From NCBI GenBank assembly GCA_965201115.1, contig OZ241745.1:2534340-2598339 (forward strand): a stretch of 64,000 nucleotides of DNA, given 5' to 3'. The DNA is from Alphaproteobacteria bacterium. Lineage in GTDB: Bacteria; Pseudomonadota; Alphaproteobacteria; UBA7887. Below, piece by piece: positions 1 through 64,000 of the stretch. Within the stretch, counting starts at the first letter, position 1. Every line of letters starts with the position of its first letter. The position numbers were made by a program, and so were the translations under genes. The notes under the pieces were generated by a model. The model saw only the letters and a program-made list of their open reading frames with translations, ran no database searches and was not told the origin of the DNA.

Positions 1-540
1 GTGACGTCGGACCCCGACCGGGTCGCCGCCGCCGACCGCATCGTGCTGCCGGGCGTGGGCGCGTTCGCCGACTGCATGGCGGGAATATGCGCCATCGCCG
101 GGCTGCGCGCGGCGCTCGAACGCGCGGCGCTCGAACGCGCCCGGCCGCTGCTCGGCATCTGCGTCGGCATGCAGCTGATGGCGGCGGAAAGCCGGGAACA
201 CGGCCGCCACCGGGGCTTCGGCTGGCTCGACGCCGCGGTGGAGCGCCTGGCGCCGCGCGACCCGGCGCTGAAAATCCCGCATATGGGGTGGAACGCGCTG
301 ATCCCGCGCCGCGCGCACCCGCTGCTGGAGGGCCTACCCGCGGGCGCGCACGGCTATTTCGTCCACAGCTACGGCCTCGCGCCGCGCGACCCGGCCGACC
401 TGCTGGCGCATGCCGACTACGGGGGGCCGGTAACGGCGGCCGTCGCCCGCGGCAACCTGGCCGGAACGCAGTTCCACCCTGAGAAGAGCCAGCGCACGGG
501 GCTGCGCATACTCGCCAATTTCGTGCGCTGGCGCCCCTGA
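1..540 (+). CDS. hisH: Imidazole glycerol phosphate synthase, glutamine amidotransferase subunit (probably 5'-truncated by the window edge)
   Basis: [30 protein letters not shown] and QFHPEKS motifs; first gene of a his cluster. Confidence 0.95.
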
Positions 541-1058
541 TGCCCGCACTCGCGGTGGAACGGGCGGAGCGCCTCGGCGACGCCGATCTCGCCGATCTGA
601 CGCGCGCCGCCGTCGAGGCGATCGAGGGCGGCATCGGGTTCGGATGGATCGAGCCGCCGCCGCGCTGGCGGCTCTCGGCCTATTGGCGCGGCGTGCTTCT
701 GGTGCCGGAGCGCGAGCTCTGGCTCGGACGGCTCGACGGGCGCGCGGTGGGGTCGGTCCAGCTGGTCAAACCCCCGCCGGCCAACGAAGCGGGCGATTTC
801 GCCGCGTCGATCGATACGCATTTCGTCGCCCCGTCGGCGCGCGGCCACGGGTTGGCGCGCATGTTGCTCGACGCGGCCGAGGCCGCGGCGCGCAAACAGG
901 GCTTCAGCGTCATGCGCCTCGACGTCCGCGAGACGCAGGAGCGCGCCATCCGCCTCTACGAAAGCCGCGGCTACGAACGTTGGGGCACCCTCGACCGCTA
1001 CCACCGCGTCGCCGGGGCCATGGTCGCCGGGCATTTTTACGTCAAGGACCTGGCGTGA
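540..1058 (+). CDS. GNAT family N-acetyltransferase
   Basis: VAPSARGHGLARMLL acetyl-CoA motif, LDVRETQERAIRLYESRGY; start/stop overlaps with hisH and hisA. Confidence 0.85.
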   Translation: MPALAVERAERLGDADLADLTRAAVEAIEGGIGFGWIEPPPRWRLSAYWRGVLLVPERELWLGRLDGRAVGSVQLVKPPPANEAGDFAASIDTHFVAPSARGHGLARMLLDAAEAAARKQGFSVMRLDVRETQERAIRLYESRGYERWGTLDRYHRVAGAMVAGHFYVKDLA

Positions 1059-1795
1059 ACGGCTTCACGCTGTATCCCGCCATCGACCTCAAGGACGGCG
1101 CGTGCGTGCGCCTGCTGCGGGGCGACATGGCGCGCGCAACGATCTATTCGCGAGACCCGCCGGCGCAGGCGCGTGCGTTCGAGGCCGCGGGCGCGCGCTG
1201 GCTCCATGTCGTCGATCTCGACGGCGCGTTCGCGGGGCGCGCGGTCAACGGCGGCGCGGTGGCGCGCATCGCCGCCGAAACCGGCCTGTCGATACAGTTC
1301 GGCGGCGGGGTACGGACGCTCGCATCGGTCGAGGAGTGGCTCGAACGCGGCGTGGCGCGCGTCGTGCTCGGCACCGCGGCGGCGCGCGACCCCGCGCTCG
1401 TCCGCGAGGCCTGTCGGCGTTTTCCCGGCCGCGTCGCGCTGGGGATAGATGCGCGCGGCGGCCGCGTCGCCGTGGCGGGCTGGGCGGAAGATACCGACAT
1501 CGCGGCCTCCGAACTCGCGCGCGCCTATGAGGATTCGGGCGCCGCCGCCATTGTCCACACCGACATCGCCCGCGACGGCGCGCTCGGCGGGGTCGATGCC
1601 GAAGCCTGCGCTGCGTTCGCCGCCCCGCTCTCGACCCCGGTCATCGCGTCCGGCGGCGCGGCGCGTCTCGACGACCTGCTGGCGCTCGAGCGGCAATCCG
1701 CCGCCGGCGTGGCCGGCGCGATTTGCGGGCGCGCGCTCTACGACGGGCGCATCGATCTCGCGCAAGCGCTGGCCGCGCTCGCCGCGCCATGCTGA
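1055..1795 (+). CDS. hisA: ProFAR isomerase
   Basis: GTG at 1055 overlapping the GNAT stop; [44 protein letters not shown]. Confidence 0.95.
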
Positions 1796-2559
1796 AGACG
1801 CGCATAATCCCCTGCCTCGACGTCAAGGGCGGCAGGGTGGTCAAGGGCGTCAATTTCGTGGACTTGGTCGATGCCGGCGACCCGGTGGAGCAGGCGCGCG
1901 TGTACGACGCGGCGGGCGCGGACGAACTGTGCTTTCTCGACATAACCGCGTCGAGCGACGCCCGCGGCATTATCCTCGAGGTCGTCGCGCGAACCGCCGA
2001 ACAATGCTTCATGCCGCTCACAGTTGGCGGCGGGGTGCGCGCGTCCGACGACATCCGCCGGCTGCTGCTGGCCGGCGCCGACAAGGTTTCGATCAACACC
2101 GCGGCCGTGCGCCGGCCCGAACTGGTGCGCGAGGCGGCGCGGAAATTCGGCTCGCAATGCATTACCGTGGCTATCGATGCAAAATGGGCGTCGGCCGACC
2201 GGGCGGAGATATTCACCCACGGCGGGCGGCGCCCGACGGGTATCGAAGCGGTCGGATGGGCGCGGCGCATGGCCGCATACGGCGCGGGCGAAATCCTGCT
2301 TACGTCGATGGACCGCGACGGCACGCGCCGGGGTTTCGACACGCGCCTCACCCGCGCCATCGCCGACGCCGTGCCGATCCCCACCATCGCGTCGGGCGGC
2401 GCGGGAACGCTCGACCACCTGGTAGAGGCCGCGCGCGACGGCCGCGCCGGCGCCGTGCTCGCCGCCTCGATCTTCCACTTCGGCGAGTATTCGATAGCGC
2501 AGGCCAAGGCCCACATGACCGCCGCCGGCGTCGCCGTCCGCCCGGTCGAGGGCGCTTGA
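1789..2559 (+). CDS. hisF: Imidazole glycerol phosphate synthase, cyclase subunit
   Basis: [51 protein letters not shown]. Confidence 0.97.
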
Positions 2560-2668
2560 CCCGGTGCGGCGAACGACTCGACACGGTTGCGCGACGATGG
2601 TACACAGGCGCCAGCAGTTCGGCGGCGCGGCGCCGACGATTGCCTCGATCTATGAAGGGGGAAGCGAT

Positions 2669-3529
2669 ATGACTGCACAAAAGTACACAGGACCTGTTTG
2701 TGTGTGCGTGATCAATATGAAGGGCGGCGTGGGCAAGTCGACAGTAGCTTTTCTGCTTGGTCGGTATGCGTCCGCGCGCCTCAAGCGCAAAGTATTGGTC
2801 ATCGATCTGGACCCCCAGGCCAACCTGTCTCAGGCCATTATGGGCGATCGGCGCTATCGAACGTTTCTGAGCGACCGGAAGCCGTCGATCGTGGAGGTTT
2901 TTTCCGGATATATGCCCCCTGCCGGCGGCGCATCCGCTCCCGGGCGACTCGGCGGCGTTGCGCTATCCCAAGGCGATAATTTGGAACTCATCCCTTCACG
3001 ATTCGATTTCTCCACTAATCTTGTCAACGGTATGAAAACGGATGAACGCATGCTCGCGCGCTGCATCGCCGACCGATTTCAAGATAAAGATTTGGTAATC
3101 ATGGACTGTTCCCCTACGGAGTCTGTTTTCACTCGTGTGGCTTATCACGCCTCCCGCTTTGTGTTGGTTCCTGTAAGACCGGAATACCTTGCTACGATAG
3201 GATTCCCGTTGCTCCGACAGTCCCTCGACAGCTTCCGGAATGAAAATCGCGGTCATGAAATCGACGTTCTGGGTATCGTAATCAACGATTCTTATTACGC
3301 AGGCAGAGGCGCGGACAGACCGGAGAAAAGAGCATCGTTGCAAGAGATCCGTACGGAATCCAAGCAGAACAATTGGCGTGTATTCGACAACGAAATACCT
3401 TTTTCTCTCGGCTTCCCCAAGTGGATGCGCGGCGATTTCACCTATTCCGGCAACGCATATAAATATGAATATTTTGCAGAAGAGTTTTTCAAACATCTCG
3501 ATACGGAGGTTGCGGGCGATGGACAATAA
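2669..3529 (+). CDS. ParA/Soj family ATPase (AT-richer cassette)
   Basis: Deviant Walker A NMKGGVGKST, VIDLDPQANLS, IMDCSP; AAGGGGG RBS-like sequence before ATG 2669. Confidence 0.85.
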   Translation: MTAQKYTGPVCVCVINMKGGVGKSTVAFLLGRYASARLKRKVLVIDLDPQANLSQAIMGDRRYRTFLSDRKPSIVEVFSGYMPPAGGASAPGRLGGVALSQGDNLELIPSRFDFSTNLVNGMKTDERMLARCIADRFQDKDLVIMDCSPTESVFTRVAYHASRFVLVPVRPEYLATIGFPLLRQSLDSFRNENRGHEIDVLGIVINDSYYAGRGADRPEKRASLQEIRTESKQNNWRVFDNEIPFSLGFPKWMRGDFTYSGNAYKYEYFAEEFFKHLDTEVAGDGQ

Positions 3530-4106
3530 GCTATATACGGAACTGCGTTCCATTGTTCTCCGCTACGGTTTTAAACCGGTCAATCGCGCGCTTTGCGAAG
3601 TCGGTCGCGACCTCGGTCGCGACGCGGTTGCCGACAACCCGGTTAGAGCACGGTCGTCGGTTATGGGCCGAAGGGCGCCGAAACGGCCTCGGCCGACGGT
3701 GGCGGATCGTGTCCGGAAGATGGTTCTGCCGGAAGATCGTCGGTCTGTACTCATGGAAGCGGCGGAACGATTCGATCGCAAATCGTTTGTACGGACCATA
3801 GGCGACGTGCGAAACTTTTGGGAGATTTACGGGCTTGCCGGGCCACTGCCCAAATCGCGCGCCTCTGCCGTTCCGAGACTTTTCGACTACTTGGCGTCGA
3901 TGGACACAACGAATCTCAGGGAGTTGCTGGACAGCGGCCAATTCTCCGGCCCCTCGCGCCTCGGCCCCATCGCCGACGCGATTCGCGAATTGAGCCGCGA
4001 GCGTATTCGCGCCTACAACGAACGGAACGGATTGCCGGACAACCCGGAACGGGTATCCGCCGCGGGCGCGGAAGATCCGGATGGCGCGGCCGATGACCGA
4101 AGCTAG
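3519..4106 (+). CDS. Hypothetical protein translationally coupled to the ParA
   Basis: ATG 3519 preceded by GGAGG and overlapping the ParA stop; protein-like sequence; same AT-richer composition as the ParA gene. Confidence 0.7.
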
Positions 4107-4542
4107 AGGCGGGAATCCGGCCGTGCAGGGCGAATCGACCGGCGCCCCCCGCGTCAATGCGTCGGTTCTCGACCGGATCGCTTTCGGGGCGGACGGGCTG
4201 GCGCCGGTCATCGCGCAGCAACACGATACGGGCGAGGTGCTGATGATGGCGTGGATGGACCGCGAGGCCGCGGCGGAAACGCTGGCGACCGGGCGCATGT
4301 GTTACCGGTCGCGCAGCCGGGGCAGGCTCTGGCGCAAGGGCGAAAGCTCCGGCCAAGTACAGCATCTCATCGCGCTGCGGCTCGATTGCGATGGCGACGC
4401 GCTGCTCGCGCTGGTCGATCAGTCCGGCGTGGCGTGCCACACCGGGCGGCGCTCGTGCTTTTTCATCGAGCTCGGCGCAAGCGGGGCGCGCGAAATCGCC
4501 GCGCCGATGACGTCGCCGGAGGCGCTCTATGGCCGGCGATAG
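4093..4542 (+). CDS. hisI: Phosphoribosyl-AMP cyclohydrolase (exact start uncertain)
   Basis: [43 protein letters not shown]. Confidence 0.95.
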
Positions 4543-4885
4543 CGCGGCTGTGCTGGCGCGCCTGTTCGCCGTAATCGAGTCGCGGCGCGGCGGCGACCCC
4601 GAGCGCTCCTATGTCGCGAGGCGGCTGGCGGGCGGGACGCCGGACATCGCCCGCAAGGTGGGCGAGGAGGCCGTCGAAACCGTTATCGCCGCGATGGAGC
4701 GCGACCCCCGCGCGCTGGCGGAGGAAAGCGCCGACTTGCTGTTTCACCTGATGATCCTGTGGGCCGATGCGGGCATTGCGCCCGAGCGCGTCTATGCCGT
4801 GCTGGCGCGCCGCGAAGGCGTCTCGGGGCACGACGAAAAACGCGCGCGGCGCGGCGGCGGCGCGGGCAAGGGAGACACGCCATGA
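4529..4885 (+). CDS. hisE: Phosphoribosyl-ATP pyrophosphohydrolase
   Basis: [27 protein letters not shown]. Confidence 0.95.
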
Positions 4886-5244
4886 GCTACGACGACGACA
4901 ACGTGTTCGCGAAAATCCTGCGCGGGGACATCCCCGCCGACAAGGTGTACGAAAACGACCACGCGCTGGCGTTCCGCGACATCGCCCGCTTGGCGCCGAC
5001 GCATGTTCTCGTCATCCCGAAGAGGAAATACATATCGCTCGACGACTTCTCCGAACGCGCAAGCGACGCCGAACTCGCCGGGTTCATGCGCGCGCTTGGC
5101 CACGTCGCGCGCGCGTGCGGCGTCGCGGAAACGGGCTTTCGCGCCGTGAGCAACAACGGCGAACACGGCGGCCAGGAAGTGCCGCACTTCCACGTCCACA
5201 TCGTCGGCGGGCGCCGGCTCGGCGGCTTCGCCCGCCACGTGTAG
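4882..5244 (+). CDS. Histidine triad (HIT) nucleotide-binding protein
   Basis: [21 protein letters not shown] motif VPHFHVHI. Confidence 0.93.
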   Translation: MSYDDDNVFAKILRGDIPADKVYENDHALAFRDIARLAPTHVLVIPKRKYISLDDFSERASDAELAGFMRALGHVARACGVAETGFRAVSNNGEHGGQEVPHFHVHIVGGRRLGGFARHV

Positions 5245-5267
5245 CCGCGCAACCGCGCGCGGGCCGG

Positions 5268-5693
5268 TCAGGCCTGGATATATTCGCGGAGCTGGTCGGC
5301 TTCGCGTTGGGCGCTTTCGATACGGCTTTTCACTGCGTCGCCGATGCTCACGACGCCGGCGAGTTCGCCGCCCTCCAGTACGGGAAGGTGGCGAATGCGA
5401 TGCGTCGTCATCAGGTTCATCACATCGTCGATCGAGGTGTCGGGCGCGCAGGAGATGACGTCGGCGGTCATCAGTTCGCGCACGCTGGCGTGCAGGCAAT
5501 CCGCGCCGAGCCGGGCGGCGGCGCGGATGACGTCGCGCTCCGACACCACGCCGACCAAGCGGCCTTCCTCGGCCACAACGGCGGCGCCGATGCGGCGCTC
5601 GACCAACACTTTCAACAGCGCGGTGACGGGCTCTTCGGGACCGATCGTAAACAGGTCGGTGCCCTTGGCCTTCAGTATATCGCGCACATACAT
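5268..5693 (-). CDS. CBS domain-containing protein
   Basis: Two CBS repeats (GVVSERDV; IRHLPV...GVVSIGDAV). Confidence 0.9.
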   Translation of the reverse strand: MYVRDILKAKGTDLFTIGPEEPVTALLKVLVERRIGAAVVAEEGRLVGVVSERDVIRAAARLGADCLHASVRELMTADVISCAPDTSIDDVMNLMTTHRIRHLPVLEGGELAGVVSIGDAVKSRIESAQREADQLREYIQA

Positions 5694-5808
5694 GGCGCGT
5701 TCCCTCCTCGCGGGCGCGGGTCCTGTCCCGCCGCGCGGCTGGGCCGGGAGGCTCGGCGCGGGCTTCGCCCCCGTGCGGGGCCGCGCGCCAGCGGGGCCGG
5801 GCGGCGTC

Positions 5809-6093
5809 TCAGTGGTCGTGGTCCCACGGGCTGTGTTTCACCTCCGGGGGCAGCCACACCTTTCGGTATTCCTGTTGCAGGACCTTTTCGCGCGCGATTT
5901 CGTCACGGTCCGAGAGCCCGGCGTAGCGGGCCTCGGTGGGGCTGCGGAAGCCGCGGCTCAGATAGGGCGCCGAGACCATGCGTTCGATCGGCGCGTCGCA
6001 GTCCGGGCAGCGGTATTCCGGCTTTTCGTTCATGCCGTGCATGGTGCGGTAGATGATCTTGCACGGTTCGCAGAGATATTCGTAGGCGGGCAT
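5809..6093 (-). CDS. FmdB family zinc-ribbon protein
   Basis: MPAYEYLCEPC...CPDC...IERMVSAP signature. Confidence 0.85.
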   Translation of the reverse strand: MPAYEYLCEPCKIIYRTMHGMNEKPEYRCPDCDAPIERMVSAPYLSRGFRSPTEARYAGLSDRDEIAREKVLQQEYRKVWLPPEVKHSPWDHDH

Positions 6094-6193
6094 GGCGCGG
6101 CCCTTCGTTGCGGACGCTTGCGGTTGCGGGGGCAAGGGATGGCCGGCGGCGCCGGCCATCCCCCGTTTGCCGGTTTCGGGCGCCTGTTCGGGC

Positions 6194-7516
6194 TCAGCCG
6201 AAATCGACGATGGGCGCCTCGCGGCCGCTGTCGTTCATGGCGGTCTTGAGGCCCCACATGCGCGCCGCGTTGCCGCCGAGGATCTTCGCCTTGATCTCGT
6301 CGGTCAGCTGCGGGTAGCCGTGGCCCTCGATCAGCTCGTCCGGTATCTGGAAGCGGCGGAACGCGTCGATCTGCCACTGCGGGTTGCCCCACAGGACCGA
6401 GTCGGTCCCCCACATCACATAGTCCGGGCCGAGGTCGCGCACCAGCGTGCCGAGCACATGGGCGCACTCGACGGGCCGGCTCGACACGGTGGCGGCGAAG
6501 GTGGAACCGATCTCGCAATAGAGGTTATTGCGCTGCGGCTTGAACCCCTTGAGCGCCGCGAGCTCGGCGTGATACGGCCATGCCGAGTGGAACGCGATGA
6601 AGTTGAGATCGAGGAAGTCGTCGCACGCCTTGTCGAAGTCTTCCGCGTGCGCGTAACGCGCCATGAACTGGCCGAACGGGATGCCCTTGTGGCAGCCGAT
6701 GTTCTTGATGCCGAGTTCGCGGCAACGCTCCCAGATCGGGTAGGCGCGCTCCTCGTCGTCGAACCACCAGCCCTTTTCCTTCGTCGAGTCGAAGGTGTAG
6801 AGCTTGAGGCCGGAGATGTTGTAGTCGCTCACGAACATGTCGAGCCGCTCGAGGGTCTCCGACACGCCCTGGTTCGGCGTCAGCCCGCCGCCCATCATGA
6901 TGGTCTGCGCCGGCCAGCGCTCCTTGACCTGGGCCTGGTACTCGATCGGCACCATGTCGCGTCCGCCGTAGTCCTCGCGGAAGCCGAACGGGTTGAACAC
7001 GGCGACGTCGGTGTCGCTGCCCTCGAGGATCAGCTTGCCGAAGTTCTCGACGTTCATGTCGGAAGTGCCGTTTTCCAGGCCCATCGCCTTGCCGAGGCCG
7101 TCGAGCAGATCGACGAACCACATGCCCTGCGGGGTTGTGTTGACGCCCTCGACATAGCCCTCGGGCCGCGTGCAGACATGGCTGTGCATGTCGATGACGT
7201 AGCCCATCCGGTCCTTGATGGTGGCGGCCACCTCGTCGAGCGCGGCCATCTCCTTCGCCTCGGCGTCGGAGACGTTGAAGAACTTCATGCCGGTGGCGGC
7301 GTTGACGGCGAGCATGGCGCCGGTGAAACCGAGCGCGGACTTGAAGAACTCGCGCCGCGGCAGCTCGGAGCCGCCGGCCATCTCGTCCATGCGCTGGCGC
7401 ACCTGGCGGCCGAGGCCGCCCGAGCGGAAATACGCCGTGCCGGACTCGTAGGGATCGGCGGGATTCACGCGCCCCCCTTCGAAGCCTCTGAAGGCGTTGA
7501 GGAAGTTGAACTCCAT
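6194..7516 (-). CDS. Amidohydrolase (Amidohydro_2-like) with internal twin-arginine-like motif
   Basis: VIDMHSH metal motif, FHSAWP, VMWGTDS, KILGGNAAR; PRREFFKS followed by a hydrophobic stretch; GGGAGGAG RBS. Confidence 0.85.
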   Translation of the reverse strand: MEFNFLNAFRGFEGGRVNPADPYESGTAYFRSGGLGRQVRQRMDEMAGGSELPRREFFKSALGFTGAMLAVNAATGMKFFNVSDAEAKEMAALDEVAATIKDRMGYVIDMHSHVCTRPEGYVEGVNTTPQGMWFVDLLDGLGKAMGLENGTSDMNVENFGKLILEGSDTDVAVFNPFGFREDYGGRDMVPIEYQAQVKERWPAQTIMMGGGLTPNQGVSETLERLDMFVSDYNISGLKLYTFDSTKEKGWWFDDEERAYPIWERCRELGIKNIGCHKGIPFGQFMARYAHAEDFDKACDDFLDLNFIAFHSAWPYHAELAALKGFKPQRNNLYCEIGSTFAATVSSRPVECAHVLGTLVRDLGPDYVMWGTDSVLWGNPQWQIDAFRRFQIPDELIEGHGYPQLTDEIKAKILGGNAARMWGLKTAMNDSGREAPIVDFG

Positions 7517-7729
7517 TGCTTCTCCTCCCGGGTTCGGGTGTTTCGTTGCCGGCCGGAGCCGGTTCGCGAGCCCGCGGTCGTCGCGTCAGACGAATGCCGC
7601 GGCGCGGGAAGCAGGCCATCGCCCCGCGCCGCGCGCCCCGGCGCCGCGGCCCCTCGCCGGCCGCCGCGCCCGCGGGCCGCCCCGCCGACGCGGTCATGCT
7701 AGCACGTCCGCCGCGCCCGCGCCAACACG

Positions 7730-7765
7730 AAAAAACCGGCATGCCGCGCGCCGGCAGGGCCGGGG
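7730..7765 (-). terminator. Probable Rho-independent terminator after the cupredoxin gene
   Basis: Minus strand: GC stem (ccggc..tgccg / cggca..gccgg) followed by TTTTTT, immediately after the stop at 7767. Confidence 0.6.
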
Positions 7766-7766
7766 G

Positions 7767-8129
7767 TCACTCGGCGGCGACCACCGTCAGCGTGGCCTTC
7801 ATGGGCGGATGCACGCCGCAGATGTAGGGGATTTCGGCGGGCGCGTCGAAGCGCAGCAGCGCGGTGCCGCCCGGCATCATGATGCCGGTGTTGAACTCGC
7901 GCATTTCGCCGACGGCGCTATGTTCGATATTGTGGGTATTGGTGAAGTGGATGCAGTCGCCCTGACGCACCTCGACGTGCGAAGGGACGAAGGTCCAGGT
8001 GATTTCCACTCGGTGGACCTCGGCGCACTCGTCGGCGCTGCGCACATTCGTTACCCCCTCGCCGGCGAGCGCGGGCGCGGCGGCGGCGAGACACGCGGCG
8101 CACGCCGCAAGAAACGGAAGTCGGCTCAT
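7767..8129 (-). CDS. Secreted cupredoxin (plastocyanin/amicyanin-like blue copper protein)
   Basis: Signal peptide; HSA and YICGVHPPM type-1 copper ligand pattern. Confidence 0.85.
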   Translation of the reverse strand: MSRLPFLAACAACLAAAAPALAGEGVTNVRSADECAEVHRVEITWTFVPSHVEVRQGDCIHFTNTHNIEHSAVGEMREFNTGIMMPGGTALLRFDAPAEIPYICGVHPPMKATLTVVAAE

Positions 8130-8282
8130 GGCGTCATGACCATCGCAGGTTCGGAACGGGGGCGGCACGCTGGCGGCCGCGCCGCGCCGAGTCAAGCGCG
8201 GCCCCGCGCGCTTGGGCCGCCGGCGGCCCGTCGGCCTCTTGGCCGCGGCGGCCCCCCGCGGGCGGCGCGCGCGCCCGCGCTC

Positions 8283-8453
8283 ATGGCGGCGCCGGCGGCC
8301 GCGCCCGATGCGCCCATCGATCGCACGGCGGCGACCTGCCTCGCGGGGCCGGACGGGCGCGGCTGGGCGCGCTTTCCGTGGGGCGCGCCGGCGGCGGACC
8401 TTGCGGCGGCGATTCGCCGTTTCATGGCGCGCGAGAGCAGCGATGGCGGTTGA
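8283..8453 (+). pseudogene. Possible remnant of the C-terminus of a SCO/SenC-family gene
   Basis: IDRTAATCLAGPDGRGWARFPWGAPAADLAAAIRRF resembles the SCO C-terminal VDHS..YL.GPDG....F.......A..IR pattern; no CxxxC and no conserved His. Confidence 0.4.
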
Positions 8454-9231
8454 GACCGCGGAGCTGCTTGCGTTCGCCCACACGCTGGCGGACGCGGCGG
8501 GCGCGGTTGTGCGCCGCCACTTCCGCCGCGCGCCGGACATCGCGCAGAAGGACACGCCGCCGGGGCGCGGCCAGCCGGTGACGGAAGCCGACCGCGGCGC
8601 CGAGGAAGCCATGCGCGCGCGCATCGAGGCGCGCTACCCGGACCACGGCATTCTCGGCGAGGAGTGGGGCGCCGTCCGGCCCAATGCGCCGTGGCGGTGG
8701 GTTTTGGACCCCATCGACGGCACGCGGGCGTTTCTCGCGGGCTTCCCGTTGTTCGGCGCGATGATCGGCCTGACCTTCGAGGGGCGGCCGGTGCTGGGAA
8801 TCGTCGATCAGCCCGTGCTTGGAGAGCGCTTCTCAGGCTCGCCGCAAGGCGCGGAGCTGAACGGCGCGCCGATAACGCGCCGGCCCTGCGCCGGTCTCGA
8901 TGCGGCGGTGGCGGCGGTTACCGACCCGTCGATGTTCGCGGCGCCCGCGGAACTGGCGGCCTATGCGTATTTGCGCCGCCGCGCGGCCGCCGTGCAGCTC
9001 GGCGGCAACTGCTACGCCTATGCGATGCTCGCGGCGGGATGGCTCGACCTTGTAGTCGAGGCCGATCTCAAGCCGTGGGACGTCTGCGCGCTGGTTCCGC
9101 TGGTCGAGGCGGCGGGGGGAATCGTCGCCGGATGGGACGGCGGCGCGGCGACCGATTCGGCGAAAATCGTCGCGTGCGGCGACCGCCGCGTGTACGACGA
9201 AATCGCGCCGCTGCTCGCCGGCGCCGCCTGA
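8443..9231 (+). CDS. hisN: Histidinol-phosphatase, inositol monophosphatase family
   Basis: PVTEADRGAE, ILGEEWG, WVLDPIDGTRAF, LKPWD. Confidence 0.85.
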   Translation: MAVETAELLAFAHTLADAAGAVVRRHFRRAPDIAQKDTPPGRGQPVTEADRGAEEAMRARIEARYPDHGILGEEWGAVRPNAPWRWVLDPIDGTRAFLAGFPLFGAMIGLTFEGRPVLGIVDQPVLGERFSGSPQGAELNGAPITRRPCAGLDAAVAAVTDPSMFAAPAELAAYAYLRRRAAAVQLGGNCYAYAMLAAGWLDLVVEADLKPWDVCALVPLVEAAGGIVAGWDGGAATDSAKIVACGDRRVYDEIAPLLAGAA

Positions 9232-9280
9232 CGAGCGCCGCGCCGCGGCGTTCCCGGCCCGGGCGGCAGGCGCGCGCGAA

Positions 9281-10090
9281 CTACGCGCCGACGCGGCCCA
9301 GGAAGCCTCCGAGGGCGGCGTTGAAGCGCGCGGGCTGCTCGACATTCGCCAAATGCGCGGCCTGCGAGATGACGATGAGCTCCGACGCGGCGATGCGCTC
9401 ATGAATCGCCCGGTGCGCGGCGACGGGGGTCGCGGGGTCGTCCTCGCCCGCGACCAGCAGCGCGGGGGCGCGGATTTCCGACACGCGCTTGAGATAGTCG
9501 ATGCCGGCGATGGCATGGCAGCAGCCGACGAACCCCTCGACCGGCGTGGCGCGGATCATGGCGCCGATGCGCGCGAGTTCCGGCCCGTCCGATTCGCGGT
9601 ACCCCTCGGTGAACCACCGCGCGAGGGTGGCGTCGGCGAGCGCGGCCATGCCTTTTTCCCGCGCGCCGGCGATGCGCTCGGCCCACATGGCCTGCGCGCC
9701 TTCGGGCCATTCGGCCACCGTGTTGCACAGCGCCAGCGCGCTCACGCGGTCGCCGCGATGGATGCCGAGATGCTGACCGATCATCCCGCCCATCGAGCAG
9801 CCGCAGAAGGCGCTCTTTTCGATTCCGAGCGCGTCCCACAGCGCAAGGATGTCGGCGGCCAGCAACGCCATGTCGTAGGCCCCCGCGGGCGCCTCGGTGC
9901 GGCCGTGGCCGCGCGTGTCGTAGCGCAGCACGCGCCGGCGGTCGGAAAACGCCGCCGCCTGCGCGTCCCACATGCCCATGTTCGACGCCAGGCTGTTGGA
10001 AAAGGTAAGAACCGGCGCGTCTTCCGGCCCCTCGAGGCGGTATGCGATCTCGATGCCGTTGGCGCGCACGGCGCGGATGGCGTCGGACAT
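9281..10090 (-). CDS. pcaD: 3-oxoadipate enol-lactonase-like alpha/beta hydrolase
   Basis: FSNSLASNMGMW, LRYDTRGHG, GCSMGGM nucleophile elbow, AAHLANVEQP. Confidence 0.8.
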   Translation of the reverse strand: MSDAIRAVRANGIEIAYRLEGPEDAPVLTFSNSLASNMGMWDAQAAAFSDRRRVLRYDTRGHGRTEAPAGAYDMALLAADILALWDALGIEKSAFCGCSMGGMIGQHLGIHRGDRVSALALCNTVAEWPEGAQAMWAERIAGAREKGMAALADATLARWFTEGYRESDGPELARIGAMIRATPVEGFVGCCHAIAGIDYLKRVSEIRAPALLVAGEDDPATPVAAHRAIHERIAASELIVISQAAHLANVEQPARFNAALGGFLGRVGA

Positions 10091-10193
10091 GGCGTTTCTC
10101 CCCGCGCGCCGGCGAATCGGCTTCGCCGCGGGGCTGGCGCGCCGCCGCCCCGCCGCGTAATCTCACGCCCATAATAGGCGGGCGGGCGGCGCA

Positions 10194-11831
10194 ATGGAAC
10201 GCGAATCGATGGAGTTCGACGCCGCGATCGTCGGCGCCGGCCCGGCCGGGCTGGCGGCGGCGATTCGCCTGAAGCAGCGCGACCCCGCGCGCGCCGTGTG
10301 CGTCGTCGAGAAAGGCTCGGAAGTCGGCGCGCACATCATGTCGGGCGCGGTGTTCGAGTCGCGCGCGCTCGACGAGCTCCTGCCCGATTGGCGCGACCGC
10401 GGCGCGCCCGTCTCCGATCCGGTGACCGAGGAGCGCTTCCTGGCGCTGTCGGAGCGCGGCGGGTTCGCTGTGCCGCACGCGCTGCTGCCGCCGGCCATGC
10501 GCAACCGGGGCAACTACGTCATCAGTCTGGGCGCGCTGTGCCGATGGCTCGCCGCGCAGGCGGAAGAACTCGGCGTGGAGATTTACCCGGGTTTCGCCGC
10601 GACCGAGGTTCTTTACGATTCGGGCGGCGCGGTCGCCGGAATCGCCACCGGCGACATGGGCGTTACGAAGGCCGGGGAGCGCGGCGCGAATTACCAGCCG
10701 GGGGTGGAGCTCCGCGCGCGGATTACGCTGTTCGCCGAGGGCTGCCGCGGAAGCCTGGGCGGCGCGCTGATGACGCGCTTCGGCCTGCGCGCCGGCGTCC
10801 ATCCGCAGACCTACGGACTCGGCCTGAAGGAACTGTGGGAGCTGGCGCCGGAGCGCCACCGCCCCGGGCTGGTCATGCATACCGTGGGCTGGCCGCTCGA
10901 CCGGCGGACGTATGGCGGGTCGTTCCTCTATCATTTCGGCGAGCGGCTGGCCGCCGTGGGCTTCGTGGTGGGGCTGGATTACCGGAATCCGTGGCTCAGC
11001 CCCTACGAGGAGTTCCAGCGTTTCAAGACCCACCCGAAAATACGCGGGTTTTTCGAGGGCGGGCGGCGGATCGCCTATGGCGCGCGCGCGCTCAACGAGG
11101 GCGGCCTGCAAAGCCTGCCGAAACTCGCGTTTCCCGGCGGCGCGCTGATCGGCTGCGAGGCGGGAACACTCAACGTGCCCAAGATTAAAGGCACGCACAC
11201 GGCGATGAAATCCGGAATGCTGGCGGCGGAGGCCGCATGCGGCGCGCTGGCGGCGAACGATGGCGCGGCGATCGGGATTTCCGCCTACGAGACCGCGTTC
11301 CGCGAGTCGTGGGCGGGCGCGGAGTTGCGCCGCGCGCGCAATGTGCGGCCGGGTTTCAAATGGGGGTTATGGGCCGGCGTGTTGCATGCGGGTTTCGACC
11401 AGCTCGTGCTGCGCGGGCGCGCGCCGTGGACGCTGGCGCACGGGCGCCGCGACCGCGGCGCCACACTCCCGGCCGCCGAATGCGCGCCGATCGCGTATCC
11501 CAAACCCGACGGCGAATTGACCTTCGACCGCTTGACCAATCTCGCCTATTCCGGCGTGGCGCACGAAGAGGACCAGCCCGCGCATCTGAAAGTGGCCGAC
11601 GAGGCGGCGGCGATCGCGACGACGCTCGCCGTGTACGAAGCGCCGGAACAGCGCTATTGCCCCGCCGGGGTCTATGAGATCGTGCGCGGCGCCGACGGCG
11701 CGAACCCCCGCCTCCAAATCAACGCGCAGAACTGCATCCACTGCAAGACCTGCGACATCAAGGACCCGGCGAACAACATCCGCTGGACCCCCCCCGAAGG
11801 CGGCGGCGGCCCGAACTACCCGAATATGTAG
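10194..11831 (+). CDS. Electron transfer flavoprotein-ubiquinone oxidoreductase
   Basis: IVGAGPAGL, EKGSEVGAHIMSGA, NVPKIKGTHTAMKSG, CPAGVYE, NCIHCKTCDIKDP, GGGPNY. Confidence 0.96.
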   Translation: MERESMEFDAAIVGAGPAGLAAAIRLKQRDPARAVCVVEKGSEVGAHIMSGAVFESRALDELLPDWRDRGAPVSDPVTEERFLALSERGGFAVPHALLPPAMRNRGNYVISLGALCRWLAAQAEELGVEIYPGFAATEVLYDSGGAVAGIATGDMGVTKAGERGANYQPGVELRARITLFAEGCRGSLGGALMTRFGLRAGVHPQTYGLGLKELWELAPERHRPGLVMHTVGWPLDRRTYGGSFLYHFGERLAAVGFVVGLDYRNPWLSPYEEFQRFKTHPKIRGFFEGGRRIAYGARALNEGGLQSLPKLAFPGGALIGCEAGTLNVPKIKGTHTAMKSGMLAAEAACGALAANDGAAIGISAYETAFRESWAGAELRRARNVRPGFKWGLWAGVLHAGFDQLVLRGRAPWTLAHGRRDRGATLPAAECAPIAYPKPDGELTFDRLTNLAYSGVAHEEDQPAHLKVADEAAAIATTLAVYEAPEQRYCPAGVYEIVRGADGANPRLQINAQNCIHCKTCDIKDPANNIRWTPPEGGGGPNYPNM

Positions 11832-12030
11832 GCTCAATTGGCGAATCGTGTGTACGCGGTGTTCATTGCGGCGGTCAGGCAAGTCCTCGGCGACGCGGGT
11901 GCGGCGAGTCCGATGAGGTGGAACCGCCGCAGATATCTGTCGGGATACCTTGTCGCGATGCCGCGAAAGCCGCGCAGGAAGCCCTTCAACCGGCTGTGAC
12001 GGCTGTTGACGGTCTGAATGCGGAAGGGCG
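11831..12030 (-). mobile_element. IS1595-family transposase C-terminal remnant with one terminal inverted repeat
   Basis: Minus frame IQTVNSRHSRLKGFLRGFRGIATRY..RYL..F matches the IS1595/ISXO2-like C-terminus; the stop lies inside ggctcaattggcgaatcgtgtgtac (11831-11855), which recurs elsewhere in the window. Confidence 0.75.
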
Positions 12031-12089
12031 TCGCGCACCCGCTCGCCGGCGCTCGTGTTGAGCGCCTCGCAACGCACGCCGAGGGGGAA

Positions 12090-12272
12090 GCGCAACCCCG
12101 CCGCGGGCGGGGCCCGGGACCGCGGGCGTCCCCGCCCGCACGTCTCGACGCTACGGGCGCCGGAGAGCAGGGCGCGGCGCCCGTGCTTTCCCGCCAACGC
12201 AGTGCCGCGCGGCAACGTGCGGGCAGGATGCCCGCGGTCCCGGGCAGTCCGCGCCTTCGGCGCGGCGGCGCC
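12090..12272. repeat. Inverted REP doublet (REPIN-like)
   Basis: cccgggaccgcgggcgtcccgcccgcacgt (minus orientation) and acgtgcgggcaggatgcccgcggtcccggg (plus orientation). Confidence 0.8.
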
Positions 12273-12346
12273 GTCGACGCGCCGCCGCCGGACCAGTAGA
12301 AAGGCGCGCGCCCCGCAGCGGCGGCGGGACGCGCGCGGAGGGCTTC

Positions 12347-13315
12347 ATGACCGTAACCCAGGCGACGGTGTTCGGCGCAACGGGTTTTGTCGGCCGCTAC
12401 CTCGTCAAGCGACTCGCCGGGGCCGGCGCGCGCGTGATCGCGGCCGCGCGCCGGCCCGAACGCGCGGGGTTTCTCAAGCCCATGGGCGATGTGGGGCAGA
12501 TACTCCCCGTCGCCGCCGACATTCGCGACCGCGCATCCGCCGCCGCTGCGGTCGCCGGGTCCGACGTCGTTGCGAACCTCGTCGGCATTCTTCACGAGTC
12601 CGGCGGCCAGCGCTTTTCCGCCGTCCACGCGCAGGGCGCGGAGAACGTCGCGCTGGCGGCGGCGGGCGCGGGCGCGGCGCGCCTGATCCACGTCTCCGCG
12701 CTGGGCGCCGGGCCGGCCGCGGCCAGCCGCTACGGGCGCAGCAAGGCCGCCGGAGAGGCCGCGGTGCGCGCGGCGTTCCCCGCCGCCGCCATCGTCCGGC
12801 CGAGCCTGGCGTTCGGCCCGGAAGACGAGTTTCTCAACCGCTTCGCGGCGCTGGCGCGGTTCGCGCCGGCGCTGCCGCTCATCGACGGCGGGCGCACGCG
12901 CTTCCAGCCGCTCCATGTACAGGACCTGGCCGAGGCGCTGGCGCGCGTGGCCCGGCGCCGCGGCGCCGAGGGCGAAACATGGGAGCTCGGCGGCCCGCGC
13001 GTGTACACATTCCGCGAACTGCTCGAGCTCGTGCTTGCGGTTACCGGCCGGCGCGCCTTTCTCGCGCCCGCGCCCCGGGCGCTGCTGGCGCTCCAGGCGC
13101 GCGTGCTGGAGCTGCTTCCGCGCCCGCCGCTGACCCGCGACCAAATCGCGATGCTGAGCGACGACAGCGTGGCGGGCGCCGACCCCGGCGCCGGGCGGAT
13201 CGGCGATCTCGGCATTGCGCCCGCCGCCCTCGAGGCGATCGCCCCCGAAATACTGGCGCCGTTCCGCCGCGGCGCGCCGCGGCGGGGTTTGACACGTAAC
13301 GGCGCCGAAACCTAG
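12347..13315 (+). CDS. Complex I NDUFA9-like NAD(P)-binding epimerase family protein
   Basis: TVFGATGFVGRY, LKPMGDVGQ, NLVGIL, YGRSKAAGE, FQPLHVQD. Confidence 0.9.
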   Translation: MTVTQATVFGATGFVGRYLVKRLAGAGARVIAAARRPERAGFLKPMGDVGQILPVAADIRDRASAAAAVAGSDVVANLVGILHESGGQRFSAVHAQGAENVALAAAGAGAARLIHVSALGAGPAAASRYGRSKAAGEAAVRAAFPAAAIVRPSLAFGPEDEFLNRFAALARFAPALPLIDGGRTRFQPLHVQDLAEALARVARRRGAEGETWELGGPRVYTFRELLELVLAVTGRRAFLAPAPRALLALQARVLELLPRPPLTRDQIAMLSDDSVAGADPGAGRIGDLGIAPAALEAIAPEILAPFRRGAPRRGLTRNGAET

Positions 13316-13385
13316 TGTCGCCTTGCGGGGCGCGCGCGGCCGCTCGAGCCCGGCGCGGGAGATTACGACAAGGCGGGCGAATCGC

Positions 13386-14081
13386 ATGAACAGTCCCAAC
13401 GCGCTGCTCTACAAGTGGCTGATCGTCAATTCGTTCGCCGCGCTGCTGGTCTACATCGCGTGGCTGCGGGACTGGATAGCGCTCGTGATCGAGAGCGACG
13501 CGAGCTATATCAGCCTCGTCATCGGCGTCGTGTTCCTGGTCTTCTGGGCCGTCAGCTCGTTCCATATCGTGAGCCTCAACCGCGAGATCGTGCGGTTTTC
13601 CGGGCGCGCCGAGTCCGGCCTGGCGGCGGAGTATGTGGGCAAGCTGCGCGCCAAGGCCGCCAAAACCGCCGGCGCGCCGCTCGATCAGGGCATGCTCGCC
13701 GGCGCGCTCAGGGCGCGCCTGTTCCTGCCCATCCAGATAATCGACTACGTCGCCAACGTGCTGATCCTGCTCGGTCTTATCGGAACGGTGGTGGGCTTCG
13801 TCATCGCCGTGAGCGGCCTTGGCGACAGCATCGCCGGCGGGACCAATCTCGAACGCGTACAAGGCGTGCTCGGCCAAATCGTCAACGGCATGGGCGTGGC
13901 GCTGTTCACCACCCTCGTCGGCGCGATCCTCGGCGGCCTGTGGCTGGAGATCCACTACCGGATGCTCGCCCGCGCCGCCGGCGGGCTGGCGATCGACATT
14001 GTGGAATACGCCGATGTCGAGGTCGTGCCCGGCCTCGCCGCCGCTGCGCTCGGCCGCGCGCCGGGCGCCGCGCCGCGATGA
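13386..14081 (+). CDS. MotA/TolQ/ExbB proton channel family protein
   Basis: LGLIGTVVGF and GMGVALFTTLVG transmembrane motifs. Confidence 0.85.
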   Translation: MNSPNALLYKWLIVNSFAALLVYIAWLRDWIALVIESDASYISLVIGVVFLVFWAVSSFHIVSLNREIVRFSGRAESGLAAEYVGKLRAKAAKTAGAPLDQGMLAGALRARLFLPIQIIDYVANVLILLGLIGTVVGFVIAVSGLGDSIAGGTNLERVQGVLGQIVNGMGVALFTTLVGAILGGLWLEIHYRMLARAAGGLAIDIVEYADVEVVPGLAAAALGRAPGAAPR

Positions 14082-14674
14082 ACGGCTTCGACCTCTTCGA
14101 GACCGGCGACCGCGAACCCGCCGGCATCGCCTTCCGCGATGTGCTGTTCCTCATGGTGTTCAGCCTCGTGGTGGTGATCTTCCTGCTCACATTTCTCATC
14201 AACCCGGTGCAGAAGCCCGACGAAGTGCCGCTGCGCACGCAAATCCTCATCGAGATAACGTGGCCCTCGGGCACCGCCTACGATATCGACCTGTGGGGCA
14301 TGGGCCCCGACGGCGTGCCCGTCGGCTGGGGCATCTACGAGGCCGGCCCGTCGCTCAACCTGGAGCGCGACGACCGCGGCAGGATCAACGACACCTCGGA
14401 ACTCAACTACGAATGGATGTCGATACGCGCGCGCGACCCCGGCGAATACACGATCAACGTGCATCTCTACAACGAATACGGCGAGGCGCTGCCCGTGCCC
14501 GTCAAGGTCCGCGTCGCCGGCAAGGGCGATCTCGGCGAAATCCACAGCGAGGAAGTGCTGCTCACGCGCCGCAAGGAAGAAATCACCGTCGTCCGCTTCA
14601 CGCTCGACAACGACGGCGGGCTGGTCGAGGACAGCGTCCACGATCTCCACAAGTCCATTATCTCGCAACGCTGA
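14078..14674 (+). CDS. ExbD/MotB-like single-TM protein with atypical periplasmic domain
   Basis: Asp-containing TM segment (AFRDVLFLMVF); periplasmic part ITWP..YDIDLW..RDDRG..NYE..GEYTINVHLY; ATGA coupling. Confidence 0.65.
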   Translation: MNGFDLFETGDREPAGIAFRDVLFLMVFSLVVVIFLLTFLINPVQKPDEVPLRTQILIEITWPSGTAYDIDLWGMGPDGVPVGWGIYEAGPSLNLERDDRGRINDTSELNYEWMSIRARDPGEYTINVHLYNEYGEALPVPVKVRVAGKGDLGEIHSEEVLLTRRKEEITVVRFTLDNDGGLVEDSVHDLHKSIISQR

Positions 14675-14690
14675 AGGGGAGGCCCCGCCC

Positions 14691-15173
14691 GTGTCGGACG
14701 TCATGGCCGCCATCGTCTTGTACGCGCTCTACGCCGCCACGGTGGCGTTCCTGTTCGCGATGCTGTTCATTCGCGACTGGCGGCGCTGGTGGTTGCGGCT
14801 CGCCACCGTCGCCGTCGGCTGCGCCGCCGCCGCCTACCCGGTTTTCGTCGCGCGCACGACGCTCGGCTACCCCGATCCCTGGCCGGAAGACGGGCGCTAC
14901 GAAATGCTCGGCTGGCAAATCGACGAACCGGAACGCGCCATATACATGTTTCTGGTAAACCCCGACGGGCCGGAGCCGCTCCACTACCGCGTGCCGTTCG
15001 ATCTGCGCACGGCCATAGCGCTCCAGGACGCGGCGGCGCAAATGGGCATATACAAGGAGCGCGCGGTCATCGTCCGCCGCGACCCGGAAACCGGCGAGAT
15101 CGGCTACGAACTCGCGTTCGCGAAGCGCTTCCCCGACGACGCCGAAATCGAAATCGGACAGGAGGCCCCGTAG
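14691..15173 (+). CDS. Hypothetical 2-TM membrane protein (paralog of the next gene)
   Basis: GTG start after GGGGAGG; two hydrophobic helices then TLGYPDPWP. Confidence 0.7.
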   Translation: MSDVMAAIVLYALYAATVAFLFAMLFIRDWRRWWLRLATVAVGCAAAAYPVFVARTTLGYPDPWPEDGRYEMLGWQIDEPERAIYMFLVNPDGPEPLHYRVPFDLRTAIALQDAAAQMGIYKERAVIVRRDPETGEIGYELAFAKRFPDDAEIEIGQEAP

Positions 15174-15175
15174 CG

Positions 15176-15661
15176 ATGCCCGGATTCGACCCCGATATCC
15201 ACCACGCCGCGCTGCTCGCGATCCACGTCGGCTGCGTCGCGCTGATCGTGCTTGCCGTGCTCACGCGCCGGCGCGGGTTGCGCCCGCCCGCCGTCGCAGC
15301 CGGCGCGGCGGCGCTGTGGCTGCCGCTGTTCGCGCTCACCGACACGCTGGGCCGGCCCAACCCGTACCCGCCGGAGGGGGACTACAAGGTAATCGCCAGC
15401 AAGCTCGACAAGGACACAAGCAGTTTCTACATGTTCGTCGATACCCTCGGCGCCGATCCCACGCCGCGCGTCTATGCGATCCGCTTCGACCCGCACCAAT
15501 ACGAACGCTTCGAGCAAACCGCGTCGGATTACGAGCAGCAGGTGCTGCGGCTGACGCATGGCGGCGGGAACTACGAAGTGACGTATGTGGACTACATGCC
15601 GCCCGACCTGCTCAAGGACGGGCTGATGCGCGGCTGGCAGGCGCCGCGCGAGACCGACTGA
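15176..15661 (+). CDS. Hypothetical 2-TM membrane protein (paralog of the previous gene)
   Basis: GGAGG RBS; two hydrophobic helices then TLGRPNPYP. Confidence 0.7.
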   Translation: MPGFDPDIHHAALLAIHVGCVALIVLAVLTRRRGLRPPAVAAGAAALWLPLFALTDTLGRPNPYPPEGDYKVIASKLDKDTSSFYMFVDTLGADPTPRVYAIRFDPHQYERFEQTASDYEQQVLRLTHGGGNYEVTYVDYMPPDLLKDGLMRGWQAPRETD

Positions 15662-16101
15662 TGCGCCGGCTCGCCCTCGCGGCCGCGGCGGCCGCCGCGC
15701 TGCTGGCCGGCGCCGCGCCCGAAAGCCGCGCCGCCGACATAACGCTGCGCGATGCATGGGCTCAGACGCGCGAGGGCCGCTCCGGCGGCGCCATCGTCGT
15801 CGGCTTCACCCTCGTCAACCGCGGCGGCATGGCCATGCTCGTCGGCGCCGAGAGCAGCGCCGGCGCGACGGCGCTCATCCGCTCCGACACCGACGGGCGC
15901 CCCGGCGGCGCGACCCGCGTCGTCGATCGGATGATGATAGGCCCCGGCGCCGAGATCGAGTTCCGCCCCGGCGAATACACCGTGGTTCTCACCGATCTGC
16001 GCGGCGCCCCGCGCGAGGGAGACCGCCTTGTCCTGCGCCTGGCCTTCGCCGACGGAACCGTCGCCGAAGCCGAAATCGTCCTCGCCGCCGGCGGCGCCTG
16101 A
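15661..16101 (+). CDS. PCu(A)C-like periplasmic protein lacking the copper ligands
   Basis: Signal peptide; DAWA, FTLVN, LVGAES, EFRPGEY, LRGAPREGD..L.L.F pattern; canonical H..M..HxM absent. Confidence 0.65.
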   Translation: MRRLALAAAAAAALLAGAAPESRAADITLRDAWAQTREGRSGGAIVVGFTLVNRGGMAMLVGAESSAGATALIRSDTDGRPGGATRVVDRMMIGPGAEIEFRPGEYTVVLTDLRGAPREGDRLVLRLAFADGTVAEAEIVLAAGGA

Positions 16102-16268
16102 CCGCGCCGGCGCACTTGCTTCCGGGGCGCGGTTTGACCGCGCGCGCGGGCCGGGCTAATCCGGGTGCGCCGGCCTCCGGGCCGGCCCTGCGATTTGACC
16201 GCGCGCATCGGCGGGGCTACGGTAGCGGGCCGCATGAGACGCCGCGCATACGGGGACACTCGCGAAAC

Positions 16269-16853
16269 ATGCAGATATTCGTTAGCGGTAAGCAGATCGA
16301 CTTGGGCGAAGCGTTGCGCAACCGGGTCGAGACCCGCCTCGCCGCGCGCGTGGCCAAGTACTTCGACCACGCGCTCGACGCCCAGGTCCAGTTCTCGAAG
16401 TCGCGCCACCTGTTTCGCAGCGACATCTCGGTACACGCCCGCCGCGGCGTGTCGGTCCAGGCGCATGGCGAGGCCGACAACATCCAGGCCGCGTTCGACG
16501 CCGCGGCGGAGCGTATCGAAAAGCGCCTGCGGCGGTTCAAGCGCCGCCTCACCGACCACCACAACCGCCGGTCGCTGGGCGACGAAGACAACGAAATCGT
16601 CCGCCAAACGATAATCGCGGCGGAAAACGAGGACGAACCCGAACCCCGCCCCGGCGGCGACGGTCCGGTCACGGTCGCCGAATCGACCGCGCCGATCCAC
16701 AGCCTCACCGTCAGCGAAGCGGTGATGCGGCTGGAGCTTGCGCAACTTCCCGTGCTGATGTTCCGCAACAGCGGCAACGGGCGCCACAACGTCGTCTATC
16801 GCCGCGACGACGGCAATGTCGGCTGGCTCGACCCGGCGGAGCGCAAGCGATGA
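16269..16853 (+). CDS. hpf: Ribosome hibernation promoting factor (long HPF/RaiA)
   Basis: MQIFVSGKQIDLGEAL, KRLRRFKRRL, C-terminal VVYRRDDGNVGW. Confidence 0.93.
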   Translation: MQIFVSGKQIDLGEALRNRVETRLAARVAKYFDHALDAQVQFSKSRHLFRSDISVHARRGVSVQAHGEADNIQAAFDAAAERIEKRLRRFKRRLTDHHNRRSLGDEDNEIVRQTIIAAENEDEPEPRPGGDGPVTVAESTAPIHSLTVSEAVMRLELAQLPVLMFRNSGNGRHNVVYRRDDGNVGWLDPAERKR

Positions 16854-17317
16854 CGCTCGCCGACCTGCTGTGCCGCGAGGCGGTGTTCGCGGATCTGAAG
16901 GCGACGAGCAAAAAACAGGCGCTTCAGGAAATCGCGCGCTACGCCGCCCGGCTGAGCGGGGTCGAAGAGCGCCGCATTCTCGACGCGCTGCTCGAACGCG
17001 AGCGCCTGGGCAGCACCGGCGTCGGACAGGGCATCGCCATCCCCCACGCCAAACTCGCCGAGGTCGGGCGGCTGTGGGGCCTGTTCGCGCGGCTCGAGAC
17101 GGCGGTCCGCTTCGACGCCATCGACGACCGGCCCGTCGATCTGATGTTCCTGCTGCTGGCGCCCGATACCGCCGGCGCGGACCACCTCAAGGCGCTGGCG
17201 CGCATCTCGCGGCTGCTGCGCGACCGGGCCCAATGCGCGCGGCTGCGCGGCGCGAAAGGCGGCGACGCGCTCTATGCCGCGCTGATCGAACCGACCGCCA
17301 GTTCCAACGCGGCTTGA
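16850..17317 (+). CDS. ptsN: PTS IIA-like nitrogen regulatory protein
   Basis: SKKQALQ, LLERERLGSTGVGQGIAIPH, HLKALARISR. Confidence 0.95.
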   Translation: MTLADLLCREAVFADLKATSKKQALQEIARYAARLSGVEERRILDALLERERLGSTGVGQGIAIPHAKLAEVGRLWGLFARLETAVRFDAIDDRPVDLMFLLLAPDTAGADHLKALARISRLLRDRAQCARLRGAKGGDALYAALIEPTASSNAA

Positions 17318-17790
17318 CGCCTGCCGGCGCCGCGGCGGATGGCGCCGCCGGGCGCGAAACCCGCCACGCCACATGTATCGCGCTTTCGGGCCGCGGCGTT
17401 CTGCTGCGCGGGCCGCCGGGCGCGGGCAAGTCCGATCTCGCGCTGCGCCTCATCGACGGCGGCGCGCTGCTGGTCGCCGATGATCGCGTGGTCCTGCGCC
17501 GCGCGGGCGCGCGGGTTTTCGCCTCCGCGCCCGCCGCGCTGGCGGGGCTGCTCGAGGTGCGCGGCCTCGGCATCGTGCGGCTGCCGGCCCGCGAATCCGC
17601 GCCGCTGGCGCTGGTCGCCGATCTCGACCCCGCGCGCGACATCGAGCGGCTGCCCGAGGCGAAACGCTGCGTGCTGTGCGGCGTCGCGCTTCCGCTCGTG
17701 GCGGTGGCGCCGCGCCGCGCCTCGGCGGCGGCGCTGATCCGCGTCGCCCTGCGCGGCCGCATCGCCTGCCCCCGCGCCGAGGGTCTCTGA
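17314..17790 (+). CDS. Short HPr kinase/phosphorylase-like protein
   Basis: HATC..GVLLRGPPGAGKSDLAL, LVADDRV, LLEVRGLGI; TTG start overlapping the ptsN stop (start uncertain). Confidence 0.8.
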   Translation: MTPAGAAADGAAGRETRHATCIALSGRGVLLRGPPGAGKSDLALRLIDGGALLVADDRVVLRRAGARVFASAPAALAGLLEVRGLGIVRLPARESAPLALVADLDPARDIERLPEAKRCVLCGVALPLVAVAPRRASAAALIRVALRGRIACPRAEGL

Positions 17791-17813
17791 CGCTTGCCGT
17801 TCGGGTGGAGGCG

Positions 17814-17867
17814 CAACTCCGCCGAAGTCGGGGACTTCCCGGGTGCGCGGGCGTCTCGCCCGCACGT
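17814..17867 (-). repeat. REP-like element between convergent genes
   Basis: ttcccgggtgcgcgggcgtctcgcccgcacgt plus a degenerate second hairpin. Confidence 0.75.
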
Positions 17868-17896
17868 CTCATCGCCACGGGCGGCGGGCCTCGGTA

Positions 17897-18403
17897 CTAC
17901 GTAATGTCCTCCAGCTGGGCGTCGGTGAGGTTGCCGGGGACTATGGTCAGGGGGATCGTCAGGCGCTTGGTGAGTTGGGCGGACAGGCTGCGGACCAGCT
18001 CGTTGGAGCCTTCGCCCTCGGGGGCGGCGCCCACGACCAGTATGTCGATCGAGGGGTCTTCCTCGACGAGCTTCAGGACTTCCTCGGCGCGGCGGCCCTC
18101 GCGGACCGCGACCGCGGGGCGGAAGCCGGCGAAATCATGCACTTCCGCCGCGAGCTCGTTGAGCAGGGCCTCGGCCTCGGCGCGGCGCTCTTCGGCCATC
18201 AGCTTCTCGACCGCGACCCAGTGCTGGAAGTCCTCGGGCTCGACCACATGGAGCAGCACCACATAGCCGTCGGTATTGCGCGCGCGGAGGCAGGCGAAAC
18301 GCATGGCGACGCGGCAATCCTTGCTGCCATCGACACAGACGAGGAAGGTGACGCGGCCGGCCTCGCGGTTTCCGGGCCGCGGAGGGGCGCGGGTTTCGGG
18401 CAT
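17897..18403 (-). CDS. Universal stress protein
   Basis: FLVCVDGS, LLHVVEP, IDILVVGA, IPLTIVPG. Confidence 0.88.
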   Translation of the reverse strand: MPETRAPPRPGNREAGRVTFLVCVDGSKDCRVAMRFACLRARNTDGYVVLLHVVEPEDFQHWVAVEKLMAEERRAEAEALLNELAAEVHDFAGFRPAVAVREGRRAEEVLKLVEEDPSIDILVVGAAPEGEGSNELVRSLSAQLTKRLTIPLTIVPGNLTDAQLEDIT

Positions 18404-18406
18404 CGT

Positions 18407-19138
18407 TCAGCGCCTCCTGAAGATCATGCCGGCGGTCCACCCCGCCGCCAGCGCGAACATCGCGGCGAACACGCCGTAGGCGAGCGGCCGCGTGTGGGCG
18501 AATTCGTACATTTCGGCGCCGAAGCCCGTCTTGCCGATGGTCAGATCGGCGACGCGGCGCGCGGCGACGTCGCCATCGACGATGGAGAGCACCTCAGCGC
18601 GGTAGCGGCCGGTGGGCGCATCGGCGGGGAGCGCGAAAACGGCGCGGAAGAGCTTGTCCTCGACGAAGGACACCCCGTTGGGCGATTCCCGGTAATGCCC
18701 GGAGCGGGTCTTGAGGCGGACGAGGGCGTCGCGGAACGCCTCGGCCTCGGGCCCGGCGGCGGGCGGGCGCACGGCGTTGTTCACGCCCACGCCGAACCGG
18801 GCGAAGAGGCGCGCGGGCGCGATCTCCGCCCGCGGACGGCTGGTCGCCACGGCATAGTAGCCGGGGGCGTCGGGGAATTCGATCTGGCGGCGGTTGAGCC
18901 ACATGCCGAAACTGCGGCGCTTGCGGCGCACCACCACGGTCTCGGGCGGGCCGCGCAGGATGGCGACGACGTCGCCGCCGCCATCGCGCACGCCGAACAA
19001 CAGCACCTCGGCGCCGGTGAAACCGGTCGTGATCTCTATGCGGTGGGCGCTGAGATCGGCGATGATTTCCACTGCCGGCGCCGGCGCCGCGGCGAGCGCG
19101 GCGGCAACGGCGCAGACGGCGGCCGCGCGGCAACGCAT
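18407..19138 (-). CDS. TIGR02186 family membrane protein
   Basis: ADLSAHRIEITTGFTGAEVLLFG, GMWLN, PGYYAVA, LPADAPTGRY; coupled to the upstream TauE gene. Confidence 0.85.
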   Translation of the reverse strand: MRCRAAAVCAVAAALAAAPAPAVEIIADLSAHRIEITTGFTGAEVLLFGVRDGGGDVVAILRGPPETVVVRRKRRSFGMWLNRRQIEFPDAPGYYAVATSRPRAEIAPARLFARFGVGVNNAVRPPAAGPEAEAFRDALVRLKTRSGHYRESPNGVSFVEDKLFRAVFALPADAPTGRYRAEVLSIVDGDVAARRVADLTIGKTGFGAEMYEFAHTRPLAYGVFAAMFALAAGWTAGMIFRRR

Positions 19139-20046
19139 CACGGCGCGGGGGCCACGGAATAGAGTTCGCCGGGCGTCGCGACGAGATCGATCAGCAGTTT
19201 CGCGCATACGCCGAGCACGAGCAGGGCCAGCAGGCCGCGCAGTTGTTCGCCGCGCAGATACGCGCCGGCGCGGGCGCCGAACTGCGCGCCGACCACCGCG
19301 CCCGCGAGCAGCAGCATCGCCAGCATCGTATCGACCGTGCGGTTGGTCGCCGCGTGCAGCACGGTGACAATGGCGGTAACGAAGGTGATCTGGAACAGCG
19401 ATGTGCCGATCGCCATCAGCGTGGACATGCCGAGCAGGTAGATCATGGCCGGCACCATGAGAAAGCCGCCGCCGACGCCCATGATGGCGGACAGCATCCC
19501 GCCCGCGGCGCCGAGCGCGAAGGGCGCGAACACGCTGATATAGAGTTTCGATCGGCGGAACCGCATTTTCAGCGGCAGGCCGTGTACCCAGTAGTGCCGG
19601 TGCAGCCGCCGCCTTGCGCCGCGGCGGCGGCGCAATATCGCGTTGGCGCTTTCGACCGCCATCAACGCCCCCACGACGCCGAGAAAGGCCACGTAGGAGA
19701 TGGAGATCGCCGCGTCGATCTGTCCGAGTGCGCGGAGCTCGCGGAAGAGCAGCACGCCGGCGACCGAGCCGACGGCGCCGCCGGCCAGCAGCACCGCGCC
19801 CATGAGATAGTCCACATTGCCGCGCCGCGCGTGGGCGAGCATGCCCGACACCGACGAGGCGGCGATCTGATTGGCCTCGCTGCCGACGGCGACGGCCGGC
19901 GGCACGCCGGCGAAAATCAGCAGCGGGGTGAGCAGAAACCCGCCGCCGATGCCGAACAGGCCCGAGAGAAACCCGACGCCGCCGCCCAGGCCAAGCAGGA
20001 GCAGCACGCTGACCGACATTTCGGCGATGGGGAGATAGACGTCCAT
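19138..20046 (-). CDS. TauE/SafE family sulfite exporter
   Basis: MDVYLPIAEM, GLFGIGGGFLLTP, GVGGGFLMVPAMIYLLG. Confidence 0.9.
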   Translation of the reverse strand: MDVYLPIAEMSVSVLLLLGLGGGVGFLSGLFGIGGGFLLTPLLIFAGVPPAVAVGSEANQIAASSVSGMLAHARRGNVDYLMGAVLLAGGAVGSVAGVLLFRELRALGQIDAAISISYVAFLGVVGALMAVESANAILRRRRGARRRLHRHYWVHGLPLKMRFRRSKLYISVFAPFALGAAGGMLSAIMGVGGGFLMVPAMIYLLGMSTLMAIGTSLFQITFVTAIVTVLHAATNRTVDTMLAMLLLAGAVVGAQFGARAGAYLRGEQLRGLLALLVLGVCAKLLIDLVATPGELYSVAPAP

Positions 20047-20065
20047 GCCCGGCGCGCCCGGGGGG

Positions 20066-21064
20066 CTATGGCGCGACGAACCCCACGGCCGCTTTCGCTT
20101 CCGCCAGTGCCGGCCGGGCGAGCGCCCGCGCGCGCTCGGCGCCGGCGCGCAAAATCGCGTCGATCTGCGCAGGGTCGGCGGCGAGCCGGCGCATTTCCGC
20201 GCCGATGGGCGCGAGCTCCGCCACCGCGAGCTCGGTGAGGCGGGCCTTGAACGCGGAAAAGGCGGCGCCGGCGAACCCGGCGCAAACCTCCGCCGCCGGG
20301 CGATCGGCCAGCGCGGCGTAGATGCCGATGAGATTCGCGGCCTCGGGCCGCCCGGCCAGCCCGTCGGGCGTCTCCGGCAGCGGCTCGGGGTCGGTGCGCG
20401 CCCTGCGGATTTTCAGCGCGATGGCGTCGGCGTCGTCGGCCATGCCGATGCGCGAGTAATCGGAGGGATCGGATTTGCTCATCTTGCGCGAGCCGTCGCG
20501 CAGGCTCATCACGCGGGCCGCGGCGCCGAAGATGAGGGGCTCCGGCGCGGGAAACACCTCGCGCCCGAACATGCTGCCGAACGCCTGTGCGATGTCGCGC
20601 GCGAGCTCGAGATGCTGCTTTTGGTCCTCGCCCACCGGCACGTGCGTGGCCTTGTAGAGCAGGATATCCGCCGCCATCAGGTTGGGATAGGCGAACAGGC
20701 CGACCGTGGCGTTGTCGCGCCGCTTGCCCGCCTTTTCCTTGAACTGGGTCATGCGGTTGAGCCAACCCAGGCGGGCGACGCAGTTGAATATCCACGCGAG
20801 CTCGGCGTGCTCGGCGACCTGGCTCTGGTTGAACAGGATGTTGGCTTCGGGGTCGATGCCGGCGGCGATCAGGCCGGCGCAGACCTCGCGGGTATTGGCC
20901 GCCAGCTCCGCCGGATCCTGCGGGACGGTGATGGCGTGGAGATCGACCACGCAATAGAGGCACTCGTATTCGTGCTGGAGACGCGCCCAGTTGCGAATGG
21001 CGCCGAGATAGTTTCCGAGATGTAGATTGCCCGTGGGCTGTACGCCCGAGAATATCCGCGCCAT
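20066..21064 (-). CDS. trpS: Tryptophan--tRNA ligase
   Basis: [32 protein letters not shown]. Confidence 0.97.
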
Positions 21065-21146
21065 CGCCGTCCTCCGCCTGCGCGGGGAGGATACGCCGGC
21101 GGCGCCGGCGGCGCCAGCGGTTTTTCCGGCGCGCGCCGGGACGGCG

Positions 21147-22697
21147 CTATCGTTCGCGGCGGGGGCGGAGGGCGCGGAGGTCGGCGGCGCGGACGGCGCC
21201 GCACAGGCGGGCGGCGAGCGCGAACAGCGCCAGGCCGAGCGCGACGATCGCCGCGAGGCCCGCCGCGCGCCCGGCCGGGCCGGAGGCGAACCACGGCGCC
21301 AGCAGCTCGACGGCAAGGGCGACGCCGGCGGCCATCGCGGCGACGGCGGCGACCGTGCGCGGAAGGCGGGACCGCAAGCGCGAATCGAGGCGCAAATGGC
21401 CGCGCCGCGCCAGCGCCAGCGCCAGCAGGCCCGCGTTGAGCCACGACGACAGCGCGCTCGCCAGCGCAATCCCCACATGCGCCAGCGGGCCGATCAGCGA
21501 CAGACTCGCAACCACGTTGACGACCAGGCACAGCGTTGCGACGACCACCGGCGTGCGCGTGTCCTCGCGGGCGAAAAACCCCGGCGCCAGCACCTTGACG
21601 AGCACGAAGGCGGGCAGCCCGGCGGCGTAGGCGGCCAGCGCGCCCGCGGCGGCGGCGGCGGCGGCGGCGTCGAACGCGCCGCGCTGGAACAGCCCGGCGA
21701 CCACGGGCTCCGCCGCCACCGCCAGCGCCGCCGCCGCGGGCAGGGTAAGCAACAGCGCGTATTCGAGAGCGCGGTTCTGGCTCGCTTCCGCCGCCGCGGC
21801 CTCGCCGCCGCGCAGCTGGCGCGCCAGCGTGGGCAGCAGCGCCGCGCCCATCGCGACGCCGATCACGCCCAGCGGCAACTGCACGATGCGATCGGCGTAA
21901 TAGAGATACGAGATCGCGCCGGTGGGCAGCAGCGAGGCGATGATTATGTCCGCCAGCAGGTTCAGCTGCTGTACGCCGGCGCCGAGCGCCGCCGGCCCGA
22001 TCAGCGCCAGCAGGCGGCGCACGCCGGGCGTGAGCCGCGGCCGCGGCAGGCCCGGCAGCAGCCCCGCGCGGCGGCAGTTCCACGCGAGCCACAGGAACTG
22101 CGCGACGCCGGCGACGGCGACCCCCGCGGCAAGCGCGTGCCCCGGCGTCGCCAGCGCGCCGCGGAACGCCACGATGGCGGCGATCAGGCAGAGATTGAGG
22201 AGGATCGGCGCCGCCGCGGCCGCCGCGAAGCGCTCCACGCCGTTCAGCACGCCGGAAAGCAGCGCCACCAGCGAGATGAACAGCAGATAGGGGAAGGTGA
22301 GCCGCGTAAGCGCGACGGCGAGGGCGAACTTGTCGGCATCGCCGGCGAAACCCGGGGCGGCGAGGCGAATCAGCCACGGCATGGCGATCTCGGCGGCGGC
22401 CACTACCGCCACCAGCGCCCAAAACAACACCGCCATCGCCTCGCCGGCGAAAACGCGCGCGGCCTCGGGCCCGTCGGTTTTCGCGCGCCCGGCGAACAGC
22501 GGTATGAACGCCAAGTTGAACGCGCCTTCGGCGAACAGGCGGCGGAACAGGTTGGGCAGTTTGAAGGCGACGAAGAAGGCGTCGCCGACCAGGCCGGCGC
22601 CCACATAGCGGGCGATGAGGATGTCGCGAAGGAAGCCGAGAACCCGCGAGGCAAGCGTCCAGCCGCCGACGGTGGCGGCGAAACGGATCAGCGCCAC
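21147..22697 (-). CDS. murJ: Lipid II flippase
   Basis: [56 protein letters not shown] start. Confidence 0.95.
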
Positions 22698-22740
22698 GGG
22701 CGGCGAATCCGGTTGCGCTCGCGCGCGGTTTTCGCGGCGC

Positions 22741-22793
22741 GCGAACCCCGCCGAAGACGGGACCGGGGCGCCCGCGCGTCCCCGCCCGCACGT
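22741..22793 (-). repeat. Degenerate REP-like element
   Basis: aaccccgccgaa...cgtcccgcccgcacgt. Confidence 0.6.
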
Positions 22794-22930
22794 TTCCGCG
22801 GGGCGCGGCGTTGGCGGGGAGGCGCGGTCGCCGCCCCCTCTCGAGGCTTTCGCCCGGCTTGAGACGCGCGCCCGGGCCGCGCTTGCGCGCGGTTGCGCCG
22901 GCGCTCGCGGGCGCGCGCCACGGCGGGCGG

Positions 22931-25687
22931 CTAGCCCGCCGCGGCCGCCGCCGCCCCGGCCGCGCCCGCCGCGCCGCCGCCGGGCGCCGCCGCGAGCAGG
23001 GTCGTTCTGATTTCGTCGATACGGCGCGGGTCGGTCGCCTTCATTCCGAAACTGTCCTTGACATAGAACACGTCGACGGCGCTTTCGCCGTAAGTGGCGA
23101 CGCGCGCGCCGCTCACCGAGAGGCGCAGTTCGTTCAGCGCGCGCGCGACGTCGAACAGCAGGCCGGCGCGGTCGCGCGCGTTGAGCTCGATAACCGTATG
23201 CTCGGCCGAGGCGCGGTTGTCGATCAGCACGCGCGGCTGCACCTTGAAGACCGACATGCGGCTGGCGCGCGAGGCGCGCTCGCGCCGCGCGAGGTCGATC
23301 TGCGGCTTGAAATCGCGCGCGAGGGTTTTCTCCACGGTTGCCGACAGCCGCGCCAGCCGCTCGGCCCCCTCGACCGCGCGGCCCTTCGCGTCCTGCACGT
23401 GAAACGTGTCGAGCGCCATGCCGTCCCTGGTGGTGAAAACGCGCGCCTCGACAATGCCGGCGCCGCAAGCGGTCATGGCGCCGGCGATGCCGGCGAACAG
23501 GCCGGGATGGTCGGGCGCATAGACGATCACCTCGGTGACGGCGCGGAAGGCGTCGATGCGCGTTTCGACCGCCAGCGGCGCGGCAGCCGCGTCGCCGCGC
23601 CGCGCCAGGGCCGCGTGGCGCGCCAGCGCCTCGGTGTCGAAACTGAGCAGATGGGCGGGGTAGGCGCGGTCGAGAAAGCGCTCGACCTCGGCGGGCGGCC
23701 AGTCGGCAAGCGCCTCGCGCAAGGCGGCGCGGGCGGCGTCGATGCGCCGCGCGCGGTCCGCCAGCGCGTCGCCGCCGGTCATCGCCGCTTCGGCGCGGTA
23801 GTAAAGGCCGCGCAGCAGCTCGCCTTTCCAGCCGTTCCACACATTCGGCCCCACCGCGCGGATGTCGGCCACGGTCAGAGTCAGCAACAGGCGCAAACGC
23901 TGCGGCGAGCGCACGATCGCGATGAAATTCTCGACGGTGCGCGGATCGGAAATATCGCGGTTGAATGCGGTGGAGGAAAACAGCAGGTGGTATTTCACGA
24001 GCCAGACGACGGTCTCGGTCTCCTCCGCCGTGCAGCCGAGTCTGGGCGCCAGTTTGCGCGCGATGCGCGCGCCGATTTCCGAGTGATCGCCGCCGCGGCC
24101 CTTGCCGATGTCGTGCAGGAACAGCGCCAGATACAGCGCCCTGCGCGACAGGACCTCATGGACGATCCCGGTGGCGAGCGGGAGTTCGTCGGCCAGCGCG
24201 CCCTTCTCGATGCGCGACAGCACGCCCATGGCGAAGATCGTGTGCTCATCGACCGTATAGACGTGGTACATGTCGTGCTGCGTCTGGGCGACCACGCGCC
24301 GGAAGGGCGGAACGAACCGCCCGAGCACGCCCGCTTCGTTGAGGCGGCGCAGCGTGGTTTCCGGGTCGTTTTCGCTGACGAGCATGTCCATGAACAGGCG
24401 GTTGGCGCGCGGGTCGGCGCGCAGGCGCGCGTCGATGCGGCCCAGGTTGCGCGTGATGAGCATGAGCGCGCGCGGATGCACGTCGAGCGCGCGCGCCTGG
24501 GCGACGTGGAACAGCCGCAGCATGTCGATGGGCGCGCGCTCAAAGGCGTCGTCGCGCGCGACGCCGACGCGGCCGTGGTCGATGACGAAGCCGTCGATCT
24601 CGCGCCGCAACAGGCTCAGGCCGGGGAAGCGGAACAGCCGGCTGCGCGCCTGTTCGGCCTCGATGGCGGCGCAGAAGATGCGCGTCAGATCGCCCACCGT
24701 CTTGGCGACGAGATAGTAGTGTTTCATGAAGCGCTCGACATCGAGGCTGCCGGCGCGGTCGGTGTAGTCGAGCGCCTCCGCCGCGCGGATCTGCGTGTCG
24801 AACGTCAAGCGCTCCTCGGCGCGCCCGGCCAGGTAGTGGAGACGGAAGCGCACGGTCCACAGGAAGCGGTGGGCGCGGCGGAACATGCGGAACTCGGCCT
24901 CGGTGAGCACGCCGCGCGCCGCGAGGTCGCGCATGTCGGCGGCGCGGTAATGCGTCCTGGCGATCCAGAGGAGGGTGTGGAGATCGCGCAGCCCGCCCTT
25001 GCCGTCCTTCAGGTTGGGCTCGACGACATAGCGCGAATCGCCCATGCGGCGGTGGCGGGCGTCGCGCTCCTCGAGCTTGGCGGCCACGAAAGCGCGGGCG
25101 CCGCCGGCCAGCTCCCTGCCGAAGCGCTGCCGCAGCTCCAAGTGAAGCGCCTGATCGCCGTAAACGTAGCGCGCCTCCAGGAGCGCGGTGCGAATCGTGA
25201 CGTCGCCGCGCGCGCGGGCCAGCGTCTCGTCGATCGACCGCGCCGCGTGGCCTGTCGCCAGCCCCAGGTCCCACAGGACATAAAGCATGTATTCGACAAT
25301 TTGCTCGCCGCGCGGGGTGATCTTGTAGGGCGTGAGAAACAGCAGATCGATGTCGGAAAACGGCGCCAGTTCGCCGCGCCCGTATCCGCCCACGGCCACC
25401 AGCGCGAGGCGGTCCGCCGCCGTGGGGTTGGGCTCGGGGAACACGCGGCCGGCGGCGTGGTCGAACAGGACGGAGAGCAGGCGATCCATCAGCCACGCGA
25501 GGCCCGCCGCCGCCGCGGGGCCGTCGGCGACGCCGTCGAAGCGCCGCCGGATTTCCGCGCGCCCGGCGTCGAGCGCGCGCCTGAGGCAGGCGAGCGCGGC
25601 GCCGCGCCCGGCGGCGGGGTCGAGCGCCGCCATCTCGCGAACGAGCGCCCTCGGCTCGATAATCGCGCGTTTGTCGGGTATCCGCAT
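22931..25687 (-). CDS. glnD: [Protein-PII] uridylyltransferase
   Basis: AVGGYGRGELAPFSDIDL, EPNLKDGKGGLRDLH, YHVYTVDEH, HDIGKG, two C-terminal ACT domains. Confidence 0.97.
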   Translation of the reverse strand: MRIPDKRAIIEPRALVREMAALDPAAGRGAALACLRRALDAGRAEIRRRFDGVADGPAAAAGLAWLMDRLLSVLFDHAAGRVFPEPNPTAADRLALVAVGGYGRGELAPFSDIDLLFLTPYKITPRGEQIVEYMLYVLWDLGLATGHAARSIDETLARARGDVTIRTALLEARYVYGDQALHLELRQRFGRELAGGARAFVAAKLEERDARHRRMGDSRYVVEPNLKDGKGGLRDLHTLLWIARTHYRAADMRDLAARGVLTEAEFRMFRRAHRFLWTVRFRLHYLAGRAEERLTFDTQIRAAEALDYTDRAGSLDVERFMKHYYLVAKTVGDLTRIFCAAIEAEQARSRLFRFPGLSLLRREIDGFVIDHGRVGVARDDAFERAPIDMLRLFHVAQARALDVHPRALMLITRNLGRIDARLRADPRANRLFMDMLVSENDPETTLRRLNEAGVLGRFVPPFRRVVAQTQHDMYHVYTVDEHTIFAMGVLSRIEKGALADELPLATGIVHEVLSRRALYLALFLHDIGKGRGGDHSEIGARIARKLAPRLGCTAEETETVVWLVKYHLLFSSTAFNRDISDPRTVENFIAIVRSPQRLRLLLTLTVADIRAVGPNVWNGWKGELLRGLYYRAEAAMTGGDALADRARRIDAARAALREALADWPPAEVERFLDRAYPAHLLSFDTEALARHAALARRGDAAAAPLAVETRIDAFRAVTEVIVYAPDHPGLFAGIAGAMTACGAGIVEARVFTTRDGMALDTFHVQDAKGRAVEGAERLARLSATVEKTLARDFKPQIDLARRERASRASRMSVFKVQPRVLIDNRASAEHTVIELNARDRAGLLFDVARALNELRLSVSGARVATYGESAVDVFYVKDSFGMKATDPRRIDEIRTTLLAAAPGGGAAGAAGAAAAAAG

Positions 25688-25828
25688 GGCCGCCAATATA
25701 GCAGTGCGCGGGAGCGCTTTCATGCCGCCCTTGATCGCGCGCGCGGCCGCGCGGTAACTTGGCGCGCCGGTGCGGGGCCGGGCGCGCCCCGCGCCGCGGG
25801 GAAGCACCGGGGGCAAGGAGAAGCGGTT

Positions 25829-26290
25829 ATGAAAACGCTTTTGCGGGCCGCGGCATGCGCGGCGGCGATCGGCGTTGCGAACATGGCGGGCGGCGCGGCG
25901 GCGGCCGACGCCGAGGCGGGCCGCGAGGAATATCTCGGACTTTGCATCAAGTGCCACGGGCTGCTCAAGAACGACCCGGACAGCTGGACGCCGCACAACC
26001 TGGCGTCGCCGGCCATAGCGTCGCCGCAAGGGCCGCCGCTCGTCGATGTGTTCGGCCGGCCCGCCGGCATTATCGATTTCTACCGCTATTCGCGGGCGTT
26101 CCGCGCGGCGCTCGAAAACCCGTGGGAATGGGACGCCGACGCGCTCGACTACTGGGTCGCCGACTCGCAAGCGTTTATCTCCGGAAGCACCATGTTCGTG
26201 AAGCTCCCGGACGATACGGCGCGCGCGAACCTCGTCGCGTATCTCGAGAAATACGCGCCGTGGATCCCCGACGCGGCGGAAGCGGAATAA
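25829..26290 (+). CDS. Class I cytochrome c
   Basis: Signal peptide, CIKCH heme motif, GPPL.DV.GR.AG, distal Met in GSTMF; AAGGAG RBS. Confidence 0.88.
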   Translation: MKTLLRAAACAAAIGVANMAGGAAAADAEAGREEYLGLCIKCHGLLKNDPDSWTPHNLASPAIASPQGPPLVDVFGRPAGIIDFYRYSRAFRAALENPWEWDADALDYWVADSQAFISGSTMFVKLPDDTARANLVAYLEKYAPWIPDAAEAE

Positions 26291-26326
26291 CCCGCGGGCG
26301 CAACGGAACAGCGGGAGGGCGGCGCG

Positions 26327-26713
26327 ATGGTCCGGCGTTTCATGGTTCCCGGCCAGCCGGAGCCGGTCAGCCACTACTGCCACGCGACGCGCGCGGGCGA
26401 CCGCATATGGGTGTCGGGAACGGTGGGCATCGCCGCCGACGGCTCGATCCCCGAGGATGCGGTCGATCAGTTCCGCCTTGCGCTGGCGAATCTCGACGCG
26501 GTGCTGCGGGCGGCGGGGGGCGCGCCCGAAGACGTGACGAAGGTGACGGTGTTCCTCACCGATATCGCCGACCGCGCGCGTATTAACCCGCTGCGCCAAA
26601 CGTATTTCGGCGAGCACCGCCCGGCGTCGACGCTGGTGGAGGTTTCCGCCTTGGTGCTGCCCGCGCTCAAGGTCGAGATCGAGGCCGAGGCGGCGGTGGG
26701 GGGAGAGGAATGA
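26327..26713 (+). CDS. RidA family protein
   Basis: IWVSGTVG, VTKVTVFLTD, RPASTLVEV, VEIEAEA. Confidence 0.9.
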   Translation: MVRRFMVPGQPEPVSHYCHATRAGDRIWVSGTVGIAADGSIPEDAVDQFRLALANLDAVLRAAGGAPEDVTKVTVFLTDIADRARINPLRQTYFGEHRPASTLVEVSALVLPALKVEIEAEAAVGGEE

Positions 26714-27477
26714 ACGTTCCCGGCGCCGTGCGGAGGCGCCGGGGGCGGCTCGCGGCGCCGGTATGCGCGCTGCTGCTCTGGGCGGCCGCGGCGCCGGCGG
26801 GCGCGGAGACCATCGACGCGGCGCGCGCCGCCTTCGCGGAAGGGCGCTTTCTTGAAGCGGCGGAAGCAGGAGCGGCGCTGGGCACAAGCGAGGGCTGGGC
26901 GCTCGCCGCGCGTTCGCTTGCGATATACGGCTTTCACCTCGCGCCGGAAGACGGGAAACAGGCGCTGTTCGTCAGCGCTATGGAGGCGGGCGGGCGCGCC
27001 GTCGCGCTCGACGCCGACAGCGCCGAGGCGCATATGCAGTCCGCCCACGCGATGGGCCGTTACGCACAGACCATCGGCTCGATGGAGGCGTTCGCCGAGG
27101 GTTTCGCCGACCGGATTCGCGCGGCGCTCGACGCCGCGCTGGCGCTCGAGCCGGACCACGTCGCGGCGCATTTGGCGCTGGCGGGCTGGCACGCCGGGAT
27201 TGTCGTGGCCGCCGGCGCGATGGGGCGCATTTTCTATGGCGCGACCGGGGAAGACGCGCTCAGGCACTACGAACGCGCCTTGGCGCTGGCGCCCGATTCG
27301 CCCATCGTGCGCTACGATTTCGCCGAGAACCTGCTGGCGCTCGACGATGACTACACGGAACGCGCGCAGTCCCTCCTCCGCGGCGCCATCGCCCTCGGCC
27401 CGCAAGACGCCTACGGCGAACTCGTCCGCAAACGCGCGCAAGCGCTGCTCACGGAGCTCGAAGCCGCCGGAAACTGA
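26710..27477 (+). CDS. Exported helical-repeat (TPR-like) hypothetical protein
   Basis: Signal peptide; repeated ALALxP helical pattern. Confidence 0.65.
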   Translation: MNVPGAVRRRRGRLAAPVCALLLWAAAAPAGAETIDAARAAFAEGRFLEAAEAGAALGTSEGWALAARSLAIYGFHLAPEDGKQALFVSAMEAGGRAVALDADSAEAHMQSAHAMGRYAQTIGSMEAFAEGFADRIRAALDAALALEPDHVAAHLALAGWHAGIVVAAGAMGRIFYGATGEDALRHYERALALAPDSPIVRYDFAENLLALDDDYTERAQSLLRGAIALGPQDAYGELVRKRAQALLTELEAAGN

Positions 27478-27517
27478 GGCGGGCGCGACTGGGCATCCCG
27501 CTCTCAAGGCGCTGCGG

Positions 27518-27542
27518 GTACAGACGATTCGCTAATTGAGTC
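27518..27542 (-). mobile_element. Solitary IS1595-type terminal IR copy
   Basis: Reverse complement ctcaattagcgaatcgtctgtac is 21/23 identical to 11833-11855. Confidence 0.65.
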
Positions 27543-27700
27543 AACCGCGTCCGACCCCGGGGGACGGAAAGCGGAGCCCCGGGCGCATACCAAGAGGCAG
27601 AGGCGGATCCGGGGCGCACAAGGGCAACATGGCGAACAGCAGAGCAGGCGTCAAGGGCTTCTCGTGGACGAGCAGGGTTCTCGATGCGCTCAAGGCCTCA

Positions 27701-27752
27701 ACGTGCGGGCAGGATGCCCGCGGTCCCGGGCCCCGCCTTCGGCGGGGTTGCG
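27701..27752 (+). repeat. REP-like element (two hairpins) just downstream of the autotransporter stop
   Basis: acgtgcgggcaggatgcccgcggtcccgggccccgccttcggcggggttgcg. Confidence 0.85.
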
Positions 27753-27765
27753 GCTTCTTCCGCGA

Positions 27766-30700
27766 TCAGAAGCGGACGGTGAGTGTTGCGCTGCCGCTGA
27801 AGTCTCGGTTGCCGTGGCGGGCGGCGGCGTAGTTGGCGTTGGCGCGGAGGGCTATGCGGCCGTCGGCCCATTCGTGGGCGGCGCCGAGGCCGAGGCGGGC
27901 CCATGTCGCTTCCGCTTCGGCTTCGAAGGGGCGGTCCGCCGCCGTGGTTTCCATTGCGCCGGACAGTTCGCGCTCAAGGTCCAGCGTTGCGAACATGGCG
28001 CCGGCGCCGCCGGGGAGGGCGGCGGACTCGGCGCGCACGCCGGCGCGGGCCGTAATGCGGCGGCCCGCGTCAAGCGACACGCGCTCGTTCACGGAGTCCG
28101 TGAACGACGACATCTCCACCATCGACCAATCGGCGCCCGCGCGCGGCGTCAGCGTCACGCGGCCCAGCTCGAGGCGCCGCCCGATCTCCACGCCGGCGGC
28201 GTAGCCGCGGCCCGACAAGTCTCGCGCAAGGGCGCCCTCGAACGCCGAAGCCGAATCCAGATCGGCCTCGTACAGCGTCGCCGCGGCCTGAGCGCTCACA
28301 TAGATATTCTCGGCGGGCAGCCATGCGCCCGATATGCGGGCGCCCGTGCCGGTTATCTCGACCCGGCCGCCGCCCGCCTCGGTGTCCGCGTCGGTGTCCA
28401 CATCGGCGCGGCCGCGCACATGATGAACGGAGATCGCGAACACGCCGCGCTCGCCCGCCGCGCCCTCGATCCCCGCCTCGAACCCGAAGCGGCGGTAGTC
28501 GTGATGCGCCTGCGCGACAGACGACGCCGGATGGCGCTCGCCGCCGGCGGCGTCGAGGCGCGCGAACGCGCCGCGCGGCGCGCCCGCCGAAGCGAAACGG
28601 TCGCCGTGGGCGGGGAGCGCGTTCAGCGCCAGCAGCGCCGAAGGCAGAGCTTCGTACACGCGGTGGCGCGGCGCCGGACCGACCTCGATGCGACCGTCGC
28701 GGGTTATCCGGAGACGCGAATCGACGCGGCCCTGGCGCTTGAGCGTAATCGTCGCGTTGCCGGCGTCGATGCGACCGCCGCCCAGGCGCAGCGCCGCCTC
28801 CTCGTCGGTTTCGCCCGCCGCCGCACGTATCGTTACCGTCTCGGCGCCGATGACGGGCTCCGCGATGCTCCCGTTCTCGCCTACCGTAACCGCGCCCCGG
28901 GGCACATCGACGCTCTGCGCCGCGCCGTCGACCGTGACTTCGCTGCCGGCGCCCGCCAGCGCGACGCGGCCGTCGATGGCGCCGCCGGCATCGACCGTCA
29001 CGGTCGAGGCGGCGGCGGCGTCGCGCGCCTCCACGGCGCCCTCCACCATGCCTTCCCCCTCGACCGTCATGTTCAGCGCGCCCGTCGCGACGGAGACCGC
29101 GACGCGGCGGCCCTGCGCGTCCTCCGCGCCCATGAGCACGCCGCCGGCCGCGACCGTCACCTCGCCGCCATCGGAAACCGTCAGCGGGCGCGCCGCTTCC
29201 GCGCGCCCGGCGATGCGAATGGCCTCCAGGCCCTCGACATGCCCCTTGAACGTCCCGCCGGACGCCACCGTCAGCCGGTGCATGCCGCCATCGCCGCCGA
29301 TGACGCCGCCGGTCAGTTCGTTGGCGACCGTGACCATCAGCGCCCCGGCGCCCATGCCCTCGATATTGCCTGTGACATTGCCGTTCACCATCGCCATCAG
29401 ATCGCCGGCCTCGCTGCGCACCGCCGCACGACCGTCGAGGTTCGACAGGCGCCCCCCGGCGCCGACCGACACCGTGCCGCCGCGGTCGAACAGCACGCTC
29501 CGGGCGGACCCTTCGACCGTCACCGTGCTGGCGGCCAGGTGGATGAGACCTTCGACCGAGCCGCCGGATTTCACATGAACGTCGTGCTCGCCGCCGCCGA
29601 GGCCGAATATCCCGCCCCTGACCGTGCCGCTCACATCCACATCGAGATCGCCGTCGCCCGCGCCGCGGATATCGCCCGCCACGGTCCCCATCGCCGCTAC
29701 TTCCACCGCCAGGTCGCCCGCCGCGCCGCGGATCGCCTCGCGACCGCCGTCCGAAGTCTCGACGCCCAACACCGCGCCGCCGGAGGCGACCGTTACCGAA
29801 CCGCCGTTCTCGTAGAGCACGCGCGCCGCGCGGCCCGCAACCGTCGCCGCGTGGGAACCCGCGCCCGCGCCGCGAATGGCGCCCGCAACCGAACCGCCGG
29901 ACGCAACCGTAACCCGATGCACGCCGGCGCCCAGGCCGCGGATATCCCCCGAAACCGCGCCCGCAACCGTTACCGTCAGGTCACCCGCGCCGCGCGCCTC
30001 GATGCGGCCCTTGACGGCGCCGCCGGACGCAATCGCCACCGTCAGGTCTCCCGCGTCGGAACGGATTGCCTCCCGAACGCCCTCGACCTCGAGAGCCTTG
30101 ATTTCGCCGCGCGCCCCGACCTTCACGGACCCGCCCCGGTCCAGCAGCACGCGCCCGGCCGCGCCGTGGTCCACATCCGCCTCGCCCGCCGCCAGGCGCA
30201 CCGTTCCCGTGACCATGCCGCCGCCGCGAACCGCGACCGTGTGCTCGCCGGCGCCGAGACCCAGTATATCGCCCTCGACCGTGCCGGTTACCGTCGCCGC
30301 CAGCGCGCCGCCGCGGCTCTCCACATTTCCGGTCGCCTCGCCGGCAATCGCGACCTCCAGGTCGCCCGCCGCGCTGCGGATCGCCTCGCCGCCGACGCCC
30401 GAGACGCGCCCGCTCGCCGCAATCGTCAGCGCGCCGCCGTTGTCGAACAGAACGCGCCCGACGGCGCCCGAAATCGTCGTCCCCCGCTTCGGGTTATGCA
30501 CCGTGCCCACAACCCGCGCCTTGTCCGCGATTTCGATCGTATGCACGCCCCCGCCGCGACCGAATATCTCCCCCGCAATCGTCCCGGTCTCCGAAACCAT
30601 CACCGTCAGGTCGCCATCGCCGCGCGCCTCGATATTGCCCGTCACCGTTCCGTGAACGGTAATCGCCAAATCCCCCGCGTCGCCGCGGACCGCCTCCCGG

Positions 30701-38848: not shown

Positions 38849-40372
38849 ATGCCTGCCGATGCGGCGCGCGGCCTCGAAATCGAGATCAAGCTGGCCGGCG
38901 CGCCGCCGGCGCTGCGCAAGGCGTTCGCCAGCCTGGGCGGCGGCGCGCCGCGCGCGGAGCCGACAGTTAGCGCCTATTACGACACGGCGGACGCGCGCCT
39001 GTGGCGGCGCGGTTTCACGTTGCGGCTGCGCGCGGCGGGCGGCGCGCACGAATTGACGCTCAAGCGTGCGTCGGGCGCGGCGCTGGCGCGCGGGGAATGG
39101 ACCGCGCGGGTCGCCGAGCCCGCGCCGCATATCGGCCTTTTGCCGGCGGATTCGCCGCGCGCCGAGATCGGCGCCGTGCTGCCGGAAGAACTCGAGCGCG
39201 CCTTCGTCAGCGAGATTGCGCGCAGGAAGAAGCGGATCGAGGCCGGCGGCGCGCGCGTCGAGGCGGCGCTGGACGAAGGGCGCATCGCGGGCGGCGGCCG
39301 CGAACGCGCCGTGGCGGAGATCGAACTCGAACTGCTCGAGGGGCCGCTCGCCGGCATGCTGAAATGCGCGCGCGCGCTTCTTGCGGCGCACGAATTGCAC
39401 ATCGGAACCGTGTCGAAAGCCGCGCGTGGGCGCGCGCTCGTCGCCGATGCGCCGACGCCGGCGGCGAAAGCGGAACGTCCGGTCTTTTCCCGGTCCGGCC
39501 CGCTCTCGGGCGCCGTTCGCGCCATCGTTTCGCAGACCGCGGCGCATATCTTCGGGAATCTGGCGGCGGCGGCGGATGGGCGCGACACGGAGGGGGTGCA
39601 TCAGCTGCGGGTGGGGCTGCGGCGGCTGCGCACGTTGCTCGCGCTATTGCCCGAGGGCGTTTTGCCGCGTCCGCCGGGGTTTGCCGGCGAGGCGAGGCGG
39701 GCGCTGCGCGCGCTGGGCCCGGCGCGCGATCTCGACGTATTCATTGCCGAAACGCTGCCGCCGGTAGCGCGCGCCAACCCGGGGACGCCGGAGCTGGCGC
39801 GCCTCGCCGCGCTGGCGGAGACGCGCGCCCGCGCGGCTTACGACGATGTGCGCGCGCTGCTGGCCGGCCGGCGCTTCAATCTGTTTCTGATCGATCTGCT
39901 GCTGCTTGCCGAGGGCGAGCCGGCGCCGGAAGGCGCGGCGGCGGAAACGGCGCCGGCCGCCCTGGCGGGGCCGTTGTTGCGCAAGCGCTACCGCAAGGTT
40001 ATCCGCGCGGGGCGGGGGTTCGAGGCGCTTTCGCCGCCGGAGCGCCACGCAGCGCGCATTGCGCTCAAGAAGCTGCGTTACGCCTGCGATTATTTCCAGA
40101 GCCTGTATCCGCGCAAGGCGGCGCGCCCGTGGCTGGCGGCGATGGCGAAGCTGCAGGACGCGCTGGGCCGCCTGAACGACGCGGCGGTCGCGGAGCGGTT
40201 GGCGAACGGGATCGCGGCGGACGACACGGAGGCGCGCATCGGCGCGGCGGCGGTCAAGGGCTGGTATAGTCACCGGCTGCGGGCGGTCGATTCGCGGACG
40301 GTCGCGGCGTGGCGGGCGTTTGCCGCGGCGCGGCCGTTTTGGCGCGCCGCCGCCGGGAGCGGACGCGGATGA
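38849..40372 (+). CDS. CYTH and CHAD domain-containing protein
   Basis: EIEIK CYTH motif, YYDT.D..L, EIELEL; CHAD motifs VHQLRVGLRRLR, HAARIALKKLRY, LQDALGRLND. Confidence 0.92.
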   Translation: MPADAARGLEIEIKLAGAPPALRKAFASLGGGAPRAEPTVSAYYDTADARLWRRGFTLRLRAAGGAHELTLKRASGAALARGEWTARVAEPAPHIGLLPADSPRAEIGAVLPEELERAFVSEIARRKKRIEAGGARVEAALDEGRIAGGGRERAVAEIELELLEGPLAGMLKCARALLAAHELHIGTVSKAARGRALVADAPTPAAKAERPVFSRSGPLSGAVRAIVSQTAAHIFGNLAAAADGRDTEGVHQLRVGLRRLRTLLALLPEGVLPRPPGFAGEARRALRALGPARDLDVFIAETLPPVARANPGTPELARLAALAETRARAAYDDVRALLAGRRFNLFLIDLLLLAEGEPAPEGAAAETAPAALAGPLLRKRYRKVIRAGRGFEALSPPERHAARIALKKLRYACDYFQSLYPRKAARPWLAAMAKLQDALGRLNDAAVAERLANGIAADDTEARIGAAAVKGWYSHRLRAVDSRTVAAWRAFAAARPFWRAAAGSGRG

Positions 40373-41004
40373 TTTCGGTATTGGTGGCGAACGCGAAAGG
40401 CGGCTGCGGCAAGACCACGGTGGCCACCAATCTGGCGTCGGCGTTTGCGAATTCGGGGTTGCGCACGGCGCTGGCCGAGGGCGATCGGCAGCGTTCGAGC
40501 CTGCGCTGGCTGGCGCGCCGGCCGGCCGAGGCCGCGCCGATCGAGGCGCTCGACTGGCGCGGCGCGGCGGAAGGGAGGCCGCGCAAGCTCGATCGGCTGG
40601 TTATCGACGCCGGCGCGGGGCTGGGCTCGAAGCGTGTGCGGGAGTTTCTCGGGCGGGCCGATCTGCTGATCATGCCGGTGCTGCCGTCGTTTTTCGACGA
40701 GGCGGCGACGCGGCGGTTTCTCAAGCGCGTGGATCGGCTGAAGCCGATACGCAGCGGGCGCAAGCCGGTCGCGGTCGTGGCCAACCGGGTGCGCAAGGGG
40801 ACGCGCGCCGCGGCCGAGCTCGAGTCTTTTCTCGCCGGCCTGGGCCACGAGGTGGCGGCGCGGCTCGCCAGCCGCGCGATCTACCAGGAGGTGGCGCGGC
40901 AGGGCCTGGGGATATTCGACGTTGCGCCCTCGCGCCGCGCCGAGGTCGTCGCCGACTGGATCTCGCTCGTGCGCCTCGTGGAGAGATCGGGGGACGAGGG
41001 GTAG
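40369..41004 (+). CDS. Short ParA/MinD family ATPase
   Basis: NAKGGCGKTT, LVIDAGAG; ATGA-coupled to the CHAD gene. Confidence 0.88.
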   Translation: MISVLVANAKGGCGKTTVATNLASAFANSGLRTALAEGDRQRSSLRWLARRPAEAAPIEALDWRGAAEGRPRKLDRLVIDAGAGLGSKRVREFLGRADLLIMPVLPSFFDEAATRRFLKRVDRLKPIRSGRKPVAVVANRVRKGTRAAAELESFLAGLGHEVAARLASRAIYQEVARQGLGIFDVAPSRRAEVVADWISLVRLVERSGDEG

Positions 41005-41134
41005 TACCGAGGGGTATCGATGTTCGGCTCGGGGTGCCGGGCATTCTTGCCCGCACGTCTCGACAGCTGCCGGGAACGCCGGACTGCGTGGCGCTGTGGC
41101 CGCGCCCTCTTGGGCAGCGCCGCGGCTTGCGGGA

Positions 41135-41885
41135 ACGTGCGGGCGAGACGCCCGCGCACCCAGGAAGTGCGGCTTGCGGGAGCGTGCGGGCGAGATGCCC
41201 GCGCACCCAGGCCCCGCCTTCGGCGGGGTTGCGGTACTTGACGGGGCGCTATGGCTACGCCCTCTTGGGCAACGCTGCGCCTTGCAGGAACGTGCGGGCA
41301 GGATGCCCGCGGTCCCAGGCCCCGCCTTCGGCGGGGTTGCGGTACTTGACGGGGCGCTATGGCCGCGCCCTCTTGGGCAACGCTGCGCCTTGCAGGAACG
41401 TGCGGGCAGGATGCCCGCGGTCCCAGGCCCCGCCTTCGGCGGGGTTGCGGTACTTGACGGGGCGCTATGGCCGCGCCCTCTTGGGCAACGCCGCGCCTTG
41501 CAGGAACGTGCGGGCAGGATGCCCGCGGTCCCAGGCCCTGCCTTCGGCGGGGTTGCGGTACTTGACGGGGCGCTATGGCCGCGCCCTCTTGGGCAACGCT
41601 GCGCTTTGCAGGAACGTGCGGGCAGGATGCCCGCGGTCCCAGGCCCCGCCTTCGGCGGGGTTGCGGTACTTGACGGGGCGCTATGGCTACGCCCTCTTGG
41701 GCAACGCTGCGCCTTGCAGGAACGTGCGGGCAGGATGCCCGCGGTCCCAGGCCCCGCCTTCGGCGGGGTTGCGGTACTTGACGGGGCGCTACGGCTGCGC
41801 CCTCTTGGGCAACGCTGCGCCTTGCGGGAACGTGCGGGCAGGATGCCCGCGGTCCCAGGCCCCGCCTTCGGCGGGGTTGCAGTAC
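41135..41885 (+). repeat. Tandem array of 108-bp REP-containing units (six full units plus partial)
   Basis: ggtacttgac recurs at 41233, 41341, 41449, 41557, 41665, 41773; units are nearly identical. Confidence 0.95.
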
Positions 41886-41914
41886 CGGGGGGGGGGGGCG
41901 CGCTTTCGGCGGGG

Positions 41915-43117
41915 TCAGCGTTTGGGGGCCATGAATCCGCCCATGAAGCTGGATTCGGACCCGCCGACCGACCGCGTGTGGCCGCCCAGGGTTCCGGCGG
42001 CGAGCCGGGGCTCGCCGTCGTCGAGTATGTTGGAGAACCGGCCTCCCCATGCGTTTTCCGAACTGAGGCCGGGCGTGTCGCCGACCGCCGCCTCGAACCG
42101 CGGATTCCGCAGCGTCACGCTGTTGCTTTGGAACGTTCCGTCGGGCCGGATGGCGGCCGCGCCCAGTTCGAGCTCGACGCTGGAACGGGCGAACGGGCCG
42201 TATAGACGTTCTCCGGTCTCGCCGTCCACACGCGTAACGCTGTGGATGTTCACGGGCAACACGTCGCAGCCGACGCAGCCGGAGATTGTCGGGGTTTCGC
42301 CGCCGAATTCGGCCTGCAGTTCGACCGCGCCCTCGAACGCGCCGAACTCCACGGTGCCGGGCGCCCGGTAAAAGCTTGCCGCCGGGTCGCTGAAGTCCGT
42401 TCCGTAACGCGTGAAGAACGAGCCGGCCGCCAGACCGCGATAGATCGCCGTTCCCGCGGTCGGCATCGGGTCGGGCGGCGTCCTGAGTTCCGGGCCGTCG
42501 GCGAACACGCCGGTTTCTACCCAGCCGACGTGGTCGTTGGCCAAATCGCCGGTCATGTATATCCATGCGCCGATGGCGACCCAGTCGCCGCGGTCATCGC
42601 GCGTCCATCCCGCCGATACTTGGGCGTTCAGCAACCGCGAATCGCTCAACACCCTGCTGAAAGCCATGTTTTGGGCGGTAAACCCGGCGGCCAGGTCGGC
42701 CGGGGCCGGCTGCTCGTCCTCGACCGGGACGCCGGGATCGAACGGAATGCGGTCGTCCGCGCTCAGCGTCAGCGCGTCGCGGCCGGCCGCGCGCTCGATT
42801 GCGAGGCTCAGGTCTCCGCCGGCGAACGCGGCGCCGACGCGGTCGGCCGTTGCGCCCGTCTCGTCGAGGTTGGTCGATTGGGTTATGCCGCCGCCCTCGA
42901 ACCGGGGCGACGCGCTCGACGCGCGCAGGGCCGCGTTCAACACCAGCGCCGGGTTGCCGGCGCGCGCGTCTCCGTCGCCGCGCTCGGGCCGTTCGGGCGG
43001 CGCGGGCCGTTCTTCGGGCGGCGGCGCGGGATCCGCGGTTACGGCGGTCGAATTGTTGCACGCGGCGAGCGCCAGGGCCGCCGCGGCGACCGGCAATGCG
43101 TAATACTTGAGGCTCAT
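41915..43117 (-). CDS. Surface lipoprotein with TbpB-like C-terminal beta-barrel
   Basis: Lipobox LAAC, Pro-rich linker, PTAGTAIYRG..A.FG..TISG..WGGRF..AGTLGG pattern. Confidence 0.7.
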   Translation of the reverse strand: MSLKYYALPVAAAALALAACNNSTAVTADPAPPPEERPAPPERPERGDGDARAGNPALVLNAALRASSASPRFEGGGITQSTNLDETGATADRVGAAFAGGDLSLAIERAAGRDALTLSADDRIPFDPGVPVEDEQPAPADLAAGFTAQNMAFSRVLSDSRLLNAQVSAGWTRDDRGDWVAIGAWIYMTGDLANDHVGWVETGVFADGPELRTPPDPMPTAGTAIYRGLAAGSFFTRYGTDFSDPAASFYRAPGTVEFGAFEGAVELQAEFGGETPTISGCVGCDVLPVNIHSVTRVDGETGERLYGPFARSSVELELGAAAIRPDGTFQSNSVTLRNPRFEAAVGDTPGLSSENAWGGRFSNILDDGEPRLAAGTLGGHTRSVGGSESSFMGGFMAPKR

Positions 43118-43186
43118 GGATCCCTCCCGTTCGGCCGCCGGCCCGGGCGGCGGCGGCGTTCTCAATCGCACACGCCGCGGCGCGCG

Positions 43187-44107
43187 TCAATAGGCCTGCG
43201 GAACGTAGAGTTCGCGCGGCAGCACGCTGCGCTCGTAATCGTCGTTGAACACCCGTTCGGGCAGTTCCACGGGCCGGTGGGGCACTTCTCCGTAGGGCGC
43301 CTGGCCGAGCAGGTGGCGTATGCAGTTCAGCCGCGCGCGCTTCTTGTCGTTGCCCTCGACAATCCACCACGGCGCTTCGGGGATATTCGTGCGGTCGAAC
43401 ATGTCTTCCTTGGCGCGCGTGTATTCTTCCCACAGCACGCGCGACTGCAGGTCCATGTCGCTCAGCTTCCATTGTTTCATCGGGTCGTATATGCGCATGA
43501 GGAAGCGGAACTGTTGTTCGCGGTCGGTGATCGAGAACCAGTACTTGACGAGTTTTATGCCGGAGCGGACGAGCATGCGCTCGAACTCGGGCACGTCGCG
43601 GAAAAACGCCTCCACCTGGCCGGGCGCGGCGAAGTTCATGACGCGCTCGACGCCGGCGCGGTTGTACCACGAGCGATCGAACAGCACGATTTCGCCGCCC
43701 GCCGGCAGATGCGGCGCGTAGCGCTGGAAGTACCACTGGGTTTTTTCGCGTTCGGACGGCGCGCCGAGGGCGACGACGCGGCACACGCGCGGGTCGAGCC
43801 GCTGGGTAATGCGCTTGATGACGCCGCCCTTGCCGGCGGCGTCGCGCCCCTCGAAGAGAACGACGAGCTTGTAGCCCGTGGCGACGACCCAGTCCTGCAG
43901 TTTGACGAGCTCGGTTTGCAGGCGGAACAGTTCGTGGAAGTATTCGCGCCGCGGGAGCGTCGATTTGCCGCGCATCCGTTCGACCGCGCGGAGTTCGCGC
44001 GGCACGCGCCCGTCGTCGATTTCGAGTTCGAGCTCTTCGTCCAGACTGTCCTCGAGTTCGGTTTCGACCCACGACCGTTCGGCCGCGCCGCCGCGTTCGC
44101 CCATCAT
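43187..44107 (-). CDS. ppk2: Polyphosphate kinase 2
   Basis: FEGRDAAGKGG, QWYFQRY, LFDRSWYNRAGVERVM, WKLS..D, KKRARLN. Confidence 0.96.
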   Translation of the reverse strand: MMGERGGAAERSWVETELEDSLDEELELEIDDGRVPRELRAVERMRGKSTLPRREYFHELFRLQTELVKLQDWVVATGYKLVVLFEGRDAAGKGGVIKRITQRLDPRVCRVVALGAPSEREKTQWYFQRYAPHLPAGGEIVLFDRSWYNRAGVERVMNFAAPGQVEAFFRDVPEFERMLVRSGIKLVKYWFSITDREQQFRFLMRIYDPMKQWKLSDMDLQSRVLWEEYTRAKEDMFDRTNIPEAPWWIVEGNDKKRARLNCIRHLLGQAPYGEVPHRPVELPERVFNDDYERSVLPRELYVPQAY

Positions 44108-44230
44108 CGCGCCTGCCCTGTTGTCCGCGCCGCCCGCGCCACACTAGCCGACCGGCCGGCCGAACGCCAACGCGGCGCCGGCCGGCGCGGCCGCGCTTCG
44201 CCGGGGAACGGGGGCGCCGGCGGTTCGCCG

Positions 44231-46030
44231 TTACGAGGCGCGGGCGCGGACGTAGGTTCCGGGGGCGGGGGCCAGGGGCTCGAGGGCGCCGCCGCCGGGC
44301 TCGCGGGCGGGGACTTCGCCGCCGGCCAGCGGCGCCTGCCATGCGTCCCAGTCGGGCCACCACGACCCTTCGTTGGCGCGCGCGCCGGCGAGCCATTCAT
44401 CGGGATCCGCGGGCAGCGCGTCGTTGGTCATGTGCGGGTAGCGGGCGGTTTGCGGGGAATTCGTTATGCCCGCGATGTGGCCCGACCCGGCGAGCGCGAA
44501 GCGCGCCGGCCCGCCGTAGAGCCGCGCCGAGGCGTAGCACGATTTCCACGGCGCGATGTGGTCCTCGCGCGACGCGAGGATATAGACCGGGGCGGTTACC
44601 TTCCGCAGGTCGATGGCCTCGCCGGCGAGCGTAATCCCGCCGGGGACGGCGAGCAGGTTTTCGCGGTACATGTTGCGCAGGTAAAACGAGTGCATGCGCG
44701 CCGGCATGCGCGTCGAATCGGCGTTCCAGTAGAGCAGGTCGAAGGGAACGGGCGCCTTGCCCATCAGGTAGTTGTGGACGACGAACGACCAGATCAGGTC
44801 GTTGGCGCGCAGCATGTTGAAGGTCGTGGACATTGCCGAGGCGTCGAGATAGCCGCCGGCGCGCTCCATGCGCTGTTCCAGCGCCGCGATCTGCTCGTCG
44901 TCGATGAACACGCCGAGGTCTCCGGGTTCGGAGAAATCCGCGAGGCTGTTCATGAAGGTCGCGGATGCGATGCGGTCGTCGCCGCGCGCCGCGAGCCAGC
45001 CGAGCGCGCAGGCCAGCAGCGTTCCGCCGAGGCACAGCGACGCCGCCGCGACCTCGCGCTCTCCGGTCGCGCGCTCGATGGCGTCGAGCGCGGCGATGGG
45101 GCCCTCGAGCATGTAGTCGTCGAACGTCTTGCCGCTCAGGCGCTCGCCGGGGTTGACCCACGAGATCATGAAGACCGTGTAGCCCTGGCCCACCGCCCAC
45201 CGGACGAACGAGTTTTCGGGCCGCAGGTCGAGAACGTAGAACTTGTTGATCCACGGCGGGACGATCAGCAGCGGGCGGCGGCGCGCGCGCGCGGTCGCGG
45301 CGTCGTACTGGATCAGCTCCATCATGTCGTTGCGGAACACGACCTGTCCGGGCGTCGCGGCGATGTCGCGCCCGACCTCGAAGGCGCCGGTATCGGTCAT
45401 GGCGATTTTCAGCGCGCCGTCTCCGGCCTCGAGGTCGCGAAGCAGGTTGTCGAGGCCGCGCACGAGGTTTTCGCCGCCGGTGGCGAGGGTTTCGCGCAAC
45501 ACTTCCGGGTTGGTGGCGGCGAAGTTGGTGGGCGCGATGGCGTCGACGAACTGCTGCGTGTAGAACCCGGCCTTGCGCGCCGCCTGTTCGTCGAGCCCCC
45601 CGGTTTCCGCCACGGTCTTGCGAAGCCACTCCGCGGTGAGGAGATAGGACTGCTTGATATGGTCGAACAGCGCGTTTTCCTGCCATGCCGGGTCGCGGAA
45701 GCGGCGGTCGCCGCGTTCGGGCCGGGCGATGGGCGGCGGCGGTTCGCCCTCGCCTCCGGCCATGCGCTCGGCGGTATGGCGCCAGAGGCGCGCGTGGCCG
45801 CGCCACAAGTCGGCCTGCGCGCGCGCGAGCCGCGCCGGGTCGGCCATCATGCGCCCGGTCAGGTCCATGAAGGCGCCGGCGATATTGAGCGGATCGGCGG
45901 CGGGGGCGCCTTCTCCCATGCGGCGGGCGAAGGCGCGCATAATCGCCTGGCTGCGTTCGCCGATGCGTTTCCAGGTTTCGGCGATGTCGGCGGCGCCGGC
46001 GGCGTCGCCGTTGCGGGGCGTTTCGTTCAC
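44231..46030 (-). CDS. phaC: Class I poly(R)-hydroxyalkanoate synthase
   Basis: TPGQVV, PPWINKFYVLDL, SLCLGG lipase box, LRANDL.W, DHIAPW, SGHIAG. Confidence 0.96.
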   Translation of the reverse strand: MNETPRNGDAAGAADIAETWKRIGERSQAIMRAFARRMGEGAPAADPLNIAGAFMDLTGRMMADPARLARAQADLWRGHARLWRHTAERMAGGEGEPPPPIARPERGDRRFRDPAWQENALFDHIKQSYLLTAEWLRKTVAETGGLDEQAARKAGFYTQQFVDAIAPTNFAATNPEVLRETLATGGENLVRGLDNLLRDLEAGDGALKIAMTDTGAFEVGRDIAATPGQVVFRNDMMELIQYDAATARARRRPLLIVPPWINKFYVLDLRPENSFVRWAVGQGYTVFMISWVNPGERLSGKTFDDYMLEGPIAALDAIERATGEREVAAASLCLGGTLLACALGWLAARGDDRIASATFMNSLADFSEPGDLGVFIDDEQIAALEQRMERAGGYLDASAMSTTFNMLRANDLIWSFVVHNYLMGKAPVPFDLLYWNADSTRMPARMHSFYLRNMYRENLLAVPGGITLAGEAIDLRKVTAPVYILASREDHIAPWKSCYASARLYGGPARFALAGSGHIAGITNSPQTARYPHMTNDALPADPDEWLAGARANEGSWWPDWDAWQAPLAGGEVPAREPGGGALEPLAPAPGTYVRARAS

Positions 46031-46193
46031 GTTGCGCTCGTCCGTTCGTTGGCGGGGTTGCGGTCGGCGGCATGGCGCGGGCCGCGAACCTGTACCGGCG
46101 GTTGCGCGCCGCCGCGCTCCGGTGTAGTTTCATGCGGCGCGGCGGCCTCGCCGCGCCCGGCGCCGACGCCATGGAGTTCAAGGACGCCGCCGC

Positions 46194-47027
46194 ATGACGG
46201 TTTTCCACGATATGTTACGCGGCGCGGCGCCGCAAGCGGGCGCGGGGCGCCCGCTCCCGGCGCGCGGCGCCGGCGGGGCGCCGGCGGCCCGGAGGAGAGC
46301 GATGGGCGTTTTCGCCGCCGCGCTCGCCTTGGGCGCGTGCTCCGGCGGCGGCGAAACGCAATGGTACAACCCCGCCGACTGGTACGAGATAATCGCGGGG
46401 GGCGGCGAGGAGCCTGTCGATCCGGCGCTCGCGGCGCGCGTCGCCGCCGAGCGCGCGGGGCCGATACCGGGCGCGGACGAGCCGTATCCCGCGGTCGGTA
46501 CGGTTCCGGGCGCGGCGCCGGCGACGACGCGGGAGGACGAGCGGGCGCGGCTGCGGGAGAACCTGGCCGCGGCGCGCGGCGGCGCGGCGCCGGCCGCCGA
46601 GGCGCCGCCGGTCCCGCCGAGCGCGATGATCGCCGCCGCGGGCGCGGCGCCGGGCGGGCAGGTCCATGTCGCGGTCATACATTACCTGCACGGTTCGGCG
46701 CGGCTGGTTGCGGAGGATCGGACGGTTTTGCGGCGCGTGGCGGATTCGCAGCGCGCGCGCGACGCGGCCGTGCGCATCGTGGGCCACGCCAGCGGGACGG
46801 CGGGGGACGGCGGCGGCCCCCGCGAGACGGTGGCCAATTTCCGCATGGCGCTGAAGCGCGCGCGGGGCGTGGCCGACGAGCTGGCGCAGCTGGGCGTTCC
46901 GGCCGAGCGCATGCTGGTCGAATCGCGGTCGGACGCCGAGCCGGCCTTTTCGAACGCCACCGCTCTCGGCGAGGCGGCGAATCGCCGCGTGGACATCTAT
47001 TTTTTGGCGCCCGTTGCTCCCCGCTGA
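46194..47027 (+). CDS. OmpA family lipoprotein (start uncertain)
   Basis: LGAC lipobox; C-terminal IVGHAS..N...ALKRA..V..NRRVDI. Confidence 0.8.
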   Translation: MTVFHDMLRGAAPQAGAGRPLPARGAGGAPAARRRAMGVFAAALALGACSGGGETQWYNPADWYEIIAGGGEEPVDPALAARVAAERAGPIPGADEPYPAVGTVPGAAPATTREDERARLRENLAAARGGAAPAAEAPPVPPSAMIAAAGAAPGGQVHVAVIHYLHGSARLVAEDRTVLRRVADSQRARDAAVRIVGHASGTAGDGGGPRETVANFRMALKRARGVADELAQLGVPAERMLVESRSDAEPAFSNATALGEAANRRVDIYFLAPVAPR

Positions 47028-47043
47028 CCGCCGGGGGCCGGCG

Positions 47044-48258
47044 ATGAACGAAGATTTCGAGCGCATCGCGCGCCTGCCGCCCTATGTTTTCGCCGAAGTA
47101 AACGAGATGAAGGCCCGCGCGCGCGCCGCCGGCCGCGACGTTATCGATTTCGGCATGGGCAACCCCGACCGCCCGACGCCCGATCATATCGTCGAGAAGC
47201 TGGTGGAGACGGTGCGCAAGCCGCGCACCCATCGGTATTCGACATCGCGCGGGATACCCGGTTTGCGGCGCGCGATGGCGGGCTATTACCGGCGCCGCTT
47301 CGGGGTCGAACTCGATCCGGAGACGGAGATCGTGGCGACGCTGGGCTCGAAGGAGGGGCTGGCCAATCTCGCCTCGGCGATTACGGCGCCCGGCGATACG
47401 GTGCTGGCGCCGAACCCGAGCTACCCTATCCATCCGTATGGGTTCGTCATCGCCGGCGCGGAGGCCGTTCCGGTGCGCTGCGGGCCGGGGGTCGACTACC
47501 TGGCCGAGCTGCGGCGCGCGGCGGGGCAAAGCCCGCGGCCGCCGAAGGCGATGGTGATCAACTTTCCCAACAACCCGACGGCGGAGACGGCCGACCGGGC
47601 GTTTTACGAAGGCGCGGCGGCGTTCGCGCGCGAGCGCGGCATCTGGATACTCTCCGACCTGGCCTACGCGGAGATCTATTTCGACGACCCGCCGCCGCCG
47701 TCGATCCTGGAGGTTCCGGGCGCGACCGACCTTGCGGTGGAGTTTACGTCGTTGAGCAAGACCTACTCGATGCCGGGCTGGCGCATCGGATTCGCGGCCG
47801 GCAACCGGCGGCTGATACAGGCGCTGGCGCGCATCAAGTCGTATTTGGACTATGGGGCGTTCACGCCGATCCAGGTGGCGGCGGCGGCGGCGCTGAACGG
47901 GCCGCAGGACTGCGTGGAGGCCATCCGCGCGCGCTACCGCGAGCGCCGCGACGTTCTGGTGGAGAGTTTCGCGCAAGCGGGGTGGGACATCCCGCGCCCG
48001 CGGGCGACGATGTTCGCCTGGGCGCCGGTTCCGCCGCAATGGCGGGCGACGGGGTCGCTGGCCTTCGCCAAGGCGCTGCTGGCGGACGCCGACGTAGCGG
48101 TGGCGCCGGGAATCGGCTTCGGCGAATACGGCGAGGGTTGGGTGCGGCTGGCGCTGGTGGAAAACCGCCAGCGCATCCGCCAGGCGGCGCGGAGCGTGAA
48201 GGCGTTTCTCGCGCGGTCGGACGAAGCCGCGGCGCCGCGGCGGGCGGCGGCGCTGTGA
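47044..48258 (+). CDS. PLP-dependent class I aminotransferase (AlaC / LL-DAP aminotransferase-like)
   Basis: RLPPYVF, DFGMGNPD, GSKEGLA, SDLAY, SLSKTYSMPGWRIGF. Confidence 0.9.
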   Translation: MNEDFERIARLPPYVFAEVNEMKARARAAGRDVIDFGMGNPDRPTPDHIVEKLVETVRKPRTHRYSTSRGIPGLRRAMAGYYRRRFGVELDPETEIVATLGSKEGLANLASAITAPGDTVLAPNPSYPIHPYGFVIAGAEAVPVRCGPGVDYLAELRRAAGQSPRPPKAMVINFPNNPTAETADRAFYEGAAAFARERGIWILSDLAYAEIYFDDPPPPSILEVPGATDLAVEFTSLSKTYSMPGWRIGFAAGNRRLIQALARIKSYLDYGAFTPIQVAAAAALNGPQDCVEAIRARYRERRDVLVESFAQAGWDIPRPRATMFAWAPVPPQWRATGSLAFAKALLADADVAVAPGIGFGEYGEGWVRLALVENRQRIRQAARSVKAFLARSDEAAAPRRAAAL

Positions 48259-49541
48259 GCCGGCCGCTGCGCGTCGGGCTCGCCGGCCTGGGAACGGTCG
48301 GCGCCGCGGTGGCGAAACTGCTGCGCGATCGGCGCGGCGCGCTGGCGGATCGCTGCGGCCGGCCGATCGAAATCGCCGCGGTCTCGGCGCGCGACCGCCG
48401 CAAGGACCGCGGCGCGGCGCTCGACGGGGTCGAGTGGGTCGACGACGCGGCGGCGCTGGCGGACCGCGATATCGATGTCGCGGTGGAGGCGATCGGCGGC
48501 GAGGGCGGCGCGGCGCTGGCGCTGGCGCGCCGCGCGCTCGACCGCGGCGTCGATGTGGTAACGGCGAACAAGGCGCTGATCGCGCGCCACGGAACGGAAC
48601 TTGCGCGGCGCGCCGAGGCGGGCGGCGCTAGCCTCGCGTTCGAGGCGGCGGTGGCGGGCGGCATTCCGGTCGTCAAGGCGCTGCGCGAGGGGCTCGCCGC
48701 CGCGCGCGTGCGGCGCGTGTTCGGCATTCTCAACGGCACCTGCAACTACGTGCTCACCGACATGCGCGAGACGGGCCGGTCGTTCGAGGCCGCGCTCGCC
48801 GAGGCCCAGGCGCTGGGTTACGCCGAGGCCGACCCCGCCTTCGACGTCGACGGCGTGGACGCCGCCCACAAACTGGCGATTCTCGCCAGTTTGGCGTTCG
48901 GAACACGGGTGGATTTCGATTCGGCGCATGTGGAAGGGATTCGCAACGTCGCGCCGGAAGACATCGCGTATGCGGAGGAGCTGGGCTATCGCATCAAGCT
49001 GCTGGGCATCGCCGAGCGCCGCGAGGACGGGCTTGCGCAGCGCGTACACCCCTGCATGGTTCCGCGCGCGGCGCCGATCGCGGCGGTCGAAGGCGTGCTG
49101 AACGCCGTGGTGTGCGACGCCGGCGAGGCGGGATCCACCGTCTATGAGGGCCCCGGCGCGGGCGCGGGGCCGACGGCGGCGGCGGTCGCGGCGGACATTG
49201 TGGATGCGGCGCGCGGGCGGCGCGCGCCGGCGTTTTCGGTTCCGGTCGCGGCGCTGGAGGCGGCGCCCGCCGCGCCGCTCGCGCGCCGCCGCGGCGCCTG
49301 GTACGTCCGTCTCTCGGTAGCGGATCGGCCCGGCGTCATCGCCGATATCGCGGCGCGCCTGCGCGACCGTTCGGTGTCGATCGAGGCGTTCGTCCAGCGC
49401 GCGCGCGGCGCGGCGCCGGTTCCCGTGGTCATGACGACGCACGAAACCGACGAAGCCTCGATGCGGGCGGCGCTGGCGGATATCGCGGCGCTCGACGCGG
49501 TCGCCGCGCCGCCGCGGTCGATCCGTATCGAAACGCTGTAA
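48255..49541 (+). CDS. hom: Homoserine dehydrogenase
   Basis: GLGTVG, VVTANKAL, EAAVAGGIP, GILNGTCNY, AEADP, C-terminal ACT domain. Confidence 0.96.
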   Translation: MSRPLRVGLAGLGTVGAAVAKLLRDRRGALADRCGRPIEIAAVSARDRRKDRGAALDGVEWVDDAAALADRDIDVAVEAIGGEGGAALALARRALDRGVDVVTANKALIARHGTELARRAEAGGASLAFEAAVAGGIPVVKALREGLAAARVRRVFGILNGTCNYVLTDMRETGRSFEAALAEAQALGYAEADPAFDVDGVDAAHKLAILASLAFGTRVDFDSAHVEGIRNVAPEDIAYAEELGYRIKLLGIAERREDGLAQRVHPCMVPRAAPIAAVEGVLNAVVCDAGEAGSTVYEGPGAGAGPTAAAVAADIVDAARGRRAPAFSVPVAALEAAPAAPLARRRGAWYVRLSVADRPGVIADIAARLRDRSVSIEAFVQRARGAAPVPVVMTTHETDEASMRAALADIAALDAVAAPPRSIRIETL

Positions 49542-49592
49542 GGTAGGCGCGGGCGGCGGGGAGGCGGCCGCCGCGCCCGAAGGAGAAGCGCA

Positions 49593-50576
49593 ATGTCCGA
49601 ACGAACCACGCTCGATCGCAATTTGGCGCTGGAGGCCGCGCGCGTCACCGAGGCGGCGGCGCTGGCGTGTTCGCGCCATATCGGGCGCGGAGACGAGCGC
49701 GCGGCGGATCAGGCCGCGGTGGATGCGATGCGGCGCGCGCTCGGCGCGCTGCCCATCGACGGCACGGTGGTTATCGGCGAGGGCGAGCGCGACGAGGCGC
49801 CGATGCTCTATATCGGCGAAAAGGTGGGAAGCGGCGGGCCGAAGGTCGATATCGCGCTCGACCCGCTGGAGGGCACCACGATCTGCGCCACCGGCGGCGC
49901 CAACGCGCTGGCGACGATCGCGATGGCCGAAGACGGCGGCTTCCTCAACGCCCCCGACGTCTATATGGACAAGATCGCGGTGGGCGGCGGCCTGCCGCCG
50001 GGAGTCGTCGATCTCGACGCCGAGCCGGGAGAAAACCTCCGCAATCTCGCCGAGGCGAAAGCCGTCGCGGTGGGCGACATCGTGGCGTGCATCCTCAACC
50101 GCCCGCGCCACGAGACGCTGATCGCCGCGGTGCGCGAGGCGGGCGCGCGGATCCGCCTGATCCAGGACGGCGACGTCGCCGGGGTCATCGCCACTTCGCG
50201 CGCCGATGCGGGGGTCGATATCTATTTGGGCTCCGGCGGGGCGCCGGAAGGCGTTCTCGCCGCGGCGGCCCTGCGCTGCATCGGCGGGCAGATGATGGGG
50301 CGGCTTCTGTTCCGCAACGACCGCGAGCGCGGGCGCGCGCGCAAGCTCGGCATCGACGATTTCGATCGGAAATACACGCTCGAGGACCTGGCGCGGGGCG
50401 ATGTCATGTTCGCCGCCACGGGCGTGACCGACGGGGCGATGCTGCGCGGCGTGCGGCGCGGCGCGAAAGGCGCGGAAACCGAGTCGCTGATCATGCGCTC
50501 CCGGACCGGGACGGTGCGGACGATACGCGCCTGGCACGATTTCACGCGCAAGCCGCCCGGCGACGATGGCCGCTAG
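49593..50576 (+). CDS. glpX: Class II fructose-1,6-bisphosphatase
   Basis: RVTEAAAL, VVIGEGERDEAPML, DPLEGT, DGDVAG, GGAPEGV. Confidence 0.96.
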   Translation: MSERTTLDRNLALEAARVTEAAALACSRHIGRGDERAADQAAVDAMRRALGALPIDGTVVIGEGERDEAPMLYIGEKVGSGGPKVDIALDPLEGTTICATGGANALATIAMAEDGGFLNAPDVYMDKIAVGGGLPPGVVDLDAEPGENLRNLAEAKAVAVGDIVACILNRPRHETLIAAVREAGARIRLIQDGDVAGVIATSRADAGVDIYLGSGGAPEGVLAAAALRCIGGQMMGRLLFRNDRERGRARKLGIDDFDRKYTLEDLARGDVMFAATGVTDGAMLRGVRRGAKGAETESLIMRSRTGTVRTIRAWHDFTRKPPGDDGR

Positions 50577-52377
50577 CGCGCCCGCCGCCGCCGACGCGCC
50601 GGCGTTGCTCGGCGTGGAGCGCTCGGCCGAGGGCCGGCGCTGGCAGGGCCGCTGCCCGAGCGACCGCCTGGCGCTGGCGCTGGCGCAGACGCTCGACGTG
50701 CCGGAAATCGTCGCGCGCACAATGGCGGGGCGCGGCGTGACGCCCGACCGCGCGGCGTTCTACATGAACCCCACCTTGCGCGAAGCGCTGCCCGATCCTT
50801 CGTCGTTCGCCGACATGGACCGCGCCGCCGAGCGCCTTGCCGACGCGCTGGAAAAGGGCGAAACCATCGGCATTTTCGGCGATTACGATGTCGATGGCGC
50901 GACCGCCTCAGCGCTGTTGCGGCTCTATGTCGAGGCCGCCGGGGGGCGCGCCCGCGCGCATATCCCCGACCGCCGCCGCGAGGGCTACGGGCCGAACGCG
51001 CCGGCGCTCGCGCAATTGGCGCGCGACGGCGCCGGCCTGGTCGTAACGGTCGATTGCGGCACGACGGCCTTCGACGCGCTCGGCGCGGCCGCCGACGCCG
51101 GCCTCGACGTCATCGTCGTGGATCACCACCACGCCGACGCGGAACTGCCGCGCTGCCACGCGCTGGTCAACCCGAACCGGCTCGACGATCGCAGCGGACA
51201 GGGCGCGCTGGCGGCGGTGGGTCTCGCCTTCGTCCTGCTCGTGGCGGTCAACCGCTGCCTGCGCGCGCGGGGGCGTTTCGCCGAGGGCGGGGAGCCCGAC
51301 CTGTTCCGGTTTCTCGATCTGGTGGCGCTCGGCACGGTGTGCGACGTGGTTCCGCTTGCCGGTCTCAACCGGGCGTTCGTGCGCCAGGGCCTGAAGGTCA
51401 TGGCGCGGCGCGGCAACCCCGGCCTCGCAGCGCTTGCCGACACGGCGCGCGTCGACTCCGCGCCCAACGCCTATCACGCGGGTTTCGTGCTCGGCCCGCG
51501 GATCAACGCCGGCGGGCGGGTGGGGGAGTCTCCGCTCGGCCACCGGCTGTTGTGCGCGCGCGACCGCGAGGAGGCGCTGCCCATCGCCATGCGGCTCGAA
51601 CGGCTCAACGCCGAGCGCCGGACGATCGAGAAGGACGTGCTGGCGGCGGCGGCGGAACGCGCCGAACGGGCGATGGCCGAGGCGCCCGCGGCGCTGACCG
51701 TCGCCGGCGAAGGCTGGAGCCCGGGCGTCATCGGATTGGTCGCGAGCCGGCTGGCCGAACGCTACCGCCGCCCCGTCATGGTCTTTGCCATCGACGGCGC
51801 GGAGGCGAAAGGCAGCGCGCGCTCGGTTCCGGGCTTCGACATCGGCGCGGCGGTCGCCGCGGCGCGGGAGGCGGGGCTGGCGGCGGCGGGCGGCGGCCAC
51901 CCGATGGCCGCGGGCGCGACGCTCAGGGCGGAAACCGGTTCGATCGCCGAATCGGTCGCGGCGTTCGCGCGATTTCTGCAAGACCGCGCGGCGGCGAGCG
52001 GCGCGTCGCTCCGGCCCGCAGTGTTGTGGCTCGACGGCGCGCTATCGCCGGGCGGGGCGACGCCGGAACTGATGGACACGCTCGAGACCGCGGCGCCGTT
52101 CGGCGCCGGCAACCCCGAGCCGCGCTTCGCCATGCCGGCGTGCCGGGTCGAATACGCGAGCGTCGTGGGCGACGGCCATGTGCGTTGCCGCCTCGCGAGC
52201 ATGGGCGGGGAGCGGCTGGCGGCGATTGCGTTTCGCGCCGCCGACCGGCCCGCGGGGCGGAGCCTGCTCGCCGCGCGCGGCGGCGCGTTGCACGTGGCGG
52301 GCCAGCTGCGGCGCGACCGCTGGCGCGGGCGCGACGGCGTGCAATTCGCGGTGGAAGACACGGCGGCGGCGCGATGA
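50566..52377 (+). CDS. recJ: Single-stranded-DNA exonuclease
   Basis: GDYDVDG, TVDCG, DHH, LVALGTVCDVV, GPRINAGGR, GGHPMAAG. Confidence 0.96.
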   Translation: MAASAPAAADAPALLGVERSAEGRRWQGRCPSDRLALALAQTLDVPEIVARTMAGRGVTPDRAAFYMNPTLREALPDPSSFADMDRAAERLADALEKGETIGIFGDYDVDGATASALLRLYVEAAGGRARAHIPDRRREGYGPNAPALAQLARDGAGLVVTVDCGTTAFDALGAAADAGLDVIVVDHHHADAELPRCHALVNPNRLDDRSGQGALAAVGLAFVLLVAVNRCLRARGRFAEGGEPDLFRFLDLVALGTVCDVVPLAGLNRAFVRQGLKVMARRGNPGLAALADTARVDSAPNAYHAGFVLGPRINAGGRVGESPLGHRLLCARDREEALPIAMRLERLNAERRTIEKDVLAAAAERAERAMAEAPAALTVAGEGWSPGVIGLVASRLAERYRRPVMVFAIDGAEAKGSARSVPGFDIGAAVAAAREAGLAAAGGGHPMAAGATLRAETGSIAESVAAFARFLQDRAAASGASLRPAVLWLDGALSPGGATPELMDTLETAAPFGAGNPEPRFAMPACRVEYASVVGDGHVRCRLASMGGERLAAIAFRAADRPAGRSLLAARGGALHVAGQLRRDRWRGRDGVQFAVEDTAAAR

Positions 52378-53252
52378 GCGCCCGCATCCGCACGGCCGTT
52401 ATCCCCGTCGGCGGCCTCGGCACGCGGTTTCTGCCCGCAACCAAGGCCGTGCCGAAGGAAATGCTGCCGCTGGCCGATAAACCGCTGATCCAGTACGCGG
52501 TGGAGGAAGCGCGCGCGGCGGGGGTCGAGCGCATCGTCCTCGTCACGGCGCGGGGCAAGTCGGCCGTTGTGGATCATTTCGACGAGGCGCCGGAACTGGC
52601 GGCGGCGCTCGCCGCGGCGGGCAAGACGAACGAGGCCGCGGCGCTGGCGGCGAGCGTCGCGCCGCCGGGAACGGTGCTGGCCGTGCGCCAGCCGCGCCCG
52701 CTCGGCCTCGGCCACGCGGTGCTGTGCGCGCGCGCCGCGGTGGGGGACGAACCGTTCGCGGTCCTGCTCCCCGACGATCTGATACCGGGGCCGCGCCCCT
52801 GCCTTGCGCAAATGATCGAGGCGTGGGCGGAAACGGGCGGCATGCTTGTCGCGGCGATGCGCGTTCCGGCCGCGGAGACCGGGCGCTACGGCATCGTGGC
52901 GCCGGGCGCGCGCAAGGGGCGCCTGGTCGCGGTTTCCGGGCTGGTGGAAAAGCCGGCGCCCGGCGCCGCGCCGTCGGACCTCGCCATCGTCGGGCGCTAT
53001 ATCCTTGCGCCGCCGGTGTTCGCGCACCTGGAGAGCGGGCGCCGCGGCGCGGGCGGCGAAATCCAGCTGACCGACGCCATCGCCGCGGCGGCGGGCGCGG
53101 CGCCGGTCCATGCCTTCCTGTTCGAGGGCGAGCGTTTCGACTGCGGCGACAAATTGGGGTTTCTCGAAGCGTCCATCGCGTGCGCGCTCGCGCGGCCGGA
53201 CATGGCGGACGGCGTGCGCGCGATGCTCGCGCGGCGCGCGCGGCGGGCATGA
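52374..53252 (+). CDS. galU: UTP--glucose-1-phosphate uridylyltransferase
   Basis: GLGTRFLPATKAVPKEML, LGLGHAV, LVEKP, GEIQLTDA, RFDCG. Confidence 0.95.
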   Translation: MSARIRTAVIPVGGLGTRFLPATKAVPKEMLPLADKPLIQYAVEEARAAGVERIVLVTARGKSAVVDHFDEAPELAAALAAAGKTNEAAALAASVAPPGTVLAVRQPRPLGLGHAVLCARAAVGDEPFAVLLPDDLIPGPRPCLAQMIEAWAETGGMLVAAMRVPAAETGRYGIVAPGARKGRLVAVSGLVEKPAPGAAPSDLAIVGRYILAPPVFAHLESGRRGAGGEIQLTDAIAAAAGAAPVHAFLFEGERFDCGDKLGFLEASIACALARPDMADGVRAMLARRARRA

Positions 53253-54658
53253 ACGAAGCGCATCGCTTCGACCCTTCGGTCCTGCGCGCCTACGACGTGC
53301 GCGGCCAGCTGGGGCCGGCTTTCGGCGAGGCCGACGCGCGGGCGCTCGGCCGGGCGTTCGCCACGCGGCTCGGCGGCGGGCGCGCCGCGCCGCGCATATG
53401 CACGGGATACGACGGGCGCACGAGCTCGCCAGCGCTCGAGGCGGCTTTGGCGGAGGGGCTGCGCGCCAGCGGCGCCGACGTCACGCGCATCGGGCTGGGC
53501 CCGACGCCAATGCTCTATTTCGCGGTCCGCGCGCTCGACGCCGACGGCGGGGTCATGGTGACGGGCTCGCACAACCCGCCGGATCACAACGGGTTCAAGA
53601 TGACCGTGCGCGCGGGGGCGTTTTACGGCGAGGACATTCAGGAACTGGGCCGCATCGCGCGCGGCGGCGGCTTTGCGTCGGGAGCGGGCGCGGCGCGCGA
53701 CGAAGACGTTTCGGAAGCCTATGTCGATGCGCTGGCGGGCGCCTGGCGATCCGACCGCGAACTGCGCGTCGCGTGGGACGCCGGAAACGGCGCCGCGGGC
53801 GGGATCATGACGCGCCTCGCCGAGCGCCTCCCCGGTTTTCACATCATGCTGTGCGAAACCGTGGACGGGACATTCCCCGAGCACCACCCCGACCCGACGG
53901 TGGCGGAAAACCTGGAGTTGCTGATCGGCACGGTGCGCGGGGCCGGGTGCGATCTCGGCGTCGCGTTCGACGGCGACGGCGATCGCCTCGGCGCCGTCGA
54001 CGGCCGGGGGCGTATCCTGCACGGCGACCGCCTCCTGTGCCTGCTGTGCGAACCGGTATTGGCCGAGCGGCCCGGCGCGACGGTAATAGCCGATGTCAAG
54101 GCGAGCCAAGTGCTGTTCGATCGCATTGCGGAACTGGGCGGGACGCCGCTCATGTGGCGCACCGGCCATTCGCCCATCAAGAGCAAGATGGCCGAGATCG
54201 GCGCGCCGCTCGCCGGCGAGATGAGCGGCCACATCTTTTTTGCCGACCGCTATTTCGGATACGACGACGGCCTCTACGCGGCCGTGCGCTTGCTGGACAC
54301 GGTTGCGCAAAGCGGCGAGAGCGCGGCGGCGCTGCGCGATCGGCTGCCGAAAACCGCGAGCACGCCGGAAATCCGCTTTGCGTGCCCCGAGGAGCGCAAA
54401 TTCGCGGTCGTCGCCGAAGTCGCCGAACGGCTGCGCCGCGACGGCGCCGAGGTCAACGAGATCGACGGCGCGCGCGTGACGGCGCCCGACGGCTGGTGGC
54501 TGCTGCGCGCCTCGAACACGCAGGCCGCGCTGGTCGCGCGCTGCGAGGCGCGCGACGCGGCCGGGCTGGCGCGGCTCAAGGCAACGCTGGCGGAGCGGCT
54601 CGCGCAAAGCGGCGTCGCGGCGCCCCCCGAACTCGACCCCTCCGGCGCTTCCATTTGA
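53249..54658 (+). CDS. Phosphomannomutase/phosphoglucomutase
   Basis: RAYDVRG, TGSHNP, FDGDGDR, GEMSGH, RASNT. Confidence 0.95.
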   Translation: MNEAHRFDPSVLRAYDVRGQLGPAFGEADARALGRAFATRLGGGRAAPRICTGYDGRTSSPALEAALAEGLRASGADVTRIGLGPTPMLYFAVRALDADGGVMVTGSHNPPDHNGFKMTVRAGAFYGEDIQELGRIARGGGFASGAGAARDEDVSEAYVDALAGAWRSDRELRVAWDAGNGAAGGIMTRLAERLPGFHIMLCETVDGTFPEHHPDPTVAENLELLIGTVRGAGCDLGVAFDGDGDRLGAVDGRGRILHGDRLLCLLCEPVLAERPGATVIADVKASQVLFDRIAELGGTPLMWRTGHSPIKSKMAEIGAPLAGEMSGHIFFADRYFGYDDGLYAAVRLLDTVAQSGESAAALRDRLPKTASTPEIRFACPEERKFAVVAEVAERLRRDGAEVNEIDGARVTAPDGWWLLRASNTQAALVARCEARDAAGLARLKATLAERLAQSGVAAPPELDPSGASI

Positions 54659-54669
54659 GGAGACACCCG

Positions 54670-55611
54670 ATGCCCGACTCCATGCATCCGCAACTCGCCG
54701 CCTTGCTCGAACGGATCGCCGAAGCCGGCTACCCGGACCAAATCGCCGTTCCGGTAGAGGAAGCGCGAGACATCACGGTGGATCGCGCCGCGCGGTTTTA
54801 CGGCGATCCGCAGCCCGTGGAGCGCATCGAGCCGCTGACCGTCGGCGGCGCCGACGGGCCGCTGCAGGCGAAACTCTATGCGGTGAGATCCGCGGCGCCG
54901 CTTCCCGTTGTCGTCTATTTTCACGGCGGCGGCTGGGTGCTCGGCAATATCGACAGCCACGACAAGGGCGTGCGCGCAATGACGAACGCCGCGCAATGCA
55001 TGACGGTGTCGGTGAATTACCGCCGCGCGCCCGAACATCCCTTCCCCGCCGCGGCGGAGGACTGCTTCGCGGCGCTGCGCTGGGTGGCGGAGAACGCCGC
55101 GCGGTTCGGCGGCGACCCGGCGCGCATCGCGGTGGCCGGCGACAGCGCGGGCGGCAACCTGGCCGCGGTATGCGCGCTGACGGCGCGCGACGCCGGCGGC
55201 CCCGCGCTGGCGTTTCAGCTGCTGATCTACCCTGTCGTGGACTGCGATCTCGACGGCGGCACATACGCCACGCTCGGCGACGCCCCGGTGCTGAACCGGG
55301 CGCGCATGGCGTATTTCTGGGACCTCTACGTTCCCGACGCCGCGCGCCGCGCCGACTGGCGCTGCTCCCCGCTGCGCGCCGCGAGCCACGCGGGGCTGCC
55401 CCCCGCGCTGGTGATCGGCGCCGGCATCGACCCGCTCTACGGCGAGGGCGCCGCGTACGCCGAGGCGCTGCGCAAGGCCGGGGTGGAAGCCGAACATGCC
55501 GGTTTTCCGCGCATGACGCACGCTTTCTTCCAGGCCCCTGCCGTGCTCGACGACGCCCGCGCCGCGGTAGCCGCCGCCGGCGCCGCGCTGCGCCGCGCCT
55601 TCGCCGGCTGA
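54670..55611 (+). CDS. HSL-family alpha/beta hydrolase (esterase)
   Basis: YFHGGGW, GDSAGGNL, DPL, HAFF. Confidence 0.92.
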   Translation: MPDSMHPQLAALLERIAEAGYPDQIAVPVEEARDITVDRAARFYGDPQPVERIEPLTVGGADGPLQAKLYAVRSAAPLPVVVYFHGGGWVLGNIDSHDKGVRAMTNAAQCMTVSVNYRRAPEHPFPAAAEDCFAALRWVAENAARFGGDPARIAVAGDSAGGNLAAVCALTARDAGGPALAFQLLIYPVVDCDLDGGTYATLGDAPVLNRARMAYFWDLYVPDAARRADWRCSPLRAASHAGLPPALVIGAGIDPLYGEGAAYAEALRKAGVEAEHAGFPRMTHAFFQAPAVLDDARAAVAAAGAALRRAFAG

Positions 55612-55779
55612 GTGTCTGTACCGGAATGCTTACTCCGCCGAAGGCGGGGCTTGGGCGCCCGCCCGTCCCCGCCCGCACGTTTCTGCGCGGCGCGATGTCG
55701 GCGGGGAAGCGCGAGCGGACAAGATGCCCGCCGGTCCCTGCCGTACCGATAGCTGCCGAATTCCGGTACAGATTCTCAG
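55608..55779. mobile_element. MITE-like element with 20-bp terminal IRs enclosing a degenerate REP doublet
   Basis: ctgagtgtctgtaccggaat (55608-55627) versus the reverse complement of 55760-55779, ctgagaatctgtaccggaat: 18/20. Confidence 0.6.
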
Positions 55780-55953
55780 GCCGCGACGCCGCGATGATCC
55801 GCCAATTGCCTGCACAGGTCCGCCAAGCCGCAGGCGCAAACTGTCGACGCTTTCGACCGTGCCGTTCTTGTACCACTTGATCGAATGCCGGCACATTTGC
55901 CGTACGCCGTATTCTCACCGCGCGCGATCTCCGGGCTTCCGACAGAATCCTCA

Positions 55954-56976
55954 TCATCCAGCGGGTTCGCCGATGCGCATGGCGCGTGCTTGAGGCAGAA
56001 ACTCCCAATGTTGTTGCACCGCCTTCGCAATCCAATTCAGATCGAGAAAATGCACGCCGCCGCCCGGCGGTTCCGGCCGTTCCGGCGTCAGAACAGCCGA
56101 GTACAGACGGACTCCGGGGTTGTACGGTCCGGCGTCCCCGAAATTCGGAGCATGTCGCGCGTACAATTTGGCTTGCATCAAGCCTACAAGATTGCCCTCT
56201 TCATCGCTTCCGATTCCGTCCACGCCGCCATCTCCGGTACCCCCGACGTGCCGCCATATTTCGTGTGGGTGCTCCAACTGCAGGAGCGATACCACCAGGC
56301 ATTCGAACGCGTACGGAAAGAGCGTATCGACCAGGCGCCGTTTGATATCGTCGAGATCGAGCGTCCACGGGACCGGGTGGTGTTCCCCATCGACGATCGA
56401 TTCGAGAACAGCATAGGCAGTGATGTTCCTATCGACAGGGTGACGGCCGAAAACACCGTAGGTTGTGCGGCCCAGCATGGTCCGGAGCATCCATCCGGGG
56501 AGCTGCGTGAGATCGATCTGCCGATACTCGTCGATAGGCCACCCCTGCGCGACGTCGGCGATATGATGATTTTCGTCGTCGTTGTGTGCATCGAGACCTT
56601 GCGTTTCCCGCAACGTCAGGTAATCCTTGGCCCAGCCCGGCGCATTCACGATATCGTAGTCCCCGGTTATCCGGGCGACGTAAACAACGCCTTCACGCGG
56701 CCGCGGGATAACGACTATCGATCCGCACGTCACTTTCTGAACCAAGTTGCGGTTCTTTGTATGTTGTGGTGTGAACTGGGGGTTAACCGCCCGCTCATGC
56801 GCCCATTCCTCATCGTCGACCGTGAGATCGACGAGACAGTGTTGCAGGTTGTTCCGGTCGTACTCGCGCCCGAACCCGAGTAGCGGATGGCCGATAAACA
56901 CGCGCGCCGCCTGTTCGAAGATTGCGAACGCGTCGCAGCCTTGCGGCTTGGCTCGGCAGAAAAACGCGATAGGCAT
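55954..56976 (-). CDS. Mrr-like (PD-(D/E)xK) restriction endonuclease with uncharacterised N-terminal domain
   Basis: FECLV..LL...GGTGDGGVDGIG...MQAKLY; AAGGGGGAG RBS; AT-richer than the backbone. Confidence 0.7.
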   Translation of the reverse strand: MPIAFFCRAKPQGCDAFAIFEQAARVFIGHPLLGFGREYDRNNLQHCLVDLTVDDEEWAHERAVNPQFTPQHTKNRNLVQKVTCGSIVVIPRPREGVVYVARITGDYDIVNAPGWAKDYLTLRETQGLDAHNDDENHHIADVAQGWPIDEYRQIDLTQLPGWMLRTMLGRTTYGVFGRHPVDRNITAYAVLESIVDGEHHPVPWTLDLDDIKRRLVDTLFPYAFECLVVSLLQLEHPHEIWRHVGGTGDGGVDGIGSDEEGNLVGLMQAKLYARHAPNFGDAGPYNPGVRLYSAVLTPERPEPPGGGVHFLDLNWIAKAVQQHWEFLPQARAMRIGEPAG

Positions 56977-57644
56977 GGTCCCAGTCTCCCCCTTCTGGAT
57001 ACCGCCATGTCGGCGGCGCGCCGACAAGCGCGGTCCATGGCACCCAGCGAAGCCGTCGCACCGCGTCGGCACCGACGCACTATAGCAGCTCGTGCGCGCC
57101 CGCGCAACTGCCGACCGGCGGCGTTCTTGCCAGACGCTACCGTTGCCCGGTCGGCGCGCCGTGTCCGGTCCTGCGCCTCAAAAATCCGGCGCGGCGGCCC
57201 CGCTGCGCGTGCCTGCGCCGTCCGGTGCGGTCGGCGAAACGGCGGGCTGCCTTGGCCCAAGGACCGATTCGGGCGGCTGCGGAGCCTTCGTCGAGAGCGG
57301 AACGTTCGCGTCGCCGAAACCGGTTCGGGGCGACTCGTACTCGTCGGTAGCTGTGCGCCATGCGCGGGGCATGGCCTTGCGCGGCGCCGTTACAGGCAAG
57401 AGCCAGCAGGGCGCCGGCGGCCCCGGATTTGCGTTCGACGGTTCCGGGGCGCCGTTGCGGGGCATTGCGGGGATCTGCGGGGCCCCGGGGCGGGCTCGCG
57501 CGCCGGTCGGACGAAGCGCGGCAGCGCTCTCCGGCGGCGCGTTCAGCGTTGTCGCGGTCGTTCGCCCGTTCGTATTCGCGTTCGGCTTCGCAGCGTTCGC
57601 AGGCGATGCGAACGGCCCCCCGCTGGCGTCCGGCGTATTCCTTC

Positions 57645-57948
57645 TGCTCGATTCGCGAATCGTATGTACCGAAGACCGGGTCGCCTCCGGGGGCAGGGTG
57701 CTTGGGCGCCGTCGCGCCGAAGGCGCAGACTTCCTGGGTGCGCGGGCGTCTCGCCCGCACGTCTCCAACGCGCCGAAGTCTGCCACGACGGGCACGCTGC
57801 CGCGCGCCTCTCTGCCAACGCTGCGCCGCGTGCAAACGCGCGGGCGGGGACGCCCGCGCACCCAAGGAGTCAGAGCCTTCGGCGTGACGGCGTTCAATGC
57901 CGCCAAGCAAAATTGCGGCCCAAGTACAGACGATACGCGAATTAAGCG
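57645..57948. mobile_element. IS1595-type MITE (~304 bp) carrying an inverted REP doublet
   Basis: IR-like 57647-57669 and 57924-57946 in inverted orientation; flanks attccttc / atttcttc (7/8, TSD-like); internal ~56-bp inverted arms. Confidence 0.7.
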
Positions 57949-58037
57949 ATTTCTTCCAATTCTGATCGGACCGCCAACGTCGAGGGACGTTATAATACCA
58001 ATGCAACATAACGCGTGGAAATCTGGGGCAGTCCCAT

Positions 58038-58148
58038 AGTTATACCAACAGCTGTTGATGTTGACCCCTCTGTGCCCACATTTTCATGCCGGTCAAGGCC
58101 ACATTCCGCAGTTAGGACGAGTCAACATCAACAGCCGTTGGTATAACT
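58038..58148. repeat. 111-bp AT-rich hairpin (28-bp arms, 55-nt spacer)
   Basis: agttataccaac(a/g)gctgttgatgttgac arms, 27/28 identical. Confidence 0.85.
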
Positions 58149-58300
58149 CACGACCGTTCCGGTCGGTAAAATCCGCCGCCGACATACGCACCTCGATCAA
58201 TCGATTTCTACCAAACCACACACCAACCCCACCAAAATCATACTATAACCGGGCGCACTTCGGAATCGTGACAATAGCGCGGCCGTTTCCAATACCATGA

Positions 58301-59659
58301 CTATTGCGTTACTTTGCACTCGGCAAGACGTTTACATATCGTCAAGGCAACGCTTACCACGACTCTGGCATCACTTGGATCGACAGCCCGGCCTTCTTTA
58401 CAATGTCGGCCATGTTCAGACGCGTAGCCCCATAGTTTCTCAACAATAATACGGAGAGGCTCCGGAATGGGAAGGTGTGGGACGAGTCGCCCTAACGTTT
58501 GGTTGGCGCGTCCGGTCACAGATCGCGCTATCGACTCGCACGCCATCATTGAATGATGAATTGCGCCTGTTACGTCGGGATTTGGATGGCGTGATATATC
58601 GGAGATTGCCTCTCGCATTTCATTCGATGCTGTAGGATATCCGGATTCAACCAGAAATCTCAACGAGGCGTCATTGTCGTTCCGATACGTGGAGTCTGTT
58701 CGATCATGGTGGGTATCGATCCACTCGGGCTTTCGAACGATATCTTCTCGGGTACGCCGATGGAAACCGATCTTTCCTTCCTCTGGCGACGACGGGATTG
58801 GGAACTTGTTACCCGGAACGAGAGCAAAGTTCGGTACTGGAGCGTGGTGCATCCGTACTGCGGCTGTTTCAAAGCGTTGAGACGTAAATTGGTCGCAGAC
58901 AATGCCTTGACTGACTCCGGACGCGAATGCTTCACAGCCAGCAACCCTTGATTGATTTTCTGCCGCTATCGCGGATTTGTTCAATCCGTCCCCCCGATAC
59001 AGATTTTTATGAACGACGTCCATTGATACACTTTGAACCTTGCGAATCCCTTCCTCGATCATGTACTGTTCCAAGCAACCATACACTGTCGCGCGCGCAT
59101 TCCCAACGGCCTGCGACACCGCTTGGGCGAATGCATCCCTAACCTGCCGGGCAGCCATCACCCCCGCCGGTTGCTCCAAGGCCGTCGCGCGCGCACTCCC
59201 AACGGCCTGCGACACCGCTTGGGCGAATGCATCCCTAACCTGCCGGGCAGCCATCACCCCCGCCGGTTGCTCCAAGGCCGTCGCGCGCGCACTCCCAACG
59301 GCCTGCGACACCGCTTGGGCGAATGCATCCCTAACCTGCCGGGCAGCCATCACCCCCGCCGGTTGCTCCAAGGCCGTCGCGCGCGCACTCCCAACGGCCT
59401 GCGACACCGCTTGGGCGAATGCATCCCTAACCTGCCGGGCAGCCATCACCCCCGCCGGTTGCTCCAAGGCCGTCGCGCGCGCACTCCCAACGACTTGCGA
59501 CGGCGACCGGGCGGTCGCATTCTCGTCCCGCAGAGATCTCTGCGGGGCGTGGGTATCCGAACGCAGCGTCAAGGTCGGGCGCATTGCCGCTCCAACGTCC
59601 GCCGGCGCTTTTCGAGCCGTGCGCGTCATCGCGGCGGCATCGTGAAAAGTATCATGCAT
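58301..59659 (-). CDS. AbiJ-related (HEPN-like C-terminal domain) putative defence protein with N-terminal tandem repeats
   Basis: C-terminal EAISDISRHPNPDVTGAI...TLG...EKLWGYASEHGRHCKEG pattern; GGAGG RBS before ATG 59659. Confidence 0.65.
   Translation of the reverse strand: MHDTFHDAAAMTRTARKAPADVGAAMRPTLTLRSDTHAPQRSLRDENATARSPSQVVGSARATALEQPAGVMAARQVRDAFAQAVSQAVGSARATALEQPAGVMAARQVRDAFAQAVSQAVGSARATALEQPAGVMAARQVRDAFAQAVSQAVGSARATALEQPAGVMAARQVRDAFAQAVSQAVGNARATVYGCLEQYMIEEGIRKVQSVSMDVVHKNLYRGDGLNKSAIAAENQSRVAGCEAFASGVSQGIVCDQFTSQRFETAAVRMHHAPVPNFALVPGNKFPIPSSPEEGKIGFHRRTREDIVRKPEWIDTHHDRTDSTYRNDNDASLRFLVESGYPTASNEMREAISDISRHPNPDVTGAIHHSMMACESIARSVTGRANQTLGRLVPHLPIPEPLRIIVEKLWGYASEHGRHCKEGRAVDPSDARVVVSVALTICKRLAECKVTQ
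59101..59500. repeat. Four perfect 96-bp in-frame tandem repeats plus partial copy
   Basis: tcccaacg recurs at 59101, 59197, 59293, 59389, 59485; encodes QAVSQAVGSARATALEQPAGVMAARQVRDAFA. Confidence 0.95.
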
Positions 59660-59764
59660 GGCCTCCATCCCCCTCGGATGTGCTACCGGAACATTATTTC
59701 TAACGATGTTCCGCACCATAATTAACGGCAAGCCGCTCTCACGACTCGACCTCCGTATGAGAAA

Positions 59765-62700
59765 CTACAGGCCACGCGCTCGCACGTCAAGCATGTGCTT
59801 ACCGGTATTCTCGATAACAACACACGTGTCCGTTTCCAACATTAAAACAGCGGTTACACGACGGGCAAGTTCGGAAAAATATCCCAATTCTCGAAAATTT
59901 AACGGGCGGCGCAGGACTATATCCGCTCGATAGGACAACCACTTCTTGAGCACTTGGTAGCCGCCGAGCCGGTAGCGCCAGACGGCTGCCGGCACGTTGC
60001 GCCACATGGCGCGGGCGTTGATATACACGTCGAAGGTCGTGGCGCCAAGGGTGGGTGCGGCGGCGCGTTCGGCGGGGGTACGGGGGCGTTCGATGGCGCG
60101 GCCCTGGCCGGGCATGACGGCGCCGCCGGCGCCGAAATGGCCCCAGCCAGCGGTGACGGCGAAATCGTCGCCGGTCATGTTGCGGCCGTCGATGGTGGCG
60201 GGGACGGCGATGGCGGCGAGTTCGGGGCGTAGCGCGCCTTGGGTGACGCCGGATACGGGCGCATCGGGGTCGAGCAGACGCGCCAGTTCGCGGCCGCGCG
60301 CGGCCGAATCGGCGAGTGCGGCGGGCACGCCGTCGCTGGCGCCGCCGGGCCAGCCGGGGAGCGGGATGCGGGGCCACTCGGCGCGAAGCGCTCCGGCGTT
60401 GGTTTCGCGATACGCTTGGTCGTGCAGTGTGGCCAAGGCGTGGTGGAAGAGGTCCGTTACTTCCAGACCGAGACGGTCAAGGTAGCGCGACGCGGCTTTC
60501 GACAGGTTGGGGCGGTATTCGGATGTCGCGTGGTCGTCGCGAAGAAAGCATGGAAACCACGATGCGCCGCGTTCGATCATGTGTCCGGCGGCAAGATGCC
60601 GCGCGAAGGAAGCCTGCGGCTCGTCGGCGCCTTTTCGAACATGTTGCGCGCTACAAAGCCATAGGTTCCGATCGGATATATGCGGCTTGTAGTCGGCGCG
60701 TTTTTCGTCCAGCAGTTTGGTGTCCGGATCCCAATACAGCCAGCGGTTGTCGAACGGCCGGTAGGCATGGCGGACGAAGCCGTCATCGACGGGGCCGCCG
60801 CGCGCAAGCAGCGCATCGCGCACGGCGCGCGCGTCGAATCTCGCTGTCGTCTTCATGACCGCGGGATAGCGCCGGGCTATTTCTTCATGGCTCAGGGCGG
60901 GGTCGAAATAGTTGCCGACCCGCGCCTTCAGACGGTCGAGATCGATATCGACGAGAAAGGCGTCACGGCTCGTTTTGACGCCGGGAAACGATACCGGGAA
61001 CAGCTCGGGCAACGACGGCCAATCGAACCAGCCGTCGCTCACGGCGGTCGGGGCGAACGGCAGGCCGAGCCGCAGCGACGGGCCGATGTCGTCGTAAAGC
61101 GCGCGCGGCTCGGCTTCGGCGGTCTCAAGCAGCGCCGCGCGCTTCCGCTCGCCCCACAAGTGGCGGAAGCCTACCGTTTCGGCGGGCGCGTGGCCGGCCT
61201 TGCGCACGAGCGTCGCCACGGCCGTCCCGACCTGGATGCCCACCGGTTCGCCCTCGGTCGAAAATACGCTCGGATCGGGGGAGCCGTCGGGCGAGACCTT
61301 GCCGGTCTTGTACTTGTCCCCGTTCAGGCAGTCGATGCGGATGGCGTCGAACGCCTCCAGGTAGCGCTCGCGCATGCCCGTGAACGACAGGCCGTCGAGC
61401 CATGAGTAGTTCGAGATGAAGCACACGACGCCGCGGCCCGTCTTCTCCACGATGCGACGCTCCGCCATGCGGAAAAAACGCACGTAAAGGTCGTTCAACC
61501 CCTGCCCTTCGGGCTTGCGCACGCGCTTCGCCGCGCGGTAGGCGTCGGCAAGCGCGCTTTCCTCGCCCACAGCCATGCCCGCGAAGCCGTTGTAGGGCGG
61601 GTTGCCCAGGATAACGAGTATCGGCGCATCGAGTTTCACGCGCTCGGCGCGGCCGCGCTCCTCCTCCAGCTCCGGGAACGGCAGCGGCGACTTGTCTTCC
61701 TCGGGCTCCCAGCCGGTGAGCGCATTGGTGAGGATGATTTGCGCGCGTTCGTCGCCGTTTTCCGCCAGCGGCGCGTCCAATGCCCGCAACGCCAGCCCCA
61801 CTTGCAGATGCGCTACCACGAACGGCGCAGGCATGATCTCGAAACCGAACACGCGCGTGAGCGCCGCCGCCTTCACATGCGCGCCCGCCAATGCGCCAAG
61901 GTTGCGCTCCTTCAGATTCGCCGCGATGCGCCGCAGGACCTCCGCCAGATAGGCGCCCGTGCCGCAGCACGGGTCCAGCACATAGACGTTCTCCGCCGCC
62001 AACCCCTCGGCAATGCCCAAATCGTCCTTCAATGCGCGATCCACACGCGCCACCATGTAGCGCACCACTTCCGACGGCGTGTACCAAACCCCCAACTGCT
62101 TGCGCAGCGCGGGGTCGAAAGCCTCAAGAAACGGTTCGTAGAAATACGGAACCGCCTCGCCCTCCGAAAAGCGCGCGAAAAACGCCGCCCGATCCACGCG
62201 ATCGAGCGCGGCCGCCGTCCAATCCATGACCTCCACCAAACCGAGAGGACGCACGCGACCGGGGTCCGAAAGCTGCTGGAACAGCGCCCGCAGCACCGGG
62301 GCGCGCAGATGCCACACGGCGGTGCGCCAGTCGAACGCGCCCGCGGGGGGCGGCGTCTGCCGCGCCCACAAAACCCACGCGGAGAACACGCCGTAGAACA
62401 GCGTCTGCACAAGCGTCGAGCGGAAAAAGCGTGCGCCCGCCGCGCCCTCGAACCGCGCCCCCAGCGCCTCCTCCAGCGCTTCGCGGACGGCGTCGAGCGC
62501 CGGCGCATCATCGGCAGACTCGACGCGCGCAAGCCCGTCGCGGGCGTAGGAAGCAAGCAGCCGGGCGAGGTCCTTCGGCTCCGCCACCGCGGCGCGGTGC
62601 GACAGCGCGCGGGAAAGATACTCGCCGAGCGCCGCGCCGGTTTCGCGGGCAAACGCGCGGGGCTTCTCGAGGCGCCGCGCGAAATCCGCGGCGCTTGCGG

Positions 62701-63145
62701 CGAGGCGCAAGGTTTCCAGTTTCGCGGGGCGTCCGTCCGGACCGGCGCCGACGAGCACGAAATCCCGCATGTTGGTGACGAGCACAAGCCGGTAACGGTC
62801 CCGATAGCGGCTGACCTGCGCGCTGTCCGCCGTAATCCAGGCGTCGTCCTCGGGCGGCTTGACCTCGACGACGCCGCGTTCGGGCGCCTGCGCTTCGCGC
62901 GGGCGGCCGCGGCGCAGCTGGGCGGCGGCGAAGAAGCCGAAATCGGGGTGGCCCGCGCCGTGGTCGGCCAGTTCGCCGATGCAGACGACCCTGGGCTTGA
63001 GCGTGGCGCCGGCGGCGTTGAGCAGGCGTTCGAGCGGGCCGTAGAGGGAGCGCTCGCCGGTAGCGGCGCCCGAGGCGCGCGCCTGCCGGAGCTCGGCGAA
63101 GTAGCGCTCGGCGGCGGCAATGGATTGCGCGTTCGTTCCGGTCAT
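59765..63145 (-). CDS. Fused restriction-modification enzyme (N6-adenine MTase, type IIG/ISP-like, C-terminal specificity domain)
   Basis: N-terminal HPDFG..VVEVK nuclease motif; YFYEPFL, GVWYTP, VLDPCCGTGAYL (motif I), GNPPY (motif IV), YRPFDNRWLY, W.YRLGGYQVLKKWLSYR. Confidence 0.9.
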   Translation of the reverse strand: MTGTNAQSIAAAERYFAELRQARASGAATGERSLYGPLERLLNAAGATLKPRVVCIGELADHGAGHPDFGFFAAAQLRRGRPREAQAPERGVVEVKPPEDDAWITADSAQVSRYRDRYRLVLVTNMRDFVLVGAGPDGRPAKLETLRLAASAADFARRLEKPRAFARETGAALGEYLSRALSHRAAVAEPKDLARLLASYARDGLARVESADDAPALDAVREALEEALGARFEGAAGARFFRSTLVQTLFYGVFSAWVLWARQTPPPAGAFDWRTAVWHLRAPVLRALFQQLSDPGRVRPLGLVEVMDWTAAALDRVDRAAFFARFSEGEAVPYFYEPFLEAFDPALRKQLGVWYTPSEVVRYMVARVDRALKDDLGIAEGLAAENVYVLDPCCGTGAYLAEVLRRIAANLKERNLGALAGAHVKAAALTRVFGFEIMPAPFVVAHLQVGLALRALDAPLAENGDERAQIILTNALTGWEPEEDKSPLPFPELEEERGRAERVKLDAPILVILGNPPYNGFAGMAVGEESALADAYRAAKRVRKPEGQGLNDLYVRFFRMAERRIVEKTGRGVVCFISNYSWLDGLSFTGMRERYLEAFDAIRIDCLNGDKYKTGKVSPDGSPDPSVFSTEGEPVGIQVGTAVATLVRKAGHAPAETVGFRHLWGERKRAALLETAEAEPRALYDDIGPSLRLGLPFAPTAVSDGWFDWPSLPELFPVSFPGVKTSRDAFLVDIDLDRLKARVGNYFDPALSHEEIARRYPAVMKTTARFDARAVRDALLARGGPVDDGFVRHAYRPFDNRWLYWDPDTKLLDEKRADYKPHISDRNLWLCSAQHVRKGADEPQASFARHLAAGHMIERGASWFPCFLRDDHATSEYRPNLSKAASRYLDRLGLEVTDLFHHALATLHDQAYRETNAGALRAEWPRIPLPGWPGGASDGVPAALADSAARGRELARLLDPDAPVSGVTQGALRPELAAIAVPATIDGRNMTGDDFAVTAGWGHFGAGGAVMPGQGRAIERPRTPAERAAAPTLGATTFDVYINARAMWRNVPAAVWRYRLGGYQVLKKWLSYRADIVLRRPLNFRELGYFSELARRVTAVLMLETDTCVVIENTGKHMLDVRARGL

Positions 63146-63228
63146 GGGCGCCTTATCGCGGAAAGCGCGGCGGCGCGCAAGGGGCGGCATTGTGCTCGCC
63201 TCCACGCGCGGCGGCGTGGGGGGCGCCG

Positions 63229-63276
63229 ACGTGCGGGCAGGATGCCCGCGGTCCCGGGCCCCGCCTTCGGCGGGGG
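63229..63276 (+). repeat. REP-like element
   Basis: acgtgcgggcaggatgcccgcggtcccgggccccgccttcggcggggg. Confidence 0.85.
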
Positions 63277-63277
63277 C

Positions 63278-63286
63278 TGGTATAAT
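63278..63286 (+). promoter_or_regulatory. Extended -10 element upstream of the P450 gene
   Basis: TG-G-TATAAT directly abutting the REP. Confidence 0.55.
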
Positions 63287-63333
63287 GGCCGCGGATGCCG
63301 AGCGTTTCGCGAACCTGACGCCGGAGGGCGGCG

Positions 63334-64000
63334 ATGGCTGTTTCGTTCGATCATACCGACCCGGAAACGACGCGCGATCCGTATCCGGCGTTTGCGCGGC
63401 TGCGCGCGGAAGACCCGGTACATTGGTGCGAATCGCTCGGCGCGTGGATGCTTACGCGCTACGACGACACGATGGCGGCGCAACGCGACCGGCGCTTGTC
63501 CGCCGATCGGGCGACGCCGTTCGCCGAGCGGATGGAGGCGACCGCCCGCCCCGATGTTGCGCGCATGGGGCGGGTGCTTGCGCGGTGGATGGTGTTCAGC
63601 GACCCGCCGCGTCATGCCGTCCTGCGCCGGCTGACGCTGGAGGCGTTCACGCCGACCGCGGTGGCGGGGTTGCGCCGGCGCGTCGCCGCGTTCGTGGACG
63701 AACTGCTGGAGGCGATGGCCGCCGCGGGGCCGGTGCGCGACCTGATGACGGATTTCGCGCGCCCGCTGCCGGTCGCCGTGATCGCGCATGTTCTCGGCGT
63801 GCCGGAAGGCGATACGGGCCGTTTCCGCGCGTGGTCCGAGGCCATCTCCGGCGTGCTCGGCGGCGGGCCGCCGGACCGGGATCGTCTGCATCGCGGCGCG
63901 GCGGCGCTCGCCGCTCTCGATTCCTGTCTGGAAGGCGTGGTCGCCGGGCGCCGCCGCGCGGGCGCAACCGGCGCGCTGGCCGACAAGCTTATCGCCGCGC
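63334..64000 (+). CDS. Cytochrome P450 (3'-truncated by the window edge)
   Basis: GGAGGG RBS; DPYPAFARLRAEDPVHW, WMLTRYDD, SDPPRHAVLRR...AFTP, DFARPLPVAVIAHVLGVP. Confidence 0.9.
   Translation, partial: MAVSFDHTDPETTRDPYPAFARLRAEDPVHWCESLGAWMLTRYDDTMAAQRDRRLSADRATPFAERMEATARPDVARMGRVLARWMVFSDPPRHAVLRRLTLEAFTPTAVAGLRRRVAAFVDELLEAMAAAGPVRDLMTDFARPLPVAVIAHVLGVPEGDTGRFRAWSEAISGVLGGGPPDRDRLHRGAAALAALDSCLEGVVAGRRRAGATGALADKLIAA

Follow-up and report, generated by a model that had tools for sequence, protein, structure and literature searches.

Ion-driven motors of the MotA/ExbB type have few known outputs, namely flagellar rotation, TonB-dependent import, Tol-Pal, gliding/T9SS, and Zorya. The ExbB-ExbD-TonB and TolQ-TolR-TolA systems have the same three-component plan as the locus described here, in which contiguous, translationally coupled genes encode a channel, a single-helix partner with an Asp at the cytoplasmic end, and a third periplasmic protein anchored in the inner membrane. 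GldL-GldM and PorL-PorM also resemble this locus, because the axle subunit has only one TM helix and peptidoglycan-binding domains play no part in the motor; the periplasmic domains of the GldM/PorM axle are beta-rich. Unlike in these motors, the channel gene here belongs to PF01618 and not to GldL, the partner has one small domain that cannot span the periplasm, and T9SS genes are absent near the module.

A recent study proposed TolQ-like motors with TPH-vWA partners, which were described by prediction only (Williams-Jones et al. 2025, PMC12204202). As in the present locus, a TolQ/ExbB-like gene occurs there without a tolR/exbD neighbour, and a trans-pore helix with a conserved Asp is fused to an unrelated periplasmic fold; the heterologous pairs of that study can be compared with a second module found in the present genome. 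However, the periplasmic fold is a beta-sandwich here instead of vWA, and a third protein, referred to as P, is obligatory.

Layout and neighbourhood of the locus

The window, i.e., the whole 64,000-nt stretch that was analysed, covers positions 2,534,340 to 2,598,339 of OZ241745.1, and the module lies at 13386-15661 of it, followed by one further gene:

g1, 13386..14081, + strand: A-type subunit of 231 aa, a divergent MotA/TolQ/ExbB channel protein
g2, 14078..14674, + strand: candidate B-type subunit of 198 aa
g3, 14691..15173, + strand: P paralog 1 of 160 aa, with a GTG start
g4, 15176..15661, + strand: P paralog 2 of 161 aa
g5, 15661..16101, + strand: beta-sandwich protein of the PCuAC family, carrying a signal peptide; its mature form contains no His

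The stop of g1 and the start of g2 overlap by 4 nt (ATGA), g2 and g3 are separated by 16 nt and g3 and g4 by 2 nt, and g5 starts on the final base of the g4 stop (TGATG); the gene positions and tight coupling given in the preliminary description were thus reproduced. Because the start of g5 overlaps the stop of g4 and g5 also comes next in the four most closely related loci, the operon probably extends to 16101, with g5 as a lineage-specific fifth gene; g5 is directly 3' of the module only in L008, L010, L011, and L012. It scored 44.6 bits against PF04314, and the position that we take to be that of the usual PCuAC copper-binding His/Met motif reads PGEYTVVL.

The ten flanking genes were assigned by Pfam to inositol monophosphatase, hydrolase, ETF-QO, epimerase, HPF, PtsN, HPrK-like, Usp, Alph_Pro_TM, and TauE, and the Pfam scans found no TonB, TolA, TonB-dependent receptor, or flagellar gene among them, as had been noted before. 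This copy therefore sits in housekeeping surroundings, the synteny of which is kept among relatives. Canonical TolQR and ExbB-ExbD-ExbD-TonB are present at other sites of the same genome, which also possesses a second module with the order g2'-g1-g2, divergent from a PQQ dehydrogenase (PQQ-DH) gene.

Components of the putative motor

Judged by its sequence, g1 is a member of the MotA/TolQ/ExbB proton channel family (PF01618), the assignment it had received in the preliminary description. The match to PF01618 MotA_ExbB is weak, covering two helices, and exceeds the cut-off (28.3 bits versus 22.9); the genome-wide scan returned the same match. Hydropathy predicted four TM segments, the number found in MotA, and a short (~55 aa) basic cytoplasmic loop. 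The g1 family profile reached MotA (8gqy, 5e-4), ZorA (8vvn, 5e-3), and PomA in the PDB, through TM3-TM4 only; at E<=1 it retrieved neither an ExbB nor a TolQ chain. The stretches L129-G130-L131-x-G133-T134-V135-x-G137-F138 and A172-L173-x-x-T176-L177 show no variation among 32 family members, and T175 is nearly invariant. The motifs of Thr134, Thr175, and Thr176 align to TM3/TM4 of MotA, PomA, and ZorA, so that g1 has the conserved Thr in the last two TM helices that characterises the ion path of the PF01618 family. Although MotAB/PomAB and ZorAB gave the best sequence matches to TM3-TM4, g1 lacks their large torque-generating cytoplasmic domain. The Zorya anti-phage system combines a ZorA that has a long C-terminal tail and a ZorB with a PG-binding domain with ZorC/D or ZorE. 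At 231 aa, g1 has no ZorA tail, and neither ZorC/D nor flagellar genes accompany it; the PADLOC ZorA models matched only its two-helix channel core (~60 residues, up to 24 bits), and g2-g5 had no PADLOC match.

The g2 protein has a single hydrophobic helix (residues 23-41), preceded by F19-R20-D21, which is invariant in 84/84 family members. This N-terminal trans-pore-type helix with Asp21 is followed by a linker of ~14 aa and a periplasmic beta-sandwich, which is composed of eight strands in the AF2 model (one TM helix, pLDDT 84.8), is rich in invariant residues of acidic and aromatic type, and has a conserved surface of D69, D71, D98, D99, D105, E112, W62, W73, and Y124. A protonatable Asp at the cytoplasmic helix end, as in B subunits of the ExbD/TolR/MotB type, is therefore present in g2; it is retained as TVFRD or FTD in the other g2 copies of the same genome and, where the helix begins, in p040 of phage 16-3, while the distant g2 clade P0099-P0101 has no Asp at the aligned column.

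No match to g2 was obtained in Pfam, NCBIfam, or PADLOC at E<=1, nor was a PHROG family found. Foldseek comparison of its model with the PDB returned nothing at E<=1e-3, and the sequence-level PDB matches were only Ig-like repeats of internalin K (1.1e-5) and filamin. Against TolR/ExbD of its own genome, hhalign gave a probability of 0.1, with no sequence homology detected beyond the x-D-V/L-hydrophobic motif. Unlike the Ton/Tol partners, g2 has no PF02472 match (Pfam, E<=1), and its AF2 fold is a beta-sandwich instead of an ExbD-type alpha/beta domain; unlike anchors of the MotB, ZorB, or Pal type, it has no OmpA-family match in Pfam or NCBIfam, and the all-beta model contains no peptidoglycan-binding OmpA-like domain. 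Given the missing Foldseek match and the hhalign probability, the periplasmic domain is neither ExbD-like nor OmpA-like, in agreement with the preliminary description, which had also pointed out the TM Asp.

The two P proteins are clear paralogs, as the preliminary description held (BLASTP E=2e-9, 29% identity over 143 residues). In g3, a TM hairpin (hydropathy), the loop of which is basic, is combined with a small beta-barrel domain in the periplasm; the AF2 model of g4 (pLDDT 84.4) shows a TM hairpin and an OB-like beta-beta-beta-alpha-beta-beta domain, together with a short tail that contains Pro. Foldseek found nothing in the PDB for g4 at E<=1e-3, and its best fold-level likenesses are OB folds, i.e., SSB and SilF/CusF (TM about 0.55). 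For g2 and P together, the fold searches gave only generic beta-sandwich or OB likenesses (DUF4425, MmpS5, SSB, SilF/CusF), all with E >1e-3. TonB and TolA have a single TM helix with the SHLS/His motif and a long linker that is Pro-rich or helical, whereas P has two TM helices with an OB-like domain of ~100 aa directly after them, no spanning linker, no TonB/TolA C-terminal domain, and no Pfam match. All 129 P relatives are labelled 'hypothetical' and none has a Pfam domain.

We consider it reasonably probable that the cluster represents a previously undescribed MotA/ExbB/TolQ-type family of ion-driven inner-membrane motors, probably of 5:2 composition. Rotary motors of this kind (MotAB, ExbBD, TolQR, GldLM, ZorAB) are A5B2 complexes with the helices of B enclosed by the A pentamer. 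In this model, g1 would assemble into a pentameric channel ring; g2 would form a dimeric axle, the helix of which inserts into the ring with its protonatable Asp21, like MotB, ExbD, or TolR; P, which most lineages have once but this one has as a diverged pair (g3, g4), would be the third component, anchored by its TM hairpin with the small OB-like domain exposed in the periplasm; P may then bind either the ring or the g2 sandwich and transmit the motion, like TonB and TolA. As a long linker is missing from P, the site of work would be close to the inner membrane rather than the outer one. In the lineage studied here, the His-less PCuAC-like periplasmic protein g5 may be added to the machine. 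The 5:2 stoichiometry, the rotation, and the role and contacts of P are inferred from the described motors, and it is only the likeness to TonB and TolA that suggests g3 and g4 as the output module proposed in the preliminary description.

Identity with a known Ton, Tol, Mot, Zor, or Gld system was rejected, because ExbD, OmpA, and TonB domains are lacking and canonical systems are encoded elsewhere in the genome; the profile searches (Pfam, NCBIfam, PADLOC, PDB) thus bear out the earlier claim of a distinct stator-type system outside the Ton, Tol, flagellar, Zorya, and Gld groups. The trio of g1, g2, and P is a promising candidate for a new envelope machine, and learning its output would add a new use for ion-driven rotary motors.

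Distribution and linkage to PQQ-dependent enzymes

The g1-g2-P core is present at at least 457 GTDB species loci and in 45/301 sampled Alphaproteobacteria (about 15%), and the g2 family comprises 2,085 protein clusters at 50% identity. The family is thus large and common to bacteria and phages, while two of the three proteins, g2 and P, belong to no named family: every member is annotated as 'hypothetical', neither g2 nor P falls into a family of Pfam, NCBIfam, PADLOC, or PHROG, and no description of the g1-g2-P family was found in the published literature searched, including PMC12204202. About 80 GTDB loci and 67/80 viral loci share the gene order g1-g2-P(-P), and a P family member follows g2 in nearly all loci. 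The genes co-occur in other genomes, g1-g2-P staying together in essentially all of the about 165 loci examined, and the three genes are strictly co-inherited in bacteria and phages. The four-gene unit of the preliminary description had to be revised, as the conserved unit has three genes and the P duplication is limited to one clade, consisting of sponge- and marine-associated Alphaproteobacteria, SAR324, and Entotheonella; across this two-P clade, P1 and P2 are separate orthologous groups (alternating identities of ~25% versus 50-75%).

In the one-P clade, 133 flanking proteins fell into 164 Pfam families, none of which recurred more than four times, and the trio is thus self-contained. Among the cultured carriers, which make experimental work practicable, are Azospirillum brasilense, with the trio of strain Sp7 at around 986,000 of NZ_CP012915.1, and the Sinorhizobium meliloti phage 16-3; the Pfam-scanned flanks on the Azospirillum plasmid (BON, amidase, PurU, PhyR) are unrelated to the trio.

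A PQQ-DH gene lies within 8 kb of the trio at 23/87 loci, mostly of the two-P clade, and the encoded enzymes mostly carry WDYD, the extra Asp of which marks lanthanide-dependent enzymes. On the g2 tree, this linkage occurs in at least five separate clades, with synteny conserved across phyla. At L102, a full island of xoxF-xoxJ-pqq-lut genes is followed by the trio at 120 bp, and the lut-like cluster contains a TonB-dependent receptor, an ABC-2 transporter, a YncE-like propeller, and a Peripla_BP_6 protein; Peripla_BP_6 and xoxF-type genes are also close by at L005 and L006. Among 301 Alphaproteobacteria, with phylogeny ignored, PQQ-ADH was found in 30/45 carriers and 60/256 non-carriers (OR 6.5, p 5e-8) and pqqC in 24/45 and 33/256, respectively (OR 7.7); 14/45 carriers possess neither. 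An adjacent PQQ-DH is absent in most one-P loci and in all 80 viral loci, and the xoxF/lut surroundings of L102 are not shared by most loci. For the module in the window, the orthologous PQQ-DH cluster is 368 kb distant. The trio was not found as a listed member of lut/xox clusters in the literature searched.

On account of the repeated, independent gene linkage, our leading guess is that the trio serves periplasmic alcohol dehydrogenase systems that depend on PQQ and are often of the lanthanide type; the tasks might include cofactor or metal handling, or enzyme positioning and control. In four small genomes, the trio directly adjoins quinohemoprotein ADHs, some of which have WDYT instead of WDYD, a form that we read as the Ca type; strict lanthanide specificity was rejected on this ground, and PQQ export is unlikely, since the same four genomes lack pqqC. 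The stronger proposal, in which the periplasmic quinoprotein system ('lanthanome') has the trio as its dedicated ion-driven machine, is tentative and on balance doubtful. The membrane potential would then be used to capture, move, or load Ln3+, Ca2+, or PQQ, or else PQQ alcohol dehydrogenases would be docked and controlled at the inner membrane; the acidic g2 beta-sandwich and the OB-like domain of P could provide the handling surfaces. If true, this would be the first 5:2 motor for enzyme and cofactor logistics, as opposed to motility, outer-membrane transport, division, or defence. The PQQ/lanthanide linkage gives a concrete, testable hypothesis on enzymes for which the supply of metal and cofactor is still poorly understood.

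Phage carriage and alternative readings

A role in PQQ systems does not obviously account for carriage by phages. Under the stronger proposal above, phages would bring the trio to sustain the energy-yielding quinoprotein pathway or to exploit the same motor at the envelope. Relatives of g2 are encoded at 124 IMG/VR loci, the full trio is present in 67/80 viral loci, and the neighbours include portal, tail sheath, head closure, RIIA/RIIB, Rz-like spanins, and endolysin; the trio is also possessed by the cultured rhizobiophages 16-3 (p038/p040/p042) and RHph_X2_25. Viral sequences are interspersed among bacterial ones on the g2 tree, some bacteria have 2-3 copies, and identity between phyla reaches ~75%, which points to horizontal transfer. 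These observations would agree with a mobile, phage-derived envelope module serving phage-host conflict or infection, for example by excluding superinfecting phages, by controlling the timing of lysis or the PMF, or by assisting genome entry; copies in bacteria would then be morons or have been domesticated, and the PQQ linkage would have arisen through shared flexible islands. However, the window copy lies amid housekeeping genes with synteny kept in relatives, carriers are mostly single-copy and include streamlined genomes of 1.1-1.6 Mb, the one-P clade is flanked by ordinary metabolic genes and not by defence islands, and the PQQ linkage recurs in at least five clades, with synteny conserved across phyla. 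We regard this explanation as unlikely. A defence system as the main reading was rejected, given that the PADLOC defence models match the MotA core only, the flanks are housekeeping or metabolic, and the carriers include streamlined genomes.

Even less probable is a divergent Ton-like energiser, in which P would be a minimal TonB analogue powering a TonB-dependent receptor such as the lanthanide receptor LutH. The layout does parallel ExbB-ExbD-TonB (channel, TM-Asp partner, third membrane-anchored protein), and the receptor gene beside the L102 trio and the Peripla_BP_6 and xoxF-type genes near those of L005 and L006 would fit. Nevertheless, P is a hairpin with two TM helices that lacks a Pro-rich or helical spanning linker and a TonB_C match, and receptor genes are not enriched in the flanks of the one-P clade. 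A replacement Ton system for a lanthanide receptor is weakened further, as canonical ExbD/TolR genes were also found in 15/15 carriers tested and one 96%-complete carrier (G221) is without any TonB-dependent receptor.

We give similarly little credence to a gated ion channel or PMF/ion sensor that produces no force, with a metal or glycan ligand bound by the g2 sandwich and P acting as a regulator. The very small cytoplasmic part of g1 (phage versions have 150-190 aa), the unusually conserved acidic and aromatic surface of g2, and the fact that no mechanical target of the trio was identified are consistent with it, but the third membrane protein is strictly retained, which fits a transducer, and the characterised MotA/ExbB-family complexes with an Asp partner all transduce force (PMC9389320, PMC12204202).

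Finally, no sign of transcription came from the sequencing runs containing the locus, which showed a flat, DNA-like contig depth of ~112, and several of these runs are labelled sponge metagenome.

Operon organization and flanking genes

The module lies in a region of about 67-70% G+C, where five genes share one strand:

13386-14081, +, g1, MotA/ExbB-type channel gene, 231 aa
14078-14674, +, g2, single-TM partner with a conserved Asp, 198 aa; start overlaps the g1 stop (ATGA)
14691-15173, +, g3 (P1), 160 aa; GTG start, 16 nt past g2, closely preceded by a GGGGAGG ribosome-binding site
15176-15661, +, g4 (P2), 161 aa; 2 nt past g3
15661-16101, +, g5, PCuAC-like gene, 146 aa; ATG shares one base with the g4 stop (TGATG), translationally coupled

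The g5 product belongs to the PCuAC family (PF04314, 44.6 bits) and carries a signal peptide, while its mature chain has zero histidine; the copper-binding His/Met motif of this family presumably corresponds to PGEYTVVL in g5. Only the four nearest relatives also have this gene directly after the module. Genes for an inositol monophosphatase, a hydrolase, ETF-QO and an epimerase are located upstream, and those for HPF, PtsN, an HPrK-like protein, Usp, Alph_Pro_TM and TauE downstream; as the preliminary description stated, none of these window flanking genes encodes TonB, TolA, a flagellar protein or a TonB-dependent receptor. At 18407-20046 (-), the Alph_Pro_TM gene (PF09608, 244 bits) overlaps the TauE/SafE permease gene, and the two make up a conserved alphaproteobacterial pair. 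Two very long open frames of 1,347 and 2,577 aa (22931-26971, -, and 27766-35496, -) have a third-position G+C resembling that of coding sequence.

Protein features and a predicted motor

The g1 protein scored above the Pfam cut-off for MotA_ExbB (28.3 bits), and its hydropathy predicts four TM segments and a short basic cytoplasmic loop. A family profile built from 32 relatives matched only MotA (5e-4), ZorA (5e-3) and PomA in the PDB, covering the last two helices, and reached none of the ExbB/TolQ chains there. The motifs LLGLIGTVxGF and ALxTTLxG are near-invariant in this family.

The g2 protein had zero matches in Pfam, NCBIfam, PADLOC and PHROG, and its 101 close relatives are all annotated as "hypothetical", none with a Pfam domain. 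F-R-D precedes its sole hydrophobic helix, and the Asp is kept in 84 of 84 relatives. In the AF2 model (pLDDT 84.8), a short linker joins one TM helix to an eight-strand beta-sandwich, for which Foldseek returned no match below E 1e-3, while a PDB sequence search found Ig-like repeats only. The earlier view that this periplasmic domain is not ExbD-like was borne out by hhalign against TolR and ExbD of the same genome (probability 0.1). The many invariant sandwich residues (W62, D69, D71, W73, R97, D98, D99, G101, D105, E112, R117, Y124, N127, H129) point to a putative specific binding surface; a metal, glycan or protein ligand would be a guess.

The proposed paralogy of g3 and g4 holds (E 2e-9). 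The g4 model (AF2, pLDDT 84.4) contains a TM hairpin with a basic loop, followed by a small beta-beta-beta-alpha-beta-beta barrel, and fold searches gave OB-fold resemblances only, all non-significant.

The trio of g1, g2 and P (the g3/g4 family) is probably a three-component MotA/ExbB-type motor, in which g1 would form the channel ring, g2 the Asp-bearing axle and P an accessory transducer. P lacks a spanning linker, so force, if any, would act close to the inner membrane. Among published ideas, the closest is that of the "TPH-vWA" partners predicted for TolQ-like genes; in these partners, the trans-pore helix that carries the Asp is joined to an unrelated periplasmic fold (PMC12204202). We found no description of the trio in the literature, and this family is new within a known kind of machine.

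Distribution in bacteria and phages

The g2 family comprises 2,085 clusters in a 50%-identity library, and relatives are encoded at no fewer than 457 GTDB species loci. The four genes had been expected to co-occur: the g1-g2-P order is essentially universal in the 80 fetched GTDB loci, but the second P is found in one clade. This two-P clade (g2 >55% identical to the window copy) consists of Alphaproteobacteria MAGs, SAR324 and Entotheonella, and within it P1 and P2 each form their own group of orthologues, so the duplication is old. The one-P clade (g2 about 40% identical) includes Azospirillum, Geminicoccaceae, Dongiaceae and some Gamma- and Betaproteobacteria. Its flanks (133 proteins, 164 Pfam families) hold no family more than four times, so the trio stands on its own as a unit. 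Of the sequencing runs that contain the window locus, several are sponge metagenomes.

In an even sample of Alphaproteobacteria, the module was present in 45 of 301 genomes (39 of 254 genera), including genomes of 1.1-1.6 Mb. The window's own genome has canonical TolQR, ExbB-ExbD-ExbD-TonB and three modules, namely the window copy, a one-P copy (C1:3648478-3650521) and a g2'-g1-g2-P-P copy (C1:1089413-1092294). The latter arrangement, in which two different Asp-bearing g2 genes flank g1, also occurs at L032:6544-9658 and suggests a heterodimeric axle. Elsewhere, three copies (L053:6124-13680) or two (L085:7229-16568) lie within 16 kb of one another in a single genome.

Relatives of g2 were found at 124 IMG/VR loci, and the full trio in 67 of the 80 examined, with a shorter g1 and with neighbors including portal, tail sheath, head-closure, RIIA/RIIB, Rz-like spanin and endolysin genes. 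Bacterial and viral sequences are interleaved in the g2 tree. Cultured rhizobiophages such as RHph_X2_25 and the temperate phage 16-3 carry the trio; in 16-3, the unannotated p038, p040 and p042 are homologues of g1, g2 and P (L186:3139-5075, NC_011103.1 ~22,576-24,512). Two tiny ORFs are interleaved with these genes, and a periplasmic trypsin-like protease (p036) is encoded just upstream.

Linkage to PQQ-dependent dehydrogenases

A PQQ-dependent dehydrogenase (PQQ-DH) gene lies within 8 kb of the module at 23 of 87 loci, mostly in the two-P clade, and PQQ-linked loci fall into at least five separate clades of the g2 tree; this linkage was not seen at most one-P loci or at any of the 80 viral loci examined. 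Most of these enzymes carry WDYD, which we take to be the lanthanide-type form. Their two-P-clade companions are a PedF-like cytochrome c, a TPR protein, two unknown-family proteins and often NosR-like genes. In four small genomes, the trio is tail-to-tail with a quinohemoprotein alcohol dehydrogenase (WDYT, CxxCH), and all four lack pqqC. At L102:2933-18267 (genome G172, 1.1 Mb, 30% G+C), the trio lies divergently 120 bp beyond a compact methylotrophy and lanthanide island, which is a lut-like set: xoxF (WDYD), xoxJ-like, pqqE/B, TonB-dependent receptor, ABC-2 permease and ATPase, YncE-like propeller and Peripla_BP_6. Among the sampled Alphaproteobacteria, with statistics that ignore kinship, PQQ-dependent alcohol dehydrogenase occurs in 30/45 carriers versus 60/256 non-carriers (OR 6.5) and pqqC in 24/45 versus 33/256 (OR 7.7); 14 carriers lack both.

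A specific role of the trio in quinoprotein systems is the leading but tentative proposal. A purely phage-conflict role is less probable and fits badly with the conserved synteny among housekeeping genes, with streamlined genomes that have one copy each and with the recurrence of the PQQ linkage. A Ton-like role, with the trio serving an outer-membrane receptor, is unlikely, because all carriers tested retain canonical ExbD/TolR and one has no TonB-dependent receptor at all.

In the window's own genome, the two-P-clade PQQ-DH cluster is whole but 368 kb from the window module, and the g2'-g1-g2-P-P module lies next to, and divergent from, another PQQ-DH (WDFD, C1:1087429-1089171). This 3.67 Mb genome encodes 7-8 PQQ-DH paralogs, 6-7 NosR-like (FMN_bind and Fer4_5) paralogs and only two TonB-dependent receptors. 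The conserved unknown-family pair of the two-P clade, about 180 and 210 aa, always accompanies the WDYD PQQ-DH and the TPR protein (L021:2850-3401 and L021:3499-4200; own genome C1:2918200-2919919), and some copies of the larger one carry a cytochrome c fusion.

Follow-up and report, generated by a model that had tools for sequence, protein, structure and literature searches.

A decayed MITE family that apparently carries a REP doublet between IS1595-type ends in an alphaproteobacterial genome

A 304-bp non-coding stretch (positions 57645-57948) in the closed, 3.67-Mb genome (70% G+C) of a sponge-associated alphaproteobacterium is the relic of a mobile element that belongs to an old, decaying, lineage-specific family of chimeric MITEs. 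We consider it probable that this element is a decayed MITE with IS1595-type termini and a REP doublet as its interior, one of a family that goes back to a single origin and was copied by a DDE transposase. Hereinafter, the window denotes the entire stretch of DNA analyzed around the element, 64,000 nucleotides in length.

Results

Anatomy of the element

The 23-nt motif GTACAGACGATTCGCTAATTGAG, taken from position 27518, matches the window at 57647-57669 (minus strand) and 57924-57946 (plus strand) with three mismatches each (20/23), and the addition of two terminal bases to the motif matches yields the 304-bp span. The motif further matches at 11833, with 2 mismatches, and without any at 27518; 100 shuffles yielded no match. 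These inward-facing copies, which the initial annotation had described as bounding about 304 bp, are all located as reported, and the flanking attccttc and atttcttc, agreeing at seven of eight positions, are likewise confirmed. In an inverted-repeat search, the two ends were recovered as 24-nt inverted arms with 83% complementarity, and the agreement of both termini with the IS terminus reaches the last bases. The interior contains another pair of inverted arms, 57702-57750 and 57849-57897, 49 nt each and 86% complementary; the inverted REP doublet recognized in the initial annotation is therefore real, and only the arm length of about 56 bp given there was slightly generous. The two REP units are convergent and 70 nt apart, which is the modal spacing in this genome. 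The element is predicted, as single-stranded DNA, to form a single hairpin that is almost uninterrupted (-111.6 kcal/mol, z = -7.7). The features of the element, from left to right, are as follows.

57637-57644, no strand: left target-site duplication attccttc, 7/8 identical to the right copy
57645-57669, plus strand: left terminal inverted repeat TGCTCGATTCGCGAATCGTATGTAC of the IS1595 type, corresponding to the IS terminus GGCTCAATTAGCGAATCGTATGTAC
57670-57702, plus strand: linker on the left, an E variant of the D type, conserved among the shell-bearing copies only, with a BLAST coverage of about 15-20 HSPs compared to 300-500 for the core
57703-57764, plus strand: REP unit A, left arm of the inverted repeat (nhmmer match 57711-57764, plus strand, E=1e-14)
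57765-57833, no strand: spacer of the REP doublet, about 70 nt long, as is modal for convergent doublets
57834-57892, minus strand: REP unit B, inverted relative to unit A, right arm of the inverted repeat (nhmmer match 57834-57887, minus strand, E=9e-10)
57893-57923, plus strand: right linker of the C type, ...GCCGCCAAGCAAAATTGCGGCCCAA
57924-57948, minus strand: right terminal inverted repeat GTACAGACGATACGCGAATTAAGCG
57949-57956, no strand: right target-site duplication atttcttc, 7/8 identical to the left copy

REP unit A includes two stem-loops, GCGCC-GAA-GGCGC and GTGCGCGGGCG-TCT-CGCCCGCAC. We refer to the terminal inverted repeats (IRs) with their linkers as the shell and to the REP doublet as the core.

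No coding capacity was detected in the element: the overlapping open reading frames showed neither a Pfam hit nor codon periodicity, and the indels that distinguish the element from its paralog (see below) are not multiples of three. On the same two grounds, the open reading frames 56887-57945 (plus strand) and 57137-58009 (minus strand) were rejected as genes. The sole Rfam match, to a plant miRNA precursor, scored 44 bits against a gathering score of 268 and was dismissed as a meaningless match to a long hairpin.

The resident IS1595-family insertion sequence

The genome harbors a 1028-bp insertion sequence with the ends GGCTCAATTAGCGAATCGTATGTAC...GTACATACGATTCGCTAATTGAGCC (end sequences GGCTCAATTAGCG.../...CGCTAATTGAGCC), the 23-nt motif being the subterminal part of these ends. 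This resident IS is found at 22 loci across the genome, comprising 12 full-length copies, which are 95-100% identical to each other, and fragments. Its 330-aa product scores 172 bits against the NCBIfam model NF033547 for the IS1595 transposase (cut-off 75), matches PF12762 and contains an IS1/IS1595 zinc-finger domain; its score against NF050000 is 34.6 bits. Among annotated sequences of the plasmid collection, ISOar1 comes closest, with 59% identity. Perfect 8-bp, AT-rich target duplications flank 8 of the 12 full copies, in agreement with the duplication length given for the IS1595 family in the initial annotation.

Two further loci in the window carry ends of this kind.

11831-12083, plus strand: truncated IS copy (IS positions 1-252), with a REP doublet at 12097-12265, 14 nt on
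27518-27542, plus strand: solo D-type shell end (linker and IR) with no REP on the inner side

In the initial annotation, REP doublets inside IS-derived ends were counted three times in the window, which is too many: a single IS end is present at 11.8 kb, and the element at 55.6 kb is bounded by CTGAGTGTCTGTACCGRAAT, a 20-nt repeat different from the IS1595 end. The 11.8-kb copy is also the sole one among about nine truncated IS copies that adjoins a REP, and the idea that REPINs commonly insert into IS copies was rejected for this reason.

The 55.6-kb element was likewise discarded as a candidate IS1595 derivative because it belongs to a separate, 172-bp family that lacks target duplications. 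This second family of IR-bounded elements, represented in the window at 55608-55779, consists of elements of about 172 bp that are delimited by CTGAGTGTCTGTACCGRAAT and its complement; there are 128 matches to the repeat genome-wide and 23 clean pairs, each with one REP unit at a fixed offset. No target duplications were found in the pairs, and the family may represent an extended REPIN type rather than a MITE.

Shell ends across the genome

We scanned the whole genome with the motif, allowing up to six mismatches and using the reversed genome as the control. The scan gave 129 matches, 35 of which are IS ends and 94 are not, compared to none in the reversed genome; a search with profiles of the two kinds of shell end again recovered 94 non-IS ends, 52 of the C type and 42 of the D/E type. 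A shell end consists of the end repeat and a conserved linker of 31-33 nt, and 84 of the 94 ends possess both parts. The C-type linker ends in ...GGCGCCCAAAGCCGCCGAGCGAAAAAYGCGGCCCAT and the D-type linker in ...GGCGCCCRGGCATCCCGCCCCCGAGGCGCCGCGG, each followed by GTAC; the left end of the 304-bp element carries the E variant. The linkers occur only together with the IRs, and neither the C-type nor the D-type linker was found in the resident IS, so the shell ends are not scars of that IS. In each of the eight two-ended copies, a C-type end is combined with an end of the D/E type, and an alignment of two-ended copies shows a uniform architecture.

REP units lie predominantly on the inner side of the shell ends. 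Within 150 nt of the 94 non-IS ends, a REP is present on the inner side in 50 cases and on the outer side in 6; within 60 nt, the respective counts are 36 and 1, and most of these 36 close REPs are located 35-44 nt from the IR, with one orientation prevailing over the other 31 to 5. REPs accumulate in intergenic regions, which makes the outer flanks of these very loci the fair control. A lack of REPs in other IR-bounded elements, named in the initial annotation as grounds for refutation, is not what we observe.

The core and the shell differ sharply in abundance. When the 304-bp element is compared to the genome with BLAST, about 13-20 HSPs cover the IRs and linkers, compared to 300-500 over 57705-57890, and the edges of the REP-doublet core are sharp and shared with hundreds of shell-less copies. 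This step in coverage indicates that the core is an ordinary member of the free-REP-doublet population and that the shell is a low-copy wrapper.

As a separate observation, 4 of the 22 resident IS loci (C1:1085934, 1535151-1536178, 1507947 and 128394-128732) have a MITE shell end no more than about 300 nt away, whereas about 0.4 would be expected by chance; at C1:1085934, an IS end adjoins a truncated MITE IR. These positions suggest that the active, resident IS favors insertion at, or close to, ends like its own.

The REP family and its RAYT-like gene

An iterated nhmmer profile seeded from unit A of the 304-bp element identified about 953 REP units in the genome (consensus TGTCGCGCCGAAGGCGCGGACTTCCCGGGTGCGCGGGCGTCCCGCCCGCACGTTTC), including 176 convergent neighbor pairs with a median gap of 70 nt, along with tandem arrays; extragenic location of the units was checked at the locus of the 304-bp element. 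The genome encodes a single PF01797 (Y1_Tnp) protein, at C1:558862-559095 (minus strand), that scores above the cut-off for this family (40.9 bits); its best NCBIfam model is REP_Tyr_transpos, at 74.2 bits just under the cut-off of 80. This RAYT-like gene lies between long alternating REP arrays of about 9 and about 10 units (C1:558075-560419), a REPtron-like arrangement of unusually large size. Congener G004 has 54 REP hairpins and 0 copies of the IS-end IR motif, and the presence of the hairpin in a congener without this motif shows that the REP family is independent of the IS.

That the entire element folds as one long hairpin, and that the second, 172-bp family of IR-bounded elements also encloses a REP unit, could mean that the doublet is the MITE's own palindromic interior and that the REP family of the genome descends from the MITE. 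We regard this derivation as highly improbable, considering that only 41 of the approximately 953 REP units adjoin shell ends, that the core has sharp boundaries common to hundreds of copies without a shell, that REP arrays, not shells, lie on either side of the sole RAYT-like gene, and that the hairpins of G004 occur without the IR motif.

A paralogous copy of the locus

The element is part of a larger duplication.

55966-57987, no strand: duplicated segment, about 85% identical to C1:423034-424876

The segment encompasses a gene with weak similarity to Mrr_cat (18.7 bits, below the cut-off), a 670-bp non-coding upstream region and the MITE; homology stops about 38 nt past the MITE. Because the MITE is present in both copies of the segment, its insertion is older than the segment duplication. 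The paralogous element is flanked by attccttc and attcctcc; as the right copies at the two loci differ from attccttc at different positions, the ancestral duplication of the 304-bp element was probably a perfect 8-bp repeat.

The paralog is also bounded by IRs and is only 131-135 bp long, with the core missing. It nevertheless retains REP remnants at both ends: one side has some 15 nt from the outer stem of the REP, GCCTTCGGCGCGAC, and the opposite side has TTGGGCGCC. The sequences TTGGGCGCC and GCCTTCGGCGCGACGG, one at either side, are the outer stem of the REP units. The paralog was therefore rejected as an example of an empty MITE. We interpret it as the product of a central deletion of the palindrome. 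Long inverted repeats are unstable (literature cited in PMC3733652, references 45-47), and a central deletion agrees with this instability.

Several other features were observed near the element. The AT-rich DNA just to the right of the MITE contains an inverted repeat (58038-58148) with 33-nt arms that are 91% complementary and have about 10 arm-like copies in the genome; a 19-nt direct repeat (57941-57959 and 58196-58214, 84%) brackets this stretch. Farther to the right, the region 58300-59100 has a low G+C content of about 50%, and a 1146-aa open reading frame at 59765-63205 contains a Type ISP C-terminal specificity domain and N6 methylase domains, which together suggest a foreign defense island next to the MITE.

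Probable common descent of core and shell

To compare the cores, we aligned 142 convergent doublets pairwise in both orientations; a multiple alignment of all doublets was dropped because near-palindromic sequences were mis-oriented. The eight IR-flanked cores resemble each other more closely (mean likeness 0.805) than they resemble free doublets (0.740) or than free doublets resemble one another (0.742), with a permutation p-value of 0.0002. For the core of the 304-bp element, the five nearest of the 141 other doublets are all IR-flanked, and the nearest neighbor is another IR-flanked core for six of the eight such cores, compared to about 5% expected by chance. The remaining cores, at 2118607 and 2835450, are nearer to free doublets than to other shell-borne cores, which may reflect core replacement. 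The constant junctions, together with the shared descent of core and shell, point to a single chimera copied as a unit, and this unit is bounded by IS-type ends.

The initial annotation had left open whether REPINs target IS remnants or hitch-hike on mobilized MITEs. Under the first of these scenarios, REP doublets were repeatedly inserted by RAYT, in a site-specific manner, into small IS1595-type MITEs that already existed or into IS remnants, so that the nestings are independent. An IR-bounded copy without a core (the 131-135-bp paralog at C1:424.7k), a REP doublet 14 nt beyond the truncated IS at 11831-12083 and the two shell-borne cores that are nearest to free doublets could all be cited for such targeting. 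However, the paralog, with its outer REP stem remnants, derives from a central deletion and is no empty shell; the IR-to-REP distance, the orientation and the linkers are constant among the copies; shell-borne cores are each other's nearest neighbors far above the chance level; and truncated IS copies other than the one at 11.8 kb are not adjoined by REPs. Targeting by RAYT therefore appears unlikely, whereas hitch-hiking, the second possibility named in the annotation, is favored by the constant junctions, the conserved linkers and the co-clustering of the cores.

Target duplications and the mode of copying

Several two-ended copies are flanked by short direct repeats of the length characteristic of the resident IS.

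304-bp element: attccttc and atttcttc, 7/8
Copy 1244001: gaaacatg and gcaacatg, 7/8
Copy 2118541: atcgtccg and atcgttta, 5/8, with the first five bases matching
Copy 2923407: ambiguous, within an A-run
Three further copies of the eight that are two-ended: no recognizable target duplication

A match of 7/8 or better is expected by chance at a rate of about 4e-4 per pair. In this genome of 70% G+C, the target sites of the MITE are AT-rich, like those of the IS.

These data bear on the question whether a DDE transposase was involved at all. Alternatively, REP-rich intergenic regions could have generated the copies among themselves through recombination, gene conversion or segmental duplication, with the IRs being solo IS scars that lie next to REPs by chance, a scenario with which several observations are compatible: the 304-bp locus and C1:424.7k constitute a segmental duplication, solo ends greatly outnumber pairs (78 to 8 genome-wide) and have breakpoints that cluster at the boundaries of REPs and REP doublets, and three two-ended copies lack target duplications. 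Nevertheless, apart from the one paralog, the flanks of the shell copies are unrelated, with the coverage dropping to 2 beyond the IRs; the duplications of 7/8, 7/8 and 5/8 occupy AT-rich, IS-like sites; and the absence of the linkers from the resident IS is at odds with the ends being its scars. We accordingly view an origin by these other routes as improbable and prefer copying of the chimera by a DDE transposase.

Age and decay of the family

Members of the family are only about 72-82% alike, compared to the 95-100% identity of the resident IS copies, which argues against recent movement of the shell family. The consensus IR of the MITE, GGCTCAATTCGCGAATCGTCCGTAC, differs from the IR of the IS at 3 of 25 positions, and the likeness between the shell and the resident IS ends with the IR; given these two differences, the resident IS may not be the enzyme source that mobilized the family.

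The excess of the 78 solo ends over the 8 two-ended copies is unusual for a MITE family. Their inner breakpoints, at the boundaries of REP units and doublets, are what deletion or recombination between a REP of the chimera and a neighboring free REP would produce; action of RAYT at the hairpins is a candidate alternative cause of this clustering. A further elaboration treats the chimera as a substrate of two transposases, with a DDE enzyme of the IS1595 type acting at the termini and the HUH/Y1 enzyme RAYT at the REP hairpins, such that RAYT or hairpin processing splits the MITEs, yielding 78 solo ends and 8 pairs, and DDE transposition gives one lineage of REP doublets a RAYT-independent means of spread. 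This proposal strikes us as improbable; if it were true, that lineage could colonize new sites in the manner of an IS and, in principle, new replicons.

Empty sites, the search for which had been suggested as a check, were not found among 30 relatives, GTDB representatives, JGI metagenomes and three public samples. Specifically, in the 30 related genomes the locus is not conserved and only the REP hairpin matches; the IR motif was not found in five congeners, GTDB species representatives or JGI metagenome contigs; the element is unchanged in contigs of three public samples; and no clean empty site was found in contigs of related strains.

In the sponge metagenomes X6 and X9, contigs about 94% identical to the left flank (window positions 57500-57670) carry the left IR at the same site and, beyond GTAC, continue into a different, D-type-like linker, CACGGCGCCTTGAGGGCAG... 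Thus, the interior at this site appears to differ in a related strain.

Discussion

The anatomy, the family, the enrichment of REPs on the inner side, the co-clustering of the cores and the target duplications are direct observations; the enzyme that moved the element, the sequence of events and the causes of the decay are inferred from them. The history that we favor would have begun with the enclosure, once, of a REP doublet between IS1595-type ends, giving the family architecture IR - D/E linker - REP> - 70-nt spacer - <REP - C linker - IR. The chimera would next have been multiplied in one piece by an IS1595-family transposase that cut at the IRs and inserted the copies at AT-rich targets of 8 bp, the REP doublet being carried along passively. 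The 304-bp copy would have entered attccttc before the segment with the Mrr-like gene was duplicated; subsequently, long palindromes would have lost their centers by deletion, as in the paralog, and REP-to-REP deletion or recombination would have stripped one end from most of the copies.

A REP doublet within IS1595-type ends amounts to a natural REPIN/MITE hybrid, shows that REPs are able, on occasion, to do without their RAYT, and offers a test bed for possible interference between the two enzymes. The RAYT-independent dispersal route proposed in the initial annotation holds insofar as shell and core were copied together; it is a minor one, and the DDE route has contributed little to the spread of REPs, given that merely 41 of the 953 units (about 4%) adjoin a shell end. 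Because of this small share and because the family is old and decaying, we see the chimera as an instructive curiosity, not as a new principle or a major route of REP dispersal.

In the literature, we encountered three kinds of precedents, namely, IS that insert into REPs, MITEs that contain tandem repeats, and the contrast between REPINs and MITEs; within the limited coverage of the full-text literature on REPIN/RAYT and small repeats, no case was found of IS-type ends that surround a REP doublet and spread together with it. Bertels and Rainey (PMC3116915) and a later study (10.1101/2021.07.10.451892) keep REPINs and MITEs apart as two classes, and neither paper describes a MITE with a REPIN inside it; in the latter, REPINs are characterized as slow, vertically inherited and RAYT-dependent, and MITEs as fast, short-lived parasites of IS.

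Among known systems, the family resembles the IS-derived bacterial MITEs, such as Correia/NEMIS, RUP, Nezha and MITEAba12, in being small and non-coding, in carrying the IRs of a co-resident IS family, and in having a target duplication of the length typical of that family, multiple copies and a long hairpin. It differs from them in that the interior is a REP doublet instead of IS-derived or anonymous sequence, most copies are one-ended, and the subterminal sequence is unlike that of the resident IS. IS1397, IS621 and ISPpu9/10, which target REPs (Tobes and Pareja 2006, as cited in PMC3184786 and PMC12288879), are likewise transposase-driven elements physically linked with REPs; so far as these citing papers convey, such elements insert into a REP, splitting or flanking it, whereas here an intact doublet resides between IS-type ends and is copied along with them. 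MITEs that enclose other repeats include the minisatellite MITE of Porphyromonas gingivalis (PMC4596501) and DTC84 of Donax trunculus (PMC3879986). These share with the present family a MITE shell around another class of repeats; the interior in both consists of tandem arrays and not, as here, of a second mobile family associated with a transposase. Finally, the core has the hallmarks of REPIN-RAYT systems (PMC3116915; 10.1101/2021.07.10.451892), in that two inverted REPs and their spacer fold into a hairpin, diverged copies number in the hundreds, and REPs flank the one RAYT-like Y1 transposase gene, but the chimera also possesses the DDE-type terminal repeats and target duplication that RAYT and IS200-type elements both lack.
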